Below are positions 1 through 32,000 of a DNA stretch of 32,000 nucleotides, piece after piece; positions within the stretch are counted from its first letter, which is position 1, and the number at the start of each line of letters is the position of its first letter. This DNA is from Patescibacteria group bacterium (GTDB taxonomy: Bacteria > Patescibacteriota > Patescibacteriia > 2-01-FULL-39-33): assembly GCA_041649575.1 (NCBI GenBank), contig JBAZMW010000002.1, positions 202,792 through 234,791 of the forward strand, read 5' to 3'. Both the position numbers and the translations under genes were made by a program. The notes below the pieces were generated by a model, which was given only the letters and a program-made list of their open reading frames with translations, was not told the DNA's origin and searched no databases.

Positions 1-696
1 GAAAAAGAAGCCAAAGTCTATCTGGCTGCTCTGGAATTGGGCAATTCTAAGGTCAGTGAAATAGCCAAAAAAGCCGGTTTAAATCGCATTACGGCTTATG
101 AAATTTTGAAACGATTAAGACAAAAGGGGTTGGCCGTGAGCTTAACTAGAAATAACGTTTTGACTTTTCGGGTGATTGATCCTGAAAAAGTTATTAAGAA
201 AATGGAAAGCAAGTTATCCTTGTCTCGGGAGCTTTTGCCGGCGCTGGTGCTACTAAAAAATAACAGCGGCAAAAAGCCGAAGATCGAGTACTTTGACGGT
301 CGTGAAGGATTAAGGGCTTTGTGCAACGATTCCTTAAACTGTCAAGAAAAAATAATTTATGATTTGGCGGAACCCACCAATCTGTTGAAAACTATCGGCG
401 AGGATTTTTTTAATTCTTTTGTCAGACAAAGAGTCAAAAAAGGAATAAAGGTCAAGTTGTTGCTGCCTAAAAACAAAGAGAACAAAAAATATCTCGGGGT
501 AGTAAAAAGAGATTTAAGAGAATTAAGATTTATTGATGATGATTTGTATCCCAATGAGTTTTATATTTATGACAATAAAGTCGCCATACTCTCCTTCTCC
601 GGCAAGATGGGAGTATTAATTGAAGACGAGGAAATCGCCAAATCAATGAAGTCCATCTGGAGATTCTTATGGAATCACTCTGACAAAAATTTTTAA
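1..696 (+). CDS. TrmB-family transcriptional regulator (5' end runs off the window)
   Basis: Frame 1 is open from base 1 (EKEAKVYLAALELGNSKVSEIAKKAGLNRITAYEILKRLRQKGL, a TrmB-type winged HTH). The TTG at 37 in the ORF track is probably internal. The C-terminal half resembles the TrmB effector domain. Confidence 0.8.
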   Translation, partial: EKEAKVYLAALELGNSKVSEIAKKAGLNRITAYEILKRLRQKGLAVSLTRNNVLTFRVIDPEKVIKKMESKLSLSRELLPALVLLKNNSGKKPKIEYFDGREGLRALCNDSLNCQEKIIYDLAEPTNLLKTIGEDFFNSFVRQRVKKGIKVKLLLPKNKENKKYLGVVKRDLRELRFIDDDLYPNEFYIYDNKVAILSFSGKMGVLIEDEEIAKSMKSIWRFLWNHSDKNF

Positions 697-700
697 CTTA

Positions 701-730
701 AAACACCCGCCAATGAGGCGGGTGTTTTAA
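701..730. terminator. Bidirectional intrinsic terminator between convergent genes
   Basis: Hairpin AAACACCCGCC-aatga-GGCGGGTGTTT (701-727), flanked by A/T runs on both sides. Sits between the + regulator and the - binding-protein gene. Confidence 0.7.
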
Positions 731-747
731 GAATATGTGGTTTTTAA

Positions 748-1797
748 CTAATTTACCTTCTCCAGATACATCGGAATAACAATATCATTATTTGTAATAT
801 CTTTGGCTACTCCAGTCACGCCACTGACTTCTTTTTTGTTGGTCAGACAGCTTTCAATACTATCTTTGGGACAAGTGGCCAAAAGGTTGACAATATCAAA
901 ACCAAAGGCGGCCACGAAGTTGGGTTCTTTGCCATATTTGGCTTTGTATCTGGTTTTGAACTGCTCGCTATTACCGGGAATAGAAAAAGCAAATTGATTG
1001 GTGTAGAAAGTCATTTTGGGAGCTTTGGCTTGCGTTTCCGGATCGGATTGGACATTAGAGACTTCAACTATCGGGATATTAAACTTTAATTCTTCTATTT
1101 TTTTCAAAATGCCCAGTGATTCGCTTGGTGGTGTTGGGACGAATAACAGAGCTTCCGGTCCAGCGTCTTTGGCCTTACTAACGATGGTGGAAAAGTCAGT
1201 CGTGTTGGGAACATATGATTCCATGAAGACTATCTTTTTGCCGGATTCATCACAGAGTTGTTTGATTTTGTCAGCCACCGATTGGGCATACTCGTCTTTT
1301 CTGTAGATGACTGCTATTTTCTTGACGTTTTTGAGCGGTGAAATGTCTGATTCAAATGATGGCGTGGCAAAATGACTGGCGTCGGTATAATATCTGAAAG
1401 CATAATCATTAGTAATATTGTTAGCCGCGCTTTGAGTGATAACCATGGGAATTTTGTCCTCTTTGGCGAGTGAGGCCAGCGGCACGCTGACAATACTAAG
1501 AGCTGTCACAAAAACATCCGGCTTTTGGAGTTTTAGTTTTTGATAGGCGGTCAAACCATCGGCGGCAGCGCCTTTGCTATCCTCATAGGTGACGGCAAGA
1601 TTGGGGTGGTCTTCCAGCGCTAGATCCATGCCGTTCTTGACACTTTCGCCCCAGATGGCCGATGGGCCGCTTAGAGCCAAAATGGCTCCGATTTGGGTTT
1701 TATCATCACTGGTAGCAGCTTTATTGCCCAAGCCACAGCCGGCTAACACTACGCTTGCCATTAAGGCAACGACAATAATCAAAAATTTTGTTTTCAT
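748..1797 (-). CDS. ABC transporter substrate-binding lipoprotein, Leu/Ile/Val-binding (type I PBP) family
   Basis: Signal peptide with lipobox (VLAGCG), then the IGAILALSGPSAIWGE motif typical of LivJ/K-like binding proteins. Last gene of the liv-type operon. Confidence 0.85.
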   Translation of the reverse strand: MKTKFLIIVVALMASVVLAGCGLGNKAATSDDKTQIGAILALSGPSAIWGESVKNGMDLALEDHPNLAVTYEDSKGAAADGLTAYQKLKLQKPDVFVTALSIVSVPLASLAKEDKIPMVITQSAANNITNDYAFRYYTDASHFATPSFESDISPLKNVKKIAVIYRKDEYAQSVADKIKQLCDESGKKIVFMESYVPNTTDFSTIVSKAKDAGPEALLFVPTPPSESLGILKKIEELKFNIPIVEVSNVQSDPETQAKAPKMTFYTNQFAFSIPGNSEQFKTRYKAKYGKEPNFVAAFGFDIVNLLATCPKDSIESCLTNKKEVSGVTGVAKDITNNDIVIPMYLEKVN

Positions 1798-1821
1798 ACG
1801 ACGTTTTATTATTGTTTAGTT

Positions 1822-2949
1822 TTAATAAGGTATTATTTCACTATTTTTAATCTGATAAAGAATAAAATGTGCATTTTTTCTGTCATTGTTCTTATCGAAG
1901 CTAATTTCGCCGCCAGCTCCAGAGTAATTAATATTTTTTAGAGACTCTACTGCCTGACTCATGTCCATATTATTTTTTCCAGCTGCTTCGGCCAAGATAT
2001 AGATGTCATCGTACATGCCGATACAGGCGTTTTGCTGGGGACAATCGGCGCCGTATTTTTCTTTGTAAGTGTCTAATAAATTTTTTACTGAAACGATATT
2101 TTCTATGGCAAAATCAGTACTAATAGCCCCATCTAAATAATTTTTATATTTTGAATTTAAATCGGCCGAATGCATAATTGCCTCATTTACTAACAAAGTT
2201 TTAGGTCGAAAATTAATTTCTTTTGCCTCCTTCAAAACTTTATCACCAGAAGTTGGGCTTTGAACGCTCATTAATAAAACATCGGGGTTAGCGTTTTTGA
2301 GTTTTAAAAGTGGGGTGCGGACATCGGTGGCATCCGTTGTAAAGCCCTCGCTTACAATTTTTACTTCCTTATTTTCAAGATTTTTTTCCAGCATCAATTT
2401 CATGCCTTTAGCGTAATCCGTTTCTTCATAGATAATCGCAATTTTTCTTAAATTATTATTAACAATATATTCTCCAAATAAGCGAGCCCCGTCAGCATCA
2501 GAAGCATAATTTCTAAAAACCGAGGGAGAAACCCCGGTCACCTTAACCGAGCTCACAACTGTGGCAATTAAGATCTGATCTGACTTTAATAAAGGCGCGA
2601 TTCCTAATACTGTTCCACTACAGGCCACGGAAGAAAAAAGCTTTAGGCCGTTTACATTTGAAAGTTGTTGAAAGGCTGAAATGGCCGCTTGAGGGGCGCA
2701 TTGATGGTCTTGATAATTAATTTCTATTTTGTGTCCATTTATTCCGCCTTTGGCATTTATTTCCTCTACAGCGATTTCAGCCGCTTTTTGCGCTGAGTCG
2801 CCATAAATAGCTGCTCCTCCGGTCAAAGGTAATAAAGCCCCGATTTTGATAGTTTCTTTATTGTTTTTGCTAATATTGCTCAGGCTGCAACCGGCCGTGG
2901 CCACGACAATTAACGCCAAAATGATGATGAATAGGGATTTTCTTTTCAT
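1822..2949 (-). CDS. ABC transporter substrate-binding lipoprotein, Leu/Ile/Val-binding family (paralog 2)
   Basis: Lipobox (ATAGCS) and IKIGALLPLTGGAAIYGDSAQKAAEIAVEEINAKGGINGHKIE, a classic LivJ/K-like N-terminus. Confidence 0.9.
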   Translation of the reverse strand: MKRKSLFIIILALIVVATAGCSLSNISKNNKETIKIGALLPLTGGAAIYGDSAQKAAEIAVEEINAKGGINGHKIEINYQDHQCAPQAAISAFQQLSNVNGLKLFSSVACSGTVLGIAPLLKSDQILIATVVSSVKVTGVSPSVFRNYASDADGARLFGEYIVNNNLRKIAIIYEETDYAKGMKLMLEKNLENKEVKIVSEGFTTDATDVRTPLLKLKNANPDVLLMSVQSPTSGDKVLKEAKEINFRPKTLLVNEAIMHSADLNSKYKNYLDGAISTDFAIENIVSVKNLLDTYKEKYGADCPQQNACIGMYDDIYILAEAAGKNNMDMSQAVESLKNINYSGAGGEISFDKNNDRKNAHFILYQIKNSEIIPY

Positions 2950-2972
2950 GATTTTACTATATTATTATTATA

Positions 2973-3710
2973 TTAACTCCCCAGATACGCCTCTAATACC
3001 AGCTTATTCTCCCTTATATCTTTGGGCTTGCCTTCGGCAATAACTTTTCCTGCGTCCATAACAATTATATAATCTGCCACCGTAAAAGTAAAATTCATAT
3101 CATGTTCAATCAGTAGGACAGTCTCGCCCTGTTTTTTTAAGTCCTTTAGGATGCTTTTAATACGGTCGCGCAACACCGGATTTACTCCGGCTACCGGTTC
3201 GTCCAGGATGAGCAGCTGATGCGGATTGAGGATCGCTCGCGCTAGCTCCACCAGCCGTTTCTGTCCGTAGCTTAATTCTCCGCAAAGATGCTTGGGCGAT
3301 TTATCCAAGCCAATCAGATCCAGGACATCTTGGATTTTTTTCTTTTTTTTCGAGCCGTAATAATTCAGGCCCAAAAGATTTTTGGCAAACTTCATGTCTT
3401 CATTGTCAAGAGCAATGGATAAGTTTTCTTCTATGCTTAAGTTATTAAATAAATGCGCTTGCTGGAAAACACGGGATAGGCCCAGATTGGAAATTTTGTC
3501 AGGTGATAGGTTGGTGATATTTTTTCCAGCTAAAACTATCTCGCCGCTTTCGGCTTTTAAAATGCCGGAAATTAAGTTAAAGATGGTGGTTTTACCGCTA
3601 CCGTTGGGACCAATGAGCGCCGTGATTTGATTTTGGCCAATCTCAAAACTGCAGTCGTCGACCGCATGCACCCCGCCAAAATATTTTTTTAAGTGTTGAA
3701 TTTTGAGCAT
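2973..3710 (-). CDS. livG: Branched-chain amino acid ABC transporter ATP-binding protein (LivG-like)
   Basis: Walker A GPNGSGKTT, signature LSYGQKRLVELARA, Walker B LLILDEP, LivG-type N-terminus (KYFGGVHAVDDCSF) and C-terminal EAYLG. Confidence 0.9.
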   Translation of the reverse strand: MLKIQHLKKYFGGVHAVDDCSFEIGQNQITALIGPNGSGKTTIFNLISGILKAESGEIVLAGKNITNLSPDKISNLGLSRVFQQAHLFNNLSIEENLSIALDNEDMKFAKNLLGLNYYGSKKKKKIQDVLDLIGLDKSPKHLCGELSYGQKRLVELARAILNPHQLLILDEPVAGVNPVLRDRIKSILKDLKKQGETVLLIEHDMNFTFTVADYIIVMDAGKVIAEGKPKDIRENKLVLEAYLGS

Positions 3711-3715
3711 TATTA

Positions 3716-4822
3716 TTAATACAGCACGAATTGGCCGTCTTTTATTATTTTAATGACTATCGGCTTGATGGCATCGCCATTGCTGTCGAAAGTGGTGGAA
3801 CCGGACACGCCAGAATAATCTTTTATTTTATACAAGCCGTCTTTAATGCAGGTTGAGTCCACTGTTGGGCAGCTTTCTTTAATAATTTTGGCCAAAATTA
3901 TTAAAGAATCGTAGCCCTGCGCGGCAAAAATATTGGGGTCTTTACCGAATCTATTCTTATACAGATCCCAAAATTCTTGATTTGTTTCTCGTTTAAAATC
4001 AGAAGCAGCGAAGATGATGCCTTCGGCCAAGGGCCCGACCGCAGAAAGAAATTTGCTATCGGTCACTGTATTGTCAGAAATTATCTGGGCATTAATTCCC
4101 ATTTCTTTTATTTGCTTAATAATAAGAGCGACCTCCGGCATTAGGGCCCCGACATAAACTACTTGAGGATTTTTTTCTTTGATTTTTATGAGCTGGGATC
4201 GAAAATCGGTGGAGTTTTTTTGATATGATTGGCGTTCGACAATGACGCCCCCGTCTTTTTGAAAGGAATCAGTGAAGGTCTTCTCACCGATTACATAAGC
4301 ATCGCTTGACTGGTCGAAGATGGTAGCCGCTGTTTTATATTTTTGGGCCACAAATTCAGCCATTTTCTTTTGTTCGGTGCTTTCTAGGATGTGATTTCTA
4401 AAAATATAATCCCCTGCTTGGCTAATTGAATCGGCCGCTGAAGCCGGGGTCAAGATAATCATCTTGGCTTTTTCGGCCAGTGGGGCGATAGCCAAAGTGC
4501 TTTGAGAGCAGACCGGACCAATGATTATTTTGGCGCCCTTAATGGCGGTAGAGTTATAAGCGTTTATAGCTTCCTTGGGGTCGCATTTTTCGTCTTCAAG
4601 CAATAAGTCTATTTTAAGACCAGAGAGAGCTGTTTTTTCGTTAGCTAATACAATGCCATCTTTTATGTCATCACCCAGGGAAGCCATGTTTCCGCTAAGC
4701 GGCAGAATTACGCCGATTTTTATTGTTTGATTTTGGTGAAGTTTTTTGCTGGAGACAAAAATTGCAACTGCAATAATCGCCAGCACAATGATAATTACTA
4801 TGAGCCAAAATTTTGTCTTCAT
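3716..4822 (-). CDS. ABC transporter substrate-binding protein, Leu/Ile/Val-binding family (paralog 3, membrane-anchored)
   Basis: N-terminal TM helix without a lipobox Cys, then IKIGVILPLSGNMASLGDDIKDG. Sits between the permease and ATPase genes. Confidence 0.85.
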   Translation of the reverse strand: MKTKFWLIVIIIVLAIIAVAIFVSSKKLHQNQTIKIGVILPLSGNMASLGDDIKDGIVLANEKTALSGLKIDLLLEDEKCDPKEAINAYNSTAIKGAKIIIGPVCSQSTLAIAPLAEKAKMIILTPASAADSISQAGDYIFRNHILESTEQKKMAEFVAQKYKTAATIFDQSSDAYVIGEKTFTDSFQKDGGVIVERQSYQKNSTDFRSQLIKIKEKNPQVVYVGALMPEVALIIKQIKEMGINAQIISDNTVTDSKFLSAVGPLAEGIIFAASDFKRETNQEFWDLYKNRFGKDPNIFAAQGYDSLIILAKIIKESCPTVDSTCIKDGLYKIKDYSGVSGSTTFDSNGDAIKPIVIKIIKDGQFVLY

Positions 4823-4839
4823 AAAATTTTGTATTTTAG

Positions 4840-5712
4840 TTATTCCAATTTAACTTTGCCAAAAAAACCCGTTGGTTTGAAGATCAAGATTAGTATAAGG
4901 ATTAGGGCATAAATTATCTGTCGGGCCGGGCCGACAATCGACGAAGGAAAACCGATGAACCTCAGTGGTTCCGGCAATAAGATCAAAATAATCGCGGCAA
5001 TAATTGTGCCCCTCAGCGAAGCCAGGCCGGCAATAATTACAATAGCCAAAACAGGAATCAACTGCATGATAGTAAATGAGGAGGGATCGATAAAAGTAAC
5101 ATAATGCGCGTACAAACTACCGGCAATACCGGCAAAAAAAGCCGAGGTCGCCAAAGAATAACTTTTTAGCTTGAAAGTATTTTTGCCCAGCACTTGCGCG
5201 GCCAACTCATCATCTCGGACAGCTTGAAGCGCTTTGCCAAATGGCGATCGGGTAATTTGTTTGATTATTAGGTAAGTAATGAGCGCAATAGCTATGGTCA
5301 AAAATAAAAAATTAAAATTACTACTGAAGTCCAGGCCGAATAAATTCGGTTTGGGTATGCCGGGTAGTCCCAGCGGTCCGCGAGTCAAATCAGTCCAATT
5401 GAGAGCCACGGCATAAACTACAAAAGTAAAGCCCATGGTAGCCAGAGCCAGATAGTCCCCTTTCAGCTTGTGGGTGGGTATGGCCAGTAGATGGCCGAAA
5501 GCCATAGCCAACAAGCAGGCGCATAAAATACAAAGCCAAAAGGGGCAGCCAGCTAGAGCCAGCAAGGCCGAAGTATAAGCGCCGATGGCATAGAAAGCGA
5601 TATGGCCGAGATTAAGCAAACCGGAAAAACCCATGGCCAATTGCAAAGACATGGCCAGAATGAGATAGATGCCGATTAAAATTAGGAGATGAATAATATA
5701 AGCAGAAAGCAT
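4840..5712 (-). CDS. livM: Branched-chain amino acid ABC transporter permease (LivM-like)
   Basis: Polytopic membrane protein with the LNLGHIAFYAIGAY motif characteristic of LivM. Confidence 0.85.
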   Translation of the reverse strand: MLSAYIIHLLILIGIYLILAMSLQLAMGFSGLLNLGHIAFYAIGAYTSALLALAGCPFWLCILCACLLAMAFGHLLAIPTHKLKGDYLALATMGFTFVVYAVALNWTDLTRGPLGLPGIPKPNLFGLDFSSNFNFLFLTIAIALITYLIIKQITRSPFGKALQAVRDDELAAQVLGKNTFKLKSYSLATSAFFAGIAGSLYAHYVTFIDPSSFTIMQLIPVLAIVIIAGLASLRGTIIAAIILILLPEPLRFIGFPSSIVGPARQIIYALILILILIFKPTGFFGKVKLE

Positions 5713-5715
5713 AGA

Positions 5716-6582
5716 TTATTTTCTTTTAAGACCTAGGATGCCATGAGGCATGAAAAGCAAAAAAATAAATAAGATTACAAAAGCGATGGCGTCCTTGTAG
5801 CCCGAAGGTAAATACCAGATGCCAAAATTTTCAGCCAAGCCCAACAAAAAAGAGCCCAAAACGGCTCCAGGTACGCTGCCGATACCGCCGATAATGGCGG
5901 CGGTAAAACCCTTGATCACCAGATTGGTACCCATGGTCGGCTCCAGATTTTGCTCCAGCCCGATCAGTATGCCGCCAATGCCGGCAATGGCCGAGCCGAT
6001 AATAAAACTCCAAGAATAAATTTTTTCAGCCGGTATGCCCACCACTTCGGCTACTTCTTTGTTGTCTGAGACGGCTCTCATAGCCTTGCCTAGGCGGGTG
6101 GTTTTCATCAGTAGGAATAATAGGACAAATAAGACCAGGGCGACGGCGATAATAACTATTTGCAAGGGAGTGATGACGGCGCCAAAAAATTGCCAGCCTT
6201 CGGCTATCTCAATGAAGTCAATGGTTTTGACGTCAGCGCCGAAGAACATCAAGATCAGCGATTCCAATAGAATCAAAACAGCAAAGCCGGTGACCAGCAG
6301 GATCACCGGACTGGTTTTTCTATTTCTAAGCGGCTTATAGACTATTAGATTAATCAACCAGCCCAAAAAGGCGGCGAAGGCCACGGCCAAAATAATCGCC
6401 AGCCAGAAATTAACGCCAAGATTAGAAAATAGCAGATAGGCAATATAGACAGAAAAAGTGACAACAGCGCCGTGGGCAAAATGAATGAATTTGCAGGTGG
6501 AATAAATCAGTGAAAAGCCGGAAGCGACCAGCGCGTAGATGGCGCCGGCAATTAAGCCGTTAATTAACAATTGTAAAAACAT
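5716..6582 (-). CDS. livH: Branched-chain amino acid ABC transporter permease (LivH-like)
   Basis: Starts LQLLINGLIAGAIYALVASGFSLIYSTCKFIHFAHGA, a LivH-type N-terminus. First gene of the operon. Confidence 0.85.
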   Translation of the reverse strand: MFLQLLINGLIAGAIYALVASGFSLIYSTCKFIHFAHGAVVTFSVYIAYLLFSNLGVNFWLAIILAVAFAAFLGWLINLIVYKPLRNRKTSPVILLVTGFAVLILLESLILMFFGADVKTIDFIEIAEGWQFFGAVITPLQIVIIAVALVLFVLLFLLMKTTRLGKAMRAVSDNKEVAEVVGIPAEKIYSWSFIIGSAIAGIGGILIGLEQNLEPTMGTNLVIKGFTAAIIGGIGSVPGAVLGSFLLGLAENFGIWYLPSGYKDAIAFVILFIFLLFMPHGILGLKRK

Positions 6583-6635
6583 TTACGACTAGTTGTTTAT
6601 TAATTCAATCTTCTTATTTATACCATAATTTGGCT

Positions 6636-6672
6636 TTTAAAACAACAAAATCGGCGCATTTAAGCCGATTTT
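6636..6672 (-). terminator. Intrinsic terminator after the radical SAM gene
   Basis: Minus strand hairpin AAAAUCGGC-uuaaaugc-GCCGAUUUU followed by UGUUGUUUU. Confidence 0.6.
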
Positions 6673-6696
6673 GATAATTACGCTTGATGATTTTAA

Positions 6697-8112
6697 CTAA
6701 TCTTTTTTGGCCAGAACCTCTTCCCAATAGGGATCGGTGATTGATTTTAATTCCGCGTCAAATTCATAGATTTCTTCATGATATTTTTCGTCGTTAAGAG
6801 CGGCGGCCGCAGCCTCGTCTTCGGGCAAAACATGGCAGGCTCGGGCAATATCCATAAACTCCCGATGATGGTCTCTGATCAGGCAGGGCCGCAATAAATT
6901 TGCGCCCGGCTTGTCTTTTTTAAGATATTTTTCTTGCCAGTCGCGTCCTTTGACGAAGAAGTCAGAAAACAGCGCATCAGCGATCTTTTTGCCCTCGCCA
7001 TAAACCTTTCTGACATTGTCTTTGTAGTAGGGAATGAAAACGCAAGGCATGATATTAGCATTCCAGTCGATATAAAAATAACTTTTACCGCAAGAAATAC
7101 AACCCTCGCTCATCTCCGCGCTATTCCAGAAATCGGCCACAAACCAATTTTTTTCTCTGATGAGCTGGCGCCATTTTTTATACAATTCAAATCGGGCACC
7201 AGGACTAAGCATTAACTTGGTGTTAAATTCACGACCAATGGGCATATATTGGAACATCCACATGTAACTGGCTCCCTGCTGGTCAAAATAATAGGTATAA
7301 AAATCGTCATTTAAAAGCAATTTGGCGTTTTTGCTGGTAGCCGTAACCGAAACCCCAAAAGGCGCCTGGGCCTGACGTAAATTTGCCAAAGACTTAAGAA
7401 CGACCTGGTGAATTCCCGCTCCCCGGCGTTCGTCTGTTTCCTTTTCTAGCCCCTCAACGGAAACCGCTGGCGTAATATTGCCTAATTCTGCCATCTGTTT
7501 GGCAACGTCTTCGGTAATCAGCGTGCCATTAGTGTACATCAAGAAAAAGCTGTCCGGCCAAGCTTTAGGCAAATCCAAAATATTTTTACCCTCGCTCTGA
7601 TACATCAGCGGCTCGCCGCCGGAAATGACAAAAAATCTCATGCCCATCTCGTCATGGAACTCATGCATCATTTTGTCAATCAGGCTCCATTCCAAGGTTT
7701 CGCTGTTGTCGGCGCCGGAAGAGGCATAACAGCCAATGCATTTCAAATTGCATTTCTTGGTCGGACTGATTACCACCAACGGCGGTGGCGTGGTGCCGTA
7801 TTTTTCTTTGTAAACTTTAACGATTTTTAATCTTTCATCGTTATCGATCATTGCTCCTTTGACCAGGGTTTCGACGGCGCGAGTGGCAAATCGTTTGGAA
7901 ATAACTCCGCGATTAATGTTTTTCACGGCAGTCACCAGTAATGATTTAACGCCGTAATAACGATCCAACCGCACTTCCCTAGAAAATTTCTTCTCATCGG
8001 TGACCATGGCTTTGTAAAGCTGCTTGTCGATTTGTTTGGTGACAAGATACCGGGTTAACCGGTTGCTCATCGCCAATTGGCCCAGCTTGATGATCAGATC
8101 CTCTTTTTTCAT
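6697..8112 (-). CDS. Radical SAM enzyme with C-terminal auxiliary Cys-rich region, function unknown
   Basis: CX3CX2C at CNLKCIGC (residues 121-128), GGEPL SAM-binding motif, C-terminal CISCGKSYFYIDWNANIMPC plus RPC. About 120-aa helical N-terminal extension. Confidence 0.85.
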   Translation of the reverse strand: MKKEDLIIKLGQLAMSNRLTRYLVTKQIDKQLYKAMVTDEKKFSREVRLDRYYGVKSLLVTAVKNINRGVISKRFATRAVETLVKGAMIDNDERLKIVKVYKEKYGTTPPPLVVISPTKKCNLKCIGCYASSGADNSETLEWSLIDKMMHEFHDEMGMRFFVISGGEPLMYQSEGKNILDLPKAWPDSFFLMYTNGTLITEDVAKQMAELGNITPAVSVEGLEKETDERRGAGIHQVVLKSLANLRQAQAPFGVSVTATSKNAKLLLNDDFYTYYFDQQGASYMWMFQYMPIGREFNTKLMLSPGARFELYKKWRQLIREKNWFVADFWNSAEMSEGCISCGKSYFYIDWNANIMPCVFIPYYKDNVRKVYGEGKKIADALFSDFFVKGRDWQEKYLKKDKPGANLLRPCLIRDHHREFMDIARACHVLPEDEAAAAALNDEKYHEEIYEFDAELKSITDPYWEEVLAKKD

Positions 8113-8240
8113 AGGTTTTACTCTTTTATAATGGCGGCGGCCAAGCTGATATTACTCGACTTAAGCTGCCGTTTTTATTTATTAGGTTATCTCTTATTAT
8201 ATTACAAATTATTTTATAAATAAACAGCCTGAAAGTCAAA

Positions 8241-8280
8241 TTAAAAAACAAAAGAATAGCTGGTAAACTGCCATTCTTTT
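8241..8280 (-). terminator. Intrinsic terminator after tRNA-Gln
   Basis: Minus strand hairpin AAGAAUgGC...GCuAUUCUU followed by UUGUUUUUUAAUUU. Confidence 0.6.
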
Positions 8281-8314
8281 GTTTCTGATTAAATTATGGC
8301 TTTTCCGCCCAAAA

Positions 8315-8385
8315 CTGGGAGACTAGGAATCGAACCTAGATTAAAGGCTTCAAAGGCCTCTGTCCTACCATTAGACGATCTCCCA
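8315..8385 (-). tRNA. tRNA-Gln (anticodon UUG)
   Basis: Hand-folded cloverleaf UGGGAGA-UC-GUCU-AAUGGUA-GGAC-A-GAGGC-CUUUGAA-GCCUU-UAAU-CUAGG-UUCGAUU-CCUAG-UCUCCCA plus discriminator G. U1-A72 is typical of tRNA-Gln. CCA is not encoded. Confidence 0.9.
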
Positions 8386-8450
8386 ATTCTGGGCGGAATT
8401 AGCGACGGCCACCGCCTTTGATTTATAAACCAACCCGAAGGCTTTGGTAA

Positions 8451-8570
8451 TTAATGGCCGTGCTTATACTTCCCTACTCTTTCGTTTTTCACCACCCGCT
8501 TCATCTTTTTGGTTTTCCACTTCAATTTGGGAACCTTGACTCTCGGGTCGCGTTTTTTCTTTTTTGGCAT
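8451..8570 (-). CDS. Candidate small lysine-rich protein (39 aa), not in the ORF track
   Basis: ATG 8570 to TAA 8451: MPKKKKRDPRVKVPKLKWKTKKMKRVVKNERVGKYKHGH. Sits directly behind a near-consensus promoter and upstream of tRNA-Gln. No convincing SD. No family recognised. Confidence 0.35.
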   Translation of the reverse strand: MPKKKKRDPRVKVPKLKWKTKKMKRVVKNERVGKYKHGH

Positions 8571-8613
8571 AAAATTTAAATTTAAAAATCCTCTCTTTTT
8601 GAGACGAAAATAT

Positions 8614-8642
8614 ATTATAACAAATATTTTTTATTTAAGCAA
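8614..8642 (-). promoter_or_regulatory. Sigma70-type promoter for the small ORF / tRNA-Gln unit
   Basis: Minus strand TTGCTT (8642-8637), 17 nt, TGtTATAAT (-10 at 8619-8614). Confidence 0.55.
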
Positions 8643-8646
8643 ATCC

Positions 8647-9564
8647 TTAAGATCTTAGATATCTGCCCAAAGCCAGCGAACTGCTGATGATGTTTAAAAT
8701 CGTGATGCCCACCAGTTGCAGACCGAAAATTATCAAGAAATGTTCATTGAAATATTTCGTCACATCAAAATCAACGCCTTCAAAAAAACTGGCCAAATGC
8801 GGCTGCAGGAGCGCCAGAAAAGAATAAGTGACTATTATCGCCAGCAGACAAGCCAGGATGCCTGAAAAAATGTTTTCTAGGATAAACGGCGATCGCACAA
8901 ACCAATTACTGGCTCCAACCAGTTTCATAATGCCGACTTCGTTACGATGGGTAAAGATAGCGATGCGCACCGTATTAAAGACGATTAACGCGGCAATAAT
9001 CACAAAAATAATACTGATAACCAGTCCGCCCCGCCTGATATTATTGGCAATGGTATTAATTCGATTGATCACCAATTGATGGTCGTTGTAGTTTTTTTCC
9101 TCGACTAGTTCGCTGTAAGCGGGATTATCAATGGCTTTCAAAACCTCCGGATAGCTTTCCAGGTCTTTGGCTTTTATGATCAGTGTCGCCCCTAGTGGAT
9201 TGCCGGCCAGTTCGTCCAAGGTCTCTTTGATAACGGGGTCGTTTTCGTGCTTTGCTTTAAATTCTTTCAAATTGTCTTCTGGCGAATGATAAATAATTTC
9301 CTTGACTTGCGGCAGTGTCTCTAGATGATTTTTAACTTCGTTGATTTTGTCTTCCTTTACGTCGCGCTTGAAATAAACCGAAACATCGACTCTATCTTTG
9401 ACCGCCACAATCGCCGAATCGGAAATGGCGTTGATAATCACCAAAAAATTAATCGATAAAAAAGTCAAAGAAATAATAAAAATCGTGGCCAAGGAGAGCC
9501 AAATATTGCGCCAGAAAGACTGCAGGGCAAAAATAACGCTTCTTTTAATGGCTACTAAAAACAT
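8647..9564 (-). CDS. ftsX: Cell division ABC transporter permease FtsX
   Basis: Four-TM FtsX architecture with a large first extracytoplasmic loop. Immediately downstream of ftsE. Confidence 0.9.
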   Translation of the reverse strand: MFLVAIKRSVIFALQSFWRNIWLSLATIFIISLTFLSINFLVIINAISDSAIVAVKDRVDVSVYFKRDVKEDKINEVKNHLETLPQVKEIIYHSPEDNLKEFKAKHENDPVIKETLDELAGNPLGATLIIKAKDLESYPEVLKAIDNPAYSELVEEKNYNDHQLVINRINTIANNIRRGGLVISIIFVIIAALIVFNTVRIAIFTHRNEVGIMKLVGASNWFVRSPFILENIFSGILACLLAIIVTYSFLALLQPHLASFFEGVDFDVTKYFNEHFLIIFGLQLVGITILNIISSSLALGRYLRS

Positions 9565-9570
9565 ATTTTA

Positions 9571-10251
9571 TTAAATTATGTATTTGCCGACTTTTTGATC
9601 TTGAATTATCGACCCCTCCTCCAAAGTAATCACTCTTCTTTTCAGGGAGTTGACTATTTCTTTGTTGTGAGTGACCAAAACTATCGTGGTGCCGAATTCA
9701 TTAATTTTTATCAGTAAGTCGATAATATCTTTGGAATTGAGGGCGTCCAGGTTGCCAGTCGGCTCATCGGCCAGAAGAATTTTCGGCCGGTGCACCAGGG
9801 CCCTGGCGATAGCCACCCGCTGTCTCTCACCGCCAGACAGTTGGTGAGGATAGCGATTTCTTTTTTCTTCTAAATCCACTATTTTTAGAACTTGGGGCAC
9901 CACTTTGTTAATGCGGCTTTTGGTGCCGCCCGAGACCTGCAGGGCAAAAGCCACGTTTTCAAAAACAGTTTTTTTGGGCAATAATTTAAAATCCTGAAAA
10001 ACCACCCCGATTTGCCGCCTTAGCAAAGGAATCTGCCGATTTCTGATGTGAGTGATATCCCAGCCACCAATGATGATTTTGCCTTCGTCCGGAGCAATTT
10101 CGGCGATTAGCAACCTGACCACTGTGGTCTTGCCCGAGCCTGACTGACCGACAATCGAAACAAACTCCCCCGGCTCTATATGCAAATTGATGTTTTTTAG
10201 AGCCACGGTGTTGGGAGGAAATTTTTTGGTAACACTAGCTAAACGAATCAT
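9571..10251 (-). CDS. ftsE: Cell division ATP-binding protein FtsE
   Basis: Walker [10 protein letters not shown], signature [15 protein letters not shown], Walker [13 protein letters not shown]. Paired with ftsX. Confidence 0.9.
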
Positions 10252-11075
10252 AGTTCCTGAAAAGGGGTTATTTTCACTCTGATTAAGCCCAAGCCTGGTG
10301 CTGCCAGCTTGGCAAAAGCGTTTTTGGATAAATCAACAATCCGATTTTGACAAGTACCCATTTTTTTGATCTCTTGTTCGCTCCACTGGTTGCATTCTTT
10401 GGGGCCATAATCTTTTATAGTCACCACCACCTCTTTTTTATTATCCAGGTTGGTGACCTTGATTTTGGTGTTTTGGGCAAAATCCCGGCTGGCGGCTATT
10501 AGTTCATTGCGATATTTATTGTGAACATACCAAGAAGCGTTGCCTTCCAGAGCCGGCTCATTAAACACGGCCAGCATGATTGATTTTTTGGGCAAAACAA
10601 AAGAAAGAGTTTTGTTGATGGTGTCTCGGGAGGTTTCTATTTTTTTGAAAGAAAGTTCCGACCAGTCATAGTAATAAATTTCTTTATACTGGTTGTCTTC
10701 CTGGTAGCTAACGGTGACTGTCGGCTGTTTGCTAAAAGGATTTTCGGCGGCAGCAATAATTTTTATCGAATAGAGGTCGCTGGCCGGGATCAACTCTTGA
10801 GGATAGGAAAAAAATTGGTTGATCTCGTCTTTTTTTACCAAAACAGTCATTTTTATGAGCGTTCTTTCCGCGATCGACCCGGCGCTTAAATTTATGGCCA
10901 ATTCTCTAGCTGACGAAGTTAAGTTATAATTTTCATTTAGCGGATATTCAACCGACCTTAGATAAAAAAAATCGCTGGCCCGAGCCGGTGGGCTCGAAAA
11001 CAACAAAAGCGACGATGATAACAAAAAAAAGCCAGCCGCCAAAACAATTTTTTTATTAACCAAGGGTATTGTCAT
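10248..11075 (-). CDS. Secreted RlpA-like double-psi beta-barrel (DPBB) domain protein
   Basis: Signal peptide. C-terminal NASWY...IAASRDF...KIKVTNLDNKKEVVVTIKDYGP...RIVDLSKNAFAKLA matches the RlpA-like lytic transglycosylase fold signature. Overlaps the ftsE start by 4 nt. Confidence 0.7.
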   Translation of the reverse strand: MTIPLVNKKIVLAAGFFLLSSSLLLFSSPPARASDFFYLRSVEYPLNENYNLTSSARELAINLSAGSIAERTLIKMTVLVKKDEINQFFSYPQELIPASDLYSIKIIAAAENPFSKQPTVTVSYQEDNQYKEIYYYDWSELSFKKIETSRDTINKTLSFVLPKKSIMLAVFNEPALEGNASWYVHNKYRNELIAASRDFAQNTKIKVTNLDNKKEVVVTIKDYGPKECNQWSEQEIKKMGTCQNRIVDLSKNAFAKLAAPGLGLIRVKITPFQEL

Positions 11076-11154
11076 TTTTTTTAATTAAAGTTAAGATGAA
11101 TTATAATTACAGGCTGATTCTGCTGGCAGAAAAGTCTCCAGCGGCCCAAGCTAA

Positions 11155-11225
11155 GCGAGATTAGTTAAGCGGCTTAATGTCTCCTTCCCAAGGAGATGAG
11201 GCGGGTTCGACTCCCGCATCTCGCT
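11155..11225 (+). tRNA. tRNA-Gly (anticodon CCC)
   Basis: Cloverleaf GCGAGAU-UA-GUUA-AGCGGCU-UAAU-G-UCUCC-UUCCCAA-GGAGA-UGAG-GCGGG-UUCGACU-CCCGC-AUCUCGC-U. Confidence 0.9.
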
Positions 11226-11243
11226 CTGCAGCTCAAGCTGTCT

Positions 11244-11428
11244 GCCGACCTAGCTCAATTGGTAGAGCAACGGTATCGTAAACCCAGTTAAATTTATGCC
11301 TATGTAGCTCAATTGGTAGAGCAACGGTATCGTAAACCGTAGGTTGTCGGTTCGATTCCGACCATAGGCTCAAATAAATATTTAGCAGGGTAAACCGCAG
11401 GTTGTGGGTTCGATTCCCACGGTCGGCT
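11244..11428 (+). pseudogene. Outer tRNA-Thr(CGU) copy, split in the anticodon loop by a 112-nt insert (pseudogene or intron-like nested gene)
   Basis: The 5' part 11244-11284 and 3' part 11390-11428 join into a perfect 73-nt cloverleaf with acceptor GCCGACC/GGUCGGC. GTAAACC is directly repeated at both junctions. Confidence 0.6.
11298..11370 (+). tRNA. tRNA-Thr (anticodon CGU), intact inner copy
   Basis: GCCUAUG-UA-GCUC-AAUUGGUA-GAGC-A-ACGGU-AUCGUAA-ACCGU-AGGUU-GUCGG-UUCGAUU-CCGAC-CAUAGGC-U, 73 nt. Confidence 0.9.
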
Positions 11429-11438
11429 TTGGCTGGTA

Positions 11439-12551
11439 TTATTTTATAAATTTCTTGATTTTCGCCCCGTCTAGCAATTCTTTGATATACTCATCCACAT
11501 CAACTCTAATCAATACTTGTCGTGCCTTAACGCTCTCTTTACCATTGTCTGGATTAATCATCTTTTGTTCCACCTTTACCACATGATAACCTAGCCGATT
11601 TTTGATGACTTTTTCATAAACAGCGCCTGCTGGTAAAGAAAAGAGGGCTGTTTCTAACTCTGGCGACACCTCGCCTTTTACTATCCAGCCCATTTCGCCG
11701 CCGGTATAAACACCCAGTTCGTCCTCGGTAAACTTTTGGGCTAATTTCTCAAAATCAACCTGCGGCTTCAGGGCTTCGACCAATATTTCATTGGCTCTGT
11801 TTTTTGCTTTCTGGTTAATTTTTAAACTCTCATCTTGAGTGATTGCTTCTTGCAAATTCTCCCTGGCTACCACAAAAGCCAATATTTTGTCTTTGAAATT
11901 TTGTAAATCCAGGCCATAAAGATCTTTGATTAATTTGTTGGCTTGCTGCTGGCTACCGGCCTGTTTGACAAAATCTTTTATGCGGCTGGTTAGCTCTTGA
12001 TCAGTGACGCTCCTGTTATACCTCGACAATTCTCTGTCAATCAACTTTCCCGCCGCCAGCCGATAAAAAACTTTTTCTCGAAGGCTTTGGCCATAGACAA
12101 AAGATCCGTCGATGCCTTCTCTTTGTTTGGTTAAAGCTAGATTTAGCGATTTTAAATCATCCCAATAATCGGCTAGGCCGATTGCTTCCCTGTTTACCGT
12201 TCCGGCCGGCAGGTTAATAATTCTGGCCAGCTGGTAACTGAATTTATCTTGCCAACCGAACCGATAAGCGCCCCAGATATCGGCCAAACCCACTATTATA
12301 AGAACCAGGATAAAAATGATAAATAATTTCAAAAAAACAAAATTTTTGGGTGGCTGTTGATTCCGGCCGTCTTTTTTGGACACAAACTTGCTAGGATCTT
12401 TGGCCAAAGCCATTAAAACCAAACGGCTCAAGCTTTTTGATTTTTTGGGCTTCAAGTTGGCCGGCTTTTTGCTGGTTTTATTTATTTCTTCCAAAACATA
12501 GCCCTTAAGCTCTTCTTTTCTATTGGTTGCGTGGGTTTTTTTTCTGGTCAT
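11439..12551 (-). CDS. Membrane-anchored peptidyl-prolyl cis-trans isomerase, parvulin (PpiC/PrsA/SurA-like) family
   Basis: N-terminal TM helix. C-terminal rotamase signature GGEMGWIVKGEVSPELETALFSLPAGAVYEKVIKNRLGYHVVKV. Confidence 0.8.
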   Translation of the reverse strand: MTRKKTHATNRKEELKGYVLEEINKTSKKPANLKPKKSKSLSRLVLMALAKDPSKFVSKKDGRNQQPPKNFVFLKLFIIFILVLIIVGLADIWGAYRFGWQDKFSYQLARIINLPAGTVNREAIGLADYWDDLKSLNLALTKQREGIDGSFVYGQSLREKVFYRLAAGKLIDRELSRYNRSVTDQELTSRIKDFVKQAGSQQQANKLIKDLYGLDLQNFKDKILAFVVARENLQEAITQDESLKINQKAKNRANEILVEALKPQVDFEKLAQKFTEDELGVYTGGEMGWIVKGEVSPELETALFSLPAGAVYEKVIKNRLGYHVVKVEQKMINPDNGKESVKARQVLIRVDVDEYIKELLDGAKIKKFIK

Positions 12552-12973
12552 TTTTTATTATTTTTAAAAAAATATTGCCACCATTTTTGAGGATTGCTTT
12601 GTTCTTGGCCCGATCCGCGCTCAATGATTGTTTTATTTGGCAGTTCAATTTTTTGCTCGGCGGTAGTTTTTTCATCATGAAGAACCAAAACCACCTTTTC
12701 CCCGGATTTTTGCAGACCCAGTTTTAATCTGGCCTCTTTTTCCAGTTGATTTTCTTCGGACCAATTGGCGATAGAATTGCTGATTTGGCCTTTCTCTCTT
12801 TCTAATTGCTCAATTTGATTTTCCAAATCGCCTATTTGTTTGTCCAGTCGATAACGATTTACTGCCTCTTTTACCAAGCCAATCAAAAACAACAATAATA
12901 AAATCAAACTAACGGCAATTACCGTCTTGCGGCTAAAAATCCGTTTCTTGTTTTTTTTGAGCTCTGACATCAA
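12548..12973 (-). CDS. Septum formation initiator (FtsB/DivIC family)
   Basis: Single TM helix, coiled coil (IGDLENQIEQLEREKGQI) and the EKEARLKLGLQKSGEKVV motif typical of FtsB/DivIC. Confidence 0.75.
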   Translation of the reverse strand: MMSELKKNKKRIFSRKTVIAVSLILLLLFLIGLVKEAVNRYRLDKQIGDLENQIEQLEREKGQISNSIANWSEENQLEKEARLKLGLQKSGEKVVLVLHDEKTTAEQKIELPNKTIIERGSGQEQSNPQKWWQYFFKNNKK

Positions 12974-12993
12974 TATTATAACACAAGATTTAT

Positions 12994-13578
12994 TTATTCG
13001 GCAATCAACTTATCAAATTCTTCCGCTCCTAATTTTGATTTGATTTTTTCCAAATCCTTGAAAGCGTCCTGACTTTGCTTTATGGCCTCTTCCTGCTGGA
13101 GTAAAATCGCCGTCACCACCAGTTCCGGTTTTTTGACTGATGGGATTTTAAACTTGATCCTTTTGCTGCCCAGCAGGCTGAAATAAATATCCCCCTGATG
13201 GAATAAATAATTTTTAATACCTTTTTTCCGGCAACTGACGTTTTCAACCTTATCGTACAAAATCGGCGATATTTGCCGATTCATCAAGCCCCTTTGATCA
13301 ATATCAATCATTCGAATATTGGTCAAAATAAAAGCGTTAAAAAAATGCAACCAATAAATTCTCAAAAATAAAAAGACGGCCAGAACAATTAAGATGGCAA
13401 AAATCGTGATTCCCAGTTTGCCCTGCCTAAACAAAGGGTAGAGCAGAAAAAAGTCAAAAATTACCAAGAACGCGGCCAAAGTCAACGGCCAAAACCAAAA
13501 CCAATAGGAACGTCTGATGATTTTGTTGATTTTTTCACTTTCGAGTAAATCAAAACCCCAGGGTAAACGTTTAGGCAT
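12994..13578 (-). CDS. Membrane protein with two TM helices and a C-terminal PH-like (YdbS/T-type) domain, function unknown
   Basis: Hydrophobic hairpin followed by a ~90-aa soluble domain. Overlaps the ATPase gene end by 8 nt, so likely co-transcribed. Confidence 0.6.
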   Translation of the reverse strand: MPKRLPWGFDLLESEKINKIIRRSYWFWFWPLTLAAFLVIFDFFLLYPLFRQGKLGITIFAILIVLAVFLFLRIYWLHFFNAFILTNIRMIDIDQRGLMNRQISPILYDKVENVSCRKKGIKNYLFHQGDIYFSLLGSKRIKFKIPSVKKPELVVTAILLQQEEAIKQSQDAFKDLEKIKSKLGAEEFDKLIAE

Positions 13579-16246
13579 ATTTTATTTTTTTAACATCTTT
13601 TTTAAGAATAAAATAATGTTTCACTCCCTCAATCATTAGTATTCCCACCAGCGCCAAAACGATTACTACCAGCCATTCCCAATAACCCAGAGCGACTGTG
13701 TGAAAAATTCGTTGCAGCCAGGGCAGATAGACAACCAAAAGCAAAGTTGCAAAAGAGACAAAAATGGCGCCGAGTAAAAATTTATTTTTGAAAGGATTTT
13801 GGGTGAAGATAGAGTGCCTCAAACTCCTGACGCTGAAAGCGTAAAGCAAAGAATCACAACCCAAGGCGACGAAAATAACAGTCCTAATATAATCCAAATC
13901 AAAAGACAATTTTAGCAGAATTAGAAACAACCCGAGCAGCATTAAGTCGGTAATAATGCCGATAACAAAAATTATAATTTTCATTTCTCGGTTTAAGATT
14001 GGTTCCTTTCTGTTTAGTGGCGCTTCTTGCATCACTCCCGGCTCGCCCTTTTCCATGGTCATGGCAATATTGGGCAAGCCGTCATTAATTAAATTGATCC
14101 ACAAAATTTGCGTTGCCAGTATCGGCATCGGCAAACCCAAAAGCAAGCTGGCTGAGACCAGAATAATTTCTGAAAAACTGTCGCATAACAAGTAAAGGAT
14201 CACCTTGCGAATATTGTCAAAAATTATTCTGCCTTGTTCTACCGCCGCCACGATAACTTTAAAATTATTATCCAAAAGAATGATGTCGGCGGTTTCTTTG
14301 GTCACATCGGTGCCGTCTCCCAAAGAAATACCAATATCGGCCGCCTTCAAGGCCGGGGCGTCGTTAACGCCGTCGCCGGTCATGGCCACCACCTCGCCTT
14401 TAGCCTGCCAGGCATTGACAATTCTCAGCTTATGCCGCGGTTCAACTCGGGCGTAAATATCAATTTCTTTTATGTTTTTTATTAACTCCTTATCGCTCCA
14501 GCGGTCCAAGTCTTCGCCGTCAACAACCTTGTGATTGTTTTTGATCCCCAATTCCTCAAAAATTGCCCTGGCCGTCAGACGGTGGTCGCCAGTAACAATA
14601 ATCGGCCTGATGCCCGCTTGGTGGCAGAGACGCATTGCCTCTCTGGCTTCCGGCCTTAGCGGATCCTTTAGCGCGACAAAACCCAAAAAAACCAAATCTT
14701 TCAAAGCGGTTTCCAGACCAGAAAAACTTTTGTCGGTCTTATAAGCCAAGGCCAGTAAACGCAAACCCTTTTGGGTCAATTTTTCGTATTTGTTTTTCAG
14801 ATAATCTAGTTGCTTTTTGTCCAGAGTTTTCTCGCCGTCATCGACCAAAATTTGTCCGCAAAACTGCAGAATTTTTTCCGGAGCCCCTTTGGCGAAAATA
14901 TACTGGCGATTTTCATCCCGATGCTGATGCAAAGTGGCCATGTATTTTTTCTCCGAATCAAAGGGGATCTCGGCTAGCTTTAGATATTCTTGATCAAGTT
15001 TCTTTTTGTCCAGCCCCGATTCGATGGCGGCAACAAGCAAGGCCTTCTCCGTCGGATCGCCAATGATTTTCAGTTCTTCCAGTCCGGCGTCGGGATTTTC
15101 GATAACCGCGCTACTGCACAAAACAAAAGTTTTGGAAATCAAATCATGAATCTTTTCCAGTTTAGCTTCCCGGTTTTTTTGCAAAACCAAGTATTCTCTT
15201 TCGGCAGTGATAATTTTGGACACCTGCATCTTTCCTTCGGTGAGTGTGCCGGTTTTGTCGGTACAAATTATGGAAACGCTGCCCAGGGTCTCGGCGGCCA
15301 GAAGCTTTCTTACCAGAGCTTGTCGTTTCAAAATAAACTGCATCCCTATGGTCAAAATAATGGTAATGGCCACTATCAAACCTTCGGGAATTGCCGCCAC
15401 CGCCAAGGCGACGGCCGTGACAAAAATTTCTATCGGTTCTCTCCGGTTAATAATCCCGATAATGAAAATAAAAACGCATAAAATTCCAATGCCAATAGTT
15501 AAGGCCCTGGTAAACCCGCTTAGCTGTTTTTGCAGTGGCGTTTTTTCTTCCTTGGTTTCTTTGATCAGTTTGGTGATTTTGCCAATTTCTGTGTTTATGC
15601 CGGTAGCGCAGACCACCGCTTGGCCCCGGCCCCTGGCTGTTATGGTTCCCATATAAACCATATTTTCCCTGTCGCCCAAAATCGTGCCTTTATCCAAGAG
15701 CTGATCTGTTTTTGAAGAAGGATCTGCTTCACCGGTGAGACTGGCCTCGACCAGCGCCAAATTCTCGGCCAAAATCACTCTGGCATCGGCCGGCACCTTA
15801 TCGCCGGCTTTTAACAAAATCACATCGCCTCTAACCAGCTCCGTTGAATCCAGTTCTATTATCCGGCCATCTCTCTTTACCCTGGCTTGCTGCCGGACCA
15901 TTTTTTTCAGATGGCTAATCGCCCTGTCGGCCTTGTTCTCCTGCCAGAAACCGAACGATGTATTTATTAAAACAGCAAAAAAAATCACTCCCGCATCGGT
16001 AAAATGGCTTAAAAGCAAAGAAATCACCCCGGCGGCCAACAAAATATAAACCATGGGTGATTTGAGCTGGTTCAACAGAATAATAGCCCAGGAAAGCGAC
16101 GTTTCCGGCGGCAATTCGTTTTTTTTATAAATTTTTTGTCTCTCTAAAGCTTCTTTGGTGGTCAGGCCGTGCTCTGAAGTTTTCAAAAATTTAAAGCACT
16201 GCTTGATTTCCAAAGCATGCCAAAGCTTTTCTGTTTTTGGAGGCAT
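13571..16246 (-). CDS. Cation-translocating P-type ATPase (type II, Ca2+/SERCA-PMCA-like)
   Basis: DKTGTLT phosphorylation motif, TGES-like LTGEA, TGDGVNDAPALK hinge, N-terminal Cation_ATPase_N-like segment, 10 predicted TM helices. Confidence 0.9.
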   Translation of the reverse strand: MPPKTEKLWHALEIKQCFKFLKTSEHGLTTKEALERQKIYKKNELPPETSLSWAIILLNQLKSPMVYILLAAGVISLLLSHFTDAGVIFFAVLINTSFGFWQENKADRAISHLKKMVRQQARVKRDGRIIELDSTELVRGDVILLKAGDKVPADARVILAENLALVEASLTGEADPSSKTDQLLDKGTILGDRENMVYMGTITARGRGQAVVCATGINTEIGKITKLIKETKEEKTPLQKQLSGFTRALTIGIGILCVFIFIIGIINRREPIEIFVTAVALAVAAIPEGLIVAITIILTIGMQFILKRQALVRKLLAAETLGSVSIICTDKTGTLTEGKMQVSKIITAEREYLVLQKNREAKLEKIHDLISKTFVLCSSAVIENPDAGLEELKIIGDPTEKALLVAAIESGLDKKKLDQEYLKLAEIPFDSEKKYMATLHQHRDENRQYIFAKGAPEKILQFCGQILVDDGEKTLDKKQLDYLKNKYEKLTQKGLRLLALAYKTDKSFSGLETALKDLVFLGFVALKDPLRPEAREAMRLCHQAGIRPIIVTGDHRLTARAIFEELGIKNNHKVVDGEDLDRWSDKELIKNIKEIDIYARVEPRHKLRIVNAWQAKGEVVAMTGDGVNDAPALKAADIGISLGDGTDVTKETADIILLDNNFKVIVAAVEQGRIIFDNIRKVILYLLCDSFSEIILVSASLLLGLPMPILATQILWINLINDGLPNIAMTMEKGEPGVMQEAPLNRKEPILNREMKIIIFVIGIITDLMLLGLFLILLKLSFDLDYIRTVIFVALGCDSLLYAFSVRSLRHSIFTQNPFKNKFLLGAIFVSFATLLLVVYLPWLQRIFHTVALGYWEWLVVIVLALVGILMIEGVKHYFILKKDVKKIKYA

Positions 16247-16353
16247 AACTAAAGTCTAATTCCATCTTTATTATAACATAAAATCAACGCCATAACATTA
16301 TTATTGCCAAATCGGTTGTTTTTTGCTAAAATATTTTAGTTGATTCTTGATTA

Positions 16354-16400
16354 GGGGCGTTAGCTTCCGCCTTGGCTCGGCGAGACAGGCAGCTGGTAGA
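16354..16400 (+). pseudogene. Decayed tRNA-Lys 5' fragment carrying a 24-nt insertion
   Basis: GGGGCGTTAGCT (16354-16365) and CAGCTGGTAGA (16390-16400) equal nt 1-12 and 13-23 of the downstream tRNA-Lys. They are separated by TCCGCCTTGGCTCGGCGAGACAGG. No anticodon or T arm follows. Confidence 0.45.
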
Positions 16401-16435
16401 AATGAGAATAATTTGTGATAGACAACTAAATATTG

Positions 16436-16508
16436 GGGGCGTTAGCTCAGCTGGTAGAGCAACAGCCTTTTAAGCTGATGGTCACAGGTTCGAATCCTGT
16501 ACGCCCCA
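16436..16508 (+). tRNA. tRNA-Lys (anticodon UUU)
   Basis: GGGGCGU-UA-GCUC-AGCUGGUA-GAGC-A-ACAGC-CUUUUAA-GCUGA-UGGUC-ACAGG-UUCGAAU-CCUGU-ACGCCCC-A. Confidence 0.9.
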
Positions 16509-16516
16509 TTAATTTT

Positions 16517-16546
16517 AAAACAGGAACCAGGGTTCCTGTTTTAAAA
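16517..16546 (+). terminator. Intrinsic terminator after tRNA-Lys
   Basis: AAAACAGGAAC-cagg-GUUCCUGUUUU followed by AAAAUU. Perfect palindrome with a U run. Confidence 0.75.
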
Positions 16547-16622
16547 TTACCTGAATATTTTACTTCTCAAAAAAATTGAAATTGGCTGCTCTTTCAGTGT
16601 ATAAACTGTTAAAAAATAGTGT

Positions 16623-16651
16623 TTGCTAAAACATCCTTTATTGGCTAAAAT
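16623..16651 (+). promoter_or_regulatory. Sigma70-type promoter upstream of dnaB
   Basis: TTGCTA (16623-16628), 17 nt, TAAAAT (16646-16651). A second candidate upstream is TTGAAA 16576-16581, 18 nt, TATAAA 16600-16605. Confidence 0.5.
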
Positions 16652-16672
16652 ACACTCGTTAACTTTTAGCCG

Positions 16673-16834
16673 ATGAACCCCCTTAAAAACCTGCTTTTAG
16701 ATCACCAAATTTTTGACAAAAAATTACGGCCGAAAACGGCTGCTAATTTAAATTACGAAGATTATTACTCCAAAAGACTAAGGACCATTAGACGGGAGCG
16801 TCTACCCAACCCTTCAGAATATTTAAATTATTAG
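16673..16834 (+). CDS. Candidate 53-aa ORF immediately upstream of dnaB (not in the ORF track)
   Basis: ATG 16673 to TAG 16834, MNPLKNLLLDHQIFDKKLRPKTAANLNYEDYYSKRLRTIRRERLPNPSEYLNY. Ends 3 nt before the dnaB ATG. No SD and no family recognised. Confidence 0.3.
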   Translation: MNPLKNLLLDHQIFDKKLRPKTAANLNYEDYYSKRLRTIRRERLPNPSEYLNY

Positions 16835-16837
16835 GCT

Positions 16838-18229
16838 ATGCCAGAACTTGAAAACAGCTCCAGCGGCAAACTGCCCCCGCAAAATTTGGAAGCCGAACAA
16901 TCGCTTTTGGGCGCTTTGCTGATAGACAAAGATTCCATTATTAAGGTGGCTGATTTATTATCAGCCGACGATTTTTATCAGGACAATCACTCTCTGATCT
17001 ATGAAACAATTTTGGAACTGTTCGAAAAAAGAGAAGCTATCGACATTTTAAGCCTCACCAGCCGCCTCGAAGAAAAAAAGCTCTTGCAGCAAATCGGCGG
17101 CCGCAGCTACCTGATTAGTCTGACCAATCAAGTCCCCTCCTCCGCTCATGTAGCTTCTTATGCCCAAATCATTCAGAAAAAAGCCACCTTAAGAAGACTC
17201 ATCGCCGCCGCCAACAATATTTTAGAGCTTGGCTACCACGAAGAACGCGAGGTAAACGAAATATTGGACAAAGCCGAACAATCGGTTTTTAGTGTTTCGC
17301 AAAAATACCTCAAAGAAAAATTCACGGCCATTAAGGAAGTGCTCTCCGAAGCCTTCGAACGTATCGACGAGCTCCACCGTGAAAAAGGCAAACTACGAGG
17401 ACTGGCCACCGGCTTCGGCGATTTGGACAGCCTGCTGGGCGGTTTGCAAAAATCCGATTTGGTCATTTTGGCCGCCAGGCCATCGGTGGGTAAAACTTCC
17501 CTGGCTTTGGACATCGCCAGGAATGCGGCGGTCAAATATAAAAAATCAGTCGGTATTTTTTCGTTGGAAATGTCCAAGGAACAGCTCGTGGACAGATTGA
17601 TCTGCGCCGAAGCTGGCATTGGCTTGTGGAAAATGCGCACCGGCCGGCTCTCGGAAAGCGGCGATGATTTCCCGCGTATCGGCCACGCCATGAGCGAACT
17701 GGCTGAAAGCCAAATCTACATCGATGATTTTGCCAATACTAACGTAATGGAGTTAAGGACCAAGGCCCGCCGCTTGCAGCTGGAACACGGCCTGGATTTG
17801 ATAATTCTCGATTATCTGCAACTGATGGAAGGCGCCACCGGCCGCTACGGTGACAATCGTGTCCAGGAAATAGCCGAGATATCCAGATCGCTCAAGGGCA
17901 TCGCCAGGGAGCTTAACGTGCCAGTCCTGGCCTTGTCTCAATTGTCCCGCGCCGTCGAGATGAACAAGCCGGCTATTCCTAAATTGTCCCATTTAAGGGA
18001 GTCGGGTTCTATAGAGCAAGACGCTGATGTGGTGATGTTTATCTACCGCAAAGCCGCCGATCGCGGCTATGATATCAACTCTCTAAGCGAAGAAGAAAAG
18101 CACTTGGCGGAGATTCATGTGGCCAAACATCGCAACGGCCCAACCGGTTTGATCTATTTGTTTTTCGACGAAGACCGGGTCAGCTTCAAAAATTTAGAAA
18201 CCAAGTTAAATGCCGGTCAAAATTTTTAA
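16838..18229 (+). CDS. dnaB: Replicative DNA helicase DnaB
   Basis: PPQNLEAEQSLLGALL N-terminus, Walker A ARPSVGKTS, LIILDYLQLM, SQLSRAVE, RESGSIEQDADVV. No intein. Confidence 0.95.
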   Translation: MPELENSSSGKLPPQNLEAEQSLLGALLIDKDSIIKVADLLSADDFYQDNHSLIYETILELFEKREAIDILSLTSRLEEKKLLQQIGGRSYLISLTNQVPSSAHVASYAQIIQKKATLRRLIAAANNILELGYHEEREVNEILDKAEQSVFSVSQKYLKEKFTAIKEVLSEAFERIDELHREKGKLRGLATGFGDLDSLLGGLQKSDLVILAARPSVGKTSLALDIARNAAVKYKKSVGIFSLEMSKEQLVDRLICAEAGIGLWKMRTGRLSESGDDFPRIGHAMSELAESQIYIDDFANTNVMELRTKARRLQLEHGLDLIILDYLQLMEGATGRYGDNRVQEIAEISRSLKGIARELNVPVLALSQLSRAVEMNKPAIPKLSHLRESGSIEQDADVVMFIYRKAADRGYDINSLSEEEKHLAEIHVAKHRNGPTGLIYLFFDEDRVSFKNLETKLNAGQNF

Positions 18230-18250
18230 CAGCCAATTAAAATAATTTTT

Positions 18251-18541
18251 ATGTTCAATAAACTCAAACAAATCCAGGATTTCAAAAATCAAGCCGGCCA
18301 GATCAAACAGGCTCTGGCGCAAGAAACCATCGAAGGCAGCGGCGGCTGTGGCAAAGTAAAGATATTAATGGATGGCAACCAGGAAGTAAAAAAAGTGGAG
18401 ATTAGTGAAGAATTTTTAACCGACAAAGAAAAATTGGAGGCGGCTATTGCCGAAGCGGTTGGCGACGCCATCAAAAAAGTCCAGCGTGTTATGGCCCAGA
18501 AGATGAGTCAGCTGGGCGGTCTGAATTTGCCGGGATTCTAG
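18251..18541 (+). CDS. ybaB: Nucleoid-associated protein YbaB/EbfC family
   Basis: 96 aa. The ...GSGGCGKVKILMDGNQEVKKVEISEEFL...D.E.LE..I..A...A pattern is typical of YbaB. Classical position next to recR. Confidence 0.85.
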   Translation: MFNKLKQIQDFKNQAGQIKQALAQETIEGSGGCGKVKILMDGNQEVKKVEISEEFLTDKEKLEAAIAEAVGDAIKKVQRVMAQKMSQLGGLNLPGF

Positions 18542-18552
18542 GCAGCCTTAAT

Positions 18553-18847
18553 AAAAAAAGCAGCTCCGCGAGTTGTGTTTATGCGACAGCACAACTCTAC
18601 GGAGCTTTGCAGGAGGAAAAGCCATGAGACTGGGAGGGCTCACGGACTTCTCGGTGGTGGTCAAGATCGGATTCGATCAAAACCTCCTTGGTGATAGACT
18701 ATTCCGGTGTCAGCCAGAGCCGGTGTTACCTTACCTGGGCTGTTTGGGCGAAATCCTTGCGGATCTCGCCATCTGTGACTGAATCGAACTCTCTCTGCTA
18801 CGGACACGACCTGGCTGACACCGGAAGATCTGGGTCGAATGTACTTA
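18553..18847 (-). ncRNA. Candidate structured ncRNA of unknown family (~295 nt), antisense to the ybaB-recR direction
   Basis: Bounded by a minus-strand promoter (18881-18853) and an intrinsic terminator (hairpin 18562-18606 plus U7 at 18559-18553). GC-rich. Has a 16-bp long-range helix and a GNRA-capped 10-bp hairpin with a strand-specific G.U pair. Confidence 0.55.
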
Positions 18848-18852
18848 CTTAA

Positions 18853-18881
18853 AAGATAACAAGCTATAAATAACTTGTCAA
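18853..18881 (-). promoter_or_regulatory. Sigma70-type promoter of the antisense RNA
   Basis: Minus strand TTGACA (18881-18876), 17 nt, TGtTATCTT (extended -10, hexamer 18858-18853). Confidence 0.6.
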
Positions 18882-18895
18882 GTGAAAATCCGATC

Positions 18896-19495
18896 ATGAA
18901 CTATCCCAAGTCAATTCAAAATTTAATCAATCAGTTTGCCAAACTCCCCAGTATCGGCCCCAAAACCGCCGAACGGCTGGTTTTTTATTTGCTGAAAAAA
19001 TCGGAAACCGAACTGCGTCAATTCGGGGAAGCCATCGAACAAGCGAAAAATAATGTCAAAATCTGTGCTGTCTGCTTCAATTTCGCCGAAACCAATCCCT
19101 GCCAAATCTGTTCTAATCCCCATCGCGATCAACAAATCATCTGTGTCGTCTCTAAGCCGCAAGACATTATCGCGCTAGAAAAAACCGGCTCCTATTCCGG
19201 CGTTTATCATGTTTTGGGCGGAAATATTAATACCTTAGACAACCTCGGCCCGGCAGAAATAAGAACTAGTGAATTGGTAAGTAGAATAAAAAAACAAGGA
19301 GCCAAAGAAATCATCTTGGCTCTCAACCCCGATCTCGAAGGCGAAACCACTTCGCTTTATTTAATAAAACTAATCAAACAACTCGCGCCAAAAAAAATCA
19401 CCCGCCTGGGGCGCGGCTTGCCAATGGGAGCCGACCTGGAATATGCCGATGAGATCACCCTGGAAAACGCCTTAAAAGCCAGACAAATATTGTAA
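18896..19495 (+). CDS. recR: Recombination protein RecR
   Basis: MNYPKSIQNLINQFAKLPSIGPKTAERL (HhH), C4 zinc finger CAVCFNFAETNPCQIC, Toprim domain. ATG 18896 gives the canonical 199 aa, so the TTG at 18875 in the ORF track is probably too early. Confidence 0.95.
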   Translation: MNYPKSIQNLINQFAKLPSIGPKTAERLVFYLLKKSETELRQFGEAIEQAKNNVKICAVCFNFAETNPCQICSNPHRDQQIICVVSKPQDIIALEKTGSYSGVYHVLGGNINTLDNLGPAEIRTSELVSRIKKQGAKEIILALNPDLEGETTSLYLIKLIKQLAPKKITRLGRGLPMGADLEYADEITLENALKARQIL

Positions 19496-19496
19496 T

Positions 19497-19545
19497 AAAA
19501 AAATCGACCCCGCACCTAGTAGCTTGTTAGCTTTCGGTGCGGGGT
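19497..19545 (-). terminator. Intrinsic terminator of the GC-rich island transcript (also the nearest hairpin behind recR)
   Basis: ACCCCGCACC (19507-19516) / GGTGCGGGGT (19536-19545), 10-bp stem. On the minus strand it is followed by cgaUUUUUUU (19503-19497). On the plus strand no U tract follows. Confidence 0.7.
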
Positions 19546-19667
19546 ACGCTATGATACTTAGACTATACTAATAGTAGGTTCCCCTACCTTTTGCCAGACG
19601 AATGTGCATAATAGCCCTCCTTTCTGCCAGTGGGCCTTCCTACCCACAGGACGTTTGTACAAATGCG

Positions 19668-20051
19668 TTAGGCGGCGGTCGCGGCGGCGGTCGCGTAAAA
19701 TTCGTAACAACCGTCGAGCCTTTCCCCCCGACCCATGAAATACATATATGGGTTGTTGGTACCAGTGCGGTAGCCCAATGGTTCGCACGTCCCTTGATCG
19801 AGGACGGTTTCCATGGTTCCGTTTACCTCGACCAGAATGAAGCGGCTCAAGGTGGCGTTGGGGATGGCATGTGGTTCCTGTGGCTCGATGACGTACACCA
19901 CGAATTTCCCTTTCGCGTTAAGCGCGCTCGCCGGTTTGCGTATTTCGAGCGGTAAATCCATCGAGCAGTTGCGCAACCGGCGGATGACCTCCGCAGCCGG
20001 TAGACGACAGGTCTCGCGGCTGCACATATTTACCAACTGAAGACGAAACAT
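19668..20051 (-). CDS. Orphan 127-aa protein encoded in a GC-rich island, no family recognised
   Basis: GAGGAG (20065-20060), 8 nt, ATG 20051. G/C-rich codon usage (CGC, GCG, CCG, GTC, ACC) unlike neighbouring AAA/TTT-rich genes. Has its own promoter and terminator. Starts MFRLQLVNMCSRETCRLPAAEVIRRLRN and ends ...CYEFYATAAATAA. Confidence 0.55.
   Translation of the reverse strand: MFRLQLVNMCSRETCRLPAAEVIRRLRNCSMDLPLEIRKPASALNAKGKFVVYVIEPQEPHAIPNATLSRFILVEVNGTMETVLDQGTCEPLGYRTGTNNPYMYFMGRGERLDGCYEFYATAAATAA
19671..19694 (-). repeat. Perfect 12-nt tandem duplication at the 3' end of the orphan ORF
   Basis: GGCGGCGGTCGC x2 on the plus strand (19671-19682, 19683-19694), encoding ATAA-ATAA just before the stop codon. 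Confidence 0.9.
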
Positions 20052-20107
20052 GTGGATCACTCCTCATGTAGCGCTAGCCCTATTGCCAGCGACTGTCGCT
20101 GTCAGTG

Positions 20108-20162
20108 ACAGGTACAGTATTTAGGGGATAATTAGTCTTTATGCCATAAATACTACACCTGT
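20108..20162 (-). promoter_or_regulatory. Long hairpin in the 5' leader of the orphan ORF
   Basis: Minus-strand RNA ACAGGUGUAGUAUUUA / UAAAUACUGUACCUGU, 16 bp including two G.U pairs that would be A.C mismatches on the plus strand. 23-nt loop. Confidence 0.5.
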
Positions 20163-20181
20163 CTTCAAAGTACTGTTTTAT

Positions 20182-20210
20182 AATATATCATATATATAAA
20201 ATTTTGTCAA
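20182..20210 (-). promoter_or_regulatory. Sigma70-type promoter of the GC-rich island
   Basis: Minus strand TTGACA (20210-20205), 17 nt, TGaTATATT (hexamer 20187-20182), embedded in a very AT-rich tract. Confidence 0.6.
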
Positions 20211-20276
20211 ATATATTTATTAATAATAAATGTAAATATTAATAAATATATCTAAAATTAAATAAAATATATTTAT

Positions 20277-20315
20277 CTAAACAAAACACACCCGACTTTT
20301 TAATCGGGTGTGTTT
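20277..20315 (-). terminator. Intrinsic terminator after rplU
   Basis: Minus strand AAACACACCCGA-uuaaaaag-UCGGGUGUGUUU followed by UGUUU. Confidence 0.7.
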
Positions 20316-20326
20316 GAAAAAATAAT

Positions 20327-20629
20327 TTATATTTTTACTATCTCCACTTCTGTCAGCCGCTGCCGGTGGCCAAACTTCTTGGCTTGTCTGGTTTTGGGCT
20401 TATACTTAACGCCCGTTACCTTTTTGGTCCTGCCTTCGCCAACAATTTTAACCTTTGCTTTCTGCTCCAAAAAAGGGTTGCCGAGCTGCAAATTATCGCC
20501 ATCAGCCAAAAGCAAAACGTCCAAATCCGCCTCGGCGCCAACGGCTGTTCTGATTTTTTCCACTTTAATTTTATCTTTTTCTTTCACTAAATATTGTTTG
20601 CCACCCGTCTTTATTACCGCGATTTTCAT
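20327..20629 (-). CDS. rplU: 50S ribosomal protein L21
   Basis: MKIAVIKTGGKQYLVKEKDKIKVEKI... and ...GEGRTKKVTGVKYKPKTRQAKKFGHRQRLTEVEI are canonical bL21. Confidence 0.95.
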   Translation of the reverse strand: MKIAVIKTGGKQYLVKEKDKIKVEKIRTAVGAEADLDVLLLADGDNLQLGNPFLEQKAKVKIVGEGRTKKVTGVKYKPKTRQAKKFGHRQRLTEVEIVKI

Positions 20630-20701
20630 AAAAATCCAAATTATAATTAATAAAAATCTTTCTCCAGCTTACACTTATTTTGTCAAAATGTCAAATAGCC
20701 A

Positions 20702-21166
20702 TTAAAGCTCTATTTTTACCTCGGCGCCAATCTTCAGATGATTTTTCTCCGCCCAGCCGGCATTGACTTCCAGCGCATGATTTACCAATTCCGGCGCTTG
20801 ATAATATACGGCTTTGGCTCCCTTCTCCGGCGGCAATAAATTTTTCTCCCAACCGACCACCTTGTCGTCCCTGATCCAAATGATGTCTAAGGGGAAACGC
20901 ATGCCATTCATCCAAAAATACGGACGATTATAACTGTCAAAAACAAACAGCAGGCCCTCGTCGTCAGCCATGCTGGCCAGGCCGGACAGGCCTTTTTCTC
21001 TTTCGGCGGCGGTTATGGCCAGGCCCACTCTAATCTTCTCCTGGCCAATTATTATGGTTTTCAGGCCATCTTTTTCCCAAAAACCACGACCGCTCAACGC
21101 GGCCGCCGTCAGACCGCCGGCGAAAACAAAAATTAGAAATAAAAAAAGTAGTGTTTTTTTATTCAT
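20702..21166 (-). CDS. DUF192 (COG1430/UPF0127) family secreted protein
   Basis: Signal/TM N-terminus, REKGLSG....DEGLLFVF......FWMNGMRFPLDIIWI...V.........ALEVNAGW pattern. Confidence 0.8.
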   Translation of the reverse strand: MNKKTLLFLFLIFVFAGGLTAAALSGRGFWEKDGLKTIIIGQEKIRVGLAITAAEREKGLSGLASMADDEGLLFVFDSYNRPYFWMNGMRFPLDIIWIRDDKVVGWEKNLLPPEKGAKAVYYQAPELVNHALEVNAGWAEKNHLKIGAEVKIEL

Positions 21167-22229
21167 CGGTTCTGCTGGAGTTGTTCTGATTTTTCAGAGC
21201 GAAAAAAACAATTAAAGCCAGCATCAAAAGCACCATCACTGCTAGGCCGACCAGCTTGCCAAGGCCATGAAAAACGATAGCCAAAGAGCCAAAAACCAGA
21301 GAAATCAAAATAAGCAGCAAAACGGCGCTGGTCTGCGACAAGCCCAGATCCAGCAACCGGAAATGTAAATGTTTTTTGTCGGCATGCGAAAAGGGCGACT
21401 CTTTCCTTAGGAGACGCCAAATCACCACGGCCAAAACATCCAGCGCCGGCAAGCCCAAAACCAACAGGGTGGTGGCGATTTTCGAGCCGGAAATGATTGA
21501 GAGTACGGCCAGAATAAAGCCCAAAAAAACGCTACCGCCCTCGCCCATAAAAATTTTGGCCGGGTGCCAATTAAAAACCAAAAAACCGGCCGTGGCCCCC
21601 AAAATAATCAGCGACCAGATGCCCGTGGCCGACATAGGCACGTCCCAATCCAAACTCAAAAGAAAAATAATAACGCTGGCAATGGCGGCGATGCCCGAAG
21701 CCAAACCATCCAAGCCGTCCAAAAATTTGGTGGTGTACATCATGCCCATCAGCCAAAAAAAAGAAATGATCATTCCTATCGCCGGCGCCAGATAAATTAT
21801 GGCGTTGGCCGGCCCGCCTAAGGGATTGGTGATGTAATTAATTTTAATGCCCAAAAATAAAACCAACAAAGCGGCGGCCACTGGCCAAATAACCTGTTGC
21901 CAGGGTTTTAGTTGATATTTATCATCAAGCCAGCCACCGATCATCAGCAGGGTTCCAGCCGCCAAAACACCAAAAATAAATTGGTCGGGAATTTTGGCGA
22001 AATTGGCCAGGTGGAAAAATCTAAAGACAAACAATACCGCAAAAGAAGCGATAAAAATCGCCAAACCTCCCAAAAGAGGTATTGGCTGGCGATGAATTTT
22101 TCTGTCAGCCGTTGGTTTGTCAATCACCTTGAACTTCAGGGCCAGCTTTATAATCAGAGGCACCAAAAAAAATGACAGCAAAAAACTGGCCAAAATTGCC
22201 ACTAAATAAATAGCCAAATCATCAATCAT
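21159..22229 (-). CDS. Polyprenyl-phosphate sugar-1-phosphate transferase, MraY/WecA (glycosyltransferase family 4)
   Basis: About 10-11 TM helices. DKPTADRKIHRQPIPLLGG, DDKYQLKPW, TKFLDGLDGLA and FMGEGGS motifs of the MraY/WecA family. The 356-aa size fits WecA/TagO-like rather than MraY proper. Confidence 0.8.
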   Translation of the reverse strand: MIDDLAIYLVAILASFLLSFFLVPLIIKLALKFKVIDKPTADRKIHRQPIPLLGGLAIFIASFAVLFVFRFFHLANFAKIPDQFIFGVLAAGTLLMIGGWLDDKYQLKPWQQVIWPVAAALLVLFLGIKINYITNPLGGPANAIIYLAPAIGMIISFFWLMGMMYTTKFLDGLDGLASGIAAIASVIIFLLSLDWDVPMSATGIWSLIILGATAGFLVFNWHPAKIFMGEGGSVFLGFILAVLSIISGSKIATTLLVLGLPALDVLAVVIWRLLRKESPFSHADKKHLHFRLLDLGLSQTSAVLLLILISLVFGSLAIVFHGLGKLVGLAVMVLLMLALIVFFALKNQNNSSRTDE

Positions 22230-22239
22230 AGTTAATCGA

Positions 22240-23427
22240 TTATAGTTGACCGCTCTTGATCTTTTGCCTGATTTTTAACATCAAGCTTAAATAAAAATTC
22301 AGATTATTCAAAGTGGCCAGCCGCATTGCCAATGGCTCGTTGGTCTTAAATAGATGGTGCAGATAGGCCTTTGAATAATTTTTTAAATTAGTATCATTAA
22401 TTGGTGATAAATCTGTTTTATATCTAGAATTAAGAATATTTATTGTCTCATAAAAACCTTTATTAAATGTCATCGCGAGGGAGCGTAAGCGACCGTGGCG
22501 ATCCCGCGGAATTACCTCGCTGTGCCTTCTAGTCTCCGCTTGCAACGACAGCTTGCTGATATACAGTCTGCCGTGTCGCGCTTCCCTGGTGGGAATCACG
22601 CAATCAAACATGTCCACTCCCCTCATAACTGCCTCAATAATATTTTCTGGCGTACCCACGCCCATCAAATAGCGCGGTCTGTCTGCCGGCATCTGAAAAA
22701 TTAAATCATCCAAAACGCGGTACATTTCCTGATTGCTCTCGCCAACCGCCAAACCGCCGATAGCATAGCCGTCCCAGCTGAAATTTTTGTCTTCCAGGGC
22801 CACTAGTTCCTCCAGGCTCTCTTTTCTCAAATCGGCATATACTCCGCCTTGGATTATACAAAAAAATAGCTGTTTCACAAAGCTCCGGCTCTTGGGAGCC
22901 GTCCCAATGGCTCTAGCGGCCTGTTTTGCCCATTCTGACGTGAGTTTCACGGCTTTGAGTATCTCTGGCCTCTTGGCTGTCGCTGGCGGGCAAATGTCAA
23001 AAATCATAGCGATATCGGAGCCAATGATTTTCTGGATTGCCAAAACTTTTTTTGGAGTGAATAAATGTTTGGAGCCGTCCAAATGCGATCTGAACTCGAC
23101 TCCCTGGCTCAAAATTTTTCTAATTTTGGCCAGTGAAAAAACCTGAAAACCGCCGCTGTCCGTCAGAATCGGCCCGTCCCAATCCATGAATTTATGCAGA
23201 CCGCCCGCCCTTTTTATCACCTTCAGACCGGGAGTCAGGTACAAATGATAGGTATTGGATAAAATTATCTGTGCCCCTAACTGTCTCAAATCAGCCGCGG
23301 CCAAATTCTTGACAGCCCCCTTGGTGGCAATAGGCATAAAAAACGGCGTGACTATTTCTCCATGCGCCGTTTTCAGCCTGCCCAGTCGTGCCCGGGACTT
23401 CTTTGATTTTTTTATTAGCTTAAACAT
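22240..23427 (-). CDS. tgt: Queuine/preQ1 tRNA-ribosyltransferase (Tgt), atypical C-terminal subdomain
   Basis: TPFFMPIATKGAVK, LTDSGGFQVFSL, IGGLAVGES, GVGTPENI...GVDMFDCVIPTR. The zinc motif C-x-C-x2-C is absent and there is a ~35-40-aa insertion (see findings). Confidence 0.9.
   Translation of the reverse strand: MFKLIKKSKKSRARLGRLKTAHGEIVTPFFMPIATKGAVKNLAAADLRQLGAQIILSNTYHLYLTPGLKVIKRAGGLHKFMDWDGPILTDSGGFQVFSLAKIRKILSQGVEFRSHLDGSKHLFTPKKVLAIQKIIGSDIAMIFDICPPATAKRPEILKAVKLTSEWAKQAARAIGTAPKSRSFVKQLFFCIIQGGVYADLRKESLEELVALEDKNFSWDGYAIGGLAVGESNQEMYRVLDDLIFQMPADRPRYLMGVGTPENIIEAVMRGVDMFDCVIPTREARHGRLYISKLSLQAETRRHSEVIPRDRHGRLRSLAMTFNKGFYETINILNSRYKTDLSPINDTNLKNYSKAYLHHLFKTNEPLAMRLATLNNLNFYLSLMLKIRQKIKSGQL
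22468..22550. repeat. GC-rich imperfect palindromic element inserted in frame in tgt
   Basis: The arm TGTCATCGCGAGGG (22468-22481) matches the reverse complement of CCGCTTGCAACGACA (22536-22550) at 10 of 14 positions. Local G+C is far above the rest of tgt. Translates to ...RDRHGRLRSLAMT. Confidence 0.35.
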
Positions 23428-25406
23428 TATTCTACTATGCCGCTCAATTGCCCTAAAATCGGATCTTCAAAAGCAGTGGTCATGGCATTAACTGTCTTAT
23501 TGATGCTGGCGCCGGTATCCGTATCTTTGGCGGTAAGATTGATGCCGGAAACCAAAATCAAAATTCTTCCCAAATCCTCTTCTTTGGGTGTAATACTGAC
23601 GCTAAAACTGGCTTCCGTGTTCCTGGCGGTTTTGGCCAGACGAGAAATAATCCAGGTCACTTTATTGATACTGGAATCATAAATCAAATCACCCGTGTTA
23701 TGATCTTCTTTGTTTTCCCATTTAATATTTTTGGGCATTGTCGCGACGACCTTTATCTCCTCCACATTATGCAAATTATTGCTTAATTTTAGTCTGATGT
23801 TATAGCTTGATTTTTCTCCCACTTTGGGCTTAATCGGACCAGAGCCCAGAGGAATATTGTCTTCGTTATAATAACGCACCTGGGACAATAAATTTAAATC
23901 GGAATTAATGGAATTTACCACGGTTTTACTTTTAATGTTTGTCTGGCCGCTGGCTTCGCCGGTCTGCTCCATTTGAGCCTCCAAATAGTTTTCCACGCTT
24001 AAGGTGCTAATATTTTGATCGGTTACCGAAGAAGCGTCTTTGACTTTCAGCTGCCAGTTAATCGTTCCTTCTTCGCCCGGGCTCAATTTCAACAACTGGG
24101 GAATTTCTTTGCCGCTCCAGGTAATGGTGTCTTGACCCACCACTCCCTTTTTATTGTTTAAATTCAAGCTTTCCCAATCCAAAATTTGCGAATTAAAATG
24201 AGCAGTCAGCTTGATATTCTTCAAATCTCCCTGGCCAACATTTTTATAATTTAGAGAATAGACCAGTAAATCGCCAAAATTTATCGGCTGATCTTCGGCC
24301 GAACCGTTAATAATCAACTGCAAATTCAGTTGATCCTTCACAATAGTTGTCACGAGAGTTTGCTCGGCCTGAACATAAAGCTCGTCGTTTTTCTTTAGCT
24401 GGATTCTGACTTTGAATTCCCTGTTGCCGTCTTCAACCGTCGCTGAATAGTTGCCTTTTATTTTTATTTTCCCCTCCGCCTTGGCCTCCAACTCCTTGAT
24501 TTCCCAAAGATTATTATTGCCTTCTTTGGCTTCCGGTTCGGCCGAAGTCGCCACGAAACCCTCGGGGTAATCGACAACCATTTCCAAATCTGTCAATTTT
24601 TGTTCGCTTAAATTCTGATAAGTCAGTTCATACTCGATCTCTTGGTTGGCCAGGACTTTTTCCGGTCCGGCGAGGCTAAGGTTAACCAGCGAAGAAGCCA
24701 CTTTGGCATCGACCGCCGCCTCCTGTTTGAAAGTGGCGTTCATGTTGGCCGGCTTGAATTCCAAAACTCCCTTGAAAGTCAGATTGGAGTTAAGCGCCGC
24801 TACCGTTTTGCCTTTGATTTCTATTTTTTGAGTTTCCCCGACTTTCAATAAGCTGAACTCCCAAAGATTATTTTTTTCTCCTTTGGCGGCTGGGTTGGCC
24901 TCCAGATATTCGAAATTATCCGGATAAGTCAGCTCTAGGGTAGCGTTGTACAGATTGACATTTTCTTTGTTGGTTATCAAAACCGTGTAAACAGTTTCTT
25001 GGCCGGAAACCACCGTTAAGGGCGTTTCTATCTTAAAGCTAACTTTTTCATTGGAAAAATTATCTTGATTAAACTTGCTAAAAACCAGAAAGCCGGCTAC
25101 AGCCGCCACCAGCAATATAAACAAAACAATAATCAGAGAATAGATGACCGTTTTCCAGAAAGGCCGCTGTTCTTTGTCTAATCTGGTCAAATCGGGAATT
25201 CCACCGTCACCATCAACATAAACCTCGGTTAAGTCGCGTTGAATATTCTTGGATTTTTTTAATTTGTTTGACATTTTTTTAGGGTCTAGTTTCAATTTAT
25301 TTTTATTTATTAATTTGCTCTCTCCGCCCACTTGCTCGCCGACGGCTTTCTTAAAAAACTTTATCTCCGGCTGATCGGCTGGCTGATTTTTGAATTCTGA
25401 CTCCAT
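23427..25406 (-). CDS. Membrane-anchored surface protein with repeated DUF11/CARDB-like beta-sandwich domains
   Basis: N-terminal cytoplasmic tail plus one TM helix, then at least 4 repeats of the pattern ...Y.L.Y.N....L.......YP..F.......A....NNLWE...L...E...I.IKG. Confidence 0.7.
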   Translation of the reverse strand: MESEFKNQPADQPEIKFFKKAVGEQVGGESKLINKNKLKLDPKKMSNKLKKSKNIQRDLTEVYVDGDGGIPDLTRLDKEQRPFWKTVIYSLIIVLFILLVAAVAGFLVFSKFNQDNFSNEKVSFKIETPLTVVSGQETVYTVLITNKENVNLYNATLELTYPDNFEYLEANPAAKGEKNNLWEFSLLKVGETQKIEIKGKTVAALNSNLTFKGVLEFKPANMNATFKQEAAVDAKVASSLVNLSLAGPEKVLANQEIEYELTYQNLSEQKLTDLEMVVDYPEGFVATSAEPEAKEGNNNLWEIKELEAKAEGKIKIKGNYSATVEDGNREFKVRIQLKKNDELYVQAEQTLVTTIVKDQLNLQLIINGSAEDQPINFGDLLVYSLNYKNVGQGDLKNIKLTAHFNSQILDWESLNLNNKKGVVGQDTITWSGKEIPQLLKLSPGEEGTINWQLKVKDASSVTDQNISTLSVENYLEAQMEQTGEASGQTNIKSKTVVNSINSDLNLLSQVRYYNEDNIPLGSGPIKPKVGEKSSYNIRLKLSNNLHNVEEIKVVATMPKNIKWENKEDHNTGDLIYDSSINKVTWIISRLAKTARNTEASFSVSITPKEEDLGRILILVSGINLTAKDTDTGASINKTVNAMTTAFEDPILGQLSGIVE

Positions 25407-25432
25407 AAATAATAACTTTATTTATAATTGAT

Positions 25433-28201
25433 TTAAAAACTGAAACCGGCCCAAAAAAACGAATCGCCAGCCTGCTTGTCTTCGAAAACTATTTTTTGAT
25501 CTTCCCGGCTGGCGGCCGGATAAACGCCCACGGCCGAAAATTTATCAGGATAAACTACTTCGCTGACTATCTTAGCCTCGGGTTCACCTGATTGTTTTTG
25601 CACCAATAAACTATAGGAATCATAACTTTTTTCCGATCTGAATGCGGCTATGATTTTATCTTTCAAGCTCAATTTTTGCTCTTGCTTCGGTTGAGCAGCA
25701 ACGCCAACTTTAAACGGCAATTTATAAACCAAGAGGAAGTCTTTGCTTTCGCCCGGACTTACAATTGCCCAATTGCCAAAAACCGTTTTGTCTTTTTCGT
25801 TATAAATCCTGGTTTTGGATGACAGATCGTCGAAGGCAAACTGTTCATTTTTCAGATCCTCGTCTGATTTCAAATAATCCTCCGGTTTTTGAAATTCCTT
25901 ATCAGCTGGCCCGGCAAAACCAGCTGCTTTGATTAATTGGCTGCCTTGAGGCACATAGACCCTCAAATAAACTCGATTGGGCGCCGTGGTGAAATTTTCA
26001 TCTATCGGGCCGAAATGATGCCGGTTAATAATCACGCGATCAATCACCGAGCCGTCCGCCATAATCGAAGCCTGGTGATAGACCTCTTGTCTGATAGCGT
26101 TGTCTGTCTTACCGCCGCCGATGTTGGCCGCCACTACCTGCAAATAATCTTTGTCGGTGCTCTTTACTCGGCCGTCCCAATTATTTTGAGCGATAAATTT
26201 CTGCTGCTCTGCCTCGTTTAAATAAATTTGGATGTCTTTGCTTTTTAAGCCGTCATTTAAAACCGTGAATAATTCCGGTAACTTTTCCGGCGGAGCCTTG
26301 ACCAGGCCGTCAATTAACTGTGGCGCCAAATCGGCCAAAATCTCTTTGGGTTGTTTTTTGTCTTTGGCTTCAAGTTCGATACTTTTCTGAATTTCTTGCT
26401 CAAAGTTGGCGGCGCTAATCGTTTTGCTGTATTTAGCCAACTGAATTTCACCCAAAACCGCCAACAGCTTTCCCAGCCAGTCGGAATTAATCGCAATCAC
26501 GCCGTCAATCGTCGGGCCGCCGCTCTTATTATAAAACCAGGTTATTTTCTTGGCTGAAGTGGGCCAATCAGGCCACCAGTTAGCATCCTGAAACTCCCAA
26601 CGGCCATTGATTAACTGTAGCGGCTGCGGCGCCAAAACCAGCTGGTTTAAGCCGGCGCGCACATCATAAGTCCCGCCTTTGGGCAGATCAATTTTCTGAA
26701 TTTCTCCCGACTTGATATCCACCAAAGCAAAACTGCCCATGAAGCCGCCGGTGGCTCTGAGTTCGTTGTCGTTTTGAAAAACCAACAAATATCTCCGCAG
26801 AGAGTTGTCGCCCAAAAAATTAATTGCAAAATCAATGATTTTTTCCGAATCTTCCAGGCTCTTGATAAAAAGCGGTAATCTTTTTTGTAATTCATAAAAC
26901 TGTTCTCTGTTTTCGGCCGGTAAGTGTGCTATATTAACTTTCTTAAAATTTTCTTGAGCCAGTTTTAGCTTGGCCAGGGCCAATTTTTCCTCTAATTTAA
27001 AATTCTTAATCCGACTGGTCAGAGAAAAATCAGAATTTTCCGTTAATTGATTTAGCCCGGAAAGCAAATGTTCTCCGGCCTTGGACATGTTTTCTCCCAA
27101 AGCGAGCAGATTTTTGCCGCTCCTTAGGGTATTATTGGGCAGGGCGCCGGCCACCACCGTCAAAAAAGAACGGATGTCCTGGAGTTGATTCTGGGCTGAA
27201 ACAAAATTCTGATTAGCCGAAGCCAGACGATCTTCGGCGGTTTTGAAATTAAGATTCTTTATTTCGTCCTGGGCCAGCTTGAGATTGGCCAGGGCTTCGT
27301 CGGCTTGTCCCAAAACTTGTCCTTTGGTTTGTTTGATACTTTGCCAATAAGAAAAGCCCTTAATCGGCAAAACCACTGCCAAAGCCACCAGCGCAAATAA
27401 AACAAAGGTTTTAAAGAAAAATTGCCGTGGCCAAAAAGTAATTTTCGAACTGGCGATTAATTTTCGTTGTCGAATTTCTGACTCGAATAATTCCGGCGCT
27501 ATGGCCTTTTTGTCAGGCCAATTGCTGGCGACTCTTTCCGCCGGTAGCTCTTTGGCCGGCTCCGCCAAAAGCGTCGTTTTTTTATTATCAAAGCTGACTA
27601 CCTCGTCTTTTTTGAAAAACCACCCTTTTATAATGGCTCTGAAATATCTAATCAAGGAATAAAGATGAGTAAAAACTTTTTTTAATCCCAAAAACAAAAA
27701 AACTAAAAGATTGATCAAGGCTGTCTCCTGCCAGACGGTCAATCCTTTACCGGTTTCTAAGGAATGTCCCCTGCCGGCTAGCGGCAGTTTTGGAGAAAAA
27801 TCAACTTTTGTGAAAAATTTGCCGGTTAATTTTAAAAACTCGTCCTTGAAATCCTTGAAAATTTTTATTATTTCGCTGTTTTCTAGTTCTAAAAGCTGGA
27901 AAACACCCAATTTAAGCAAAAAATTTCCGCCCGGCAGATCTTGATAAAAAATTTGGCCGGTCTTGGTATTGGCTGCTGGTCTGACTTTTTCAATATATCT
28001 GGCTTGCGACAAATCAAGCATATGAGGCGAAAAATAAGCATCCAAGGGGCTATTAATCGCCTTGATGGCCACATTTTTTCCCGTTCTATTGTTAACGGCA
28101 ACCTTTTGATTTTTATTTTGTTTCAAAAGCAAACCTTTGACTGACGGCTGGGAAGCTGGCAGTTTCTTTTTCTTTGCTTTGTTTTTTGTTTGTTTTGTCA
28201 C
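25433..28201 (-). CDS. DUF4012 domain-containing membrane protein
   Basis: Signature LLVFQNDNELRATGGFMGSFALVDIKSGEI plus the downstream INSDWLGKLL region typical of DUF4012. TM helices in the N-terminal third. Confidence 0.75.
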   Translation of the reverse strand: MTKQTKNKAKKKKLPASQPSVKGLLLKQNKNQKVAVNNRTGKNVAIKAINSPLDAYFSPHMLDLSQARYIEKVRPAANTKTGQIFYQDLPGGNFLLKLGVFQLLELENSEIIKIFKDFKDEFLKLTGKFFTKVDFSPKLPLAGRGHSLETGKGLTVWQETALINLLVFLFLGLKKVFTHLYSLIRYFRAIIKGWFFKKDEVVSFDNKKTTLLAEPAKELPAERVASNWPDKKAIAPELFESEIRQRKLIASSKITFWPRQFFFKTFVLFALVALAVVLPIKGFSYWQSIKQTKGQVLGQADEALANLKLAQDEIKNLNFKTAEDRLASANQNFVSAQNQLQDIRSFLTVVAGALPNNTLRSGKNLLALGENMSKAGEHLLSGLNQLTENSDFSLTSRIKNFKLEEKLALAKLKLAQENFKKVNIAHLPAENREQFYELQKRLPLFIKSLEDSEKIIDFAINFLGDNSLRRYLLVFQNDNELRATGGFMGSFALVDIKSGEIQKIDLPKGGTYDVRAGLNQLVLAPQPLQLINGRWEFQDANWWPDWPTSAKKITWFYNKSGGPTIDGVIAINSDWLGKLLAVLGEIQLAKYSKTISAANFEQEIQKSIELEAKDKKQPKEILADLAPQLIDGLVKAPPEKLPELFTVLNDGLKSKDIQIYLNEAEQQKFIAQNNWDGRVKSTDKDYLQVVAANIGGGKTDNAIRQEVYHQASIMADGSVIDRVIINRHHFGPIDENFTTAPNRVYLRVYVPQGSQLIKAAGFAGPADKEFQKPEDYLKSDEDLKNEQFAFDDLSSKTRIYNEKDKTVFGNWAIVSPGESKDFLLVYKLPFKVGVAAQPKQEQKLSLKDKIIAAFRSEKSYDSYSLLVQKQSGEPEAKIVSEVVYPDKFSAVGVYPAASREDQKIVFEDKQAGDSFFWAGFSF

Positions 28202-28328
28202 CTGTCGGGACTTATATCTTTGCCTAAAATTAAAACTAATTTTTTAAAAACTATTTGATTTATTATAACACAAAAGCCTATTTTAAAACAACCAAATAAA
28301 AATCCATAGATAAAAAAATTTTCGGCTC

Positions 28329-28358
28329 TTGACATCAACTGGACTCCTGTATTATTAT
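28329..28358 (+). promoter_or_regulatory. Sigma70-type promoter of the 28.4-kb RNA
   Basis: TTGACA (28329-28334), then overlapping -10 candidates TTATTA (17-nt spacer) and TATTAT (18-nt spacer) at 28352-28358. On the strand opposite to all flanking genes. Confidence 0.6.
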
Positions 28359-28362
28359 GATC

Positions 28363-28541
28363 ATGGTGTTGCGACATCTCTTGCTGTTTGTGGAAACCCC
28401 ACGGAACCCGCGGACAGCAAGGGCGCCGTTCCACCTCCTTTCAGCCGAAGCCACGACGGTTTTCCCGCCTCACTAACAGCGTCAGTGTGAGATCCCCTCA
28501 CACCTGAAGTGGGGAGAAACCGTCGTGGCTCAAACTTTTTT
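28363..28541 (+). ncRNA. Candidate structured ncRNA of unknown family (~175 nt)
   Basis: Promoter as above. About 62% G+C in 28381-28440 versus 25% in 28201-28260 (hand counts). 9-bp helix 28379-28387/28414-22, 7-bp hairpin 28485-28503, 14-bp closing helix 28449-28462/28517-28530 followed by U6 (28536-28541). Its G.U pairs exist only on the plus strand. Confidence 0.55.
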
Positions 28542-29676
28542 ACGCTTCCGAAAAATATAAATTATAAACTCTTTCCGCGGCTAGGCGCCAAGAATACTTT
28601 TTCAGATTATCGGTGCCATTTTCTATCAGCCCCTGCCTTAAATCTTTATCAGTCAGAACTGAATTAATTTTTTCCGCTATCTCCTTGGTATTTTCCGGAT
28701 CAAAATAAACAGCGCTGTCGCCTAAAATTTCCGGCAGACAGCTTCTGTCAGAGCTTACTACCGCCAGCCCATAATTCTGGGCTTCGAGCGGCGGTAAACC
28801 AAAACCCTCGATTAGACTGGGAAAAACATACAGACTGGCGGTCCGATACAGACAGGCCAGTTTTTGGTCGTCAAGATAATCGGTAAAAATAATCTTTTGG
28901 ACTGCCTCGCCAACCTCTTTTTTTGCCCACTCCTTTAGTCTTTGATAAAAATAATTGTTTTTGCCCACCAGAACCAGCTGCAGATCCTTATGAGCTTCCC
29001 CGATTTTTGAAAAAGCCAGGATTAAATTTTCCAAATTTTTGTGCGGATAAGCCGAACCGACGTAAAGTAAAAACTCTTGACCAATTTTCAAATCAACCAG
29101 AACTTTTTGGCAATCGGCCTCTGGCCAGACCAATGGCAAGTCTACCCCCTCATAAATCACTTCTATTTTTCGCTCTTTGGTCTTTAATAATTTAACAATG
29201 TCGTCTTTGGTGTATTGCGATACGGCAATAATTTTTTTGGCCTTTCTGGCCGCCGCCTTGATTATCAGGTGATAAAAAAACAGTTTGACTTTGTGAACCA
29301 AAGGCGGCAGGGTGGTGGCGCGGCTCTGGGGATAATGGGAAATTATCAGATCGTGAATAGTGACAATAAAATCACCGCCGTAGAAGATCGGGACGTTAAA
29401 GTGCAAAAAATGCACCAAAGCTAATTGATGTTTCCTTAGTAACTTGGGGAAAAACAGCTGCTCACCAAGACTGTACGGCCGATAATCGGCCAAAACTTTT
29501 TGAAAATTTTTGTTTTGCGGCTGATAGTCATTAAAATTATCTGCTTGCAAAAAAACAAAATACTGATTTTTAGAATCCAGCTCTTCCAGTTGTTTGATAA
29601 TTTCCTGGCTATAACGGCCGATGCCGCCGTTTTTAGGGCCAAAAAGCCGCGCGTCTATGCCAATTCTCATATACAA
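28540..29676 (-). CDS. GT-B fold glycosyltransferase (CAZy GT4-like, 'group 1')
   Basis: C-terminal EGFGLPPLEAQNYGLAVV (E-x7-E type motif), N-terminal GGIGRY. Confidence 0.85.
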   Translation of the reverse strand: MYMRIGIDARLFGPKNGGIGRYSQEIIKQLEELDSKNQYFVFLQADNFNDYQPQNKNFQKVLADYRPYSLGEQLFFPKLLRKHQLALVHFLHFNVPIFYGGDFIVTIHDLIISHYPQSRATTLPPLVHKVKLFFYHLIIKAAARKAKKIIAVSQYTKDDIVKLLKTKERKIEVIYEGVDLPLVWPEADCQKVLVDLKIGQEFLLYVGSAYPHKNLENLILAFSKIGEAHKDLQLVLVGKNNYFYQRLKEWAKKEVGEAVQKIIFTDYLDDQKLACLYRTASLYVFPSLIEGFGLPPLEAQNYGLAVVSSDRSCLPEILGDSAVYFDPENTKEIAEKINSVLTDKDLRQGLIENGTDNLKKYSWRLAAERVYNLYFSEA

Positions 29677-29678
29677 AA

Positions 29679-30776
29679 TTATTTATTAAAAATATTCAAT
29701 ACCTCTTGAGCTGTTTTTTCCCAAGTAAACTCCTTTGCCCTCGTTAATCCCCTGTCGATCAGCAGCCTTCTTAGCCCTTCGTCGCCGAGCAACGACTCCA
29801 GCGCCAAGGAAATTTCTCTAACATTATAAGCATCCACTAGTAACCCGGCGTCGGCCACCACTTCCCCCTGCGAAGAATTGCCGCCGCCAATCACCGGACA
29901 GCCGCAAGCCATCGCTTCTAGTAGCGGCAAGCCGAAACCTTCGTAGTAAGAAGGGTAGACAAAAGCTCTGGCCAGACTGTAAAGCGCCGCCTTGTCTTCC
30001 TCGGCCACATAATCGAAAAACTTTATTTTATCGTTTCCTTTGGCTAATCGGTAGATTTCTCCGGTTTTCCAGCCGGCCGCTCCGGCGATGACCAGTTCTT
30101 CTTCCGCCGCCAGTAATTGATAGGCCCTGATTATGCCGGGCACATTCTTTCTGGGCTCCAGCGTTCCCAAATACAAAATAAACTTTTGCGGCAAATGATA
30201 TTTTGTTCTTACTCTTTCCTTGTCTTCAATCGAAGCCGGCGTCAGCTTAGTACCCAAATAAATCACTTTGATTTTTTCCTCTTTTATTTTTAATAATTCA
30301 ACCAGATCTTGTTTGGTATTGTCCGAATCGGCAAAAATGAGATCGGCCTGGTTGATAATTTTTTTCAAAACTATCAGCCAATGGCGCAACCGGCTCCGGA
30401 GCGTGAAAAATTCCGGACAACGCAAAAAAGACAAATCATGAACCGTAATCAGCCTGCTGGTCTTTTGGCTTAGGGCGATAAAATGTAAGTTGGGCACAAA
30501 AAAAACTTCTGTCCCGCCGATTAATTTGTCAATTTTGGGCCAATTGCCAAAATTGACAGCCAGATTAAATAATTTATTGGGAAAACGAAAACCGCGGTAG
30601 CCAATATTGGCCTGGTCAAACTTGGGCAGAAAAACTTTTTTTGAAGAATTATAAAAAAGCTGGTATTCATTTTTTTGGTCCAATTTAAATAGATTTTCGA
30701 GCAAATTGAAAGTATACCAGGAAACGCCCGAATATTCCTGTTGCATTAGACAACGAACATCTACGCCGATTCTCAT
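29679..30776 (-). CDS. GT-B fold glycosyltransferase (GT4-like)
   Basis: YPSYYEGFGLPLLEAMACGCPVI motif. 2-nt gap to the next gene. Confidence 0.85.
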   Translation of the reverse strand: MRIGVDVRCLMQQEYSGVSWYTFNLLENLFKLDQKNEYQLFYNSSKKVFLPKFDQANIGYRGFRFPNKLFNLAVNFGNWPKIDKLIGGTEVFFVPNLHFIALSQKTSRLITVHDLSFLRCPEFFTLRSRLRHWLIVLKKIINQADLIFADSDNTKQDLVELLKIKEEKIKVIYLGTKLTPASIEDKERVRTKYHLPQKFILYLGTLEPRKNVPGIIRAYQLLAAEEELVIAGAAGWKTGEIYRLAKGNDKIKFFDYVAEEDKAALYSLARAFVYPSYYEGFGLPLLEAMACGCPVIGGGNSSQGEVVADAGLLVDAYNVREISLALESLLGDEGLRRLLIDRGLTRAKEFTWEKTAQEVLNIFNK

Positions 30777-30787
30777 GGTTTTGATTT

Positions 30788-31888
30788 TTAAGCCTGTGAT
30801 TCCTCGCTCAATTTTTTCACCAATTGGAGAATTTTTTCTTTAAAGATTTCCACATCAAATTTTTTGGCCCGCTCTCTGATCCGTTCCGAATTATAAGTCT
30901 CTGGCCTAAACCGAATTATTTTATCAGCCAGCTCTTCCCAAATCTGCTCCTCAAAAAATTCTCCCGTCTCCCCTTCTCTGACTGTCTCGGTGGCGCCGCC
31001 AGCCCTAAAGGCGATCACCGGCCGGCCGCTAGCCATCGCTTCCACGGCCGTGATGCCGAAATCCTCTTCCTGCGGATTCAGATAAGCCAAGCAATTGGCA
31101 AACAATTCCTTTTTTTCTGTTTCGCTGACTTTACCCAAAAACTCTATATTGCCTTTGTTGGCCAGTCTCTTCAGGCGTCTTTCCTCCGGCCCAACGCCAA
31201 AAATTTTCAAAGGTATGCCCAGGCGGGAAAAAGCCTTGACCGCTAAATCGATTTTTTTGTAAGGCACCAGGCGGCCACCGGCCAAAAAATATTTTTTGGG
31301 AGCGCCGGAGATATAGAACTTATTAACTTCTACCGGCGGATAAATAACTTCACTGTCTCGATCATAATACTTTTTAATGCGGTTTTTTACCGTTTCGGAA
31401 ATAGCCACGAAATGATCAACGCGGTCGGCGGCCAAACGATCCCAGACGCGCAGTTTCCTTAGCGTTAATGGCAAAAACTTTTTAATAAAAAAATTGACTT
31501 TTAATTCCTCCAAATAATTATGGGTATCATTCCACAGATAGCGGGTTGGCGTATAACAATAGCAGATGTGCCGGCAGGCGGGGTTGGTGATCACCCCCTT
31601 GGCAAAAGAAGAGGCGCTGGAAATCACCAAATCATAACCCATGAGGTTGTGACTTTCTATGGCCGCCGGCATCATTGATAAATACCACTGGTATCTCCTG
31701 ACGCCCAGGGGCAGCTTTTGCAAAAAAGAGGTGTTGACCTTTTTATCAATAAAAAAATTATTGGTATTTTTCCGGTTTAAAACCAAAGTAAAAATAGGCG
31801 CCTGGGGGTAGATTTCTTTCAGCACCTTTAAGACTAATTCCGCCCCGCCGTCTTGGACTAAATGGTCATGGACTAAAGCGATTTTCAT
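30788..31888 (-). CDS. GT-B fold glycosyltransferase (GT4-like)
   Basis: MKIALVHDHLVQDGGAELV N-terminus and EDFGITAVEAMASGRPVIA motif. First gene of the three-GT run. Confidence 0.85.
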   Translation of the reverse strand: MKIALVHDHLVQDGGAELVLKVLKEIYPQAPIFTLVLNRKNTNNFFIDKKVNTSFLQKLPLGVRRYQWYLSMMPAAIESHNLMGYDLVISSASSFAKGVITNPACRHICYCYTPTRYLWNDTHNYLEELKVNFFIKKFLPLTLRKLRVWDRLAADRVDHFVAISETVKNRIKKYYDRDSEVIYPPVEVNKFYISGAPKKYFLAGGRLVPYKKIDLAVKAFSRLGIPLKIFGVGPEERRLKRLANKGNIEFLGKVSETEKKELFANCLAYLNPQEEDFGITAVEAMASGRPVIAFRAGGATETVREGETGEFFEEQIWEELADKIIRFRPETYNSERIRERAKKFDVEIFKEKILQLVKKLSEESQA

Positions 31889-32000
31889 GCCTGGAGTTAG
31901 CTTTTTAGATAGTTAAAAACTATCATTTTTTGAGCCAAAAATCAACCTCTAAGTTAGCGGCCCTTTTTATACTCTTTATGGCTAGTTATGGCTGGGCTAG

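Follow-up and report, generated by a model that had tools for sequence, protein, structure and literature searches.

In bacteria, group I introns interrupt the anticodon loops of tRNA genes, namely those of tRNA-Leu(UAA), fMet, Arg and Ile, and a free-standing homing endonuclease, SegB, belongs to the tRNA cluster of phage T4; the mitochondria of Allomyces reportedly have GIY-YIG ORFs associated with a foreign atp6 end. The locus described here lies at positions 11244-11428 of a stretch of 32,000 nucleotides (hereafter, the window) from an ultra-small bacterium of the Patescibacteria, and consists of the two halves of a tRNA-Thr(CGU) gene bracketing a complete second tRNA-Thr(CGU). With integrative elements it shares the insertion into the anticodon loop, the direct repeat (GTAAACC), the tRNA sequence supplied by the element and the displaced relic; however, the cassette is only ~110 bp long and devoid of an integrase or any other gene, its cargo is a complete tRNA instead of a 3' fragment, 5' and 3' relics lie directly around that cargo, and the repeat is missing in four of seven loci. 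A common core repeat within the tRNA is found at both junctions, but an intact hybrid gene is found at neither, because the cargo is a separate, complete tRNA and both junction copies are incomplete. Gene replacement by homing endonucleases is similar in that a resident gene is disrupted, a substitute is supplied and the old part becomes a pseudogene, and the units at tRNA-Lys and tRNA-His genes discussed below do carry a GIY-YIG nuclease; nevertheless, the window cassette has no ORF, the GIY-YIG units are laid out otherwise, and the role of the nuclease is putative.

Like the group I introns, the window insert interrupts an anticodon loop and could, on paper, be precisely removed (at G35|T36), but it has ~110 nt against 200 nt or more, lacks a ribozyme core, is mostly tRNA, and sits in a host gene that decays elsewhere. 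The archaeal bulge-helix-bulge, split and permuted tRNAs also have a break beside the anticodon, a helix at the boundary and multiple insertions (here in the loci L005, L176 and L132), whereas the position of the break (35/36 instead of 37/38), the absent geometry, the bacterial host and the decaying copies set the present case apart. Inverted-repeat arms, a TAAA duplication (window and L132), the absence of a protein, a palindromic site formed arm to arm, and an array of two cassettes in L005 recall MITE/REP sequences, attC sites and Xer (dif) sites, and the outermost 7 nt of each arm (GTTAAAT/ATTTAAC) bear what we take to be a resemblance to the R'/R'' boxes of integrons and to the XerD arm of E. 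coli dif. On the other hand, the cassette has no further copies in the window, the duplication is missing in most loci, neither IntI nor another recombinase lies nearby, the junction is not at the integron G|TT, and the target of the cassette is a tRNA anticodon loop and not attI or dif. An attC-like or Xer/dif-like site is at most a tentative lead, which neither the junction position nor the missing recombinase fits.

All features of the locus lie on the plus strand. A promoter-like site (TTGTCA, 17 nt, TAAGAT; 11069..11097), the only plus-strand match upstream of the tRNA cluster in a scan that relied on consensus only, precedes the tRNA-Gly(CCC) gene (11155..11226; called by ARAGORN, 56.6 bits in Rfam), the first of a conserved Gly-Thr pair. 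The outer, resident tRNA-Thr(CGU) follows with its 5' part (11244..11278, nucleotides 1-35, the last being G35 of the anticodon) and is resumed by its 3' part (11391..11428, nucleotides 36-73, with C at position 43), whose end overlaps a terminator-like hairpin followed by a T-rich run (11420..11445, likewise from a consensus scan only). Between these parts are the left arm of the cassette, CCCAGTTAAAT (11283..11293), the inner tRNA-Thr(CGU), complete and presumed to be the working gene (11298..11370), and the right arm, ATTTAGCAGGG (11380..11390), which pairs with the left one and was located as a one-mismatch match on the minus strand. As read from the sequence, the left copy of GTAAACC (11278..11284) starts with G35, goes on with an additional TAAA and ends with the CC that opens the left arm, and the right copy (11390..11396) joins the last G of the right arm to T36-C41 of the outer gene. 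The initial annotation had described these copies as a 7-nt direct repeat; both are present, but what is repeated is in fact a 4-nt TAAA duplication, lengthened by a single flanking base at one end and by two at the opposite end, because homology with the other nested loci places the junctions at G35|T36, with an extra TAAA on the left. Within the insert of 105-112 nt, the inner tRNA takes up 73 nt, and there is no ORF.

The inner gene was called by ARAGORN and scored 72.6 bits in Rfam, in agreement with its earlier description as an intact tRNA-Thr(CGU); its acceptor stem is GCCTATG/CATAGGC, all its stems pair perfectly, and no CCA is encoded. A tRNA-Thr(CGU) profile matched both outer halves (11244-11284, E=1.3e-11; 11390-11428, E=4.2e-7), which, joined once through GTAAACC, give 73 nt called as tRNA-Thr(cgt) by ARAGORN, with an acceptor strand (GCCGACC) that pairs 7/7 with 11421-11427 and a T stem that pairs 5/5. 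The two genes are identical from nucleotide 8 to 41 (100% over 34 nt), as had been stated, and differ at nine positions. Eight of these lie in the acceptor and T stems and form compensatory pairs; the remaining one, a T to C change at position 43, creates an A27·C43 mismatch in the outer anticodon stem that is absent from all 22 orthologues; the clean outer cloverleaf proposed by the initial annotation therefore holds for its length and acceptor stem, while this mismatch had been missed. The suggested intron-tolerant search did not recover the outer gene, which ARAGORN does not call in place with introns of 0-200 nt allowed, and the Rfam scan of the whole window at the gathering threshold returned only four tRNAs. 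The complementarity reported for the flanks of the insert is real, although imperfect: the 11-nt arms are terminal inverted repeats that form 10/11 pairs if the single G-T is counted with the nine Watson-Crick pairs, the eleventh position being an A·A mismatch, and the energy of the CCCAGTTAAAT/ATTTAGCAGGG duplex (-9.4 kcal/mol) was equalled in 5 of 1000 shuffles. Apart from the cassette itself, the arm motif has three matches in the 32-kb window against 3.6 expected, so that no dispersed copies were found there beyond chance level.

The same layout was found in at least seven other loci of unrelated assemblies (L005, L017, L084, L132, L159, L165 and L176). Two of these came from 22 syntenic relatives, 20 of which keep the gene order Gly(CCC), Thr(CGU), PPIase: L005 shows the same nesting, and in L017 a 3' relic comes after a working tRNA-Thr. 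The remainder were obtained from a metagenome scan whose pattern left the inner anticodon and everything 3' of the inner D arm unconstrained, and which mostly yielded chance GGTATCG sites 5' of ordinary tRNAs; among the ~120 stretches listed, at least five are true nestings (L084, L132, L159, L165 and L176), on metagenome contigs that may not belong to Patescibacteria, and further nestings surely exist. In all nested or relic Thr loci, the outer 3' half, wherever kept, begins at T36 (GG|TAAA), and the arm before it ends in GG(G), except in the relic of L017, where it ends in GGA. In four loci (L005, L176, L159 and L165) G35 is the last nucleotide of the 5' half, and in three (window, L132 and L084) it is followed by TAAA, the left junction of L132 (ATCG-TAAA-CCCC) being that of the window. 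Both the window and L132 thus have two copies of TAAA, while L084 has the left TAAA and no 3' half; the GTAAACC repeat occurs also in L132 and is absent from L005, L176, L159 and L165.

The cargo in every locus is a complete tRNA-Thr(CGU), and the inserts of the six Thr loci measured have 96-112 nt. Left arms homologous to that of the window are present in L005 (CCCCGTTAAAT), L132 (CCCCGTTAGA) and L176 (CCCCATTAAACC), arm complementarity exceeds that of shuffles in five of six cassettes, and pairing is kept by compensatory changes (TTAAAT/ATTTAA, TTAGA/TCTAA, TAAACC/GGTTTA). L005 holds two cassettes in array, with a full site, ATTTAACGGGG-TTCA-CCCCGTTAAAT, between them, and several insertions per tRNA were seen in L005, L176 and L132. 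One family of arms (CCCNGTTAAAT-like) encloses very different inner tRNAs, with acceptor strands GCCTATG, GCCAGGA, GCTGGGA and GCCGAGA. The possibility that such arms are a general feature of tRNA genes in these bacteria was rejected, as ordinary tRNA-Thr(CGU) genes have no leader-trailer helix; tRNA-Gln has one.

The comparison with sibling loci, which had been suggested as a check, showed an outer copy that is decayed or half lost in L132, L005, L176, L084 and L017, and for that reason we consider that it is not kept by selection. The joined outer halves are still called by ARAGORN in the window, L159 and L165, and not in L132 and L005; the outer gene carries extra D-loop insertions in L005 and L176, and its 3' half is missing in L084. 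That three outer genes remain perfectly foldable is expected of young insertions, and equally of a functional split gene. Allele types trade inner and outer roles between genomes: the outer type of the window (GCCGACC) is the working gene in L017 and in L004, which is identical to the reconstituted outer gene at 70/73 positions, whereas the L017 relic is of a type (GCCTACG) close to the window inner type (GCCTATG); the window inner gene itself shares 69/73 positions with its counterpart in L159, and the GCCACCT type, which works in L084, is found in L132 as the decayed outer gene. Inner and outer genes are thus different allele types, each at work in other lineages, and outer copies decay, as in a gene replacement where a foreign version displaces the resident one.

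Recurrence, a fixed junction and cargo, paired arms, outer decay and allele swapping are the reasons why we regard a site-specific, like-for-like replacement at the DNA level as the probable explanation, with the inner gene working and the outer halves a young relic; the lack of an RNA-level splicing signature is a further reason. The recurrence at the same nucleotide suggests a small, undescribed way of tRNA gene turnover rather than a new kind of intron. One of the readings offered by the initial annotation was that an insertion with a target-like repeat had turned the outer copy into a pseudogene, and this is supported, except that the event is not a one-off but recurrent, position-specific and like-for-like. 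The resident outer tRNA-Thr(CGU) would have been cut, in DNA and not RNA, between G35 and T36 by a protein-less cassette of ~110 bp, in which two complementary arms flank a complete tRNA-Thr(CGU) of another allele type, and like-for-like cargo would keep the host viable. The inner gene would then be transcribed from the tRNA-Gly promoter in a single transcript and freed by RNase P and RNase Z, while the paired arms would stop the inner cloverleaf from mispairing with identical outer sequence, and the outer halves would have no decoding role. We infer the co-transcription with tRNA-Gly from the consensus scan, which found no promoter-like site directly 5' of the inner tRNA. A new cassette would thus enter the anticodon loop of a working gene and take over, leaving the old halves to decay, and the next cassette could hit the new gene, because it has the same ATCG|TAAA target. 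Movement presumably relied on an outside enzyme (a site-specific recombinase or nuclease targeting the anticodon arm), on homologous recombination via the tRNA halves after DNA uptake, or on both.

Some observations sit less easily with this replacement. Pfam searches of 20 window ORFs and of flanking genes found no mobilising enzyme in the 32-kb window or beside any nested Thr locus, and no polymorphism of filled and empty sites was found inside one species; both count against it. An arm family that encloses diverse inner tRNAs is awkward for arm and cargo moving as one unit, and the TAAA duplication occurs at only 3/7 left junctions; no single simple mechanism, be it target-site duplication or common-core exchange, accounts for every locus.

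The initial annotation had also considered a true nested or split tRNA. On this view the insert would act as an intron; once RNase P and RNase Z, or a hypothetical endonuclease, had freed the inner tRNA, the outer halves would undergo trimming and ligation or pair up in trans, giving two tRNA-Thr(CGU). The joined halves do fold cleanly in the window, L159 and L165, precise removal is possible, a helix closes the insert at the junction, and the 185-nt transcript as a whole folds far better than shuffles (z = -4.96), but we find such a product very unlikely. RNase P and RNase Z would leave an arm of 17-20 nt on each half and a broken anticodon, the anticodon is the same in both genes so that a second product adds no decoding capacity, the outer gene of the window has the A27·C43 mismatch, and the outer copies decay or lose a half in the five loci named above, contrary to the conservation of exons that an archaeal-type split tRNA would show in relatives with the insert. 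A hidden ribozyme or known intron was rejected, as the Rfam search of 11100-11500 (cmscan, E<=5) found no intron or ribozyme family and only tRNA-related matches; a group I or group II intron was rejected for want of a covariance-model core and, as had been pointed out before, for the size of the insert (105-112 nt against ~200 nt or more). Splice pairs consistent with the junctions in the window, L159 and L165 reach at most 6 of the 10 pairs required for a bulge-helix-bulge, a motif of two 3-nt bulges on either side of a 4-bp helix, which was rejected as well, and the better-scoring positions elsewhere yield no tRNA. No splicing endonuclease or RNA ligase was found among the ORFs scanned in the 32-kb window. 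Judging from its sequence, the insert is probably not an intron, and it is highly improbable that the young outer copies are rescued by a putative RNA splicing route. The third reading put forward earlier, an assembly chimera of two strain variants, has in its favor a 34-nt exact repeat in the region and the breaking of short-k Logan contigs (L002, L200 and L201) within tRNA-Thr; we give it next to no credence and consider it refuted in practice, for a whole additional gene with flanks of its own is not something that a strain switch could produce, and the architecture was found again in assemblies from unrelated projects. In addition, a second assembly reproduces the right junction: contig L002 of Logan SRR8542065 equals window positions 11324-12589 exactly, covering the 3' part of the inner gene, the right arm and the outer 3' half, and running into the next gene. 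The best PPIase homologue is only 55% identical to that of the window genome. A look-up of PPIase homologues in other assemblies led to one ordinary locus (L199) and to two contigs that end inside tRNA-Thr.

Two further origins leave splicing aside. The locus could be the scar of a larger integrase element, such as a phage or island, that entered the tRNA-Thr anticodon loop and later lost all but a tRNA and the att arms. The anticodon loop is a classic integrase target, and is said to figure as such among the sublocation classes of Williams 2002; GTAAACC at both junctions resembles an att core, the arms once circularised would form a palindromic attP-like site of the kind seen in full in L005, and a large serine recombinase adjoins a tRNA-Lys unit in L207. 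Such a scar is nonetheless unlikely, given that six independent Thr loci have inserts of 96-112 nt made only of arms and tRNA, on which independent deletions would not converge in size, that no integrase lies in or near any Thr locus, and that classic elements bring just the 3' part of a tRNA and leave just a 3' relic. A local accident, be it an in-place duplication or rearrangement (slippage or template switching at tRNA hairpins) or an illegitimate integration of foreign DNA acquired from a relative, followed by divergence, would agree with the identity of nucleotides 8-41 in both genes and with the many partial tRNA-gene duplications of other kinds in these genomes. It is made improbable by acceptor stems that differ at three base pairs in a compensatory manner, each type working in another lineage, which indicates foreign origin rather than local duplication, and by the recurrence of the 3' junction (|TAAA) and of related arms in unrelated loci and gene contexts. 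Besides, the inner and outer genes of one genome are not each other's closest relatives, the opposite of what such an origin would give.

If the cassettes proposed in the replacement scheme are mobile, they would be among the smallest known elements to carry a working gene, having no protein and replacing the very gene they destroy, and they would explain why the acceptor stems of tRNA-Thr(CGU) differ in almost every genome of the clade. They would also turn tRNA genes into sites where horizontal exchange among ultra-small, DNA-scavenging bacteria can be followed, and extend to bacteria an old idea that ties interruptions at tRNA anticodons to attack by mobile elements. In the literature covered, an incomplete part of the whole, neither a tRNA lodged within its twin nor, for these bacteria, a unit of GIY-YIG and tRNA was found described, which we take as a weak sign of novelty. 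Because tRNA finders give the inner gene only, the outer halves are never annotated, and since the repeats at such loci break short-k assemblies, as observed in L002, L200 and L201, nesting should be allowed for when the tRNA genes and pseudogenes of such genomes are counted.

Related relics are not restricted to tRNA-Thr. On Patescibacteria contigs, tRNA-Lys and tRNA-His genes are accompanied by relics of themselves whose anticodon arm carries a conserved palindrome, TCCG(C/T)C…G(G/A)CGGA, and a GIY-YIG nuclease gene (PF01541, E=6e-16) lies directly 5' of the working tRNA. Among the GIY-YIG proteins are some of 85 aa, such as P0016. These units run in the order 5' relic, palindrome, ORF and tRNA, usually with no 3' relic, and the same palindrome is present in the L017 tRNA-Thr relic. 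An endonuclease gene accompanies only the Lys and His units, none having been found with the cassette in the window or in any nested Thr locus. Among viral contigs, there was no match to the nesting pattern or to the pattern of left junction plus arm, and the GIY-YIG profile retrieved only weak relatives, none beside a tRNA. We tentatively propose, as a view that may well need revision, that Patescibacteria hold a family of tiny selfish tRNA-replacement elements, comprising the protein-less Thr cassette and a larger GIY-YIG form at Lys and His, which home into the anticodon arm of the same isoacceptor, killing one copy and supplying another. The conserved tRNA halves around the cargo could then serve as homology arms for spread by DNA uptake, and one invasion after another would leave relics nested in layers and make acceptor-stem alleles turn over fast. 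An ORF in L084, which has no Pfam match, looks by eye like a LAGLIDADG endonuclease, and the window itself contains a tRNA-Lys relic, at 16354-16400.

A tRNA-Thr(CGU) cassette, composed of a complete tRNA gene and two flanking complementary arms, occurs in the DNA of several genomes, always at a single invariant position within the resident tRNA-Thr(CGU) gene. The split tRNA-Thr around a complete tRNA-Thr(CGU), first read from the window sequence, was confirmed by the sequence itself, ARAGORN and Rfam. Next to a tRNA-Gly(CCC) called by ARAGORN at 11155-11226, the inner tRNA-Thr(CGU) is complete at 11298-11371 (ARAGORN; Rfam 72.6 bits) and is flanked by the outer halves, 11244-11284 and 11390-11428, which, when fused once via their common GTAAACC, give a 73-nt molecule called as tRNA-Thr(cgt) by ARAGORN. 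These halves are not a chance resemblance, since a profile from 22 tRNA-Thr(CGU) genes matched both of them (5' half, E=1.3e-11; 3' half, E=4.2e-7). Nucleotides 8-41 of both genes are identical, as the initial annotation had reported, and eight of the nine differing positions form compensatory pairs within the acceptor and T stems. At the remaining one, a change of T43 to C creates an A27·C43 mismatch in the outer gene that had gone unnoted when its cloverleaf was described as clean. The acceptor stem (7/7) and T stem (5/5) of the outer gene pair fully. The complementarity previously proposed for the insert flanks also exists, but it is imperfect: the duplex of CCCAGTTAAAT and ATTTAGCAGGG has an energy of -9.4 kcal/mol, a value reached by 5/1000 shuffles. 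The neighbouring genes, encoding a DPBB-domain protein and a peptidyl-prolyl isomerase (PPIase), are both on the opposite strand. A promoter-like site upstream of the tRNA-Gly, the lack of one directly before the inner gene and a terminator-like hairpin overlapping the end of the outer gene suggest that the tRNA-Gly and the inner and outer pieces probably form a single transcript.

The possibility of an assembly chimera, raised initially, is contradicted by a Logan contig from another assembler (SRR8542065), which matches window 11324-12589 exactly, a stretch that takes in the 3' part of the inner gene, the right arm, the 3' half of the outer gene and the gene after it. The contig stops inside the 34-nt repeat shared by the two tRNA-Thr genes, as expected of a k=31 assembly. 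More importantly, the same architecture recurs in other loci, which in practice refutes an assembly artefact. Three Logan (k=31) contigs with the PPIase gene (that from SRR8542065, L200 and L201) terminate within the tRNA-Thr. Short-k assemblies are interrupted by the repeats at tRNA loci, so that public assemblies probably under-represent structures of this kind.

Alignment of the PPIase yielded 23 Patescibacteria-type loci from species-representative genomes, some of them recorded under titles that indicate other groups, with tRNA-Thr readable in 22. The order Gly(CCC), Thr(CGU), PPIase is kept in 20/22 of these, and a single plain tRNA-Thr(CGU) is likewise present in 20/22, the exceptions being the loci L005 and L017. 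L005 is nested as in the window: on the tRNA strand, the outer 5' part ending …GGTATCG is followed by CTCG and the arm CCCCGTTAAAT, a complete, different tRNA-Thr(CGU), the arm ATTTAACGGGG, a second arm pair enclosing a 35-nt hairpin and, lastly, the outer 3' part from TAAA. Its outer gene also bears a 100-nt D-loop insertion and lacks nucleotides 40-42. At L017, a relic found 6 nt after the working tRNA-Thr reads, in succession, TGGTAGAG, TCCGCCGTGGCGGA and TAAACCGT…CGTAGGCT.

A metagenome scan for GGTATCG, 10-40 nt and a standard D arm, with the inner anticodon and everything downstream left free, revealed at least five true nestings (L084, L132, L159, L165 and L176), most of the matches listed being noise. 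Every case, that of the window included, has a complete tRNA-Thr(CGU) as its inner gene, and the inserts range from 96 to 112 nt. The 5' half ends at G35 in L005, L176, L159 and L165, and at G35 plus TAAA in the window, L132 and L084; the 3' half, where present, has T36 as its first nucleotide, and the arm before it terminates in GG(G), or in GGA for the relic of L017. Two families of arm sequences were recognized, one CCCNGTTAAAT-like (window, L005, L132 and L176) and one rich in CCYGCC (L159 and L165), and arm complementarity, above that of shuffles in 5/6 cassettes, is preserved by compensatory changes. L132 also has, at 4098-4260, a second, older tRNA-Thr 5' copy (GCCACCTTA … GCTCAGTTGG … ATAGCAATGGTAT) broken by several small hairpin insertions, one of which contains CCTGTCTGCC…GGCAGG, a sequence resembling the L159 and L165 arms.

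The outer gene is not maintained in most loci. For the window, L159 and L165, the fused outer halves are still called as a tRNA; those of L005 and of L132, the latter with C56T in its T loop and mismatched T and acceptor stems, are not. L176 is a jumble of fragments in which several …GGG/TAAA junctions occur, and L084 retains the 5' half only. Allele types also switch roles: the window outer gene, 70/73 identical to the working gene of the comparison locus L004, is of the L017 working type, and the L017 relic (GCCTACG) is near the window inner gene (GCCTATG). Similarly, the GCCACCT type is the working gene in L084, which has in addition an older 5' relic (GCCCTCT), and the decayed outer gene in L132. 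At the level of sequence, this decay and exchange of roles argue for serial replacement, and a conserved split gene is rejected. The initial annotation had also listed, as one of its competing readings, a genuinely nested tRNA whose released halves would need ligation or trans-association. No intron or ribozyme was detected by Rfam at E<=5 in 11100-11500, an archaeal bulge-helix-bulge scan reached at most 6/10 required pairs at splice pairs yielding a mature tRNA (window, L159 and L165), and, from the established activities of RNase P and RNase Z, processing by these two enzymes alone would release halves that still carry arm sequence, with the anticodon broken. Because all three arguments go against it, a functional split tRNA is very improbable.

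Partial tRNA copies beside working genes are common in the loci compared. The closest relative, L003, has in order a tRNA-Lys 5' relic, the palindrome TCCGCCAACTGGCGGA, the remainder of the anticodon loop, an 88-aa GIY-YIG nuclease gene (1277..1011, minus strand; PF01541, E=6e-16) and a complete tRNA-Lys. This family of 85-aa nucleases had 4273 matches at E<=1e-8, many of the named ones labelled Patescibacteria. For five further homologues, from several distinct neighbourhoods, the ORF lies upstream of a complete tRNA in 5/5. The gap measures 3-28 nt in L202-L209 and 9 nt in L221-L228; in L219/L220 it is about 180 nt and is occupied by two tandem pseudo-tRNA copies. The downstream tRNA is Lys(UUU), and once His(GUG), in these contexts (L003, L202-L209 and L219-L230). 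One to three relics of the same tRNA precede the ORF (L219 has three tandem copies), each with an anticodon-arm palindrome, TCCG(C/T)C…G(G/A)CGGA, that takes the place of the 5' strand of the anticodon stem. The same palindrome in the L017 tRNA-Thr relic links the Lys/His units to Thr. The window has its own tRNA-Lys 5' relic (16354-16400), separated by 35 nt from the working tRNA-Lys(UUU) that lies downstream (16436-16508) and consisting of GGGGCGTTAGCT, an insert from TCCGCC… and GCTGGTAGA; the same relic occurs in L003 but, unlike L003 with its GIY-YIG gene, no ORF was found at the window relic. The Thr cassette and the GIY-YIG units have two key traits in common, the like-for-like replacement and the anticodon-arm palindrome, and differ in layout, in that the Thr cargo lies between the arms and the Thr cassette has no ORF.

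The Thr cassette is a tRNA-gene-targeting insertion that restores the function it destroys, unusual in its minimal form and recurrent in its nested arrangement, after which, as far as the compared loci indicate, the resident halves decay. The target tRNA-Thr(CGU) is probably single-copy, for which reason like-for-like cargo would be required. Scanning of ORFs across the 32 kb revealed no recombinase, transposase or homing endonuclease. The cassette may be mobilised in trans. In a circular form, its arms would together make up a palindromic site, such a site being intact in L005; the 7-nt repeat of the window is compatible with a 4-bp staggered cut or common-core exchange, and, after DNA uptake, the nested allele could spread by homologous recombination through the conserved halves (35 and 38 nt). 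The absence of the TAAA duplication from four loci and the dissimilar cargo tRNAs inside similar arms fit this mechanism poorly. The closest systems are tRNA-targeting integrative elements, endonuclease-driven gene-piece replacement, group I tRNA introns, archaeal bulge-helix-bulge introns and MITE-, attC- or dif-like palindromes, with none of which the cassette agrees in full, and no description resembling the nested tRNA-Thr was found in a literature search of incomplete coverage.

A tRNA-Thr(GGU)-like gene with a ~200-nt insert just past the anticodon occurs in L132 (3778-4046, plus strand) and L084 (2697..2424, minus strand); it was not called by ARAGORN, and its insert matched no group I intron or other Rfam family at E<=0.1. 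Just upstream of it in L084 is a 195-aa ORF that had no Pfam match and in which a LAGLIDADG-like motif can be made out by eye. The acceptor stem of the window tRNA-Gln (8314-8386, minus strand) is lengthened by a strong leader-trailer helix (8303-8322/8379-8398; 20-nt arms, 90% complementary), similar to that of its orthologue in L011 (8060-8420), where there is also a 5' relic comprising nt 1-18, together with an insertion of ~165 nt that shares homology with the insert in the D loop of the outer tRNA-Thr in L005. In another comparison locus (L013, 8095-8383), a 16-nt exact copy of the tRNA-Gln 3' end (nt 56-71) lies about 200 nt downstream, a pattern classically left behind by the integration of a small element into a tRNA gene. 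The tRNA-Asp 3' end (T arm and acceptor strand) is repeated in inverted orientation ~50 nt downstream in both L084 (3500-3600) and L132 (2930-3015), and the conserved repeat surrounds a terminator-like hairpin. Elsewhere in the window, a non-coding, G+C-rich and strongly structured stretch between ybaB and recR (18545-18870), with a perfect 16-nt inverted repeat (18702-18717/18811-18826) and no Rfam family at E<=0.01, may be an unrecognised structured RNA. An intergenic, perfect 14-nt inverted repeat with arms 54 nt apart (28449-28462/28517-28530), just upstream of the ORF at 28198-28434 (minus strand), may be a structured leader.

Follow-up and report, generated by a model that had tools for sequence, protein, structure and literature searches.

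Introduction

Small RNAs of the RsaE/RoxS type in Firmicutes carry C-rich loops and repress translation in trans by pairing with Shine-Dalgarno sequences. In 6S RNA a terminal stem of ~20-25 bp stands above a large central bubble, and in Firmicutes and Actinobacteria the gene for SRP RNA adjoins dnaX-ybaB-recR. To our knowledge, few regulatory RNAs have been described in the Patescibacteria (candidate phyla radiation), whose genomes are tiny.

The window analysed here, that is, the whole stretch of 32,000 nucleotides from a Patescibacteria genome, holds ybaB and recR at a distance of 354 nt, and it is highly probable that a real gene for a non-coding RNA lies in this gap, on the minus strand. 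It would stand alone, with a product of ~295 nt reaching roughly from 18846 to 18553; its transcription would begin at a strong promoter of the extended -10 type, back-to-back with recR, and end at a terminator lying tail-to-tail with ybaB. We regard it as a genuine, unclassified sRNA gene that is restricted to one clade of Patescibacteria and belongs to a family so far undescribed.

Several described systems invite comparison. The RsaE/RoxS RNAs are resembled in gene anatomy (a stand-alone gene, a sigma-70 promoter, an intrinsic terminator and no coding capacity), and our CCCUCCC and CCUCCU tracts, predicted to lie in a loop and in the linker ahead of the terminator, are complementary to Shine-Dalgarno sequences, which would make for a resemblance in possible action, not in membership. 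In contrast to those RNAs, ours is about three times longer and includes an additional domain of 135 nt that a helix of 16-24 bp closes, its C-rich tracts are not kept in the units of relatives, and the RsaE/RoxS-type family models of Rfam gave no match at E up to 10. With 6S RNA and Ms1 it shares a strong promoter, a long stem closing round extended unpaired strands and a hairpin at the apex, as well as an overall shape that is conserved where the sequence is conserved poorly; it differs from them in its apical stem of 10 bp, in the size of the domain (~135 nt versus 180-300 nt) and in a 3′ half, bearing two hairpins, that they lack, and the relatives show no consistent bubble. The SRP RNA gene is called to mind by a GC-rich structured RNA beside ybaB/recR, by a rod-like domain closed by its own ends and by a local AGG-N3-N4-N3-AGCA string at 18812-18796; our unit, however, runs in the opposite orientation between ybaB and recR, and there is no GNRA loop at the string.

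Two further comparisons concern the relatives as much as the window. The long forms found in relatives are similar to the leader-peptide attenuators of translation (leaders of cat-86, cmlA and erm) in that a short ORF with a conserved peptide tail precedes a stable helix, but the unit stops at its terminator with no protein gene behind it to be regulated, and the window has no such mini-ORF. Excludon-type units are matched by the strong promoter back-to-back with the start of a neighbour and convergent with the upstream operon, and by a position that is kept while the sequence turns over; unlike in excludons, the overlap of transcripts from opposite strands is not conserved in relatives, and strong structure with a covarying helix would be needless for such a role.

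The ybaB-recR gap and its neighbours

The sequence-only reading of the locus had taken ybaB and recR to be normally adjacent, and this is the case: in tblastn searches for ybaB just upstream of recR, -25 to +16 nt separate the two genes in most of the remoter taxa, with several exceptions of 29-355 nt and one of 909 nt. Apart from these exceptions, an expanded gap (313-1100 nt) was found only in a Patescibacteria clade whose RecR is at least 63% identical to ours; the closest relative found has a RecR of 72% identity, with none nearer. The contigs of many relatives break off within the gap.

In the window, the RNA unit has zero overlap with the coding region on either side. The stop codon of ybaB (18539-18541) faces the minus-strand terminator tail-to-tail, and at the other end only 14 nt lie between the -35 box and the ATG of recR, so that a promoter of recR must overlap the RNA gene, or else recR is served by read-through from ybaB. 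The unit had been described as antisense to its neighbours, which is accurate as regards its position on the opposite strand and inaccurate as regards overlap, since neither coding region is touched. Its body had also been described as GC-rich; with a GC content of 0.525 it does lie above recR (0.442), ybaB (0.46), dnaB (0.486) and the whole window (0.428), but the contrast is modest and had been overstated, recR having been put at ~33%.

The flanks of recR vary among relatives, where an acetyltransferase, a GATase and a 632-aa protein are encountered, and the window has an orphan 127-aa ORF. One relative (L167) has no ybaB-recR gap whatever and another (L172) carries an acetyltransferase gene inside the gap; the locus therefore also resembles a variable insertion spot.

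Transcription signals, structure and strand

Both ends of the unit are marked by transcription signals (Table 1). The promoter-like site on the minus strand, first picked out by eye, scores 10/12 consensus matches plus the TG, and transcription is predicted to start at ~18846. The terminator claimed at the far end is likewise present in sequence and fold; it escaped a simple scan for terminators owing to its loop of 12 nt and the interruption in its stem.

Table 1. Features of the predicted RNA gene, in coordinates of the window
Feature	Position	Strand	Basis
Sigma-70-type promoter: -35 TTGACA (18881-18876), 17-nt spacer, extended -10 TGtTATCTT (18861-18853)	18853-18881	minus	consensus scan
5′ box AGUACAUU, ~+2 of the predicted RNA	18838-18845	minus	motif shared with three relatives
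P1-closed domain: AGAUCUU (18831-18825) leading into the closing helix	18695-18831	minus	inverted repeat and fold
P2: 10-bp hairpin GGCGAGAUCC-GCAA-GGAUUUCGCC, inside the P1 domain	18747-18770	minus	fold, pairing probabilities
H3 hairpin: Shine-Dalgarno-like GGAGG (18687-18683) pairs with GACCACC; inner stem UGAUCG/CGAUC	18656-18687	minus	fold, pairing probabilities
H4 hairpin, loop displays CCCUCCC (18638-18632)	18616-18652	minus	fold, pairing probabilities
CCUCCU tract in the linker from H4 to the terminator, unpaired for the most part; H4 is closed by the first C of the tract	18611-18616	minus	unpaired probability ~0.5-0.8
Intrinsic terminator: interrupted 7+8-bp hairpin (18606-18562), GC, U7 (18559-18553)	18553-18606	minus	sequence, fold

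The minus-strand RNA folds at -119.4 kcal/mol, with z = -7.1 and -7.9 against shuffles in two runs; in the same two tests the plus strand gave z = -5.0 and -5.9, and four coding controls ranged from -0.6 to +1.8. The dominant element is P1, whose core is a perfect 16-bp helix (18826-18811 with 18717-18702) that flanking pairs bring to ~24 bp. It encloses an interior of 93 nt, and its pairing probability is ~1 in the minimum-energy and the ensemble fold. The perfect long-range helix seen by the sequence-only reading was thus recovered as an inverted repeat, and 100 block shuffles of the window produced no inverted repeat of at least 16 bp within 300 nt. A perfect 16-bp duplex is unusual among ancient functional RNAs. 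The GCAA-capped hairpin P2 was found as first drawn, with its single G.U pair in the minus sense, as was the additional hairpin GGUUUUGAUCG/CGAUCUUGACC. The loop of H4 is unpaired with a probability of ~0.9, and two of the pairs in its stem are G.U when read in the minus sense.

Promoter and terminator both point along the minus strand, every G.U pair of the predicted helices belongs to this strand and would become A.C if the plus strand were read, and the margin by which the fold is more stable than its shuffles is wider for the minus strand. Together with the units of relatives discussed below, the signals, the sense of the G.U pairs and the fold excess support the stand-alone structured RNA gene that had been proposed, the transcript itself being a prediction.

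It is extremely unlikely that the plus strand is the functional one, be it as a structured intercistronic spacer of ybaB-recR, in which 18661-18673 would pair with and mask the recR start region at 18887-18899, or as a gene with a 52-codon ORF at 18624-18782. The plus strand does fold better than its shuffles, the repeat between 18661-18673 and the recR start is 13 nt long and 92% complementary, and a perfect ribosome-binding site, AGGAGG-7 nt-ATG, precedes the ATG at 18624. This AGGAGG, however, is no more than the minus-strand CCUCCU read on the opposite strand, a 12/13 match is estimated to occur by chance about once per ten tries in a 600-nt region, several helices would need A.C mismatches, and the promoter and the U-tract are oriented along the minus strand. 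Nor does the coding version find a homologue or a conserved counterpart: the gap ORFs (52/69 and 54 aa on the plus strand, 78 aa on the minus strand) have no Pfam match, a set of 5.8 billion proteins includes no homologue of the 69-aa plus-strand ORF, and tblastx of gap against gap gave nothing significant in relatives. Given the lack of Pfam matches and of conservation in relatives, the plus-strand 52-aa and minus-strand 78-aa ORFs were rejected as genes.

Comparison with known RNA families and repeats

Searches against Rfam, one of which covered the whole window, assigned the gap RNA to no family at the gathering score and to none at a meaningful E-value; tmRNA and RNase P RNA had no match at the gathering score anywhere in the window. 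With permissive filters and E up to 10, the segment 18450-18950 gave no match to tmRNA, RNase P, SRP or 6S RNA, the loci of ten relatives gave no match to the same four, and ARAGORN found four tRNAs and zero tmRNA in the window. The exclusion of these housekeeping RNAs, which had been made by eye, is thereby backed by Rfam and ARAGORN.

tmRNA and RNase P RNA were rejected, the former on both searches and the latter on the lack of a covariance-model match at E up to 10. SRP RNA was rejected on the lack of a model match at the same threshold and on flanks that are unable to form helix 8: AGG-UCG-UGUC-CGU-AGCA (18812-18796) is spaced as the tip of that helix would be, but its loop is UGUC and not GNRA, and in the fold it is absorbed by P1 and the P1 extension. 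As for 6S RNA, the RNA has the closing stem, of ~24 bp, and large strands without pairing, whereas its terminal (apical) stem has only 10 bp, probably too few for 6S RNA, and no 6S model matches; the domains of relatives are rod-like, with no consistent central bubble.

A highly divergent housekeeping RNA missed by the Rfam models, either a 6S/Ms1-like RNA that binds RNA polymerase or an odd SRP RNA, is on these grounds very unlikely. It would fit the strong promoter, the long stem that closes a large domain with internal loops and a hairpin at its apex, the rod-like domains of relatives, the tip spacing of the SRP-like string and the place of the SRP RNA gene beside dnaX-ybaB-recR in Firmicutes and Actinobacteria. 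Against it stand the model searches of the segment at E up to 10 and those of the loci of ten relatives, the missing flanking helix of the string and an apical stem too short for a promoter mimic of the 6S type, as well as the relative without any unit at the locus (L167), the four-fold size range and the unalignable interiors.

Candidates from mobile DNA were also considered. The long-range repeat of a retron (msr-msd) is present, but there is no ORF of reverse-transcriptase size on either side, the neighbours being ybaB, dnaB and recR. A MITE or an invertible segment was rejected since the G.U pairs are in the RNA sense, the window has no second copy and no recombinase is nearby. Distant BLAST searches of phages and plasmids gave no similarity, and literature searches on structured or small RNAs of Patescibacteria, on 6S RNA in the candidate phyla radiation and on 'YPSGF' gave nothing relevant.

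Related units in the expanded gaps

Nearly all expanded gaps examined contain a promoter-to-terminator unit on the minus strand (L081, L083, L085, L086, L089, L091, L168, L170, L173, L176 and L178). Their promoters, TTGAC(A/G)-17-TGnTAnnnT, occupy the equivalent place near the recR start, and 10/12 of the relatives' segments are significantly structured (z ~-3 to -7), usually more strongly on the minus strand. The bodies vary in sequence and in length from 220 to ~950 nt, a four-fold range, with interiors that cannot be aligned. The sequence-only reading had named conservation of the segment in relatives as a test, and at the level of sequence none was seen: BLASTN and nhmmer searches of the gap against 178 RecR-anchored loci gave no similarity, and an nhmmer profile of L091, L168 and L170 had no match in the window. 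Homology of the window RNA with the units of relatives, which we consider probable, therefore rests on short motifs that were defined after the fact.

One of these motifs is the 5′ box (A/U)GUACAUU, which lies in the opening 40 nt of the transcripts predicted for L083 (~+3), L178 (~+28) and L091 (~+35); for this motif, defined after the fact, the background is 75 matches of GTACATT in 1.87 Mb, both strands counted. The other is AG(A/C)U(C/U)U(U/A) together with the helix core GUG(U/C)C / G(A/G)CAC, found in the window, L091, L168/169, L170 and L176. A scan for the motif plus any helix, with G.U allowed, proved too unspecific in AT-rich DNA and was replaced by one anchored on the core; in 1.87 Mb, a P1 helix of at least 13 bp with the GUGYC core occurs only in our gap, in four gaps of relatives and in one false match.

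Across the window and these relatives, 93.7% of the cells of P1 are paired and 12/16 pairs are changed on both sides, a count that is inflated because the strands were picked for their ability to pair; none of 500 shuffles was equally good. Of the helices first proposed, P1 thus covaries, within that limit, and P2 has no counterpart that can be aligned in relatives. A covariance model (R1), built from P1 excerpts with our sequence left out and with an artificial 6-nt loop unable to span the 93-nt interior, returned noise only, and MAFFT alignments of the whole domain placed the helix strands out of register. In L091, L168 and L176, each G.U pair of P1 is a G.U pair in the RNA, a sign that selection has acted on pairing of the RNA and not of the DNA.

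The last observation speaks against a relic with no function of its own, left to decay after a gene or mobile cassette had been inserted at a variable hotspot and still bearing a promoter and a terminator; the inverted repeat would then be a feature of the DNA (cassette ends or an invertible segment). That both recR flanks differ among relatives and that many of their contigs end within the gap would suit such a remnant, and a perfect 16-bp repeat could be young; yet the 5′ box and the promoter are conserved between lineages, phages, plasmids and viral contigs offer no similarity, and neither a second copy in the window nor a recombinase nearby was found. We judge this explanation to be quite unlikely.

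A second alternative, unlikely in our view though less so, is that transcription at the site matters and not the RNA product. A promoter firing from recR towards ybaB/dnaB could act in cis by insulating recR from dnaB-ybaB read-through, by competing with or activating the recR promoter, or by yielding an antisense RNA to read-through or 5′-UTR transcripts in the manner of an excludon. Position and orientation are kept in L081, L085, L086 and L089, whose bodies have none of our motifs, and the rapid turnover of the bodies in sequence and length agrees with an action of this kind, as do the closeness of the -35 box to the recR ATG and a terminator that ybaB shares, tail-to-tail. Action in cis leaves the structure excess, the covarying P1 and the conserved 5′ box unexplained, however, and L167 has no unit at all. 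Furthermore, in our reading of the sequence of L170, recR seemingly has its own promoter in a spacer, free of overlap; with recR apparently under its own promoter in the best-sampled relatives, the antisense overlap is not conserved.

The RNA of the window, on the reading that we prefer, would be the local member, devoid of a mini-ORF, of a family that occupies the (dnaB/)ybaB-recR gap. The family would be marked by position, orientation, promoter, the 5′ box and AGAUYUU with P1 (core GUGYC/GRCAC), and P1 would surround a fast-evolving, rod-like interior. That the gene is a genuine member of such a family and that its product acts as RNA is, taken together, a proposition to which we give about even chances.

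A mini-ORF in the relatives

Upstream of P1, five distinct units of relatives carry a mini-ORF with a Shine-Dalgarno sequence, M-x(1-3)-[YF]-[PAS]-S-G-F-x-stop in the form of a regular expression. The expression has ten matches, including duplicate contigs and two copies in L173, all of them upstream of recR; the window has no match, nor has the rest of the 1.86 Mb, and a scan of viral contigs with the pattern gave no match. The mini-ORFs have 8-9 codons and a strong Shine-Dalgarno sequence, and each precedes a stable helix, adjoining it in some units, the 5′ strand of which is itself Shine-Dalgarno-like. Their codons vary synonymously and the peptide tail is conserved. In our RNA, the frame of the 78-aa ORF encodes 'YHQGGFD', which was considered as what is left of an SGF mini-ORF and rejected: it has no start codon, and with respect to P1 it is on the wrong side. 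The window RNA would be a shortened form that lacks this module.

It is conceivable, if rather doubtful, that the units make up a new class of Patescibacteria RNA of which the window holds the minimal form. In most relatives, a P1-clamped rod would be coupled to one or two translated mini-ORFs whose nascent peptide ends in the conserved tail (Y-P/A-S-G-F-x-stop), and occupancy or arrest of ribosomes on the mini-ORF would steer the folding, processing or activity of the non-coding RNA rather than a downstream gene. Should this coupling be real, leader-peptide control would be extended to a non-coding RNA.

Possible mode of action and perspectives

A working model of the window RNA would divide it into two halves. 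The 5′ half would form a stable domain clamped by P1, a duplex whose 16-24 bp would be long enough for a substrate of RNase III. In the 3′ half, the loop of a hairpin would present CCCUCCC, and CCUCCU would be accessible in a linker with little pairing; by analogy with C-rich-loop sRNAs, both tracts might bind Shine-Dalgarno regions rich in purines and thereby act in trans to repress translation. We put this pairing forward only tentatively, as a mechanism of low probability; in our reading of the relatives' units, C-rich unpaired tracts ahead of the terminator are not family-wide, which weakens the proposed mechanism.

A strongly promoted, structured RNA at one syntenic position across a clade would offer a rare handle on RNA-based regulation in Patescibacteria, which are uncultured. 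The covarying P1 helix and the mini-ORF of the relatives provide a concrete and testable family for curation in the manner of Rfam.

A predicted structured transcription unit between ybaB and recR

A promoter-to-terminator unit with an exceptional excess of structure occupies the minus strand of the ybaB-recR gap in this Patescibacteria MAG. The promoter and long helix proposed in an earlier sequence-only reading are both recovered mechanically, the former by a consensus scan (18881..18853, TTGACA-17-TATCTT with an upstream TG, 10/12 matches) and the latter by a repeat finder (perfect 16-nt inverted repeat 18702-18717 / 18811-18826, arms 93 nt apart), and all other structural elements that it named are present in the predicted transcript, hereafter the gap RNA. 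When the window was block-shuffled 100 times with its composition preserved, inverted repeats of at least 16 bp within 300 nt numbered 0, and those of at least 14 bp averaged 0.03 per shuffle. The sole other perfect inverted repeat of at least 16 bp in the window, at 16510-16550, forms a short-range hairpin directly 3′ of tRNA-Lys and is probably its terminator.

The minus-strand RNA 18850-18553 folds at -119.4 kcal/mol (z = -7.1 against 200 dinucleotide shuffles; z = -7.9 in a separate shuffle set); the plus strand of the segment reaches z = -5.0 and -5.9, and four length-matched coding controls from dnaB, ybaB and recR lie between -0.6 and +1.8. G.U pairs in the P1 extension, P2, H3 and H4 become A.C mismatches if the plus strand is folded. 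Promoter, U-tract and the larger stability excess agree in pointing to the minus strand. The GC content of the RNA body is 0.525, an excess of about 8-10 points (recR 0.442, ybaB 0.46, dnaB 0.486, window 0.428); the steeper contrast read by eye, with recR at ~33%, did not survive measurement.

Features of the recR locus and mini-ORFs of relatives (L numbers, loci retrieved via RecR)
Feature	Position	Strand	Description
tRNA-Lys	16436-16508	+	
dnaB	16838-18229	+	
ybaB	18251-18541	+	Pfam YbaB_DNA_bd, E = 1e-20
ybaB-recR gap			354 nt
recR	18896-19495	+	
P1		minus	long closing helix: AGAU/GUCU, 16-bp core, four to seven more pairs (ensemble fold)
P2	18770-18747	minus	10-bp GCAA hairpin (ensemble fold)
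H3	18687-18656	minus	hairpin (ensemble fold)
H4	18652-18616	minus	hairpin (ensemble fold)
Terminator	18606-18553	minus	7+8-bp hairpin, then U7 (ensemble fold)
Second-unit promoter	20210..20182	minus	TTGACA-17-TATATT + TG, 11/12 matches
Mini-ORF	L091 2309-2335	minus	M-x(1-3)-[YF]-[PAS]-S-G-F-x-stop
Mini-ORF	L168 2310-2336	minus	
Mini-ORF	L170 798-827	minus	
Mini-ORF	L173 1714-1740 and 1540-1566	minus	
Mini-ORF	L174 138-167	minus	
Mini-ORF	L086 747-767	minus	

A second odd unit lies on the opposite side of recR (19500-20210, minus). Its promoter is near-consensus and its 5′ UTR, ~115 nt long, is structured; GAGGAG precedes an ATG at 20051 that opens a 127-aa ORF to 19668, a terminator lies near 19500-19545, and the GC content is 0.555. 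This ORF is an orphan that, among 5.8 billion proteins, matches only its own entry (NCBI 'hypothetical protein WC518_02225'), and neither a significant Pfam match nor a PADLOC hit was obtained. The L21 gene closely follows recR in most relatives examined. The stretch 20100-20300, which separates the second island from the L21 gene, is extremely AT-rich (GC 0.13-0.29 in 100-nt windows) and contains several promoter-like sites, with examples on each strand.

Known RNA families and coding potential

At gathering thresholds, Rfam cmscan returned four tRNAs and nothing else in the whole window; a permissive scan of 18450-18950 (E up to 10) gave only noise, namely lncRNA fragments and a terminator-like sRNA at E = 4.6, with no tmRNA, RNase P, SRP or 6S RNA, and ARAGORN found no tmRNA. 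The by-eye exclusion of these four RNAs therefore holds, a divergent 6S or SRP RNA is among the weaker explanations, and the gap RNA is a member of none of the curated families tested. No literature on it was found. The string AGG-UCG-UGUC-CGU-AGCA (18812-18796, minus) has exactly the AGG-N3-tetraloop-N3-AGCA spacing of the SRP RNA helix-8 tip; that reading was rejected, as the string lacks a GNRA loop, its flanks are unable to pair and the SRP models do not match, and the likeness is judged coincidental.

Mechanical translation of the gap gives ORFs of 69 or 52 aa (plus), 54 aa (plus) and 78 aa (minus), with 0 Pfam matches. That the gap is a plus-strand spacer or ORF is likewise a weaker explanation: a plus-strand ORF does have a perfect AGGAGG-7 nt-ATG ribosome-binding site, its AGGAGG being the complement of CCUCCU on the minus strand; it has 0 homologues among 5.8 billion proteins and has evidently never been annotated as a gene, and tblastx of our gap against relatives' gaps finds no match outside the promoter region.

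A 13-nt inverted repeat, 12/13 complementary, connects the interior of the RNA gene (18661-18673) with the recR start including its ATG (18887-18899), at a chance that we estimate at about 1 in 10. Through it a plus-strand read-through transcript could mask the recR start; in the minus-strand RNA the repeat reproduces the recR initiation region (AAUCCGAUCUUGA vs AAUCCGAUCAUGA).

Equivalent units in relatives

RecR-anchored retrieval yielded 178 loci, and since the closest RecR is just 72% identical to ours, the collections hold no near relative of our RNA. In most of those remoter taxa in which tblastn places ybaB shortly upstream of recR, the gap runs from -25 to +16 nt; in others dnaB abuts recR. 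The gap measures 29-355 nt at a minority of the remoter loci and 909 nt at one. Only in the clade whose RecR is at least 63% identical are upstream gaps of 313-1100 nt the rule, and nearly all expanded gaps examined contain a minus-strand unit built like ours, in some cases a tandem pair. Each unit has a promoter TTGAC(A/G)-17-TGnTAnnnT, placed 15-120 nt away from the start of recR, then a GC-rich body that measures 220 to about 950 nt, and at its end an intrinsic terminator. Exceptions are L167, where the upstream gene lies only 46 nt from recR, and L172, where an acetyltransferase gene occupies the gap. Most of the relatives' bodies have significant structure: in 10 of 12 segments z is about -3 to -7, the excess usually being larger on the minus strand.

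These units have no Rfam match, and our RNA resembles none of them by BLAST, nhmmer or a three-member family profile. Conservation of position while sequence turns over favours the main rival of a function through the RNA product, a cis role of transcription at the locus, by which recR would be insulated from dnaB-ybaB read-through or affected by promoter competition or antisense pairing; the -35 box, 14 nt from the recR ATG, fits as well, but structure and covariation are left unexplained. A decaying cassette is a weaker explanation.

The AT-rich palindrome (T)ATCTAAATTTAG(A/C)TA is found repeatedly in relatives, a short way upstream of the minus-strand promoters and beside the recR start (L081 about 2695-2710; L168, L170, L091, L174 and L177 at most 30 nt upstream of recR), as well as between the tandem units of L081 and L086; it is perhaps a site for a regulator or an UP element. 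The related TATCTAAAATTAAATA occurs in the second island of the window, about 20240-20260. The contigs of L086, L088, L092, L170, L171 and L174-L177 end in the gap, within ~1 kb upstream of recR, perhaps because the locus varies between strains or contains repeats, or simply because the contigs are short.

A shared closing helix and 5′ box

Our RNA and some relatives have a closing helix and a 5′ box in common. AG(A/C)U(C/U)U(U/A) stands directly 5′ of a 12-16-bp long-range helix in the window, L091, L168, L170 and L176, all with the P1 core GUG(U/C)C with G(A/G)CAC. In 1.87 Mb of collected sequence, both strands counted, a core-anchored helix of at least 13 bp occurs only in these five gaps and in one high-GC Bifidobacterium match. 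The P1 flanks differ wholly in sequence between loci with complementarity kept. In the P1 excerpt alignment, in which each strand pair was picked because of its pairing, 93.7% of cells are paired and both sides change in 12/16 pairs; none of 500 shuffles and none of the slid registers came near this. What is non-trivial in the likeness is that core, 5′ motif and genomic place are all shared. All G.U pairs in P1 of L091, L168 and L176 are in the RNA (minus) sense, which argues against an inverted repeat acting at the DNA level. In L170, ~150 nt between the P1 domain and terminator (about 300-460, minus) are unusually A-rich, with A6-A7 runs and short words between.

The box (A/U)GUACAUU lies at about +2 of our predicted RNA, +3 in L083, +28 in L178 and +35 in L091. 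Given a background of 75 GTACATT occurrences in 1.87 Mb, its presence within the first 40 nt in four lineages is, by our estimate, far beyond chance despite the post hoc choice of motif. Of the features by which the gap family can be defined, our RNA has three, namely location with promoter, the 5′ box and the core of P1, and lacks the fourth, a mini-ORF.

L091 has box and P1 in the same order as ours with ~230 nt more between them, a segment that carries a mini-ORF absent from our RNA. Found at the 5′ end of relatives' gap RNAs, this mini-ORF has a strong Shine-Dalgarno sequence, ACAG-ATG and 8-9 codons with the tail [YF]-[PAS]-S-G-F-x-stop (for example MEYPSGFV, MEYASGFP, MEEYPSGFE, MEYPSGFP, MNFSSGFT, MISYASGFP). 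Codons vary synonymously (GGA/GGG/GGT, CCG/CCT), stops vary (TAG/TAA/TGA), and whole-codon insertions are seen; L086 has two motifs fused in one 72-codon frame, and L178 has different mini-ORFs, one pair, GUG-initiated. In 1.86 Mb scanned, the pattern occurs at none but the tabulated positions, and not in the window. The peptide is possibly a leader or arrest peptide without a downstream gene. Lacking the mini-ORF segment, our RNA looks like a short form with its promoter just upstream of the box and P1 6 nt after it. A more unusual reading, of low probability, is that a conserved, translated mini-ORF controls the non-coding RNAs of the family.

Possible function

The gap unit, conserved in position in its clade and without coding signal or known family, would act through its RNA product, an unclassified structured sRNA whose mode of action would come closest to that of stand-alone bacterial sRNAs. 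P1, a duplex of 16-24 bp, would clamp a fast-evolving interior and, being long enough for RNase III, could serve as its substrate. In the 3′ half two C-rich tracts would be exposed, CCCUCCC in the loop of H4 and CCUCCU in the H4-terminator linker (unpaired probabilities in the ensemble fold about 0.9 and 0.5-0.8); the RNA's own AAGGAGG pairs with GACCACC in the fold. The same layout is found in the RsaE/RoxS sRNAs of Firmicutes, whose C-rich loops pair with Shine-Dalgarno regions and repress translation. By this analogy the gap RNA might do likewise, a proposal that we hold to be doubtful because C-rich tracts are, in our reading, no consistent feature of relatives' units. As predicted from sequence, the gap RNAs make a credible candidate for a new family in a phylum, the Patescibacteria, that is little understood.

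Follow-up and report, generated by a model that had tools for sequence, protein, structure and literature searches.

A self-contained unit between recR and rplU

The spacer between recR and rplU in a Patescibacteria genome holds a minus-strand unit that raises two questions: is it a gene or a structured RNA, and does it belong to this site or did it come from elsewhere? Within the window (the whole stretch of 32,000 nucleotides that was analysed), the unit is a real and self-contained cassette, in which an undescribed structured leader precedes the gene for a small protein; the family of this protein is rare and unnamed. We consider it likely that this is an autonomously transcribed accessory cassette gained at the recR-rplU site, with a real protein and with a conserved leader whose role is putative.

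The cassette is driven by a sigma-70-type promoter (20182..20210, minus strand), made of TTGACA (20210-20205), a spacer of 17 nt and a TG-extended -10 box, TATATT (20187-20182). Together with the TG, 11 of the 12 hexamer positions match, and this is the top site of a 5-kb scan. The same architecture (TTGACA-17-TGnTAnnnT) precedes the leader in eight of the nine cases examined. Upstream of the promoter, and within the inserted segment, an AT-rich tract (20211..20283, minus strand; G+C of 21% over the 200 nt from 20100 to 20299) contains internal AT-rich repeats (D1 and I1-I2) and may be a UP-element-like region. Beyond it, a terminator hairpin with A and T runs on either side (20284..20315, unstranded; I9, perfect arms of 12 bp) adjoins rplU.

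From a start at about 20175, placed from the promoter only, the leader runs for about 124 nt to the ATG. A Shine-Dalgarno sequence read directly from the DNA, GAGGAG (20060..20065, minus strand), lies 8 nt 5' of this ATG (20051), and the ORF of 127 codons ends at 19668. It is followed by a 3' untranslated region of 122 nt (19546..19667, minus strand) with local hairpins and a mini-ORF of 13 codons (19609-19568) preceded by a strong Shine-Dalgarno sequence. The intrinsic terminator (19497..19545, minus strand) has a perfect G+C-rich stem of 10 bp, ACCCCGCACC/GGTGCGGGGT (19545-19536 and 19516-19507, 100% complementary, I13), a 19-nt loop and a U7 tail (T7 at 19503-19497). The predicted mRNA, whose 5' end is set by the promoter only, would thus be of about 680 nt and transcribed from a strong extended -10 promoter.

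The preliminary description of this locus had given the same promoter, start codon, Shine-Dalgarno spacing, ORF length and terminator, with a leader of about 125 nt and a 3' region of about 120 nt, all of which agree with our measurements. Its view of an autonomous unit is borne out by the promoter, leader, ORF and terminator, whereas the contrast in composition and the orphan status that it assigned to the ORF have to be revised (see below). It had also counted the long 3' region as part of the unit; this region is present here but is specific to the window genome and is no feature of the family, since the other members have a terminator close behind the stop codon. Finally, recR starts at 18896 (199 aa) and not at 18875.

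A conserved and structured leader

The leader element (20051..20166, minus strand) is matched over its whole span by the covariance model R1 (86.6 bits, E = 2e-20) and occurs in one copy only in the window. Hairpin P1 (20107..20163, minus strand), found both as inverted repeat I3 and in the minimum-free-energy fold, pairs a 5' arm (20163-20147) with a 3' arm (20123-20107) over 17 bp (17-19 bp across loci), and its 3' arm bears the near-invariant UACUGUACCUG. It is followed by the single-stranded linker ACAGCGACAGU (20092..20102, minus strand), which corresponds to invariant alignment columns and mimics the P1 5' arm, and by hairpin P2 (20072..20091, minus strand), in which CGCUGGC and GCUAGCG enclose the loop AAUAGG.

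This leader recurs in 11 loci that score 83-107 bits with R1, while chance matches to the search pattern reach 18 bits or less. The latter include all candidates obtained with a gapped leader pattern, i.e. the L099/100/103/105 group, L102 and the viral L106. The alignment comprises 10 sequences from about seven lineages, so that its covariation statistics are modest: the fraction of paired cells is 93.8%, compared with 83.5 +/- 1.3% in shuffles (none of 500 reaches the observed value) and 33-49% with partners slid, and 11 of the 26 pairs are kept through two-sided changes. For helix 1 (P1), 96% of cells are paired and seven of 19 pairs changed on both sides; for helices 2 and 3 (P2), these figures are 87% and four of seven. 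Furthermore, all eight one-sided changes in P1 convert A-U to G-U or C-G to U-G, so that pairing is preserved on the sense RNA strand only. The 3' arm of P1 is invariant and its 5' arm drifts.

The preliminary description had called the leader structured; covariation bears this out and goes further. Mean nucleotide identity is 78% for the leader core and 67% for the whole leader, compared with 50% for the CDS, so that the leader is better conserved than the protein and is both the most conserved and the most novel part of the cassette. It has no match in Rfam 15 when the whole unit (19497-20210) is searched at gathering thresholds or at E <= 10 (OLE, GOLLD, ROOL, HEARO, raiA, RNase P, tmRNA, SRP, 6S and riboswitches included), and the leaders of six other loci have none at E <= 1. 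ARAGORN detected no tmRNA, and a literature search for the motif strings returned PCR primers only. In IMG/VR, the exact leader pattern has no viral match; two matches to a DNA pattern of the protein motif are chance ones, out of frame inside a 294-aa ORF of a viral contig.

Promoter and leader recur together in front of the homologs, and the two accompany the gene as one module in genomic settings that are otherwise unrelated. Locus L097 has the leader ahead of unrelated small ORFs instead, and no family gene is present within 13.4 kb. A 93-aa ORF of this locus was considered as a hidden member of the family and discarded (hhalign probability of 0.3%, no HMM match in six frames). Hence, the promoter-plus-leader appears to be a portable expression module.

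What the leader may do

As the most likely mechanism, a hairpin close to the 5' end would stabilise the mRNA and the invariant stretch would be recognised in a sequence-specific manner. Stem-loops at the 5' terminus are well known to stabilise mRNAs (Emory, Bouvet and Belasco 1992, as listed under ref 95 in PMC3997798). In five lineages (L092 and L095-L098), P1 begins 1-5 nt after the inferred 5' end, and it would probably shield the mRNA from 5'-end-dependent decay. As in the E. coli ompA and papA leaders and in the B. subtilis 5' stabilisers (ermC and aprE leaders), a long hairpin would lie at or near the mRNA 5' end, upstream of an accessible ribosome-binding site; the likeness extends to the portability of the leader, which has different cargo in L097, and to the strong promoter alongside. 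In predicted ensembles, the Shine-Dalgarno region (20 nt before the AUG) has a mean unpaired probability of 0.39 in the window and of 0.47-0.85 in the other leaders, suggesting that the Shine-Dalgarno sequence is largely accessible. Neither its sequestration nor its pairing with the loop of P2 in a pseudoknot was retained, as complementarity is not consistent and this sequence is largely unpaired.

However, the comparison with 5' stabilisers has two shortcomings. Firstly, 12 nt separate P1 from the inferred 5' end in the window, and about 20 nt do so in the L088/L089/L104 group; 5' stabilisers are reported to tolerate few unpaired nucleotides, and both distances exceed this. Secondly, the 3' arm of P1 and the 11-nt linker are invariant across lineages whose proteins are about 40% identical, which a pure stabiliser does not need: a stabiliser role accounts for the hairpin, not for the invariance of these sequences. 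The 3' arm and the linker thus seem to be under a constraint beyond base pairing. They would probably be recognised by a sequence-specific trans-acting factor, or else would toggle into an alternative hairpin, and either event would tune translation or stability.

This second option can be developed into a two-state riboregulator, in which expression would depend on the equilibrium of P1 with the alternative hairpin, shifted by a small ligand or by a protein, perhaps the encoded one. The linker is nearly a copy of the P1 5' arm, and a hairpin between the linker and the P1 3' arm can form in all 10 leaders; one of its pairs is compensated (U-A to C-G), and insertions in the window leader and in L095 lengthen its stem with pairing kept. 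An invariant 3' arm facing a drifting 5' arm is also what is expected of a strand with two partners. Nevertheless, the compensatory pair comes from a single clade split, and six of the eight pairs never vary and are therefore uninformative. Moreover, the alternative hairpin reaches -5 to -10 kcal/mol versus -17 to -31 kcal/mol for P1, which is 10-25 kcal/mol more stable. No expression platform of the terminator or Shine-Dalgarno-sequestering type was found, the Shine-Dalgarno sequence being largely unpaired in every predicted ensemble, and the downstream genes give no metabolic clue. Strict autoregulation is also at odds with L097, which has the leader without a family protein. We thus regard a two-state riboregulator as doubtful. 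The broader proposal that the promoter-plus-leader is a portable riboregulatory module for different small cargo genes in Patescibacteria-like genomes is offered tentatively: its P1 3' arm would pair with either the 5' arm or the linker under the control of a factor, for instance a ribonuclease cutting the P1 duplex or a sequence-specific RNA-binding protein.

The leader can also be compared with orphan cis-regulatory motifs of the Weinberg/Breaker type: like them, it is conserved in the 5' UTR (about 110 nt), combines covarying stems with unpaired nucleotides that do not vary, precedes one gene family and is found mostly in metagenomic sequences. It differs from them in being outside Rfam 15 and in lacking a recognisable expression platform, since no terminator separates the leader from the ATG and the sole competing helix found excludes the Shine-Dalgarno sequence. 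In addition, a riboswitch aptamer would have covarying stems and invariant junction nucleotides; the leader has covarying stems and invariant nucleotides, but the latter occur in a stem arm and the linker rather than in junctions or loops, within an architecture of two hairpins only. No ligand can be guessed from the downstream genes, which belong to the unnamed family or, in L097, are unrelated small ORFs.

The inverted repeat (CAGGTACAGTAA ... TTACTGTACCTG) and the ACAG repeats could alternatively be read as a DNA operator, on which a repressor would block transcription downstream of the promoter, for example at a LexA-like CTGT-N8-ACAG box. The half-site-like sequences are invariant, the element is close to the promoter and the CTGT-N8-ACAG spacing occurs in L092 and L096-L098. 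The eight one-sided changes of P1, which all give G-U pairs on the sense strand, would nonetheless leave mismatched half-sites in DNA. Furthermore, the compensatory changes cluster in the distal stem, the loop between the P1 arms varies in length, and the element does not cover the promoter, being located some 10 to 80 nt beyond the inferred start. The SOS operator of LexA was discarded on this position and on the distance between CTGT and ACAG, which is 8 nt in four leaders and 9, 11 and 19 nt in others. An operator is thus unlikely.

A probable gain between recR and rplU

Among relatives that share this gene order and have a RecR that is 70-72% identical (L083-85, L086 and L087), the recR-rplU spacer is reduced to a single bidirectional terminator hairpin of 40-47 nt, whereas another relative (L081) has an unrelated spacer of 321 nt. 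This empty site is defined by about five relatives only, all of them distant and belonging to three lineages. These closer relatives were drawn from a large protein collection; a recR-anchored search of GTDB species genomes yielded 80 loci, all with 59% identity or less, and no similar sequence. Since same-order relatives have only the shared terminator between the two genes, we infer that the unit is a lineage-specific gain. The hairpin adjoining rplU (20284..20315) probably represents the bidirectional terminator that recR and rplU had ancestrally, and would mark the upstream edge of the insertion. This Patescibacteria lineage would have gained the cassette between the recR stop codon and this terminator, once common to recR and rplU.

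The window contains no integrase and no transposase, and no terminal repeat, target-site duplication or meaningful flanking repeat was found at the cassette, in line with what the preliminary description had reported. Gene neighbours differ in every genome carrying the family, and L098 alone has an integrase, about 3 kb downstream. A sequence of L098 that resembles the 3' half of a tRNA was considered as an attachment site; a complete group I intron (83 bits) precedes it, and an intron-interrupted tRNA gene, of which the 5' exon was not found, is more likely than an integration scar.

Two known kinds of cassettes were also considered. Integron cassettes are promoterless, carry at their 3' end an attC site whose core sites read RYYYAAC / GTTRRRY, and have an integron integrase in the vicinity. 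Here, the hairpin occupies the 5' end and follows the cassette's own promoter, GTTGCTT and GTTACTT do not fit GTTRRRY, and the window has no integrase, so that an attC cassette was discarded. The cassette is closer to phage morons: it is likewise an autonomous promoter-gene-terminator unit between conserved genes, with a G+C content unlike that of its surroundings and absent from relatives. Unlike a moron, it lies among cellular genes only, no phage gene being present in the window, and its protein has no PHROG match and no true IMG/VR match.

A cassette ancestral to the recR-rplU site and lost in relatives would explain the lack of insertion scars, repeats and mobility genes, and the distance of the relatives compared leaves some room for it. 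Such losses would however have had to leave a clean single-hairpin spacer in three separate lineages (L083-85, L086 and L087) and a different insert in L081. The family is very rare and has a different context in every genome, the G+C of the CDS is 13 points above that of the window and a terminator of the ancestral type is intact beside rplU. Ancestral presence is therefore improbable, and the gain of the cassette by this lineage remains our reading.

A real protein of a rare family

The ORF (19668..20051, minus strand) encodes a 127-aa protein that the family HMM recognises at E = 2e-43. The preliminary description had set its composition against a G+C of about 33% in recR; this contrast was overstated, as recR has 44% and the ORF 56%, in a window of 42.8% whose genes range from 42 to 49%. 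In the family as a whole, the G+C of the CDS exceeds that of its own locus in seven of eight cases. A stop-free run of this length arises in 9% of shuffles at the same composition, so that length itself is not unusual and the coding call rests on homologs. An exhaustive HMMER search detected about 19-20 homologous clusters among 1.84 billion representatives, with 37-44% identity over the full length and frame-preserving indels. Thus, the ORF is not the orphan that it had been taken for. Between two homologs (L088 and L089) that share 82% amino-acid identity, 13, 13 and 41 differences fall at codon positions 1, 2 and 3, respectively. Judging from these substitutions, the ORF is under protein-level selection, and it encodes a real protein.

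The whole 680-nt unit had initially been suspected to be a large structured non-coding RNA with the ORF as a by-product of a stop-poor G+C-rich sequence, a reading compatible with a fold far below shuffled controls (z = -6.5), with ORFs overlapping on both strands, with the frequency of equally long stop-free runs and with a word-indexed protein search that matched the protein only to itself, but this is hardly tenable, being refuted for the ORF by the full-length homologs, the third-position bias and an AlphaFold model of pLDDT 87.9 with the family alignment, as well as by amino-acid motifs kept at a CDS nucleotide identity of just 50% and by the lack of any Rfam match.

Of the two causes that the preliminary description had proposed for the composition of the unit, foreign origin or strong RNA-level constraint, the first holds with respect to the recR-rplU spacer, as seen from the synteny of relatives and from the patchy distribution of the family in unrelated contexts. 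RNA-level constraint applies to the leader; it does not account for the composition of an ORF that is selected as protein. Furthermore, the start codon annotated by NCBI (119 aa) probably lies eight codons too far downstream, as the alignment with the homologs begins at residue 1 of the 127-aa form and a Shine-Dalgarno sequence precedes ATG 20051, which calls for caution with the annotation of this gene.

The residues R12, R16, L17, P34, L73, E81 and G87 are invariant in the family. With the family alignment, the AlphaFold pLDDT rises from 39 (single sequence) to 87.9, with a pTM of 0.82, and the fold, confidently predicted, would be mostly beta and without a solved relative. The protein has no match in Pfam-A, PHROGs, PADLOC or NCBI names, and neither sequence nor Foldseek comparison of the model revealed a relative in the PDB; the earlier failure to recognise a family thus stands. 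Like DUF-type families, this one consists of conserved small proteins (about 125 aa) whose fold is predicted with confidence and whose function is not known, but it is much rarer.

Significance for Patescibacteria

Patescibacteria (CPR) are largely uncultured and, to our knowledge, almost nothing is known of their post-transcriptional gene regulation. To this, the cassette adds an unnamed protein family that is rare and whose fold, predicted with confidence, has no solved relative, and a leader RNA motif absent from Rfam, supported by covariation and better conserved than the protein behind it. It also provides a clean example of a promoter-to-terminator cassette, likely gained in a housekeeping spacer without mobility machinery that could be recognised. 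With the covariance model R1, metagenomes can now be searched for the leader. If the two-state portable module were true, it would represent a new class of cis-regulatory RNA travelling with mobile accessory genes in bacteria that are hard to study. Moreover, if the promoter-plus-leader fronts many cargo genes, it may constitute a shared mechanism for the expression or regulation of accessory genes in Patescibacteria.

Cassette inserted between recR and rplU

The minus strand of the window carries a complete expression unit at 19497-20210. Its promoter, which matches 11 of the 12 hexamer positions and was the top-ranked site of a promoter scan over 5 kb, consists of TTGACA (20210-20205), 17 nt and a TG-extended TATATT (20187-20182). 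A ribosome site, GAGGAG (20065-20060), precedes by 8 nt the ATG (20051) of a 127-codon ORF (20051-19668), itself followed by a 3' region of 122 nt and a terminator (19545-19497) made of a perfect 10-bp stem (ACCCCGCACC/GGTGCGGGGT) and T7. All these elements lie where the preliminary description had placed them. Their Pfam-confirmed neighbors are recR (plus strand, 199 aa), which starts at the annotated and conserved ATG 18896 and not at TTG 18875, and rplU (20327-20629, minus strand). The view of the cassette as an autonomous foreign unit is largely borne out, but the composition figures first proposed were wrong: recR has a G+C content of 44%, not about 33%, compared with 56% for the cassette ORF, 42-49% for the window genes and 42.8% for the whole window. 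The contrast that had led to the cassette being called compositionally foreign is real but moderate. The long 3' region is particular to this genome, the terminator of other members being located soon after the stop codon. It includes a mini-ORF of 13 codons (MHIRLAKGRGTYY; 19568-19609, minus strand), absent from other family members, with a strong Shine-Dalgarno (SD) sequence, AAAGGAGGG, 5 nt before its ATG.

RecR homologs of 70-72% identity are encoded on contigs sharing the gene order of the window: dnaB, recR, then, on the minus strand, rplU, a DUF192 gene, a glycosyltransferase gene and tgt. Five of these relatives (L083-L085, L086 and L087) have a recR-rplU spacer of 40-47 nt, which corresponds to a single bidirectional terminator hairpin, whereas the spacer reaches 321 nt in two others (L081 and L082), where it contains an unrelated 63-aa ORF, and 831 nt in the window. 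Since the window retains an ancestral-type hairpin next to rplU (20284-20315), this comparison indicates that the inserted segment spans about 19497-20283. Nothing resembling it was found in the loci of the relatives. As initially reported, the window encodes no integrase or transposase; no repeats flanking the insert were found either. The cassette is reminiscent of phage morons, which are also autonomous and compositionally distinct promoter-gene-terminator inserts, but nothing phage-like is found nearby, and IMG/VR and PHROG gave no true match.

A rare protein family without a name

We first suspected that the region specifies a large structured non-coding RNA and that its ORF is spurious. 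Its fold is well below shuffled controls (z = -6.5), both strands carry overlapping ORFs, 9% of shuffles contain a stop-free run as long as the ORF, Pfam gave no match, and a word-indexed search of 5.8 billion proteins retrieved only the cassette protein itself; the codon statistics of the ORF are ambiguous. However, the question was settled by searching 1.84 billion cluster representatives exhaustively with HMMER. Some 19 proteins, 106-206 aa long, match the cassette protein, mostly over their full length, at 37-44% identity, so the ORF is not the orphan it was taken for (a 1059-aa repeat protein among the matches was judged spurious). In their alignment, residues R12, R16, L17, P34, L73, E81 and G87 are invariant, an S-R-E-T-x-R-L-P motif is nearly so, and every indel keeps the frame. 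Furthermore, the two homologs whose DNA was obtained (82% amino-acid identity) differ at 13, 13 and 41 sites at codon positions 1, 2 and 3, and the AlphaFold pLDDT rises from 39 with the single sequence to 87.9 (pTM 0.82) with the 19-sequence alignment, the predicted fold being a compact, mostly-beta domain. The non-coding reading is thus refuted, and homology and modelling indicate that the ORF encodes a real protein.

The NCBI annotation makes this protein 119 aa long, starting at M9 (20027-20051 region). Since homologs align from residue 1, this start is probably too short and the 127-aa start at 20051 probably correct, as also supported by SD placement. At the other end, a 12-nt perfect tandem duplication (two copies of GGCGGCGGTCGC, plus strand, 19671-19694) encodes a C-terminal ATAAATAA that stands in place of the family-conserved FYC ending. 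None of the 19 members matches Pfam, PHROGs or PADLOC, and a PDB sequence search with the family gave no match. Foldseek comparison of the AlphaFold model with PDB and BFVD, the check proposed at the outset, detected nothing significant (best E = 0.22 and 0.096, respectively; TM <= 0.38). The family is rare and has no name in any of these databases.

A conserved leader RNA

Comparison of the regions upstream of the homologs revealed a 5' leader conserved at the nucleotide level, among members that share only about 40% identity at the protein level. Its layout comprises a TTGACA-17-TGnTAnnnT promoter, a hairpin P1 with a near-invariant 3' arm (UACUGUACCUG), a single-stranded ACAGCGACAGU, a hairpin P2, and an A-rich stretch bearing the SD before the ATG. 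Metagenome and viral contigs were searched with a gapped pattern fitting all seven leaders then known. This pattern retrieved three further family genes directly after a leader (L098, L101 and L104; HMM E = 1e-38 to 1e-44) and one locus, L097, with a full leader before unrelated ORFs; several other matches were attributed to chance.

For ten leaders, RNAalifold predicts P1 to be 19 bp long and P2 7 bp, 11 of the 26 pairs being kept through changes on both sides. Paired cells reach 93.8%, compared with 83.5 +/- 1.3% in shuffles (none of 500 attains the observed value), and drop to 33-49% when partners are slid. One-sided changes in P1 all lead to G-U pairs, so pairing is kept in the sense RNA only. 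With R1, the covariance model built from the aligned leaders, eleven true leaders score 83-107 bits and doubtful pattern matches 18 bits or less; the only copy in the window (20051-20166, minus strand) scores 86.6 bits. In pairwise comparisons, the P1 3' arm and linker average 78% nucleotide identity, the leader in its entirety 67% and the CDS 50%. The leader has similarities to 5' stabilisers and to orphan motifs that comparative genomics has brought to light, but no leader tested matched Rfam. Covariation thus indicates a new conserved RNA structure outside Rfam.

Possible functioning of the leader

With transcription start set 7 nt past the -10 element, P1 starts 1-5 nt from the inferred 5' end in five loci (L092 and L095-L098); the distance is 12 nt for the window and some 20 nt for the L088 group. 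Predicted ensembles leave most of the stretch ahead of the AUG unpaired. Hairpins at the 5' end are described as classical stabilisers of mRNA (Emory et al. 1992, as cited in PMC3997798), and this is the role that we favor for P1, the mechanism of the whole leader being likewise inferred. This role leaves unaccounted for the invariance of the 3' arm and linker versus the drifting 5' arm. Since the linker (CAGCGACAGUU) is a near copy of the P1 5' arm (CAGGUACAGUA), the 3' arm can also pair with it, forming an alternative hairpin, ACUGU.AC.CUG[GAAA]CAG.CG.ACAGU, possible in all ten leaders (-5 to -10 kcal/mol). One of its pairs is compensatory (U-A to C-G), and insertions in the leaders of the window and L095 lengthen its stem with pairing kept. 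The 3' arm might thus switch between the two partners. Because six of the eight alternative pairs show no variation and the stability of P1 is much greater, we propose this two-state switch as a hypothesis only. No terminator-type or SD-sequestering platform was found in the leader. Readings as an integron attC site or a LexA box were rejected, core sequence and spacing, respectively, not fitting.

A second minus-strand unit

The "antisense RNA locus" noticed on the other side of recR is real as a unit. Located between ybaB and recR (18553-18881, minus strand), it is self-contained: after its TTGACA-17-TG-TATCTT promoter (18881-18853) come some 300 nt of G+C-rich sequence (fold z = -7.4), then a long hairpin terminator and its U7 (near 18610-18553). 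None of its ORFs is convincing or has a ribosome-binding site, and Rfam gave no match even in a permissive 371-nt scan. The unit and the cassette have no sequence in common, R1 finding no second copy. From its sequence, this unit is a candidate antisense small RNA of the ybaB-recR spacer. The recR relatives lack ybaB and have mutually unrelated dnaB-recR gaps of 610-1108 nt in which no gene was called (L083 2393-3500, L081 2777-3500, L087 2891-3500 and L086 1-1405). Only short or low-complexity ORFs were listed, for L083 and L081. L083 has a minus-strand TTGACA-17-TG promoter (3380-3352) whose position relative to recR matches that of the second unit. The interval between dnaB and recR thus resembles a hot spot where variable non-coding sequences become inserted.

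Genomic contexts and portability of the leader

Neighbors of the family genes differ in each genome. For instance, they include a RhuM-family gene, a Band_7 gene and a response regulator gene in L088 and L089; the cassette lies between an NYN-domain gene and uvrB in L104, and in L098 it follows priA, def, fmt and hpf and precedes four unknown ORFs, a tyrosine integrase gene and csrA. Moreover, the G+C content of the family CDS exceeds that of its locus in seven of eight cases. This is the pattern expected from a sporadically acquired accessory gene.

Several of these loci show other features. In L101 (310-730), a frameshift splits the family gene into two HMM-matching pieces (pseudogene or assembly error). 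Directly upstream of the cassette promoter of L098 (5449-5711; also L093 1-170) lies a full group I intron (83 bits) followed by a sequence like a tRNA 3' half (GGGTCCCTGGTTCGAATCCAGGACGCGGAGCA). ARAGORN did not call a tRNA at this site; possibly, the intron interrupts a tRNA gene, whose 5' exon was not located. L093 also has a weak lysine-riboswitch match (2230-2367; 27.3 bits, gathering score 30, E = 7e-4). After the cassette terminator, L093, L094 and L097 share an intergenic block (TTTTCTTTTA..CAAAAC.CCAATTTCTCAAA..TCCATACT..ATCAAAGGA) preceding the next TTGACA promoter, and L092 and L096 share a different one (TCTAACCTCCCCAACCATGCGG).

In L097 (11395-11850, minus strand of the locus), the full promoter and leader (98 bits with R1) precede 36-aa and 93-aa ORFs, both unrelated to the family, and adjoin a DUF1905 gene and carotenoid-biosynthesis genes (polyprenyl synthetase, phytoene synthase and amine-oxidase-type desaturase), with no family gene within 13.4 kb. 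Hence, the promoter-leader module appears to be portable, and it is unlikely that the encoded protein strictly controls its own expression. The most interesting part of the cassette is this new conserved RNA leader, found with a rare, unnamed protein family.

Follow-up and report, generated by a model that had tools for sequence, protein, structure and literature searches.

In Firmicutes, C-rich or UCCC motifs of RsaE/RoxS (Rfam RF01820) and of the RNAIII hairpins pair with G-rich Shine-Dalgarno (SD) regions without the aid of Hfq. Among the Alphaproteobacteria, NfeR1/alpha-r14 (PMC10746234) and the CcsR "cuckoo" RNAs (PMC8034643) carry anti-SD motifs in unpaired regions that occlude ribosome-binding sites, and the cuckoo RNAs, which are conserved across families, have two or three hairpin loops bearing the ultraconserved CCUCCUCCC (PMC10746234, PMC8034643). 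The literature searches brought up no account of small regulatory RNAs from Patescibacteria/CPR bacteria. These bacteria are uncultured and have tiny genomes, and Hfq is lacking at least in the host genome considered here. The locus under study belongs to an ultra-small Patescibacteria bacterium and lies in a window (the whole stretch of DNA analysed) of 32,000 nucleotides, in which a GC-rich unit sits backwards between two cell-envelope genes. Like alpha-r14/NfeR1 and CcsR, the unit has the appearance of a stand-alone hairpin small RNA (sRNA) with anti-SD sequence in unpaired regions. In contrast to the cuckoo RNAs, it contains a single CCACCUCCUUUC located in an inter-helix linker and no CCUCCUCCC, belongs to a different phylum and has neither an Rfam match nor homologs found; the heptamer CCCUCCU is absent from 28366-28541, where the string is ACCUCCU, placed between helices. 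With RsaE/RoxS and RNAIII it shares C-rich elements (an AUCCC apical loop and an ACCCCAC loop segment) and a host genome without Hfq, but it exhibits no sequence or covariance-model similarity to RsaE/RoxS, and its main candidate seed, which reaches 11 nt of exact 16S tail, is located in the linker and not in a loop. By sequence, the unit is a member of neither the cuckoo/NfeR1 families nor the RsaE-type families.

The features of the locus are collected in Table 1. As the original prediction had proposed, the unit begins with a sigma-70-type promoter, whose two hexamers are separated by an 18-nt spacer, agree with the consensus at 11 of 12 positions and stand directly ahead of the first helix; the consensus scan of 27900-28900 returned no other promoter-like site on either strand. 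Given the usual distance of about 7 nt to the -10 hexamer, transcription would start at approximately 28364-28366. The abrupt rise in G+C content that had been noted is equally real, the value being 61.7% at 28381-28440 versus 25.4% at 28270-28328 and 42.8% in the whole window. The proposed 3' end held up in part: the 14-bp helix, the CAAAC spacer and the U6 run are all present, but they do not form a canonical intrinsic terminator, in which the U run follows a GC-rich stem after 0-2 nt, and the terminator scan did not flag the site. The stem ends at 28530 and the U6 run starts at 28536, a gap of 5 nt that renders termination at the end of the unit uncertain. CAAAC together with U6 is likely to represent the RNA 3' end in the form of a non-canonical intrinsic terminator.

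Table 1. Coordinates of the unit and its neighbouring features within the window
Feature	Position	Strand	Basis or detail
-35 hexamer TTGACA	28329-28334	+	consensus promoter scan
-10 hexamer TATTAT	28353-28358	+	consensus promoter scan
5' domain	28366-28434	+	fold prediction, -30.3 kcal/mol alone, 5 G.U pairs
Outer helices of 5' domain	28366-28368/28432-28434 and 28371-28373/28427-28429	+	enclose the 16-bp stem
16-bp stem of 5' domain	28378-28393/28408-28423	+	MFE fold; contains the 28379-28387/28414-28422 helix
CCACCUCCUUUC (also written CCACCTCCTTTC)	28431-28442	+	sequence
Linker, single-stranded	28435-28446	+	predicted unpaired probability 0.87-1.00
3' domain, 82-nt compound hairpin	28449-28530	+	fold prediction, -46.3 kcal/mol alone
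Closing helix of 3' domain, 14 bp	28449-28462/28517-28530	+	MFE fold
Apical hairpin GUGUGAG-AUCCC-CUCACAC	28485-28503	+	MFE fold
CAAAC spacer and U6 run (T6 28536-28541)	28531-28541	+	sequence
GT4/GT1-family glycosyltransferase gene	28540-29670	-	Pfam PF00534, PF13439; recorded protein 376 aa
DUF4012 protein gene	25433-28201	-	922 aa, GTG start, no SD
DUF4012 promoter	28262-28291	-	TTGTTT (28291-28286), 18 nt, extended -10 TGTTATAAT (28270-28262)

All helices named in the original prediction, including UUUUCCC/GGG-g-AGAAA in the 3' part, were recovered in the minimum free energy (MFE) fold where they had been placed. The apical region of the 16-bp stem is C-rich (AAACCCCACGGAAC), and the apical loop at 28492-28496 contains UCCC with a predicted unpaired probability of 1.0. 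The plus-strand fold of 176 nt reaches -77.3 kcal/mol versus -50.9 +/- 3.5 kcal/mol for shuffled sequences (z = -7.5), with 0 of 200 shuffles folding as well. It had also been claimed that the U.G pairs are confined to the plus strand; seven G.U pairs do occur in the plus-strand fold, but the minus strand uses alternative pairings and folds equally well (plus versus minus: whole unit, -77.3 versus -79.1 kcal/mol; 5' domain, -30.3 versus -26.4 kcal/mol; 3' domain, -46.3 versus -48.9 kcal/mol), so that the G.U argument cannot decide between the strands. The plus strand carries both the promoter and the U run. The unit is probably a non-coding RNA of about 175 nt encoded on the plus strand, representing a single orphan locus and a well-defined candidate sRNA.

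The string that had been likened to the 3' tail of 16S rRNA is present in the predicted place between the two domains, where a largely unpaired linker with CCACCUCCUUUCAGCC is flanked by stems of about -30 and -46 kcal/mol. Eleven consecutive bases (28432-28442, CACCUCCUUUC) are identical to the 16S 3' tail of the host genome itself, which ends in ...GGATCACCTCCTTTCTA. The exact 11-mer occurs four times in the 920-kb genome, namely in the 16S tail, in the unit and as two reverse complements of real SD sites, against an arithmetic estimate of about 0.4 for a random 11-mer. With one mismatch allowed, the motif is not rare in the 32-kb window, the motif alone being matched at least once in 36 of 100 shuffles. 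Mimicry of the 16S tail beyond these 11 common bases finds no support: helix 45 (CCGUAGCGGAAGCUGUGG in the host genome) is not reproduced, and nothing else is in common. A 16S rRNA fragment, duplication or pseudogene was considered and rejected because only 11 nt match 16S and a BLAST search of the host genome with the unit recovers the unit alone.

The best explanation of these features, which is put forward tentatively and for which we infer transcription, strand, 5' and 3' ends, pairing, targets and effect alike, is a small RNA that stands alone, works without Hfq and masks SD sites, SD occlusion being the idea that fits best. A self-contained transcription unit inserted between the stop codon of the glycosyltransferase gene and the DUF4012 promoter would produce a plus-strand non-coding RNA of about 175 nt, composed of two very stable hairpin domains and an open linker of about 12-16 nt. 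The linker would pair in trans with the G-rich SD region of mRNAs without Hfq, perhaps assisted by the C-rich loops ACCCCAC and AUCCC, and this pairing would block 30S binding. GC-richer accessory genes would be the expected targets because strong SD sites belong mainly to them; no more than about 15% of long ORFs have a strong SD, and the G+C fraction of these ORFs is higher (0.49 versus 0.43). Predictions of accessibility and duplex energy indicate that the linker offers an accessible SD-complementary seed, and for two mini-ORF units the duplex predicted at the SD region is stronger with the unit than with the 16S tail (-24.9 versus -21.5 and -22.6 versus -17.3 kcal/mol). Neither Hfq nor CsrA was found encoded in the host genome, which fits strong C-rich/G-rich pairing without a chaperone. 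The possibility of a CsrA/RsmA-sequestering sRNA was rejected, PF02599 not being found in the genome and the three GGA triplets of the 5' domain being largely paired.

The original prediction had pointed to the linker for target prediction, from which no specific mRNA stands out. Complementarity of 13 nt to the unit is present at C2:161199 and C4:128555, and of 12/13 at 19616-19628 of the window; such longer matches to individual mRNAs do not clearly exceed chance, as there are only 33 GAAAGGAG sites and TGA+AAGGAG junctions are common. It has also been considered, as an unlikely proposition, that the RNA is a dedicated mimic of the anti-SD tail that competes with 30S for every strong SD and, at the level of translation, silences or globally throttles accessory and foreign genes. 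A permanently open linker would then present the 11 nt exactly as in the 16S tail, and the effect would fall on such genes, core genes being mostly SD-less and GC-rich acquired cassettes having strong SDs; the unit in the same spacer of the relative L014, which is not homologous and exposes CCUCCUUUU, would be an independent solution of the same kind. As for the preferred SD-masking sRNA, if it is expressed and binds SD sequences, the unit would be an example of post-transcriptional control in Patescibacteria/CPR and might control SD-led accessory genes separately from the SD-poor core.

Relatives detectable by sequence or covariation, a point raised by the original prediction, did not emerge from the collections searched, either by BLAST or by covariance model. 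The unit is single-copy in the host genome, and BLAST against this genome and 60 relatives gave only short chance matches within coding regions. A covariance model built from the single sequence of the unit found nothing significant in 160 syntenic loci (80 DUF4012-anchored loci and 80 glycosyltransferase-anchored metagenome loci), 33 family genomes, 150 class genomes and 13 viral contigs carrying the 16-mer of the minus strand that spans the motif, and blastn against a phage collection returned no match. With filters off, the top matches of the model (11.5-12.1 bits) fell on the unrelated units of the relatives L014 and L015 in the same spacer and were judged to reflect generic hairpin similarity. 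The closest relative of the glycosyltransferase in a large protein collection has 65% identity, with none above. An attC/integron site or repeated cassette boundary was also rejected, the unit being single-copy and showing no R'/R'' core-site pattern on inspection.

Comparison with syntenic loci points to an arrangement peculiar to this lineage. The spacer between the glycosyltransferase and DUF4012 genes measures only 90 nt in the closest relative, which retains the same DUF4012 promoter and GTG start; on this ground, the unit is evidently an insertion of about 230-250 nt that is specific to the lineage. In most of 76 relatives, the spacer measures 0-180 nt. The DUF4012 promoter stands back to back with the promoter of the unit, and the relative L171 has an identical TTGTTT-18-TGTTATAAT promoter and CAGGTG start context. 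The notion, raised earlier, that the unit might be the 5' UTR of DUF4012 therefore fails, since this gene has its own conserved promoter downstream of the unit. The same spacer is occupied in other relatives by different elements. L014 contains a sequence-unrelated unit on the same strand, with a TTGACA promoter, a 276-nt RNA (z = -8.4) and CCUCCUUUU in a hairpin loop, whereas L144 and L111 have SD-led small genes on the minus strand and L015 has an SD-led ORF of about 73 aa.

Such small genes bear on an alternative that appears rather unlikely, according to which the unit would be a relic, decayed or neutral, of a GC-rich, SD-led accessory mini-cassette, the minus-strand GAAAGGAGGUGG being a leftover SD whose ORF has lost its start codon, and the hairpins and plus-strand promoter having no present regulatory role. 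Read in the minus-strand direction, the motif becomes GGC-TGA-AAGGAGGTGG, a commonplace junction of stop codon and SD, and the same 16-mer is a working SD ahead of real ORFs of 113-159 aa in four viral contigs; 13 bases equal the SD of the mini-ORF unit at C4:128555, a stop-free minus-strand frame of 65 codons passes through the motif, and the occupants of this spacer in L144, L111 and L015, together with the conservation of the unit nowhere in the collections searched, are consistent with such an origin. Nevertheless, there is no start codon 4-10 nt past the SD, the nearest being a TTG at 13 nt with a frame of about 20 codons, and the scan found no acceptable promoter or terminator on the minus strand. 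What lies downstream of the supposed SD is the 16-bp GC-rich hairpin, which is not coding-like; the 11/12 promoter points the opposite way and abuts the first helix, and a fold with z = -7.5 would be unexpected for a decaying coding sequence. The coding capacity of the unit itself is equally slight. The plus strand has no SD-led ORF in the unit, and a Pfam search of five ORF translations of the locus gave no match. The idea that the unit encodes a small protein, possibly from an RNA of dual function, hinges on a leaderless 38-codon ORF from the ATG at 28363 (MVLRHLLLFVETPRNPRTARAPFHLLSAEATTVFPPH) and is very improbable: this ATG follows the -10 hexamer at a distance of 5 nt, a geometry that would allow a leaderless start, and other GC-rich mini-units of the host genome do carry small ORFs, but the ORF has neither an SD nor a Pfam match, crosses two very stable hairpins to end within the 3' domain, and has no homolog in the collections searched in which codon-level conservation could be assessed. 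Even less credible, to the point of being nearly negligible, is a diverged member of a known family (SRP RNA, 6S RNA, tmRNA, RNase P RNA, a riboswitch, or a cuckoo- or RsaE-type sRNA). The size and GC-richness of the unit resemble those of stable RNAs, and searches of the entire genome gave neither an SRP RNA nor a 6S RNA (RF00169, RF01854, RF00013). However, Rfam 15 at gathering thresholds detected only four tRNAs in the whole window and nothing on the unit, and at E <= 10 the best overlap in the 451-nt slice 28200-28650 was a fungal sRNA with 14.5 bits against a threshold of 37, in agreement with the earlier failure to fit SRP, 6S, tmRNA or a riboswitch. The SRP RNA reading was rejected, as the genome also lacks Ffh and FtsY and would thus provide no partner for such an RNA; moreover, the two-hairpin architecture differs from the 6S rod, no plus-strand gene follows that a riboswitch could control, and the unit is not conserved even within its taxonomic family (33 genomes).

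Two further readings concern the operon in which the unit is embedded. If the minus strand were the functional one, the block would lie between cistrons of a transcript that reads through from the glycosyltransferase operon into DUF4012, and would act as a processing site, a 3' stabiliser of the glycosyltransferase mRNA or an insulator. The neighbouring genes are all on the minus strand, the minus-strand fold is stable (-83.9 kcal/mol, z = -5.3) and its hairpin begins 10 nt past the glycosyltransferase stop codon, with a weak promoter-like TTGGCG-19-TATAAT in the 3' end of that gene. This role is nonetheless improbable, as neither minus-strand hairpin leads into a U run, the L171-conserved promoter of DUF4012 lies downstream of the block, the 0-180-nt spacers of relatives have no such block, and the strong plus-strand promoter would be left unexplained. 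Conversely, the plus-strand RNA might act in cis as a convergent antisense transcript that collides or pairs with read-through from the glycosyltransferase gene and uncouples the operon from DUF4012, the anti-SD string being incidental. The geometry would permit this, the unit being convergent with the glycosyltransferase gene and its U run overlapping the stop codon of that gene (28540-28542) on the opposite strand, and the non-canonical terminator makes read-through into the antisense strand of the gene possible; L171 possesses another opposite-strand promoter-to-terminator unit inside the same glycosyltransferase operon. Nothing in the sequence demands such a role, though, most relatives are devoid of any such unit, and the 11-nt identity with 16S and the accessibility of the linker would remain unaccounted for, which leaves an action in cis a doubtful prospect. 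Masking of SD sites in trans is retained as the tentative reading.

With regard to its genomic context, the unit resembles phage "morons", which are likewise single promoter-to-terminator units of atypical composition located between conserved genes, often in opposite orientation, and missing from the same site in relatives. Units of this kind mostly carry an SD-led ORF, whereas the present one has no convincing ORF on the strand predicted to be transcribed. It may add to the instances in which self-contained, GC-rich mini-units have repeatedly been inserted between conserved genes in these genomes. As regards the flanking genes, relatives of the DUF4012 protein align from residue 2 onward, and PF13196 is recorded on the neighbour of the glycosyltransferase gene in a relative.

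It seems reasonably probable that the GC-rich locus at ~28329-28541, lying between glycosyltransferase and DUF4012 genes that are both on the minus strand, is a real plus-strand non-coding RNA gene, and the full statement that this RNA acts by pairing with Shine-Dalgarno (SD) sequences is a more tentative proposal. The original observation of this unit is confirmed, its coordinates proving accurate when the sequence was re-read, and its interpretation is partly supported. In a consensus promoter scan, TTGACA-18 nt-TATTAT shows 11 of 12 consensus matches, and no other promoter-like site lies on either strand between 27900 and 28900. A jump in composition starts at ~28366, with G+C reaching 61.7% in 28381-28440, compared with 25.4% in 28270-28328 and 42.8% in the window. 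The 176 nt of the plus strand at 28366-28541 have a predicted fold of -77.3 kcal/mol (z = -7.5), an energy reached by 0 of the dinucleotide shuffles used as control (-50.9 +/- 3.5 kcal/mol), and the originally described closing helix recurs in this fold, enclosing the 3' domain.

Features of the candidate RNA unit, in window coordinates
Feature	Position	Strand	Basis
-35 hexamer TTGACA	28329-28334	+	sequence
-10 hexamer TATTAT	28353-28358	+	consensus promoter scan
5' domain	28366-28434	+	predicted fold; 16-bp stem 28378-28393/28408-28423
Linker between domains, CCACCUCCUUUCAGCC		+	28435-28446 unpaired, probability 0.87-1.0 (ensemble)
3' domain	28449-28530	+	predicted 82-nt compound hairpin, 14-bp closing helix
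Apical hairpin of 3' domain, GUGUGAG-AUCCC-CUCACAC		+	predicted fold
3' tail: CAAAC, then six U, after 3' domain		+	sequence

Thermodynamics, as modeled here, leaves the strand of the unit undecided. The 7 G.U pairs of the plus-strand fold had been taken to indicate the strand; this argument is weak, because the minus strand is equally stable through alternative pairings (5' domain, -30.3 on the plus versus -26.4 kcal/mol on the minus strand; 3' domain, -46.3 versus -48.9 kcal/mol; whole unit on the minus strand, z = -5.3). The plus-strand call for the candidate RNA is instead based on sequence signals, that strand carrying both the strong promoter and the U run. The putative plus-strand terminator is non-canonical, with a 5-base gap between stem and U run, and a terminator scan did not flag this 3' hairpin and U run.

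The linker carries the string originally described as resembling the 3' end of 16S rRNA. It shares 11 consecutive bases with the 16S tail of its own genome (...GGAUCACCUCCUUUCUA), and that part of the claim holds; no likeness to 16S rRNA extends outside these bases, and the unit has no counterpart of helix 45. Across the 920 kb of the genome there are four exact copies of the 11-mer: one in the 16S tail, one in the unit, and two that are reverse complements of genuine SDs preceding ATG. By our own arithmetic, the chance of an exact match of at least 11 nt to the 17-nt tail within one 176-nt unit is ~3 x 10^-4; if a single mismatch is tolerated, the motif no longer stands out in a sequence as long as the window (36 of 100 shuffles contain one or more matches). 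A BLAST search of the unit against its own genome returned only the unit itself, hence a single copy.

Comparison with relatives indicates that the unit is a ~230-250-nt insertion between the glycosyltransferase stop codon and the DUF4012 promoter, because these genes are separated by 90 nt (stop to start) in the closest relative, L171, with the same DUF4012 promoter, and by AT-rich spacers of 0-180 nt in most of the 76 analysable relatives. This promoter (TTGTTT, 18 nt, extended -10 TGTTATAAT; 28291-28262, minus strand) precedes a GTG start at 28201 that has no SD site, and the L171 spacer preserves TTGTTT-18 nt-TGTTATAAT and the CAGGTG start context at a glycosyltransferase identity of only 65%. 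A DUF4012 leader is therefore rejected, since the promoter lies between the unit and the GTG; the structured 5' UTR raised as an alternative in the original prediction fails on the same conserved promoter.

Homologs of the unit were not detected. In 60 relatives, BLAST matches to the unit were confined to chance hits within coding DNA, and a covariance model built from the unit's sequence and MFE structure found nothing significant in 80 DUF4012-anchored and 80 glycosyltransferase-anchored metagenome loci and no match in 33 family genomes, 150 class genomes, or 13 viral contigs carrying the minus-strand 16-mer around the motif; a phage collection likewise yielded no match. The closest relative of the neighbouring glycosyltransferase in a large protein collection has at most 65% identity, and this lineage is effectively sampled once. 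The locus is best described as an orphan, lineage-specific candidate sRNA, with anti-SD-motif sRNAs as the candidate functional kind, and is of interest mainly since small RNAs have hardly been described in Patescibacteria.

In its predicted anatomy the unit matches a base-pairing sRNA: behind the promoter come two hairpins resembling clamps, with an exposed linker rich in C and U, the C-rich loops ACCCCAC and AUCCC, and a U tail. The linker would pair with SD regions of mRNAs and mask them, a mode of action similar to that of the UCCC-motif sRNAs of Firmicutes, although the unit falls outside these families. Occlusion of ribosome-binding sites by unpaired CCUCCUCCC motifs is documented for alpha-r14/NfeR1 and for the CcsR 'cuckoo' RNAs (PMC10746234, PMC8034643); the parallel lies in the anti-SD motif, and the unit is no member of those families. 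In a crude survey, a strong SD (pairing with the 16S tail at dG <= -10 kcal/mol) preceded at most ~15% of 752 long ORFs. These ORFs were GC-richer (0.49 versus 0.43), and the accessory genes are therefore where an SD-masking RNA would mostly act.

Extended complementarity of 12-13 nt was found at C4:128555, the window 19609 leader, and C2:161199 (C2 and C4 denoting contigs of the genome). It is not clearly beyond chance, TGA+AAGGAG junctions being common and GAAAGGAG sites numbering only 33 in the genome. Window positions 19616-19628 and 28434-28446 differ at just one of 13 bases (CCTCCTTTCTGCC versus CCTCCTTTCAGCC), which makes the unit's RNA complementary to the SD region of a 13-codon mini-ORF in the GC-rich island at 19.6 kb. 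For two SD-led mini-ORF leaders, the linker is predicted to bind more strongly than the 16S tail (C4:128555, -24.9 versus -21.5 kcal/mol; window 19609, -22.6 versus -17.3 kcal/mol). The plus strand of C4:128510-128620 carries a mini-unit with TTGACA-17-TAATAT, the SD GAAAGGAGGTGGA, and a 13-codon ORF (MAWAIPELAWEGP); over 13 nt, its SD region is perfectly complementary to the linker.

The main rival, which appears unlikely, sees in the unit the relic of an SD-led cassette, or a neutral leftover of one. The minus strand reads the motif as GGC-TGA-AAGGAGGUGG, a textbook stop and SD junction, and four viral contigs use this exact 16-mer as a working SD ahead of 113-159-aa ORFs; at the unit, no start codon lies 4-10 nt past this motif, the nearest being a TTG 13 nt away, which starts a frame of ~20 codons. 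A 78-codon GTG frame (28198-28434, minus strand) opens within the motif itself and its TGA overlaps the DUF4012 start (GTGA), but it is probably spurious, having no SD of its own and an AT-rich, low-complexity tail. Among the remaining rivals, a minus-strand intercistronic element would share the stable minus-strand fold; the only promoter candidate there is a poor TTGGCG-19-TATAAT inside the glycosyltransferase coding end, and neither hairpin is followed by a U run on that strand. A cis-antisense insulator may also be considered, the final U residues of the unit sharing positions with the convergent glycosyltransferase gene's stop codon (28540-28542). A leaderless micro-protein could be encoded by the sole ATG-started plus-strand frame downstream of the promoter (38 codons from 28363), which would need a leaderless start if translated; no SD-led ORF occurs on this strand, and Pfam matched none of five ORF translations of the locus, including the 78-codon frame.

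A diverged member of a known RNA family is the last of these rivals. Rfam 15 at gathering thresholds found four tRNAs and nothing else in the whole window, and nothing relevant at E <= 10 in a 451-nt slice around the unit, in line with the earlier failure to fit SRP, 6S, tmRNA, or a riboswitch. Models of 6S RNA and of small and large SRP RNA had no match in the whole genome, which encodes neither CsrA nor Hfq. The SRP RNA reading was dropped because neither Ffh nor FtsY was detected in the genome. In this genome (98% complete), PF00448 (SRP54-type GTPase), PF02978 (Ffh M domain), and SRP RNA (RF00169, RF01854) were all not found, and the DTAGR motif is absent from every long ORF; PF00448 gave only sub-threshold P-loop matches in 20 relatives (family, order, class), with 14 of 14 control genomes positive. 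Either the lineage as a whole has lost the SRP pathway or the search has a blind spot.

The spacer itself is a recurrent insertion site, because several relatives hold differing inserts there, none (L014, L015, L144, L111, or the nearby L171 insert) with detectable homology to the unit. In L014 (3405-3680, minus strand; identical in L090), whose DUF4012 is ~50% identical to that of the window, a different unit with an opposite-strand TTGACA promoter is predicted to give a 276-nt RNA (-98.6 kcal/mol, z = -8.4) with CCUCCUUUU within a large hairpin loop, then a terminator hairpin and U run. L015 (3250-3750, minus strand) has an opposite-strand SD-led ORF of ~73 aa, and L144 and L111 have small SD-led genes on the strand of the glycosyltransferase and DUF4012 genes. 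In L171 (2692-3001, minus strand), an opposite-strand promoter-to-terminator unit lies one gene upstream, between the second and third glycosyltransferase genes; it has no CCUCC motif and comprises a perfect TTGACA-17-TATAAT, oriented opposite to the glycosyltransferase operon, followed by ~190 nt of raised G+C and then a hairpin with a U run.
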